28,372 nt of DNA from Smithellaceae bacterium (GTDB lineage Bacteria > Desulfobacterota > Syntrophia > Syntrophales > Smithellaceae), in contig DAOQVG010000001.1 of assembly GCA_035341435.1 (NCBI GenBank), positions 1 through 28,372 on the forward strand, written 5' to 3'. The notes under the pieces are model-generated. The model saw nothing but the letters and a program-made list of their open reading frames with translations. It was not told the origin of the DNA and did not search any database. Both the position numbers and the translations under genes were made by a program. Positions 1 through 28,372 of this stretch are shown in pieces. The stretch's first letter is position 1, and the number at the start of each line of letters is the position of its first letter.

Positions 1-88
1 CTTTGGTAACTGCTATTTACTCAAATCTATACTGTAAGTCCGACAGACTCCTAGCCGCCGCGGTATCATCATTGATTTGAAAATGGAA

Positions 89-1393
89 TTATTTTCCGGA
101 CTCAATATATTCCACTATTTTTTCGGCGATGGTCGTAACGGTTGTCTTGAATTCTTCTTCGTCCTTATCCAGCAGCGTCATACGGAAACCGGGCAGCGGC
201 GTAAAAAATGATGTCAGCGGTACTATGCAGATGCCTGTCGCCGCCAGCAGGTAATAAACGAAGCGCTTGTCGTTTTCTATATCTTCACTGACCAGTTGTT
301 CAATGTATTCCCTGATTTCTCTCTGCTCAATGCGCAGAATCTGCCGGTTATTGAGAGCCGACTCATTGAATACGGCCGTCATATAAAAAGCGCCGTTGGT
401 CTTGTTGACGATCAAATACGGCACATCTTTCAAAATGTCATAAGCTATATTGGAGAGTTTATCGTAGTGCTGTATCCGTTTACTTAAATAATTCGGATAT
501 TCCGGGTGGCTCATCATCCGCGGAATCGTCATTTGCGGCAAAGTCGTTGAACATACTTCCGACATCTTCTGCTGGAAAATAGTGTTGATAAAACGGGCGA
601 AGGCAGGGTCTTTATCAGCATTGTATACTTCAATCCAGCCGCAGCGCGAACCCGGCCAGGGAAATTCTTTGGAAATTCCCTTCATGCTGATCGCCGGAAC
701 GTCGCCGATAAGATCGGAGATAGGCACCGTCTTTTTTCCGCCGTAAACAATGTTCAGATAAGTTTCATCGGCAATCAGAAAGAGGCCGTGATCCTTGGCG
801 ATCTGAATCATCTGCTTCAGGGTTTCCACCGGATAGACAAATCCAGTCGGATTATCCGGGTTAATCAACAAAATACCCACAATTGATTTGCCGCTTTTCA
901 CCTTTTTTTCGATCTCGCAAATATCGGGATACCAGTTGCTGTAAGGATTCATCCGGTAGGTGTTGGGTGGAAATGAAGCGTGGAGCACTTCCGCCATAAA
1001 GTGCGTCGAATAAGTCGGCTCCGGCATAATCACCCGGGCGTCCACCTGCAAAGAACTATAGGAACGGGCAATGGCGTCACCCAAACCGTTGAAGAAAATA
1101 ATATCATCAGCCGTAATCTGCGCCTTCCCCCTCTTATTTACCCGTTCGGCAAGAAACTCTCTGGTTTCATCCACCCCTTTGGTCGGACAATAAGCAAACG
1201 AGCGATTATCCCTGATGGTTTCGGCAACGACTTCCTTCATCCAGTCGGGAATCTCTTCCCCTTTTTCCACCGGATCACCGATGTTTTCGCGGATAATATT
1301 TACACCATACTTTTTAAGTTTGTCGGCAATCAAGATTATATTGCGGATTTCGTAAGTAAGCCCGCTCCCGCCACGGGCGATCTCAAATCTCAT
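89..1393 (-). CDS. PLP-dependent aminotransferase class I/II (AlaA/alanine transaminase-like)
   Basis: 434 aa; motifs NIGDP, Y(C)PTKG, INPDNPTG, DETY and the PLP-lysine region SMKGISKEFPWPGSRCGW. Confidence 0.9.
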   Translation of the reverse strand: MRFEIARGGSGLTYEIRNIILIADKLKKYGVNIIRENIGDPVEKGEEIPDWMKEVVAETIRDNRSFAYCPTKGVDETREFLAERVNKRGKAQITADDIIFFNGLGDAIARSYSSLQVDARVIMPEPTYSTHFMAEVLHASFPPNTYRMNPYSNWYPDICEIEKKVKSGKSIVGILLINPDNPTGFVYPVETLKQMIQIAKDHGLFLIADETYLNIVYGGKKTVPISDLIGDVPAISMKGISKEFPWPGSRCGWIEVYNADKDPAFARFINTIFQQKMSEVCSTTLPQMTIPRMMSHPEYPNYLSKRIQHYDKLSNIAYDILKDVPYLIVNKTNGAFYMTAVFNESALNNRQILRIEQREIREYIEQLVSEDIENDKRFVYYLLAATGICIVPLTSFFTPLPGFRMTLLDKDEEEFKTTVTTIAEKIVEYIESGK

Positions 1394-1596
1394 AAATCAT
1401 CTAACTCCTTAAAAATAGTCGTTGTTTCATAATACATTTTTCCCCAATTATCCATATTTTTTTAAATTACTTAATTTCATTAATTATTCATACCAATTTT
1501 CTGAAAGACAAAATACATTTTTCGTGCTATCAACATCAGCCATTGATAATTAAACCGTCAAAAAACACAAAATAACCAATTAAAACGAGGCGTAAA

Positions 1597-2766
1597 ATGG
1601 ACGAAACTAAAAGCTTTGCTCAGATGCTTGATGAATCATACTCAACCCCCAGGCATTTTTCCGTAGGTGAAAAAATTGAAGCGGTAATCGTAAAGATATC
1701 TACCGACTGGATTTTTCTTGATCTGGGAGCAAAGAGCGAAGGTTACATAGATAAAAAAGAGTTTATCGATGAAGACGGCAACCTGACTGTCAAGGAAGGC
1801 GACAAGATAACGGCTTACTTCATTTCTTCAAGGCATGGTGAAAAACTTTTTACCACTAAATTGCTGGCGCGCAAAAGTGTTGATGAATTTTTACTCAACG
1901 CCTATCAGAACCAGATTCCGCTGGAGGCAACCGTAGAGAAAGAAATTAAAGGCGGCTTCCTGGTCAAAATCGGCGCCGGCGCCGGCGGCTTTTGCCCTTA
2001 CTCTCAAATGGACATCAAAAAAATTGATGACGCCGCCTCATTTGTGGGCAAAAAACTGGATTTTCTCGTTCTTGAGTATGGAGACAACGGCCGTAAAGTC
2101 ATACTTTCCCGCCGGCCGCTGCTGGAAAAAATTGAACAGGAAAAAATTCAAGTTCTTAAAGAAACGCTGCAAACAGGAATGATTGTCCGCGGAGTGGTAA
2201 AAAGCGTTCGAAATTTCGGCGCATTTGTTGACATCGGCGGCGTTCAGGCCCTGTTGCCGATATCGGAAATGTCCTGGGGCAGAGTGGAAGATCCCAAACT
2301 GCTTTTCGCTCCCGGAACAACCGTTGAAGCAGTCATCATCAATCTGGACTGGGAAAGCAACCGTATCACCTTATCCTTCAAAGATACGCTGCCGGATCCG
2401 TGGAACGAGGTAATCGCCAAATACCGGGAAGGTTCCGTTTGCAAGGGCAAAGTTTCCCGCCTCACTGATTTCGGTGCTTTTATAACCCTGGAAGACGGCG
2501 TGGACGGTCTTGTGCACATTTCCAAACTGGCCCGCGGCAAAAAAATCAAACACGCCCGTGATGTATTGACTGCCGGCGCGGATATCGAAGTGAAAATTGA
2601 AAAGATCGACCGTGAAAACAAACGGATTTCCCTTGATCTCGCCGCGGAAGGCGGTGATTCATCAGTAGAGGAAAGCACTGATGATTACAAAAGCTACATG
2701 CCCAGAGCGCCGAAAACAATGGGGACTTTGGGCGATCTCTTAAAAAAATCCGGTAAAAAGCGTTAA
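1597..2766 (+). CDS. rpsA: 30S ribosomal protein S1 family protein, short form with about 4 S1 domains
   Basis: Repeated S1/OB motifs (GAKSEGYI, FCPYSQMD, FGAFVDIGGVQALLPISEMSW, FGAFITLEDGVDGLVHISKL), C-terminal TMGTLGDLLK; SD GAGG before ATG. Confidence 0.85.
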   Translation: MDETKSFAQMLDESYSTPRHFSVGEKIEAVIVKISTDWIFLDLGAKSEGYIDKKEFIDEDGNLTVKEGDKITAYFISSRHGEKLFTTKLLARKSVDEFLLNAYQNQIPLEATVEKEIKGGFLVKIGAGAGGFCPYSQMDIKKIDDAASFVGKKLDFLVLEYGDNGRKVILSRRPLLEKIEQEKIQVLKETLQTGMIVRGVVKSVRNFGAFVDIGGVQALLPISEMSWGRVEDPKLLFAPGTTVEAVIINLDWESNRITLSFKDTLPDPWNEVIAKYREGSVCKGKVSRLTDFGAFITLEDGVDGLVHISKLARGKKIKHARDVLTAGADIEVKIEKIDRENKRISLDLAAEGGDSSVEESTDDYKSYMPRAPKTMGTLGDLLKKSGKKR

Positions 2767-2792
2767 TTCTATTTTGCATCCGGAAGAGTACT

Positions 2793-5111
2793 CTATTTGA
2801 AAAGATTGCGGAAAAATTCCCGTACGCCCTGTATGCCATTCCGAATAGTTTTCCCGACGGCGTTTTCGGGATGCAAAGGACAGGTTTCTTTTGGTGCTGT
2901 TCCCGAAAGATAAGCCTCGCGCAGTTTTTGCGGACATTCGTTCGTGGCCACAAGGCCGGATTCCGGATCAATTAAAGCGGTTTCAATCCCCTGCGGCACA
3001 ATAACGGCGGACGGTGCGGAACGGGCATATAGAGTCCGCATGAAGCGCGTCCAGATGCGGAGCGCGCCTTTGGCCCCCGTCAATCCCGTATCGGCCCCGG
3101 AATCGTATCCCACCCAGACAACACAGACCACGTCGGGGGTATAACCCACGAACCAGGAATCCCGGTTGCTGTTTGTCGTTCCTGTTTTTCCCGCGGCCGG
3201 AAAGTTGATCCCCAGCGCCTTTGACTCTTTGGCCGTGCCGCGCGCAAGTACGCCTTCCATTGCATATCCGGTAAGATATGTCGCCCGCGAATCAAAAACC
3301 TGCTGCTGCTGAACTGTCCGGACAATAAGGGGATCTTCCGACGCTGTATTGACCGCGTAGAGGGGGTAGCGCTCAAATCGTATACCTCCGGAAGCCAGCG
3401 TCGCGAAAGCGTAGGCAAGTTCCAGCGGTGTAACTTCGAAGCTCCCCAGCGCTATTGATGGAACGGGTAAAAGAGGGCTGGTGATCCCCGCCGCCCGTGC
3501 GGTATTGAGCACTTCCTGAAATCCGACATCATAAGCCAGTCGGACGGCGGCGGTATTTACGGAATCCTCTATTATTTTCCGGATCGTAATCTTGTCGTAC
3601 GTTTTACCTTCAAAATTGACCGGCGTCCATATTCCTTCGGGGGTTGGAAGCGAAATCGGTTCACCGGAAACAAGTGTGGAAAGCGTTTTATTCGTCTTTC
3701 CCTGCACCGACTGGACAAGCGCGGCAAGAAGAACGAAAGGTTTGAAGGCGCTTCCCGGCTGGCGTTTCGCATCCACCGCCCTGTTGAAATGGCTCTGTTC
3801 GTAAGACCGTCCCCCCACCATCGCGGTCATCGCTCCGGTCTTTGGATTGACGGCGACCAGGGCCGCCTGCAGCGGTTCACCGGCCGGCAGGGCTGTTCTC
3901 TCTATTTCGGCGATTCCCCGGCCAACAGCCTCTTCCGCCGCCGCCTGCTGGATGGGATCGAGGGTTGTATAGTACCGGTAGCCCGTGCGATAGAGCTTTT
4001 CACCGCCCAGTTCTTCGGCAGTGATCCTCTGAATGTAGTCCACAAAGTATGACGACAGGCGGACGGGGATTTTGCGCTGCTGCAGCCTGACCGGTTGGCG
4101 GGAAGCCTGTTGATACTCTGCTTCCTGAATCATATTCAGTTTGCGCATACGCGCCAGGACATTATTGCGCCGCTTCAGGGCCGCCTGGCTGTCCCGGATA
4201 TTGGCGTACTTCCGGGGTGAGCGGATGATTCCGGCCAGCAGGGCGGATTCCTCCAGGGAAAGATCTTTAGCCGGTTTCGAGAAATAGAATCCGGCCGCTT
4301 CTTCAATGCCGTAAATACCCCGGAGCCCTTCCTGTCCGAAGTAAATCTTGTTGAGATACATCTCCAGAATCTGCGGCTTCGAATACCGCATTTCCAGGAC
4401 GAGGGCCATTTCCATCTCCCGCAGTTTGCGTCCGAGTGTCTTCTGCGGGGAGAGGAAGAAGTTGCGGGCAAGCTGCTGAGTAATGGTGGAAGCACCCTGG
4501 GCAAACCGGCGTTCTTTGAGATTGATCAATAAAGCCCGGCCGATGGCCAGGAAATCTATCCCCATATGGGAATAAAAACGTGCATCTTCAGAAGCGACAA
4601 CAGCTTTTTGCAAGTAAGGGGAGACGGCGTCCAGGGTAACCGGCCGACGGGATTCCATCTGCGGTCCCAGAATGCGGCCAATTTCCTCCGGTTCCAGACA
4701 GATCGAATTAAGCTGCGAACCATCAGGTGCAAGCAGAGATACAACCCGATCGGTTTGCACCACAATCTTTACAGGGCCGTCGGGAAAAGATTTTTTTTCG
4801 CTTCCAATATTACGGGGGTATATCCGGATAGAATCCCGGGCAATCGAATAAGTACCGGCTTCCGTCGGCTTGCCTTGTATTCTCCTATAGGATAGTCTCT
4901 GTAATCGTTCGGTAAAACGCAGATTTTCGAGGTGATCTCCCTTCCGGATATAAGTGGGAGACCCGTAAAAGATCGCGGGAGCTTCTCCGGCTTTTTCAGC
5001 AACTTCCCGGCCTACCTGGAAATACATGTAGCCCAGATGGGAGGCTGCAGCCAGCAGAACGCCGACGGCAAGGAACAACAAGATATATCGCCGGATCAAA
5101 GAGCCCTCCAC
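2793..5111 (-). CDS. mrcB: Bifunctional class A penicillin-binding protein (PBP1B-like transglycosylase/transpeptidase)
   Basis: N-terminal TM helix; GT51 motifs EDARF, GASTITQQL, RKLRE; transpeptidase SxxK (GSAFKP), SxN (SVN), KTG (KTGT). Start uncertain (GTG 5111 or TTG about 5099). Confidence 0.88.
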   Translation of the reverse strand: MEGSLIRRYILLFLAVGVLLAAASHLGYMYFQVGREVAEKAGEAPAIFYGSPTYIRKGDHLENLRFTERLQRLSYRRIQGKPTEAGTYSIARDSIRIYPRNIGSEKKSFPDGPVKIVVQTDRVVSLLAPDGSQLNSICLEPEEIGRILGPQMESRRPVTLDAVSPYLQKAVVASEDARFYSHMGIDFLAIGRALLINLKERRFAQGASTITQQLARNFFLSPQKTLGRKLREMEMALVLEMRYSKPQILEMYLNKIYFGQEGLRGIYGIEEAAGFYFSKPAKDLSLEESALLAGIIRSPRKYANIRDSQAALKRRNNVLARMRKLNMIQEAEYQQASRQPVRLQQRKIPVRLSSYFVDYIQRITAEELGGEKLYRTGYRYYTTLDPIQQAAAEEAVGRGIAEIERTALPAGEPLQAALVAVNPKTGAMTAMVGGRSYEQSHFNRAVDAKRQPGSAFKPFVLLAALVQSVQGKTNKTLSTLVSGEPISLPTPEGIWTPVNFEGKTYDKITIRKIIEDSVNTAAVRLAYDVGFQEVLNTARAAGITSPLLPVPSIALGSFEVTPLELAYAFATLASGGIRFERYPLYAVNTASEDPLIVRTVQQQQVFDSRATYLTGYAMEGVLARGTAKESKALGINFPAAGKTGTTNSNRDSWFVGYTPDVVCVVWVGYDSGADTGLTGAKGALRIWTRFMRTLYARSAPSAVIVPQGIETALIDPESGLVATNECPQKLREAYLSGTAPKETCPLHPENAVGKTIRNGIQGVREFFRNLFK

Positions 5112-5205
5112 CTCGTTTCTCCCAAGCGCAGATATATCATTCCGGCGAGGCTGTTGAGTCTTTGACGATAATAATCAAACCTCTTATTCCAATTCCAGTC
5201 ACGCA

Positions 5206-5388
5206 CTATCTTTGTTGGCACAGTCTGCTTTGATGCAGGCTGGGGGCGCCGGCTTCCTGTACGTCTGTATAACATTCGACCTGCTGGTTATCAGGCAGGT
5301 TAATGGGCACTTCCTTCTTGCCTATCCGACACAAGCACCAAACAAATAATGCAAATAATACAAATAATACTATGAAACCTATAATCAT
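5206..5388 (-). CDS. Possible small single-pass membrane protein (about 60 aa)
   Basis: Hydrophobic N-terminus (MIIGFIVLFVLFALFVWCLC) followed by RIGKK; occupies intergenic space; weak SD. Confidence 0.35.
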   Translation of the reverse strand: MIIGFIVLFVLFALFVWCLCRIGKKEVPINLPDNQQVECYTDVQEAGAPSLHQSRLCQQR

Positions 5389-5499
5389 CACGTTGCTTTT
5401 TTACCTGGAGGATTCTACCATCCCCCGTTCCTGGTTTATTACTGCATTGCTTCCTGAACAATAATAGAGCTCGAACCCGTATCGAGCCGTAATCCGTGC

Positions 5500-5916
5500 T
5501 TAGAGACTGGAGAGCCTCTCAGAATAACTCCAGAAGGAATTACCGGCAACGGCTGACCCGGAGCGGCCGGACGACCAGATGTTTTCTACAGCATTTTCCA
5601 TTTCATCCAGATGGAATGGCTTGGCGAAGCAGATATCGGCGCCGGCGGCCTTGAAATTGTTCAAGGCTTGAAAAGATCCACTCATGCCTATTACATAAGT
5701 GGCCGGTAAATCGGATTTGATGTAGCGGCAAAGTTCCGCTCCACCCATCCGGGGCATTTCTGCGTCGGTAATCACAACATCATAGGAATTGTTCCTCAGG
5801 AGCTCTGTAGCTTCGATACCGTCCAACGCTTTATCTATTTCATGGCCTGACAGCTCCAGAAATGAAGATAGAATGTTTACGATATCCACGCAATCATCCA
5901 CAATTAATAATTTCAT
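5500..5916 (-). CDS. Single-domain response regulator (CheY-like receiver)
   Basis: MKLLIVDD, phosphoacceptor in VITDAEMP, MSGS, KPF; ATG 5916 preceded by GAGG. Confidence 0.88.
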   Translation of the reverse strand: MKLLIVDDCVDIVNILSSFLELSGHEIDKALDGIEATELLRNNSYDVVITDAEMPRMGGAELCRYIKSDLPATYVIGMSGSFQALNNFKAAGADICFAKPFHLDEMENAVENIWSSGRSGSAVAGNSFWSYSERLSSL

Positions 5917-6050
5917 GACAGGCCTCATAATTTTATTGGTTACGTTGTCTCCGGTACTTGAGGCACCGGACCTATCCAGCCACCCGGTTGTGTGCTAAAA
6001 AGATATAATTCTAACGGCAATGGCTATTTACGTAATAAAATCCGCCTTTC

Positions 6051-6245
6051 CTACATCTGATTCTTGAGCGACTTGTGCGGCAAAGTTATTTGATCTGCTC
6101 CTGCAGCCAAGGTTAACATCCAGCAGGTAGAGCCTGATGGAGTTTCCAACAGACAGGCTTTGTCTATTTCCAGTCCTGAGAGTTCAAGAAAAGAAGACAA
6201 CGCATTTACGCTGTCCACACAACCATCGGGAATTAATAACTTCAT
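6051..6245 (-). pseudogene. Internally deleted paralog of the adjacent receiver gene (64 codons, open frame)
   Basis: First 30 codons 25/30 aa identical to 5500..5916; then jumps to SGS...AAGAD, so the phosphoacceptor Asp segment is missing; strong SD GGAGG retained. Confidence 0.7.
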
Positions 6246-6342
6246 AAAATTCCTCCATATATACATATCCACGACTTGGATGAATATGGTAAACGTTCGT
6301 ATCTGAAACATATTTGACGCAATTATTTGCATACATATTAAG

Positions 6343-6358
6343 AGCAAAGAATATGCCA
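6343..6358 (-). promoter_or_regulatory. sigma54 -24/-12 promoter
   Basis: Minus strand TGGCAT-ATTCT-TTGCT with exact GG-N10-GC spacing, directly downstream of a sigma54 activator gene. Confidence 0.7.
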
Positions 6359-6376
6359 CGAAAAGTATTGCACCAT

Positions 6377-6389
6377 TAAATATTTGATA
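6377..6389 (-). promoter_or_regulatory. IHF binding site
   Basis: TATCAA-ATAT-TTA matches WATCAR-N4-TTR; 18 bp upstream of the -24 element. Confidence 0.55.
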
Positions 6390-6530
6390 TTAAAGAGAAT
6401 ATGGGCTTATCGCTTCAGGATATTAGCCGAAAGAGGCGCGGCAATGTGTAGGAGTTATCATACGGCGGAAAAAGTTCGATATGGGGAATGTTCCGTCAAT
6501 ACTGCAAATAATCAGTGAATGAATTTTCCT

Positions 6531-7889
6531 TCAGTCTTTCCGGAAATCCAGAGGATTCAGCTTGTGTTTCTCGAGCATGGCATAAAGATCAGCACGGTAT
6601 TTACCGGCCATTTTGGCCGCCTGGCTGACATTGCCTTTGGTGATTTTCATCAGTTCCTCAAGATAGCTGCGCTCAAAATCATTCTTTGATTCCTTAAACG
6701 GTAAGAAAGTGTTCTCTTCCATTTTCTGGTTTGTTATAACCAGCATCTCTTCGTTAATTACGTCTTCTCTGGCCATTACAACCGCGCATTCGATGACATT
6801 CTCCAGTTCCCGGACATTACCGGGCCAGGAATAGACCATGATCTTTTTCATTGCCTGCGGTGCAATATTCTTAATGCGCTTATTCATTTTGGCGGCGCAT
6901 TTTTCCAGAAAAAATTCAACGAGCAGAGCAATGTCCTCCTTGCGTTCTCTCAGGGGGGGGATCCTGATGGGAATCACGTGTATCCGGTAAAAAAGATCGC
7001 TGCGGAAGTTGCCTTTTTCTACCTCTTTTTCTATATCTTTATTGGAGGCGGAAACAATGCGGATGTCGACTTTGACGGGCTTCTGGGCTCCCAGCGGATA
7101 AAACTCTTTTTCCTCGATGGCTTTGAGAAGTTTACCCTGCATTGACAAAGGGATTTCCGATATTTCATCAAGAAAGATCATTCCTCCATCAGCCTGTAAA
7201 AAAAGACCTTTCTTATTGCTTACGGCACCGGTGAAAGCCCCTTTTTCAAAACCGAAAAGTTCGCTTTCCAGCAGCGTCTCCGGTATTGAAGCGCAATTGA
7301 TGGAAACAAAAGGTTTATCCCTCCTGTCACTGAGTTGATGCAGCGCCCGCGCAATCATTCCTTTGCCCGTGCCGCTTTCACCGCTGATAAACACACTGGA
7401 ATTGGACTGAGCCGCGAGAGCCGTTAAATCAAAAACCTGTTTCATCGGCGCACTGCGGCCGATTACACTCTGCAGGCCGTGGTCCTTATCGATGATATTT
7501 CTGAGTCTTTTCACCTCTCTGGACAGGTTGGATTTCTCAATGCCGTTTTTAATCTGCAGGAGGAGTTCCCGGTAATCGAAGGGCTTTGTTAAATATATAT
7601 AAGCCCCTTCTTTCATTGCCTCGACGGCGCTTTCAATTGTTCCATGGGCGGTGAGAATAATGACGGGAAGGTCCTGATCCAATTCGTGGATGCTTTTCAT
7701 TAATTCAATTCCATTCCCACCGGTAAATTTCATGTCGAGAAGAGCCAGTTCATACTCATTTTTTGACGCCAGTTCCTTGGCCCCGGCGATATCCGATGCC
7801 GTTTCCACCTGATATCCTTCGGATTCGAGCCTCATTTTTAATACTTTTAAAATATTTAAATCATCGTCTACAACTAAAAGCCTGTCCAT
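6531..7889 (-). CDS. sigma54-dependent response regulator (NtrC family, GlrR/QseF-like)
   Basis: Receiver (LLVVDDD, LLDMK, KPF), Walker A GESGTGK, GAFTGA loop, C-terminal Fis-type HTH. Confidence 0.92.
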   Translation of the reverse strand: MDRLLVVDDDLNILKVLKMRLESEGYQVETASDIAGAKELASKNEYELALLDMKFTGGNGIELMKSIHELDQDLPVIILTAHGTIESAVEAMKEGAYIYLTKPFDYRELLLQIKNGIEKSNLSREVKRLRNIIDKDHGLQSVIGRSAPMKQVFDLTALAAQSNSSVFISGESGTGKGMIARALHQLSDRRDKPFVSINCASIPETLLESELFGFEKGAFTGAVSNKKGLFLQADGGMIFLDEISEIPLSMQGKLLKAIEEKEFYPLGAQKPVKVDIRIVSASNKDIEKEVEKGNFRSDLFYRIHVIPIRIPPLRERKEDIALLVEFFLEKCAAKMNKRIKNIAPQAMKKIMVYSWPGNVRELENVIECAVVMAREDVINEEMLVITNQKMEENTFLPFKESKNDFERSYLEELMKITKGNVSQAAKMAGKYRADLYAMLEKHKLNPLDFRKD

Positions 7890-7919
7890 TACTAACTAAC
7901 CCCTATAATATCCTTAACC

Positions 7920-8462
7920 TTACCGAAGAATTTTTTTCTTTTTCTTCAAATTCATATCAATTTTTTTCATCAGCTCCAGCTTCTTTTCGATTTCTTCTAC
8001 GTGCTGTTCGAGCTTGTTTGTCTGCTGTTCGAGTTTGTTTATCTGTTTATGCTGCGTACTTATCTTCTTGTCCCTGTTGTTGATCTCGTTGATCAAGGAA
8101 ATAAATATTTCACTGTCCTGCCTGTAGCTGCTCTTCGGATATTTATTGACCAGCCGTCGAAAGTATTCCCAGGCCGTACGATAGTCCTTGCGCTTATTCT
8201 GCGGCAGCATATAGATAACGCCCGCCTGAAAAAGAGCCCGGTCGCCGGTTCCCGGATAACTTTCGGCAATATTTTCATATTTGGCTGCAGCTGCGTTGTA
8301 GTTTCCCTGCCTGGTGAAATTCTCGGCCTGTTCGAAATCCGTTGCGGCGGCCATTTCATTATAATAGTGGGCGCACCCGAATAGTTGTAGAATCGGAATT
8401 ATCAGGAAACAGGCAAAGAAAAGGTGAACATACTTCCCTCGCCTATCTTGCTTTTTACCCAT
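7920..8462 (-). CDS. TPR-containing lipoprotein with coiled-coil tail (positional QseG/YfhG analogue)
   Basis: Signal peptide with lipobox-like LFGC; BamD/YfiO-like TPR (ALFQAG...YPKSSY); heptad tail QINKLEQQTNKLEQHVEE; lies between kinase and regulator; overlaps kinase 3' end by 61 nt. Confidence 0.75.
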   Translation of the reverse strand: MGKKQDRRGKYVHLFFACFLIIPILQLFGCAHYYNEMAAATDFEQAENFTRQGNYNAAAAKYENIAESYPGTGDRALFQAGVIYMLPQNKRKDYRTAWEYFRRLVNKYPKSSYRQDSEIFISLINEINNRDKKISTQHKQINKLEQQTNKLEQHVEEIEKKLELMKKIDMNLKKKKKILR

Positions 8463-9859
8463 ATTTGGCCTCCATGTGCATTGATAATATACCTGACTAT
8501 TGCCAGTCCCAGCCCGGTGCCCCGGATAGCCCCTCTGCGATCGTCAACGCGTTTGAACTTATCAAATACCTGCTGCAATACGTCCTCGGGAATACCCATC
8601 CCCGTATCTTTTATAGATATTTCCATTGCTTTTTTCTCATCGTCATGAACAGCGGAAACTGTAATCGTCCCCCCTGCCGAAGTGTATTTCCAGGCGTTGC
8701 TTAATAAATTTTCCAGTACTTCCGCGATTCTCTCCACATCCATCCGCAGCACAGGAAGGTTTTCCGGTATTTCCTTAACAATATTCATCTTTTTATTTTG
8801 CAGCAGCGGTGACAGCTTCGTGATGCTTTTCTCTATTACCGGTTTAATATCGGCTTGCTGAAAAGAAAAATACATATTTCCGGCTTCCATCCGTGAAAAA
8901 TCGAGGATCCGGTTGACGGACGATATCAGTCGTTCGCATTCTTCCCTCACCATCTTGTATAAATCTGCCTGCTTTTCCGGAATCCTGGCAAATACACCCT
9001 GCTGAAGCATCAACGATGCCTCTCTGATAACAGTCAAAGGAGTTCGTAATTCATGAGACAAATGACTGATGTGGTCGATTTTCATCTGATCCATTTCTTT
9101 TAATCGTCCGCACATCGCGTTAAAAGCATTGGCCAATTCTCTGATCTCGGGAGGAGATGATATTTCGACAGTTTCATCAAAATTTCCCGAAGCAACATCC
9201 TTTGTTTTCTCTCTCAGTAACATTATCGGCTGATTGATTTTTCGGGCATTGATAAATGTGATAATCAGCACAAGACAAAAAACTATAATGCCCGCAATAA
9301 TACTGACATTGGCAATCTGCACCGCCATATCCCTGGACTGACGCAATTTGCTGTGCCTGTCTTCTGCCGAAATATTCGACAGCGAACGCAGCCTCCGGTC
9401 AATGTTGCCGGTAATTTCCTCTCTCTCATTCACATAAGCCTCAATGTTTTTTTCCCACACCGGCAAACGGTTTGTGAACGCACTTCGTTTCCTTAGCAGG
9501 GCATTATACCGGCTTTGAAATTTTCCAATATCCGACAGAAGAACATATTTCGCTTCGGTGTCCGCCAGAACTGATAGTTCTTTTATTCTGCGGTCAAAAT
9601 CATTTTTGGTCTGTTCGAACTGCCGGAAGTAATCAGGATCCCCGGATATGAGATACTTGTCGTCGGCGGCAGTCATACTGTACAGATCATCAAGAGCGTC
9701 TTCAACTATTTTGATGATCCGGGAATCGTGCCTGATTACGGACTCGATCATTCCATTGAGATTATTCAGGTGAATGATGGTGTATCCACTAATAACACCT
9801 ACCAGAAGGATAATCAGAAAATTATTGATGATTAATCTGTTGAAAATCGTAAGCTTCAG
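8402..9859 (-). CDS. HAMP-domain sensor histidine kinase (GlrK/QseE-like); probable CTG start at 9859
   Basis: H-box SHELRTPL, N-box ENLLSNAWKY, G1 DTGMGI, G2 GTGLGL. The frame stays open 36 codons upstream of ATG 9751, encoding the first TM helix, up to a CTG with GGGAG SD; an in-frame TAG lies just upstream. Confidence 0.88.
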   Translation of the reverse strand: MKLTIFNRLIINNFLIILLVGVISGYTIIHLNNLNGMIESVIRHDSRIIKIVEDALDDLYSMTAADDKYLISGDPDYFRQFEQTKNDFDRRIKELSVLADTEAKYVLLSDIGKFQSRYNALLRKRSAFTNRLPVWEKNIEAYVNEREEITGNIDRRLRSLSNISAEDRHSKLRQSRDMAVQIANVSIIAGIIVFCLVLIITFINARKINQPIMLLREKTKDVASGNFDETVEISSPPEIRELANAFNAMCGRLKEMDQMKIDHISHLSHELRTPLTVIREASLMLQQGVFARIPEKQADLYKMVREECERLISSVNRILDFSRMEAGNMYFSFQQADIKPVIEKSITKLSPLLQNKKMNIVKEIPENLPVLRMDVERIAEVLENLLSNAWKYTSAGGTITVSAVHDDEKKAMEISIKDTGMGIPEDVLQQVFDKFKRVDDRRGAIRGTGLGLAIVRYIINAHGGQIWVKSKIGEGSMFTFSLPVS

Positions 9860-9956
9860 TTTCTAATCTCCCGACGGCGACAAACTGTCTGCAGTATATT
9901 CATTTTTGAGTCAATTAGCAAATAAGACCTGCTGATTTTTTGCAGGGAGAAACCTC

Positions 9957-10361
9957 TCATTCCCACCCGATCGGCTCATATCCTTTTTCCTTCAGGCACT
10001 TGTCGACAAAGGATTTATAAACGGGGCTGGGTTGGGAAGACCGGTAAATGCCGTGCACCAGTCCACTTGCAGCGCCGGCCGCAGCACCGACTCCCAGGCC
10101 TCTGCCCAGATTGCCTGTTACTGCGCCGACAGCACCGCCAACAACAGCGCCGCCGGCGCCGCCGGCGATGGTGCCGCCCGCCACTTTTGCTCCCGGATTG
10201 GCCTTGACATAGGCTTCCGCCAGCTGCGAGCACTCTGCGATATCACTTTGTGCCCTGGCTTCCCCCACGTTTTTTAAGTGTTCATTCGGATAGAGGACAG
10301 GACTTTGTCCGGCGCATCCGGCAAGAACAAACATTGCCGCAAAAATCATTATTCTTTTCAT
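9957..10361 (-). CDS. Glycine-zipper lipoprotein
   Basis: MKRIMIFAAMFVLAGC lipobox; GGTIAGGAGGAVVGGAVGAVTG...GAAAGAASG glycine zipper; SD AGGAG. Confidence 0.82.
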   Translation of the reverse strand: MKRIMIFAAMFVLAGCAGQSPVLYPNEHLKNVGEARAQSDIAECSQLAEAYVKANPGAKVAGGTIAGGAGGAVVGGAVGAVTGNLGRGLGVGAAAGAASGLVHGIYRSSQPSPVYKSFVDKCLKEKGYEPIGWE

Positions 10362-10543
10362 GACATTCTCCTGTCTGTTTTCATAAATACAAAACAAAAG
10401 CTCATTTGTGTCAAGCTAAAAGAAGTTGGGCGATAGTTCGCCGGGAGGCGCCTTTAATACTGAGCCGATAATGCTTATTTTTGACTTTACAAAAGCAGTC
10501 TATCCTGATTAAACTCTGGGATAAAAATAAAATTGGAGTTCCT

Positions 10544-11502
10544 ATGGGCAACGCGAAATTACCGGAATATGATTACGATATAATTATTATTGGAGGCGGA
10601 CCGGCGGGATTTACCGCGGGGCTTTACGCCGCCCGGGCCGGACTTCAAGCACTGCTGCTGGAAGGTGCGGCCACCGTAAGTCAAATTACCGTAACCGACA
10701 TGATCGAAAACTATCCGGGCATACCCGACGGTATAAATGGGTTTGATCTGATGCTGCTTTTTAAAAATCAGGCGCTGAAATTCGGTCTGGAAGTAGTCTC
10801 CAGAGATGTCCTTCCATATCGCGAGACCCGACGGTAAATTTATGGATCATTGAAACCGGGGAAAAGAAATTAAGCGCGCTCAGCGTAATCGCGGCAACGG
10901 GAGCACAGTGGCGAAAGCTGGGGGTTCCCGGCGAAACGGAATTTGCCGGAAAAGGCGTTTCTTATTGCGCCACCTGCGACGGGCCTTTCTATCGCAATCA
11001 GAATGTTGTTGTGGTCGGCGGCGGTGATTCGGCGATTCAGGAAGCTCTGTTTCTGACTCATTTTGCCCAAAAAGTAAGTGTAATCCATCGCCGCGACCGG
11101 TTGCGGGCGGCGGCAATTTTGCAAAAAAGAGCATTTGCGGAAAAGAAAATAGAATTCGTCTGGAATTCCACGCTTTCGGAAGTTACAGGCAACGATCTCG
11201 TCACCGGAGTTAAAATTAAAGATGCAGTATCCGGCGAACTGAAAGCAATTAATGCGGAAGGAGTCTTCATTTTTGCCGGCCGGATTCCTCATACCGATAT
11301 TTTCCGCAGCAGCATAGAGCTGGATGAGGCCGGCTATATTATCACCGATGATGACATGAAAACTTCCGCCGCCGGGTTTTTTGCCGCCGGTGATTGCCGG
11401 GCCAAACTTTTCCGGCAGGTAGTGACCGCCGCCGGTGATGGAGCGACTGCAGCTTTCAGTGCGGAACTGTACATAGGAAACCTGAAGGGCGAAGCGTACT
11501 GA
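10544..11502 (+). pseudogene. trxB: Thioredoxin reductase with a single -1 frameshift near 10813 (pseudogene or sequencing error)
   Basis: GGGPAG FAD motif in the first frame; ATGAQW, SYCATCDG, VGGGDSA, GFFAAGD in the second frame; adding one T at CTT(T)CC restores about 319 aa. Confidence 0.85.
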
Positions 11503-11549
11503 CGCCAGGCTGCATTTCCTGCCTGGCTTTGTTGAAAGAAGCTAAATTT

Positions 11550-12401
11550 ATGGAAGTTTTTATTAATATGTGGCAAAATTTACCCGCTCAAATCAGCCCC
11601 GTTCTTTTTAGTATCGGTCCGTTTCAGCTGCGCTATTACAGCCTCATGTACATTATCGCTTTTGCTCTCGTCTACCTGATGGTGAGCTACCGGATCAAAC
11701 ACGAAAACTATGAATACAGCACTGAAACAATTCAGGATTATATGGTCTGGGCGATGCTGGGCGTTATCTTCGGCGGAAGACTCGGCTATGTCCTGTTTTA
11801 TAACTTCGGCTATTATCTGCAGCATCCGCTCGAAATTATTTTACCATTCGATTTTTCCAATGGAATAAAATTTATCGGGCTCAGCGGTATGTCCTATCAC
11901 GGCGGTCTGATCGGCGTCGCCGTCGTCTCGCTTTACTTTTGCCTCAAAAATAAAATCAATTTCTGGCGCTTTGCCGATCTTTTTATGCCGGCCGTGCCCC
12001 TGGGGTATACTTTTGGCCGGATCGGCAACTTTATTAACGGCGAGTTATTCGGCAGGGCGACCACAATGCCGTGGGGTATGTATTTCCCGCTTGATCCGAC
12101 GCAGCAATTACGCCATCCCTCTCAACTCTATGAAGCTTTTTTCGAAGGAATAGTCTTATTCGCGATTCTCTGGCTGCTCAGAAAAAAGAAACGTTTTGAC
12201 GGCTATCTGCTGGGAATTTACCTCTGCGGCTATGGTTTTGTCCGTTTTATCATTGAGTTTTTCCGCGAACCGGATTACCAGCTTGGTTTTGTTCTGGGCT
12301 TTTTGAGCATGGGGCAGGTCTTATGTCTGTTGATGATTTTATGCGGCGCTGTTATCTTGCTCGGGCGTAAAAAAATACCGGTACAAAAACAACTGCTGTA
12401 A
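11550..12401 (+). CDS. lgt: Prolipoprotein diacylglyceryl transferase
   Basis: LRYYSLMY, GGRLGYVLFY, GMSYHGG, GRIGNFINGE, HPSQLYE, RFIIEFFR; start may be TTG 11529. Confidence 0.95.
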   Translation: MEVFINMWQNLPAQISPVLFSIGPFQLRYYSLMYIIAFALVYLMVSYRIKHENYEYSTETIQDYMVWAMLGVIFGGRLGYVLFYNFGYYLQHPLEIILPFDFSNGIKFIGLSGMSYHGGLIGVAVVSLYFCLKNKINFWRFADLFMPAVPLGYTFGRIGNFINGELFGRATTMPWGMYFPLDPTQQLRHPSQLYEAFFEGIVLFAILWLLRKKKRFDGYLLGIYLCGYGFVRFIIEFFREPDYQLGFVLGFLSMGQVLCLLMILCGAVILLGRKKIPVQKQLL

Positions 12402-12485
12402 GGCTTTTGAAAAAAGGTAGATTTTCAGGTCTCACTGTGTAAGGAAAATTAAAAAAGGCTTGATAAAAATGTTACGGAGGTGGTT

Positions 12486-13817
12486 ATGAGCAGGAATTTA
12501 GTCATCATCGGTGGCGGCGCAGGCGGGGCTTCTACTGCAGCTGAAGCCAGGCGTAATGATCCTTCACTGAATGTAAAGATTCTGGAGGGCGGGAAGTATG
12601 TTTCGTTTGCGGCCTGCCCGATGCCCTACTACATAGCCGACGAAGTGAAAAAGAAAGAAAAACTGATCGTCCGGACGCCGGAAAAATTCCGCGAGCAGGG
12701 AATAGACGTCAGTCTGGAAACGGAAGTTTTAAGTATAGATTATAACAACAAGATAGTCGAAGTCAGGGACAACGGTAAAGTTCCCTTTGATATTTTAGTT
12801 TTGGCCACAGGAACCAAAGCTATTATTCCCGGCATTCCCGTAGAGGTGAATGATGGAGTTTTTACTTTAAAAAAACTGGATGATGCTTTCAAAATCAAAA
12901 CATACATCCAGGAAAAGAAATGCCGTAAGGCGATTATCATCGGCGCCGGTTTTATTGCCATGGAAATGTGTGAATCCCTGCAGAGGATCGGCATCCAGAC
13001 GACCATTTTTCACCGCGGTACTCTGCCGGCCAACCGTTGGGATCCGGAATTATCGCAGTTTATGCTTGATGAAATAAAAGCCAACGGCGTGGAATTTGTT
13101 CCCGAAATAGAAACGAAAGCCATCGAAAAGGGAAGCGATTACGCCCTTTGCGCGGTCACCGATAAGGGCAACTGGGAGGCGGACCTGATTTTATTCGCCA
13201 TTGGTGTGCAGCCGAATGTCGAACTGGCCAAAACGATGGGTGTGGCTCTCGGGCAGACCGGAGCCATTGCTGTCAACTCCCGACAGCAGACGTCGCTGGA
13301 GAATGTATACTCTGTGGGCGATTGCTGCGAATCCTATAACCGCATCAGCCGGCGGCATGTTAATGTTCCGCTGGGTGATATCGCCAATAAACAGGGGCGG
13401 GTCGCCGGGCGCAACATAAGCGGGAACCCGCTGACTTTTCCGGGCATAGTCGGCGCCCAGTCCTTCCGGCTCTTTAATCTGGAAGCGGGGGCAACCGGCA
13501 TTGATGAAAAGGAAGCAGTCAAAAGCAACTACGATCCCGTTGGAATTGTAACCTGGGCAAATGCCATTGCGGGACCAATGGGCTACAAAAAGATTGGTTT
13601 GAAGCTTATCGCCGACAAGTCTTCCGGGAAAATTCTGGGAGCGCAAACAGTCGGATATGCGGGTGCAGTGGGGCGGATCAACACTTTATCCGTCGCTCTC
13701 TGGTCGGAAATGAATATAGACGAAATCAGCTACCTGGATTTTGCCTATGCGCCCCCCTACAGCGGGCCCTGGGATATAATTCATATTGCGGCGCAGGCTC
13801 TGCGCCGGAAAATTTAA
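12486..13817 (+). CDS. CoA-disulfide reductase / NADH oxidase family flavoprotein
   Basis: GGGAGG FAD motif, single redox Cys SFAACPMPY, GAGFIAMEM, GDC, DFAYAPPYS; SD GGAGG 5 nt before ATG 12486. Confidence 0.85.
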   Translation: MSRNLVIIGGGAGGASTAAEARRNDPSLNVKILEGGKYVSFAACPMPYYIADEVKKKEKLIVRTPEKFREQGIDVSLETEVLSIDYNNKIVEVRDNGKVPFDILVLATGTKAIIPGIPVEVNDGVFTLKKLDDAFKIKTYIQEKKCRKAIIIGAGFIAMEMCESLQRIGIQTTIFHRGTLPANRWDPELSQFMLDEIKANGVEFVPEIETKAIEKGSDYALCAVTDKGNWEADLILFAIGVQPNVELAKTMGVALGQTGAIAVNSRQQTSLENVYSVGDCCESYNRISRRHVNVPLGDIANKQGRVAGRNISGNPLTFPGIVGAQSFRLFNLEAGATGIDEKEAVKSNYDPVGIVTWANAIAGPMGYKKIGLKLIADKSSGKILGAQTVGYAGAVGRINTLSVALWSEMNIDEISYLDFAYAPPYSGPWDIIHIAAQALRRKI

Positions 13818-13836
13818 CACTTGAGGTAAACTGGTA

Positions 13837-14787
13837 ATGACTTGGTGGTGGATATTTTTTGGGGTTTTTATACTGTCGATGCTGGCGCTGGATCTGGGCG
13901 TCTTTAACCGGCGGACGCATGTTGTCAAAATCAAAGAATCCCTGTTATGGACGGCTTTCTGGATAACTTTGGCCCTGCTGTTCTGCACCGGTGTGCACTT
14001 TTTTTACGGCCATCAGAAATCAATGGAATTCCTGGCCGGTTATTTAATCGAATACTCGCTGAGCATCGACAACCTTTTCGTTTTTCTGCTGCTCTTCCGT
14101 TACTTCCAGGTGCCGCACGAATATGAGCATAAAGCCCTGTTCTGGGGAATACTTCTGGCGCTGATCACCCGCGGCGCGTTTATTTTTGCCGGGGTGGCGC
14201 TGATCAATACGTTCCACTGGATAATTTATATCTTTGGAATTTTTCTGATTTTCACCGGCGTAAAAATGGCTTTAAACGAAGAAACCGAGGTTCATCCGGA
14301 CAAAAATGTAGCCCTCAAACTGCTGCACTCTTTCGTTCCGACGAAGAAAGAATTTACCGGAGCGAAGTTCTTTATCGTTGAACAGGGCAAACGCTTTGCA
14401 ACACCCATGCTGGCCGTGATGCTGTCGCTGGAGACAACCGACATCATCTTCGCCATTGATTCGATTCCCGCTGTGCTGGCTATCAGCACCGATCCTTTTA
14501 TCGTCTACACATCCAATGTCTTCGCCATCCTGGGGCTGCGTTCACTGTTCTTTGCTATTTCCGGCCTGATGAAAATGTTCCATCACCTGCATTACGGTCT
14601 GGCCGCAATATTGAGCTTTGTCGGCGTGAAAATGCTGATAGCCGATCTGGTCAAGATTCCCACGGGTATTTCTCTCGGTGCCATCGCCGTGATCCTGTCG
14701 CTTTCAGTCATTACTTCGTTTATCTGGCCCGCTGCCGTCAGGGAAGTGGAAGCCGTCGTCGATGTAAATAATGAAGTCGCCGAATAA
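13837..14787 (+). CDS. TerC/Alx family membrane protein
   Basis: GYLIEYSLSIDNLFVF, ETTDIIFAIDSIPA, SNVFAILGLRSLFF. Confidence 0.92.
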   Translation: MTWWWIFFGVFILSMLALDLGVFNRRTHVVKIKESLLWTAFWITLALLFCTGVHFFYGHQKSMEFLAGYLIEYSLSIDNLFVFLLLFRYFQVPHEYEHKALFWGILLALITRGAFIFAGVALINTFHWIIYIFGIFLIFTGVKMALNEETEVHPDKNVALKLLHSFVPTKKEFTGAKFFIVEQGKRFATPMLAVMLSLETTDIIFAIDSIPAVLAISTDPFIVYTSNVFAILGLRSLFFAISGLMKMFHHLHYGLAAILSFVGVKMLIADLVKIPTGISLGAIAVILSLSVITSFIWPAAVREVEAVVDVNNEVAE

Positions 14788-15568
14788 AATGGAAAATAAT
14801 TTATCTGTACCATCGCAGGCCCAGATAAAGAAGTGGACTCGTCTTGCCGACGGCAAGTTTCGCCGGGAAGAGGGATTGTTTACCGCCGAAGGCGTCAAGG
14901 TCGTAGCTGAACTTTTATCCAGCCGCCGGCAAACCAAAGCAATCCTGCTGCTGCCGGAAAAGCGTAGATACTGGGAAAAGATCATCGCCAAAGCTCCGGC
15001 GGAAATTCCCCGCTACGCATTAACCCGCGCACAATGGCAAAAAATCAGCCAGGATAAGGAACCGGAGGGGATAATGGCGCTGGTGGCCATGCCCGAGGAG
15101 CCTTTTGAAGTTGACTATTCCACTTTGGCTTCCGGCAATACTTTAATCCTGCACGAAATCAGCAATCCCGGCAACCTTGGTGCGCTGCTGCGCAGCGCCT
15201 TATGGTTTGATTTTGCAAACATCATTTTGAGTGCCGGTTCCGTGGAATATACGCATCCCAAGGTGGTGCGCACCTCCATGGGGAGTCTGTTCCACTTGAA
15301 TATCCTTGCCGATGTTTCCCTGAAAAAAGCATTGCCGGAAATAAGAAAATCCTGTTATCTGATCGGCAGTGATGTACGCCGGGGCTTCGCTCCTCACGCA
15401 CTGCCCAAAAATGTTGCGCTGCTGCTTGGCAGTGAAAGCCACGGACTGCCGGATGATTTACTGGGCATGGTTGATGAACTGTGGTGTATTCCGGGCAGCG
15501 GTAAAGCCGATTCCCTGAGCCTGCCGCAGGCCGCCGCGGTGCTGATGTATGAATGCGTCAAGAAATGA
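14771..15568 (+). CDS. TrmH/SpoU family RNA methyltransferase
   Basis: EGVKVV, PEGIMA, SNPGNLGALLR, VVRTSMGS, LLGSESHGL, SLSLPQA SPOUT motifs. Confidence 0.9.
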   Translation: MKSPNKMENNLSVPSQAQIKKWTRLADGKFRREEGLFTAEGVKVVAELLSSRRQTKAILLLPEKRRYWEKIIAKAPAEIPRYALTRAQWQKISQDKEPEGIMALVAMPEEPFEVDYSTLASGNTLILHEISNPGNLGALLRSALWFDFANIILSAGSVEYTHPKVVRTSMGSLFHLNILADVSLKKALPEIRKSCYLIGSDVRRGFAPHALPKNVALLLGSESHGLPDDLLGMVDELWCIPGSGKADSLSLPQAAAVLMYECVKK

Positions 15569-15602
15569 AAACGGTCATAAAAAAAGTATATAGAGGAATC
15601 TT

Positions 15603-15938
15603 ATGAGTTCCTGCATTTCGGTAACAACGACCACCGCAACGAAAGAAGAAGCGCAGAAAATAGCCCGTCACTTAGTGGAGCAAAGGGTGGCGGCTTGTGT
15701 GCAGATAGCGGGCCCGATTATCAGCACCTATCGTTGGCAGGGTAAAGTAGAAACCGCCACGGAATGGCTTTGCCTCATCAAAACACAAGAAAGCCTTTAT
15801 CCGGAATTGGAAAAGGCCATTATCAGTTTACATTCTTACGAAACACCGGAAATTATTGCTGTTCCGATTATTAAAGGCAGCAGGGAATATTTAAGCTGGC
15901 TCAAACGTGAGACGGCAATATTAAATTTGACGGATTAA
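15603..15938 (+). CDS. cutA: Divalent-cation tolerance protein CutA
   Basis: LVEQRVAACVQI, YRWQGKVE, HSYETPEIIAVPI. Confidence 0.95.
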   Translation: MSSCISVTTTTATKEEAQKIARHLVEQRVAACVQIAGPIISTYRWQGKVETATEWLCLIKTQESLYPELEKAIISLHSYETPEIIAVPIIKGSREYLSWLKRETAILNLTD

Positions 15939-16013
15939 GTACAATAAGCTAGGCTTTATTCCATTTCTAAATCAATGATGATATCGCGGCGGCTAGGAGG
16001 AGGCGACGAGGCG

Positions 16014-16074
16014 TGGTTCGACAAGCTCACCATCACTGCCCCAATTATAAGCCTGTCCTGAGCCTGCCGAAGGA
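16014..16074. repeat. REP-like inverted repeat pair (TTCGACAAGCTCA / TGAGCCTGCCGAA)
   Basis: Arms 16017-16029 and 16059-16071 are 11/13 complementary; resembles the widespread repeat that translates as LRQAQD / VSLSNH. Confidence 0.65.
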
Positions 16075-16128
16075 CCAACAAAGATAGCACTTGATTTAGA
16101 ATTGGAATTAAAAAAAGGAGATTGATCA

Positions 16129-16314
16129 ATGTTCGAAGGACTTTTCCAACCAATGCATTTATTAGTTATTCTGGCCATTGTGCTCATTATTTTTGGCCCG
16201 GGTAAACTGCCGGATATGGGCAGCGCGATAGGTAAAGCAATCCGGGGTTTTAAGGAATCTATGAATGAGGAGGAGAAAAAATCCGCAGAGGAAGTGAAGA
16301 AAATCGGCAACTAA
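16129..16314 (+). CDS. tatA: Twin-arginine translocase subunit TatA/E
   Basis: HLLVILAIVLIIFGPGKLPDMGSAIGKAIRGFK; SD AAGGAG. Confidence 0.93.
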   Translation: MFEGLFQPMHLLVILAIVLIIFGPGKLPDMGSAIGKAIRGFKESMNEEEKKSAEEVKKIGN

Positions 16315-16332
16315 GGGCTGAAAAGAGAATTC

Positions 16333-17034
16333 ATGAACACGTCAAGCAATAGACTATTAGCCCTTAAAGCCGTTGTACTTGTTGCACTTCTCAGCCTGTC
16401 CACATACTTGTTTCTTCATTATGATCTATACCTTTTCTTTACGAGCAAAAGAAAAATAATTGAATTCATCAGGGTATCCCCTTTTGATGAGATTGTTTTC
16501 ATTTTCCTCCAGGTAGTTCAGGTTGTTGCCGCTCCCGTTCCCGGTGAGTTGACCGGATTCATCGGCGGCTATCTCTACGGACCCGTTCTGGGAACCATCT
16601 ATTCGACCATCGGTCTGACTCTGGGTTCCTGGCTGGCTTTTGTCCTCGCTCATTTTTTCGGTATGCCCCTGCTGGAAAAAATTGTAAAACCGACCGTCAT
16701 CGAAAAATTTGATCATTTCATGGAGCATCAGGGCATACTCGTATCTTTTTTTCTTTTTTTAATTCCCGGATTTCCCAAGGATTATCTCTGCTACATCATG
16801 GGCGTGAGCCGGATGCCGGCAGGAACTTTTCTGATTATCTCCGCCGCCGGACGCCTGTTGGGCACCATAATGCTCACACTGACGGGAAATTCCGCTCGCA
16901 ATGGTCAATATGTACTTCTGGGCTGTTTTGTCGTCGTCGGAATACTTATCTTCATTGCCGCTTATTATTATCAGGACAAGCTGCTGGAGCTTCTGAAAAA
17001 AAATTCGAAAAAAACGGACAGGAATCAGGGCTGA
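16333..17034 (+). CDS. TVP38/TMEM64 (DedA/VTT domain) membrane protein
   Basis: QVVAAPVPGE, GGYLYG, FLIPGFPKDYLCYIMG, GRLLG. Confidence 0.88.
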   Translation: MNTSSNRLLALKAVVLVALLSLSTYLFLHYDLYLFFTSKRKIIEFIRVSPFDEIVFIFLQVVQVVAAPVPGELTGFIGGYLYGPVLGTIYSTIGLTLGSWLAFVLAHFFGMPLLEKIVKPTVIEKFDHFMEHQGILVSFFLFLIPGFPKDYLCYIMGVSRMPAGTFLIISAAGRLLGTIMLTLTGNSARNGQYVLLGCFVVVGILIFIAAYYYQDKLLELLKKNSKKTDRNQG

Positions 17035-17387
17035 TTCTTATGCTGTTTGATTTCATCGGCCAAGTCGTACCATCTCTGTACGCCGTTTTCGAGCCGGTAA
17101 TAGTGGATGATGTAGGCAACCGCCAAAATCATCAAAAGCGTGCAAAGGGCAATTCCCGGCAAGGCCGGTCTTAAAACGGCAAACCCCAGGGAAAGCAAAG
17201 TAAAAAGACAAACAAAGAGCATGACAATGAGATGGACAATTCTCTCATGCTGCATCCATCGAATCTGTTTGTCATGATATTCGCTAAGTTCCTGCAATGC
17301 TTCCTGTTGAAGATTTTTTGCCAACATCTCCTGCACATAACGCTCATGCTGCTTCATGTGATCGACCATATGGTTCCTTAATCGCAT
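17025..17387 (-). CDS. Hypothetical two-TM membrane protein
   Basis: WMQHERIVHLIV followed by two hydrophobic helices and HYYRLENGVQRWY; start uncertain (17387, 17369 or 17357). Confidence 0.7.
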   Translation of the reverse strand: MRLRNHMVDHMKQHERYVQEMLAKNLQQEALQELSEYHDKQIRWMQHERIVHLIVMLFVCLFTLLSLGFAVLRPALPGIALCTLLMILAVAYIIHYYRLENGVQRWYDLADEIKQHKNQP

Positions 17388-17478
17388 TAATTATGACATT
17401 TCTATATAGAAATCGTTAAATGTCATCAGGTTGTTGCCCAAATTTCTTTGGAACGGCCATTGGAAATGTTTTTGTCAT

Positions 17479-17565
17479 GAATTCCGGCTAAACGAAAGAT
17501 GGGTGACTTCAACTGTCTGAGTCGAAGACGGGTTTTGAAGTCACCTTTCGGAAGCCTTAGAATTC
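17479..17565. repeat. 87-bp imperfect palindrome / long stem-loop
   Basis: Nested arms GAATTC/GAATTC, GGCT/AGCC, CGAAAG/CTTTCG, GGTGACTTCAA/TTGAAGTCACC, CTGTCT/AGACGG. Confidence 0.7.
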
Positions 17566-17616
17566 ACCAAAAACGTTTCCGGCAAGAGACAAAGAGATTT
17601 GGGCAACAGGCCGTTA

Positions 17617-18981
17617 TCACCCAGCCCCTTCATACTTTTCCAGCTTGGAGCGCAGGGTTTTGCGGGTGATTCCCAGGCGGCGGGCGGCTTCGCTTTTATT
17701 GCCGCCGGTGGCGTTCAGGGCTTCCAGAATGGTCCTTCTCTCCATTTCTTCCAGCGGTATGTTTTCCGGCAGACTCCTCTGGGTGATTTTTTCATCAACC
17801 GCATCATCCGCCATCAGCAGCGATAGTTCGTCGGCATCCAGGTATTCCGTGCGGGAAAGGACGACTGCCCTTTCCACGGCATTCATCAATTCCCGGACGT
17901 TGCCGGGCCAGGTATACCTTAAAAGCTTTTCCATTGCCTGCGGTGTAAAGCCTTTGATGTTTTTGGAATTCCTTTCGGCAAAGAGTCCCAGGAAATGCTG
18001 CGCCAGCAAGGGAATATCTTCTTTTCTTTCCCGCAGCGGCGGCATCTGCAGAACCACCACACTAAGACGATAAAACAAATCTTCGCGGAAGGTGCCTTTT
18101 TCCATCTCCTTTTTCAAGTCCTTATTGGAAGCGGCAATCACGCGGACATTGATTTTCAGAACTTCCGAACCGCCGACACGGGTAATTTCCCGTTCCTGCA
18201 AAACCCGCAGCAGCTTCACCTGCATCGACGGCGACATTTCGCTGACTTCATCCAGGAAAATACTGCCCCCGTCGGCCTGGCGGAACTTTCCTTCCCGCCT
18301 CCGGTCCGCGCCCGTGAAGGCTCCTTTTTCGTGGCCGAACAGTTCCGATTCCAGAAGCGTCTCGGTAAGCGCCGCGCAGTTAATTTTTATAAACGGCGCT
18401 CCGGCGCGGGAGCTGTTGTAATGAACGGCGTTGGCGATCATTTCCTTGCCTGTTCCCGATTCGCCGGTAATCAGGATAGTTGCTTCCGTAGGAGCCACCT
18501 GAGACACGGTATCCAAAAGCTTAACCATGGCCGGGCTCTGACCGATAACGCTTCGCCGGTCAAACCCTTCGCCCAGTCTTTCCTTTAAATATTCATTTTC
18601 TTTCTTGAGGCGGGTATGCTCGGTGGCGCGGGCAATGGCGATTTTTAATTCGTCAAAATCGAGCGGTTTGGTGAGATAATCGTAGGCCCCTTTCTTCAAG
18701 GCTTGAACCGCCGTCTCGACGGAGGCATAGGCGGTCATGATGATCACCGGTATCGCCGGATTGATGACTTTGATTTGATCGAGGGCTTCAATCCCGGAAA
18801 CATTGAGCATGCGAATGTCCATTAATATCAGGTCAAAGGCGCGTTTTTGAACTTCATCAACGGCAACCGAACCGTCATCCGCCTCCGAGATATCATAGCC
18901 CCAGCTGCCGATCAGTTTTTTGAGCATGATCCGGTGCGCCAAATCGTCATCTACAACCAGTATTGATTGTTTTATTTTCAT
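17617..18981 (-). CDS. zraR: sigma54-dependent response regulator (ZraR/HydG-like)
   Basis: Receiver, GESGTGK, GAFTGA, HTH ARRLGITRKTL; downstream of a kinase and divergent from a zraP/Spy-like gene. Confidence 0.85.
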   Translation of the reverse strand: MKIKQSILVVDDDLAHRIMLKKLIGSWGYDISEADDGSVAVDEVQKRAFDLILMDIRMLNVSGIEALDQIKVINPAIPVIIMTAYASVETAVQALKKGAYDYLTKPLDFDELKIAIARATEHTRLKKENEYLKERLGEGFDRRSVIGQSPAMVKLLDTVSQVAPTEATILITGESGTGKEMIANAVHYNSSRAGAPFIKINCAALTETLLESELFGHEKGAFTGADRRREGKFRQADGGSIFLDEVSEMSPSMQVKLLRVLQEREITRVGGSEVLKINVRVIAASNKDLKKEMEKGTFREDLFYRLSVVVLQMPPLRERKEDIPLLAQHFLGLFAERNSKNIKGFTPQAMEKLLRYTWPGNVRELMNAVERAVVLSRTEYLDADELSLLMADDAVDEKITQRSLPENIPLEEMERRTILEALNATGGNKSEAARRLGITRKTLRSKLEKYEGAG

Positions 18982-18994
18982 CACTTTATCCTCT

Positions 18995-20689
18995 TTATTG
19001 GTAAGGGAACTGGAGTGCAACGGTTGTTCCCTCGCCGCTTGTGCTTTCCACGTTAATAGTTCCGCCGTGCGCCTCCATTATCTTTTGCACGACCGCCAAT
19101 CCCAGGCCTGTTCCCGCCGGTTTGGAGGTAAAATAAGGGTCGTAGATATGCGGCAAATTCTCTTTCTCGATGCCTGTCCCCGTATCGGAAACGATCACAT
19201 CAATGCTGTTTGCCCTCGGTACAAGCTTGATGGTCAAACTGCCGCCGTCTTTCATCGCCGCCAGCGAGTTCAGGAAAATATTCAGCAGCACCTGTTTGAC
19301 TTTATCGGGATCAACTTCCACGGGCGGTAAATCGGAGGCCAGATCTGTTGAGATGTTAACATGATTCTTTTTGGCGTTGGCGACAATTAAGCCTAGTGTG
19401 TGCTGAATCAAACCGGGGAAAGACGTTTTTTCCCGCTTCAGCTGCAGAGGACGCGCAAATTCGATCAACTGGCTGATGACCCGATTAAGTCGCTCCACCT
19501 CGGCAATCATAATGTTCGCCATCTGCTCGTCTTCTTTATCTCCGGCCAGGCGTTCCTTGAAGTACACGGCAAATCCCTTGAGGGAGCTGAGCGGATTGCG
19601 AATTTCATGGGCGACGCCGGCGGCCAGGCTGGCAATGGAAGCCAGATGGCGGTTTTTTACCGCTTCTTTTTCCAGTTGCCGCAAGGCCGTCACATCGCGC
19701 AGCAGAAGTATCTTTCCGATGGGGTTTCCTGCGTCTGCAAGCGAGGCGGCAACAATTTCCAACGTTTTGCCTTCCTTCTCCCCGGCAGCAAGCTGCAAAT
19801 CTTCCTCCACCAGACCGCCCTGTTCAGGAAGTCCGGCCAGTATTTTATAAAGAGGCGCGGGCAGCACCGCATGCGCTTCTTTGCCGATGGTATCACCGCC
19901 GGCGGCGTTTAAAATAGCCCCCGCCTTTTCGTTGCAGGCGGCGACATCACCGACTGCATCGAGGGCAATCAGGCCGATAGGCATATTCTTAACGAGAGCC
20001 TGGGAAAAAACAATTATCCGGGAAAGGGAAGTGCGCGTTGAACGATAGGCCTGGACAAGAAACAGGGAAACGATGGCCGATGAACCAATGAGCAAAAGGA
20101 TAAGCGCGATTATAATTGTGTTGCGGGTATCCTCGCGGTCCGCCTTCTCCATCATGTCCATATTGAAACCGACGTAAATAATCATATTGCTGCTCTGGAT
20201 CAGGGGCGCCTTCTGCATTTCATCGTATCTTTCCCGGGGAAAAAGGCCGCGGTACACTTCAAATGTGCCGGCGCCCTCCGGGTTGGCCGTCCGGCGCCAT
20301 TTTTTTTCCGGGCTTAAAGCGATTTTTTCGGTATCCAGATCCAGGCCATAGCACTGCCCGACCATGGAAGGATCGCTGTCGGCGATGATGTTGCCCTTGT
20401 TGTCGGTGACGATAATGTAGTCAATATCCGACTGCTGCGCTGTTTCCATCAACAGCTTCTGGATCAAAAATAGATCGCTGCCCTCCCGGCTTGAACTGCG
20501 CAGGCCGGCCTCGAATGATCTGATGAGTGTCGCCCCTTTCTCCATCAGCAACTCAACGGCCTGTTCCTTCTGCCGCTGAAAATGGGTAAAAGCCATCACG
20601 GCGGAAATCACGGCCAACACGGCAATCGCACTTATCGCCACCCAGATGGAGATGTCAAAACGGGATTTTTGTCTGGATTTAATCTTCAC
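18995..20689 (-). CDS. zraS: Sensor histidine kinase with PAS domain (ZraS/HydH-like)
   Basis: Two TM helices, PAS (NMPIGLIALD), AHEIRNPL, NIFLNS, DTGTGI, GTGLGL; start GTG 20689 preferred (alternative TTG 20728). Confidence 0.82.
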   Translation of the reverse strand: MKIKSRQKSRFDISIWVAISAIAVLAVISAVMAFTHFQRQKEQAVELLMEKGATLIRSFEAGLRSSSREGSDLFLIQKLLMETAQQSDIDYIIVTDNKGNIIADSDPSMVGQCYGLDLDTEKIALSPEKKWRRTANPEGAGTFEVYRGLFPRERYDEMQKAPLIQSSNMIIYVGFNMDMMEKADREDTRNTIIIALILLLIGSSAIVSLFLVQAYRSTRTSLSRIIVFSQALVKNMPIGLIALDAVGDVAACNEKAGAILNAAGGDTIGKEAHAVLPAPLYKILAGLPEQGGLVEEDLQLAAGEKEGKTLEIVAASLADAGNPIGKILLLRDVTALRQLEKEAVKNRHLASIASLAAGVAHEIRNPLSSLKGFAVYFKERLAGDKEDEQMANIMIAEVERLNRVISQLIEFARPLQLKREKTSFPGLIQHTLGLIVANAKKNHVNISTDLASDLPPVEVDPDKVKQVLLNIFLNSLAAMKDGGSLTIKLVPRANSIDVIVSDTGTGIEKENLPHIYDPYFTSKPAGTGLGLAVVQKIMEAHGGTINVESTSGEGTTVALQFPYQ

Positions 20690-20737
20690 AACCGACTTTC
20701 TGTTTGCTGCCCGGGATAATGTTTGCAAAACTGTGCA

Positions 20738-20787
20738 TGGATACTAATTATCCACGCGGTTACCTTTGTGTGGATACATATTATCCG
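20738..20787. promoter_or_regulatory. Tandem palindromic enhancer boxes TGGATA-N5-TATCC(A/G), candidate sites for the ZraR-like activator
   Basis: TGGATACTAATTATCCA at 20738-20754 and TGGATACATATTATCCG at 20771-20787; 33-bp period; about 85-135 bp upstream of a sigma54 promoter. Confidence 0.7.
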
Positions 20788-20841
20788 TCAATGAAATAAA
20801 ATTCAAATGCTAATTTGGCTTCTCAGGTGATAACCTTATCT

Positions 20842-20854
20842 AATCAGCATGTTA
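20842..20854 (+). promoter_or_regulatory. IHF binding site
   Basis: AATCAG-CATG-TTA matches WATCAR-N4-TTR; between the enhancer boxes and -24. Confidence 0.55.
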
Positions 20855-20871
20855 TCTTGAAATATGATAAA

Positions 20872-20887
20872 TGGCACATCCCTTGCT
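20872..20887 (+). promoter_or_regulatory. sigma54 -24/-12 promoter of the zraP-like gene
   Basis: TGGCAC-ATCCC-TTGCT with exact spacing. Confidence 0.85.
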
Positions 20888-20938
20888 CTATGTAACGTCG
20901 AATTGCTTCACAATAAAAACCTGACAAGGAGGTTCAAT

Positions 20939-21424
20939 ATGAAAAAAATAACTTTAGCATTGCTTACTCTCGCCGTAGGTCTCGTTTTGAGCATGCCGGT
21001 ATTCGCTTCGGGGCCGGGCCAGGGTATGCGGCATGGCGGCGGTAACCATCATGAGTACACAGTCTGGTCAAAGCTGAATCTTACCGATGCGCAGAAAGCA
21101 AAAATTGAAGCGCTGCAGACTGCCCACCGGAAAGAAATAAGGCCGGTAAGAGAAAAGATGTTCGATAAATCGGTCGAACTGCGCAGGATGTGGCTGCAGG
21201 AAAATCCCGATAAGGATAAAATCCTGGCCCTGCAAAAAGAAGTGAGAGTTCTGCGCGATCAGCTGGAAGATAAAACAACCGCCCATAAACTGGAAGTTCG
21301 TAAAGTGTTGACACCGGAGCAGCGGGAAAAACTGGTTAACTCCGGCTGGGGCAAAGGCAAGGGCTTTGGTCCCCGCGGCGGCATGAGAGGCCATGGTGAA
21401 CACGGTCCGGGAATCTGCTACTAA
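20939..21424 (+). CDS. Periplasmic Spy/CpxP/ZraP-family protein
   Basis: Signal peptide, two LTxxQ motifs (LTDAQ, LTPEQ), Gly/Met/His-rich ends; SD AAGGAGG; divergent from zraSR. Confidence 0.85.
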   Translation: MKKITLALLTLAVGLVLSMPVFASGPGQGMRHGGGNHHEYTVWSKLNLTDAQKAKIEALQTAHRKEIRPVREKMFDKSVELRRMWLQENPDKDKILALQKEVRVLRDQLEDKTTAHKLEVRKVLTPEQREKLVNSGWGKGKGFGPRGGMRGHGEHGPGICY

Positions 21425-21433
21425 ATTAACTTT

Positions 21434-21557
21434 GACGGCCTCGTAAAAAGGCCGGATGCTGCGTTGCGCTTCATCATTCGTCACTGCGGCGCACGCTAAG
21501 TGCGCCTCATTCCTTATGATTTGCGCGCCTTGCCTGCGGCCTTTTTACGAGGCCGTC
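21434..21557. mobile_element. 124-bp MITE-like element with 21-bp perfect terminal inverted repeats
   Basis: GACGGCCTCGTAAAAAGGCCG (21434-21454) and its exact reverse complement (21537-21557); internal hairpin GGCGCAC-N5-GTGCGCC; no ORF. Confidence 0.6.
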
Positions 21558-21622
21558 TGAAAATTGTTATTTTGCAACTTTTTACAAATTCATCAACTTT
21601 CTCCTCCCTCCCCCCCTTTTTT

Positions 21623-21655
21623 AAGGAGGGAACGCCCGACGTTCCCTCCTTTTTT
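21623..21655 (+). terminator. Rho-independent terminator after the zraP-like gene
   Basis: 12-bp stem AAGGAGGGAACG-CCCGA-CGTTCCCTCCTT running into a T tract. Confidence 0.85.
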
Positions 21656-21675
21656 CATGTCGGCGGAAAAAGCCA

Positions 21676-21705
21676 TTGACAGCAAAAAAGCTTTCCTGTT
21701 ATCTT
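21676..21705 (+). promoter_or_regulatory. Candidate sigma70 promoter of the rfaH-eCIS operon
   Basis: Perfect TTGACA, 18-nt spacer, extended -10 TG-T-TATCTT, in an AT-rich region. Confidence 0.45.
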
Positions 21706-21896
21706 ATTATATATAGAAAAATAAACTTACCGATATACGATTGTTTTATAATCATTAATGACATTAATCAGATAATTTGTGTAGCTTGTAAAGATCCGGC
21801 TGACTTCTATCGCACCAAACTGTCCAGGGCTGAATATACTGTGAAGTATTTTGTAAAAGAGTGCGAGTACTGTAACTTTTTAATGAATATGGCCAA

Positions 21897-21932
21897 AGCT
21901 GTTTACATATGACAGCTAATGGCGGTAGCCTG
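21897..21932 (+). promoter_or_regulatory. ops element (GGCGGTAGCCTG, 21921-21932) preceded by a JUMPstart-like hairpin
   Basis: Exact match to GGCGGTAGnnTG; hairpin AGCTGT-N9-ACAGCT at 21897-21917; 19 nt before an RfaH-like gene. Confidence 0.85.
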
Positions 21933-21951
21933 CAAAAATCCGGCACAAATA

Positions 21952-22449
21952 ATGAAGAACTGGTACTGCATTTACACCAAGCCCAAAATGGAGGAGACGG
22001 TCAGCGGTCAACTGCTGAATCTGCCGGATATCGAAGTGTTTCAACCCAAACTGAAACGCAGCGGCCTCCGCCGCGGCAAGGTGCAGGAAAAGACGGAGCA
22101 CCTCTTCCCCTGCTATCTTTTCTCCCGCTTTACCCCTTCTCGGTACTATCATTTGATCACGTATACGCGGGGCGTCAAACGCATCATCAGCGATCCGTCG
22201 GGGCATCCCTGCGTGGTGGATGATCGAATCATCGACCAGATCCGCTCCCGGCTTACAGACGGATATATTTACATGGATCAGGCTGTTTTCCATCCCGGGG
22301 ACAAGGTAATGATCCAGGAAGGCCCCCTGGCGGGATTTACCGGCATCTTTCAGCAGCTGAAAGCCCGGGACCGCGTCTTAATGCTTCTCAATTTCATCAA
22401 TTATCAGGCTCGAATCGAAGTAGACGGAAAATACATTACGAAAATTTAA
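21952..22449 (+). CDS. rfaH: RfaH-like (NusG paralog) operon-specific transcription antiterminator
   Basis: 165 aa; WYCIYTK, EHLFPCYLF, TRGV, KOW CTD PGDKVMIQEGPLAGFTGIF...LLNFIN align by eye to E. coli RfaH; start could be 21919. Confidence 0.82.
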   Translation: MKNWYCIYTKPKMEETVSGQLLNLPDIEVFQPKLKRSGLRRGKVQEKTEHLFPCYLFSRFTPSRYYHLITYTRGVKRIISDPSGHPCVVDDRIIDQIRSRLTDGYIYMDQAVFHPGDKVMIQEGPLAGFTGIFQQLKARDRVLMLLNFINYQARIEVDGKYITKI

Positions 22450-22485
22450 TAATAATTCCAAAGTTCCTAAGAAAGGAGATTTGTG

Positions 22486-24789
22486 ATGCCAGTTACACCA
22501 ACATATCCCGGAGTTTATATTGAGGAAGTGCCCAGCGGCGTACGCACCATCACCGGTGTGAGTACATCAGTGACCGCTTTTGTGGGCAGCACAAAACGGG
22601 GGCCCATCAACAAGGCCATAAGGATTCTCAGCTACGCGGATTTCGAACGCGCTTTCGGCGGGCTGGATGCCGGCTCCAAATTGAGTTACGCCGTCCGTCA
22701 GTTTTATTTAAACGGCGGCAGCGACGCGTGGATCGTCCGTCTGGCGAAGAATGCCTCCGCCGCTCAAAAGATCCTGACCGCCGGCGGTTCCGCCAACGTG
22801 CTGGAACTGACGGCCCTGGATGAAGGAAGTGCGGGAAACAACATTGAAATCCGTGTGGACTATGCAACCGCCAACCCCGCCAGCACCTTCAATCTTACGC
22901 TTTTTTACGCTCCCGCCGACGCTCCGGCTGATGCGATTACGGAAAAATTTGCAAATCTCTCCATGAACAGCAAAGATTCGTCCTACGTCGTCGATAAAAT
23001 CAATGGTGTTTCCAGGCTGGTTGCAGTCAAAAACATTGCCAGCCTCGCCGGCCTCGGCAAAGGAACAAGCGTCAGCGGCCAACTGGTGGATGAATCCAGC
23101 AATCTGCTGGATGTCGCCCTGCTGCGCGACGACACTCACAATGCGTTGCGGATATCCGTCAACGGTCTGGCTCCCGTATCCGTCGTTCTCGCCCCGGCAG
23201 ATGTAACCGGCGCGACGGCTGCCGACCGTCTGGAAAAGCTGCGCGCGGCTATCGCAACGCGCCTGACTACGGCCGTACCATCCGAGCCGGCCCTCAAAGA
23301 CCTGACCGTCGCTGTCAATGCGGACAAACAAATCGTCATCACCTCCGGTGTGGCGGGAGAAGCTTCCACGGTTCGCGTTCTTCCCGGCGAAAGAAACGAC
23401 ATCTCCGCCCGCTTGAAACTGGGAACATTAAACGGCGGCGTGGAAACCGACGCCGTTGCCGCAATTCGCCCTGCGGAAATCCCTCTGCGGGGAGAATTGA
23501 CCAGTGCTGCTTTTGCCGCCGCGCTGACAGTTCCTTCCGCAGCCAAGACCAGCTTCAAAATCAGCGTGGACGGTTATGGACCGGATACCGTCGTTCTGGA
23601 TGCCGCCGTGGCTTCCGGCGCGACCATCCCCGCCCAGCTGGCCGACATGGCCGGAAGGATTCAGAGCAAAGTCCGCGCGCTTCAACCCGCGATTGCCGGT
23701 TACAAAGGATTCACCTGTGCCAGTACGGCTGACAAGCTGATCCTCTCTTCCGGTACACGCGGCACAGGCTCCTCCGTGGTTGTCGATGCCGCCGCCGCCA
23801 ATGACATCGCTGCAGTTTTAAATCTGCTTTCCGGTACAACATCTGTTTTGCCAACCAACGTTACGCTTGCCGGCGGCAACGAGCAGCCTTACGCGGACGA
23901 AGCCGCCCCTTATGATCTCTTCATCGCCGACCGCTCCAAGCGCAAAGGCATTTATGCCCTGGAGTCGGTTGATATCTTCAATCTTCTTTGCCTTCCCGGC
24001 ATAACTGATCCCGGCATTCTCATGGACGCCGGCTCCTACTGCCAGGAGCGGCGGGCATTCATGATCATTGATGCCCCGGCCAATAAGAAAGAACCATCCG
24101 CAATGTATGATGCCGCCCGCAGCACGGCGCTGCCGAAAACGGACTACGCCGCCGTTTACTACCCGTGGCTGAAAATCGCTGATCCGCTGCAGAACGGCAA
24201 ACAGGTACTGCAGCCGCCCTGCGGCACAATCGCCGGTTTGTATGCACGCACAGACAGCGCGCGCGGCGTCTGGAAAGCTCCGGCGGGAACCGATGCGACA
24301 CTGGCCGGCGTTCAGGCGGTCGACTACACTCTCACCGATCTGGAAAACGGCACCCTGAATCCTCTGGGCGTCAACTGCATCCGCGTTCTGCCTGTTTACG
24401 GAGCCGTAGCCTGGGGTGCACGGACGCTGCGCGGCGCCGATGAAATGGCTTCCGAATGGAAGTACATCCCCATCCGCCGTCTTGCTCTCTACATCGAAGA
24501 AAGCCTCTACCGGGGCACGCAGTGGGTGGTTTTCGAACCCAACGATGAACCGCTCTGGTCGCAGATTCGCCTTAATGTCGGCGCCTTCATGCACAATCTT
24601 TTCCGCCAGGGCGCATTCCAGGGGGTAAGCCCGAAAGAAGCCTATTTCGTCAAGTGCGACAAGGAAACGACGACGCAAAACGACATCAATTCCGGCATCG
24701 TCAACATCGTGGTGGGATTTGCGCCGCTCAAGCCCGCGGAATTCGTCATTATCAAGCTCCAGCAGATGGCTGGACAGATTCAGAGTTAG
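22486..24789 (+). CDS. Contractile tail sheath protein (eCIS), with a large internal insertion
   Basis: TYPGVYIEEVPSG, F(Y)LNGG, AAVYYPW, PPCGTIAGLYARTDSARGVWKAPAG, WGARTL, VVFEPND, GFAPLKPAEFVII; SD AAGGAG. Confidence 0.95.
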   Translation: MPVTPTYPGVYIEEVPSGVRTITGVSTSVTAFVGSTKRGPINKAIRILSYADFERAFGGLDAGSKLSYAVRQFYLNGGSDAWIVRLAKNASAAQKILTAGGSANVLELTALDEGSAGNNIEIRVDYATANPASTFNLTLFYAPADAPADAITEKFANLSMNSKDSSYVVDKINGVSRLVAVKNIASLAGLGKGTSVSGQLVDESSNLLDVALLRDDTHNALRISVNGLAPVSVVLAPADVTGATAADRLEKLRAAIATRLTTAVPSEPALKDLTVAVNADKQIVITSGVAGEASTVRVLPGERNDISARLKLGTLNGGVETDAVAAIRPAEIPLRGELTSAAFAAALTVPSAAKTSFKISVDGYGPDTVVLDAAVASGATIPAQLADMAGRIQSKVRALQPAIAGYKGFTCASTADKLILSSGTRGTGSSVVVDAAAANDIAAVLNLLSGTTSVLPTNVTLAGGNEQPYADEAAPYDLFIADRSKRKGIYALESVDIFNLLCLPGITDPGILMDAGSYCQERRAFMIIDAPANKKEPSAMYDAARSTALPKTDYAAVYYPWLKIADPLQNGKQVLQPPCGTIAGLYARTDSARGVWKAPAGTDATLAGVQAVDYTLTDLENGTLNPLGVNCIRVLPVYGAVAWGARTLRGADEMASEWKYIPIRRLALYIEESLYRGTQWVVFEPNDEPLWSQIRLNVGAFMHNLFRQGAFQGVSPKEAYFVKCDKETTTQNDINSGIVNIVVGFAPLKPAEFVIIKLQQMAGQIQS

Positions 24790-24801
24790 GAGGAAAAACC
24801 C

Positions 24802-25326
24802 ATGGCTAAATTTACCGTTAATCCGCAGCGTTTCGATCCATATAAGAATTTCAAATTCCGCGTCAAGTGGGACGGCCGTTATGTCGCCGGCGTCAGCAAA
24901 GTGGGCGCTTTAAAGAAAACAACGGAAGTCGTGGAACATCGAGAGGGCGGTGATCCCAGTTCGTCGAGAAAGTCGCCGGGCCGGACGAAATACGAGGCCA
25001 TCACGCTGGAACGGGGAGTTACCCACGACAAGGATTTTGAACAGTGGGCCAACAAGGTCTGGAATTTCGGTTCCGGTCTGGGCGCAGAAGTGTCGTTGAA
25101 GGATTTCCGCAAGGACATCATTGTGGAAGTATACAATGAAGCCGGACAGCTGGCTATCGCCTACAAGGTTTACCGCTGTTGGGTATCGGAGTTTCAGGCT
25201 CTGCCGGAGCTTGACGCCAACGCCAACGCCGTGGCCATTCAGACGATCAAACTGGAAAACGAAGGCTGGGAGCGCGATTACAGCATCAGCGAGCCCGCCG
25301 AACCGACCTTTACCGAACCGGAATAA
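24802..25326 (+). CDS. Tail tube protein (T4 gp19-like, eCIS)
   Basis: RFDPYKNFKFRV, HREGG, PGRTKYEAITLERGVT, YKVYRCWVSE, IKLENEGW; SD AGGAGG. Confidence 0.93.
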   Translation: MAKFTVNPQRFDPYKNFKFRVKWDGRYVAGVSKVGALKKTTEVVEHREGGDPSSSRKSPGRTKYEAITLERGVTHDKDFEQWANKVWNFGSGLGAEVSLKDFRKDIIVEVYNEAGQLAIAYKVYRCWVSEFQALPELDANANAVAIQTIKLENEGWERDYSISEPAEPTFTEPE

Positions 25327-25329
25327 AAG

Positions 25330-26064
25330 ATGAATCAACTTTCAGCCGCCAGACTGCTGGAGGTTTGGGAACAGGGGTTGTCGGCGACGCCGGTTGAACG
25401 CGCCCTGCTGCTTTTGAGTGCCAACCATGAAGGAGAATCGTGGGATGCGCTGTCCAAACTGAGCATCGGTAAACGCGACGTCCGGCTGTTGCAACTGCGC
25501 GCAGAAACATTCGGCTCTTCCCTGCAGGCGGTTTGCGATTGTCCAAAGTGCGGCGAAACCGTTGAAATGTCTTTCGAGGTCAATGATATTCTTGTCGACA
25601 TGCCGGAAGCGGAGGATGGATTGTTAAGTCTGTCAACAGGAAACTATAATGTTCACTTCCGTCTGCCCGACAGCCGCGACCTTGCAGCGGCGGTTAGTGC
25701 GGGGGACAGATCTCTTGCCGCCCGGCGGCTGCTCCACCGGTGCATCATTGAGGCGCGTCGGGACGATAAGATCATCCCTTCTGATGCACTGTCGCCCAAT
25801 GTATTGGATGCCGTGGCCCAGCGTATCGCCGCGATTGACGCCCAGTCGAATATTGAGTTCGAAATGACCTGCCCCGCCTGCAGTTCCACGTGGGTTTCTC
25901 CCTTTGACATCGGCGCTTTCTTCTGGATGGAAATTTCCGCCTGGGCAAAACGCGTGCTGCGCGACGTCCATACACTGGCCTGCACTTATGGATGGAGCGA
26001 AGAAGAAATACTGGCCCTCAGTCCGGCAAGACGGCAGGCCTACCTGGAGATGGTATCCGGATGA
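25330..26064 (+). CDS. Conserved eCIS accessory protein with two CxxC motifs (often annotated as baseplate or assembly-chaperone-like)
   Basis: CPKCG and CPACS; C-terminal DVHTLACTYGWSEEEILALSPARRQAYLEMV; position right after the tube gene. Confidence 0.7.
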   Translation: MNQLSAARLLEVWEQGLSATPVERALLLLSANHEGESWDALSKLSIGKRDVRLLQLRAETFGSSLQAVCDCPKCGETVEMSFEVNDILVDMPEAEDGLLSLSTGNYNVHFRLPDSRDLAAAVSAGDRSLAARRLLHRCIIEARRDDKIIPSDALSPNVLDAVAQRIAAIDAQSNIEFEMTCPACSSTWVSPFDIGAFFWMEISAWAKRVLRDVHTLACTYGWSEEEILALSPARRQAYLEMVSG

Positions 26065-26987
26065 ATGATTATTTTCAGCATTTGATTGATAATAGCACTG
26101 ATCAGGCTCCGGCCATTCGTCCCCGGTTTTCTTCGGTCTTCGAATTCCCGGATGTTGCCGCCGCTACGGTAAATAATGTTTCGGAAGTTGAAATAATTAA
26201 TCGTCCGGCGGAAAAAACGGAGGGGACGCCGACTGTTCATCCCGGACTTTCCCCGGCAACGGAATTCGCGGATGCACCGGACTCTACTGCAGTTGCTGAT
26301 TTCAGGTCTGAAATAATTCATCACTCGCTGGAAAAAACAGGCATCGATCAGGAAGCAACCACCGCTGCCCCATATAAAGTGTTGTCGGGACAGGAAACAT
26401 CTCCGGAAAAACTTATCCGGGACAAAGCTTCTGAAAAGCATATTAAAGATACCCAAGATGCAACAACATCTTTATACGAAGATACCGTCCGTATATTTCC
26501 CGGCGAGACCGTTGATTCAGTGCACCAGGAAACTGTTATAAATAATGTACGGCCGCAGGCGGCGGCGCCTGATCTTCAGCTGTCAGCTGTTGGTGATGAC
26601 GGTACAAATCAAAAAACGGACACTCTGCCTTCAACCAGGGACGAAGTAGAAAGAATGGCCCAACGAGTTTCTTCCCAGGAAGCCGTGACTGCGGTCTCTA
26701 CATTGGCGCCTTATTCTGAACGATTACATGACTCCCGTGCCGGACTCAAACAGCAGCCAGGAATCCGGCCGCTGACCGCAGCAGAGAACAGACTCCAAAT
26801 GCCGCCAGCCTTCCCTACCCGGGAAGATCGGCCGGAAAGAACAATCAAGGTTACCATCGGACGCATAGAAGTGCGGGCGGTGATGCCGCCGGCGCCTTTA
26901 TCTCAACCACGTACGGTTCCGCAGGAACCGCAGCCGAAAATTTCACTGGAAGACTATCTTAAAAAACAACGGGGAGGCAGCCGATGA
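26061..26987 (+). CDS. eCIS-associated hypothetical protein, low-complexity centre with conserved-looking termini
   Basis: ATGA overlap with the upstream stop and with the downstream start (translational coupling); C-terminal TIKVTIGRIEVRA...ISLEDYL. Confidence 0.72.
   Translation: MNDYFQHLIDNSTDQAPAIRPRFSSVFEFPDVAAATVNNVSEVEIINRPAEKTEGTPTVHPGLSPATEFADAPDSTAVADFRSEIIHHSLEKTGIDQEATTAAPYKVLSGQETSPEKLIRDKASEKHIKDTQDATTSLYEDTVRIFPGETVDSVHQETVINNVRPQAAAPDLQLSAVGDDGTNQKTDTLPSTRDEVERMAQRVSSQEAVTAVSTLAPYSERLHDSRAGLKQQPGIRPLTAAENRLQMPPAFPTREDRPERTIKVTIGRIEVRAVMPPAPLSQPRTVPQEPQPKISLEDYLKKQRGGSR

Positions 26988-28372: not shown

Follow-up and report, generated by a model that had tools for sequence, protein, structure and literature searches.

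At the head of a contractile injection system (eCIS) operon in a Smithellaceae genome lies a gene for an RfaH-like protein, itself preceded by a perfect ops element. This arrangement raises the question of whether the protein serves the operon as a dedicated elongation factor and, if so, whether its own gene falls under its control. The window (the whole 28,372-nucleotide stretch of DNA that was analyzed) is contig 1 of a MAG that is 71% complete and whose nearest records are Smithella/Smithellaceae MAGs. The features that bear on the question are the following:

21623-21651, plus strand: intrinsic-terminator-like hairpin and T-run (12-bp stem, then TTTTTC), which closes the zraP-like unit and isolates the eCIS leader
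21676-21705, plus strand: sigma-70-like promoter (TTGACA, 18-nt spacer with TG, TATCTT; 10 of 12 hexamer matches)
21726-21896, plus strand: AT-rich 5′ leader (35% GC), covered by RNA-library contigs
21897-21917, plus strand: hairpin with a 7-bp stem and a 7-nt loop, ending exactly 3 nt 5′ of ops (stem score 6.5)
21921-21932, plus strand: ops element GGCGGTAGCCTG on the sense (non-template) strand, separated from the hairpin by the spacer AAT
21933-21951, plus strand: A-rich spacer without Shine-Dalgarno (SD) sequence between ops and the start codon (8-33 nt in orthologues)
21952-22449, plus strand: rfaH-like gene encoding P0001, 165 aa, a specialised NusG paralogue (PF02357, 52.9 bits)
22486-24789, plus strand: eCIS sheath gene (Phage_sheath_1 and Phage_sheath_1C; SD AAGGAG at 22473-22478)
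24802-25326, plus strand: eCIS tube gene (Phage_T4_gp19, E = 1.5e-46)
25330-26064, plus strand: gene for a T4_baseplate-family protein (PF12322, E = 1.9e-15)
26984-28297, plus strand: gene for a Pvc16_N (DUF4255) cap-like protein; the operon extends past the window end

The first-pass annotation had placed a hairpin and a perfect ops 19 nt 5′ of ATG 21952, and both are present at precisely these positions. Reading of the sequence from 21600 to 22700 pairs the stem arms AGCTGTT (21897-21903) and GACAGCT (21911-21917). With its 3-nt spacer the hairpin lies directly upstream of ops, as in JUMPstart-type leaders, and 14 nt separate the hairpin end from ops position 11. The 12-nt ops consensus, GGCGGTAGnnTG, is matched on the sense strand of the 5′ leader, and RNA contigs cover the site from 21726 on. 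The pattern GGCGGTAGNNTG has one exact occurrence in the window, against 0.04 expected and at least one in 4 of 100 shuffles. Genome-wide, the 8-mer ops core is found at 48 sites in the MAG, compared with about 56 expected at its size, which is chance level; counts of the core and of the 12-mer are at or below those of a reversed-pattern control in the MAG itself, in 60 genomes of the family and in 400 genomes of the phylum. The significance of the element thus rests on its position and conservation, not on enrichment. The Rfam JUMPstart model (RF01707, 35-bit threshold) gives no match at the site even at E ≤ 10, and passes on the E. coli control; a wider Rfam search of the leader and 14 related loci returned no relevant family. 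The global structure of the leader is not significant either (fold z-score -0.65).

Inspection by eye revealed a degenerate copy of the ops region at 21769-21800, identical to 21913-21944 at 24 of 32 positions and with the GGCG core changed to TTGT. A second, intact GGCGGTAG core occurs 55 nt upstream of the main ops at locus L099, whose protein is 56% identical. Tandem ops-like sites therefore recur in these leaders.

Conservation was assessed in seven orthologous loci, whose proteins are 87, 85, 77, 69, 62, 56 and 55% identical to P0001. The 12-mer is invariant in all of them and is followed, after 8-33 nt, by an ATG that lacks an SD; in each of them a hairpin ends 3 nt upstream of ops, the rest of the leader having diverged. 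Across these seven loci the stem is paired in 91.8% of cells (16-57% in slid controls), and three stem pairs show compensatory double changes. Five of the seven lead into eCIS genes, as does the window, and six of the eight loci with ops before the regulator gene lead a contractile injection system; at locus L010, sheath and tube genes follow after a 78-nt gap. The ops is thus a genuine conserved element tied to the RfaH-like protein family, recurring beside homologous genes and invariant in orthologues, which supports the initial reading of the site as ops. The hairpin probably acts at the RNA level as an aid to polymerase pausing.

Genome G414 departs from this picture in its downstream gene: an 863-aa secreted-type protein with Glucodextran_B and CarboxypepD_reg domains is encoded in place of the sheath (contig G414:C5, loci L101/L056). 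The public call of the G414 regulator (P0013, 173 aa) begins at an ATG overlapping ops and is probably 8 codons too long.

The conservation data also speak to the nature of the motif, which might be a sigma-54 promoter (TGGC...TGC overlaps ops), a repressor operator or a chance match. We consider this extremely improbable. The string TGGCGGTAGCCTGC has a superficial likeness to a -24/-12 element, and sigma-54 activators are encoded upstream in the window as well as at L099 and L103; however, the spacing is GG-N9-GC rather than GG-N10-GC, the T is missing in orthologues L009 and L103, and the GC in several. In addition, RNA contigs begin about 195 nt upstream of the motif, and the true sigma-54 consensus of the window, at 20872, belongs to the zraP-like gene. 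Wrong spacing and poor conservation led us to reject the sigma-54 promoter, and a chance match is argued against by the low expectation in shuffles (0.04) and by the fact that the motif travels with RfaH-like genes across phyla.

The genes upstream (a histidine kinase and a sigma-54 response regulator, both on the minus strand, and an LTXXQ gene) look like a separate ZraSR/ZraP-type unit, unrelated to the eCIS. The sigma-54 consensus that serves the zraP-like gene is perfect (TGGCAC-N5-TTGC, 20872-20888) and lies 8 nt inside the mechanically called start (ATG 20864) of this LTXXQ/Metal_resist gene, which means that translation must actually begin further 3′. The interval separating the zraP-like gene from the eCIS promoter contains, at 21431-21560, a palindromic repeat (about 125 nt, terminal inverted repeats of 21 nt) that folds at -73 kcal/mol. 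It yields 74 blastn alignments (full and partial copies) on about 64 contigs of the MAG, and it appears in RNA libraries at high depth and with many different flanks. This repeat looks like a MITE- or REP-like element.

As to the start of the regulator gene, all homologues open with M-x-N-W-Y; an in-frame ATG at 21919 was ruled out, being absent from the orthologues. These two observations identify ATG 21952 as the real start. The first-pass annotation had described this ATG as devoid of SD, with strong SDs on sheath and tube. Anti-SD duplex energies agree: -1.7 kcal/mol at ATG 21952, -8.7 kcal/mol for the sheath gene and -10.2 for the tube gene, the Pvc16 gene being likewise strong (-11.0). 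Since the SD is also weak in about 8 of the 24 mechanically called ORFs of the window, i.e., about a third, its absence at the rfaH-like gene is notable mainly because it is conserved.

The distance from the likely transcript start to the rfaH-like gene is about 225-240 nt; the sigma-70-like promoter sequence is also present in loci L007 and L008. The locus was found in four RNA-library runs from four separate studies, as assembled contigs, from which neither the strand nor the level of expression nor the start of the transcript can be proven. Two independent runs each contain a contig that matches the window exactly and starts at 21726 (21726-22428 and 21726-22120), and RNA-library contigs cover the eCIS genes throughout. 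The junction between the regulator gene and the sheath gene is bridged only by a contig of a close relative (22315-22618). Coverage of the upstream stretch 20701-20901 was zero in all four runs, which argues against plain DNA carry-over.

The gap between the rfaH-like stop codon and the sheath gene measures 36 nt, and no terminator was found between these two genes. Together with the junction-bridging contig from the close relative, this places the rfaH-like gene downstream of ops in the same transcription unit as the eCIS genes, in agreement with the initial claim. The order of elements (promoter-like site, ops, ATG, then eCIS genes) is that of the PrfaH-type layout discussed below. In relative G425 (85% identical, 571-kb contig), the co-directional cluster spans about 30 kb and adds an AAA ATPase, eCIS_core, a Phage_base_V spike, gp25, two Baseplate_J proteins and large accessory proteins. 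The window genes and this remainder of the cluster from G425 make up an Afp/PVC-like eCIS gene set; capsid and terminase domains were absent from the ORFs scanned. At 768 aa the sheath is unusually long for an eCIS: its Pfam domains account for the C-terminal 280 residues only, and the N-terminal stretch of about 490 residues has no assignment.

Homologues at E ≤ 1e-20 occur in 52 genomes of a 400-genome phylum sample. The more distant ones show another layout. In at least 11 fetched loci from Thermodesulfobacteriota and Aquificota (including an Aquificota MAG), whose proteins are 36-50% identical, ops follows the regulator gene: GGCGGTAGC(C/A)(T/C)(G/A) sits 50-570 nt 3′ of it in 11 such loci. 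Coordinates suggest five further cases. Behind ops in these loci come polysaccharide genes, which encode an epimerase/ManC, a sugar transferase, a polysaccharide deacetylase or an ABC-2 transporter. The hairpins are unrelated in sequence, and 12 of 18 sites combine a stem score of at least 5 with a 3-nt spacer, versus 3.5% of positions drawn at random from the genome. A maximum-likelihood tree unites the eight ops-before proteins in a single clade (support 84/49 for all eight, 97/87 for seven), nested within a 98/98 clade that contains ops-after proteins. This nesting is explained by a single relocation of ops, from behind the gene to its front. From the genomic association, with ops beside homologous genes in about 25 loci, P0001 is predicted to be recruited at ops and to act in antitermination.

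In ops-after loci such as L023 and L041, the gene that comes first behind ops is often without SD, the ATG at L023 lying 14 nt after ops. These starts parallel the SD-less start of the eCIS-linked regulator.

Classification of P0001 itself points to the RfaH family. In the NCBIfam ranking, TIGR01955 RfaH comes out on top (105.3 bits), followed by UpxY (80.8), LoaP (58.8) and NusG (39.3); the score is under the RfaH equivalog cut-off (144.5 bits), yet RfaH is the best-scoring family. By phmmer, residues 1-157 align to residues 1-154 of E. coli RfaH (E = 2e-16), the top PDB match. The protein thus aligns to RfaH over its full length, with an NGN domain and a KOW-type C-terminal domain, and Foldseek finds RfaH and NusG structures. 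At positions 145-147, P0001 reads FIN and E. coli RfaH LIN, against the Rho-binding IFG of the genome's own NusG; the NusG Rho-binding loop is lost.

Residues of RfaH that contact ops DNA are K10, R16, H20, T68, T72 and R73 (PMC11880322). Alignment to E. coli RfaH (from NC_000913) shows that P0001 keeps K10 and the T72-R73-G74 (TRG) motif, K10, T72 and R73 being nearly invariant in the family, and that R16 is replaced by T and H20 by Q. The retention of K10 and the TRG motif and these two replacements had been noted from the window alone and hold up. Further replacements affect R23, Q24, H65 and T68 (T68 to L). The residues responsible for RfaH autoinhibition, E48, I93, F130 and R138 (PMC7593976), are all retained. 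An AlphaFold2 model (66-sequence alignment, pLDDT 87) has a normal NGN domain and a mixed C-terminal domain (strands 118-120 and 130-132, helix 138-152), which fits neither an alpha hairpin nor a beta barrel cleanly.

One could imagine from this that the factor is constitutively active, with a monomorphic beta C-terminal domain, and acts by proximity, ops and the hairpin providing a polymerase pause and nothing else. The loss of alpha1-helix contact residues would fit, as would a C-terminal domain without a predicted full alpha hairpin, and cis-encoded monomorphic RfaH homologues have been reported (PMC13015549). Against this, the autoinhibition set E48, I93, F130 and R138 is kept along with K10, T72 and R73, and the invariance of ops (12 of 12 positions among orthologues, 9-10 across phyla) exceeds what a pause signal alone would need. 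We therefore regard a constitutively active factor as improbable.

The first-pass annotation had asked whether a separate rfaH exists in the genome. Three NusG-family genes are present in the MAG: the true nusG (in the context secE-nusG-rplK-rplA), a UpxY-like paralogue (C253) and P0001. The C253 paralogue (L002:1291-1806, minus strand; 171 aa, 111 bits) is above the UpxY cut-off. It stands alone beside 2-oxoacid:ferredoxin oxidoreductase genes, and matches of similar weak score and length recur in most genomes of the family. A second RfaH is absent from four near-complete relatives, which hold only NusG, the UpxY-like paralogue and the P0001 orthologue; absence was scored in these relatives, the MAG being 71% complete and another factor there possible. 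With no second RfaH-like gene in the four relatives, the regulator is necessarily inside its own regulon.

The distribution of ops sites in the family leads in the same direction. Only 4 of 60 other genomes of the family have the orthologue, and each of the four near-complete relatives has the exact 12-mer at a single place, in front of this gene. The remaining occurrences in the family fall within long open frames, have no hairpin and are no commoner than the reversed control. Inspection of 30 ten-mer-core sites placed all the others in long open frames except one GGCGGTAGCCGG site (L095). In the MAG (G000), an identical 12-mer is found at C177:434-445 (L005), about 45 nt before an operon of polysaccharide type encoding a Gfo/Idh/MocA oxidoreductase and a hexapeptide acetyltransferase. 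Its upstream hairpin is imperfect, and the tetranucleotide profile of the contig falls in the lowest 1% of similar-sized MAG contigs. C177 is either an acquired island carrying a second target or a mis-binned contig.

Taken together, these findings make it likely that P0001 is an operon-specific RfaH-type elongation factor encoded by the first gene of the eCIS operon it serves. The interpretation as a dedicated antiterminator that includes itself among its targets is well supported; loading at ops, antitermination and any feedback are the predicted parts of it. In the mechanism that we propose, transcription would start at the sigma-70-like promoter near 21676-21705. Some 200 nt on, RNA polymerase would transcribe the hairpin and pause at ops, where the autoinhibited factor would load through the non-template-strand ops, probably aided by the nascent hairpin. 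The modified polymerase would then resist pausing and termination over the operon of about 30 kb, and may couple to ribosomes.

The positive feedback loop suggested earlier would follow from the layout: with ops 19 nt before the factor's own SD-less ATG, its gene lies inside its own regulon, which would amount to a built-in positive loop. How much this loop contributes is a separate matter. The rfaH-like gene lies close to the promoter (about 225-240 nt from the likely transcript start), so little gain in its own transcription is to be expected from antitermination, and translation from the A-rich leader, which lacks an SD, might just be low and constitutive. It is possible, if somewhat doubtful, that there is no meaningful feedback. 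The SD-less A-rich start would then supply the factor constitutively and in small amounts, and ops would serve the distal eCIS genes only, its place in front of the gene being incidental to the capture of the module. Besides the small gain in processivity expected this close to the likely transcript start, weak SDs are common in the window, and in the wider family ops comes after the regulator gene, whose expression thus has no need of it. Yet the tight spacing of ops and ATG (8-33 nt) and the absence of SD are kept in all eight ops-before loci, down to 55% identity, and RBS-less reporters placed after ops are translated through E. coli RfaH (PMC13015549).

The layout of a dedicated, self-included antiterminator has a bolder extension, in which the SD-less start is efficient only when the factor on the polymerase brings the ribosome, making an all-or-none switch, and in which the related hairpin-ops pair is an ancient two-part pause-and-load module. 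We consider the two together unlikely. If they were true, the refolded KOW domain would bring the ribosome by binding S10, and the factor would catalyze its own synthesis together with that of the particle; the all-or-none switch would limit costly eCIS production to a subpopulation, the bistable expression that had been suggested earlier. The pause-and-load module would be common to Proteobacteria, Thermodesulfobacteriota and Aquificota and be read without the E. coli alpha1 residues, and ops recognition would be older than currently proposed.

Several known systems resemble the one described here. The closest in layout is PrfaH of IncX3 plasmids: its gene shares a transcript with virB, and an ops-like site occupies positions -42 to -25 relative to the PrfaH start codon (PMC11880322). 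In both cases an RfaH homologue is encoded by the leading gene, co-transcribed with a long target operon, and the loading site is found downstream of the promoter and upstream of the homologue's own ATG. PrfaH has an ops-like sequence that has diverged, while the present locus retains the canonical GGCGGTAG core with C9, T11 and G12; the target of PrfaH is the virB T4SS of Enterobacteriaceae, as opposed to an eCIS in Thermodesulfobacteriota. In the Foldseek search with P0001, the PrfaH structure (9ik0) ranks well below E. coli RfaH.

Among injection systems, Photorhabdus PVCs have GGCGGTAGNNT in their leaders, and Afp of Serratia entomophila has an ops with a tightly linked distant RfaH homologue, AnfA1, which is its activator (PMC6748792). 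The PVCs are suggested there to rely on chromosomal RfaH in trans, and an rfaH knock-out failed (PMC6748792). The present locus shares with Afp and the PVCs, which are gammaproteobacterial systems, an eCIS operon with GGCGGTAGNNT in its leader; here ops is immediately followed by the gene for the regulator, the sole RfaH-like one.

Comparison with E. coli RfaH shows the same 12-nt ops consensus, retention of K10, T72, R73, E48, I93, F130 and R138, and targets that are long operons of horizontally acquired type. In E. coli waaQ and rfb the hairpin ends 1 nt before ops (12 nt before position 11) as compared to 3 nt (14 nt) here, and neither stem nor loop is related in sequence to those of E. coli. 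Unlike E. coli RfaH, P0001 would have one target, in cis, and the two proteins differ in their alpha1 contact residues. UpxY of Bacteroides and TaA of Myxococcus are NusG paralogues encoded in the operons they activate (PMC7593976). P0001 is likewise operon-embedded, but the recruitment signals of UpxY and TaA are not ops, and P0001 scores below the UpxY cut-off (80.8 versus 100). According to a 2026 preprint, RfaH homologues encoded in cis are associated with a monomorphic beta state that lacks the residues for ops binding (PMC13015549); P0001 differs in keeping the autoinhibition set and a perfect ops.

The layout therefore already has experimental precedents in enterobacterial plasmids and insect pathogens, and PrfaH, AnfA1/Afp and UpxY reduce its novelty. 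What the present analysis adds is the phylogenetic reach of ops and its hairpin, the changed contact residues and the documented relocation of ops. RfaH is reportedly limited mostly to Proteobacteria, according to one published survey. With the loci described here, the range of the RfaH/ops system and of the hairpin upstream of ops comes to include Thermodesulfobacteriota and Aquificota; the DNA signal is identical there while part of the known protein-DNA contact surface is replaced. Contractile injection systems are under development as programmable protein-delivery devices, and a compact, portable cassette of leader and regulator driving a 30-kb operon may be of practical use. As for the biology of these particles, the layout offers a simple and testable model for heterogeneous eCIS expression, a phenomenon observed in the PVCs of Photorhabdus that still lacks an explanation.
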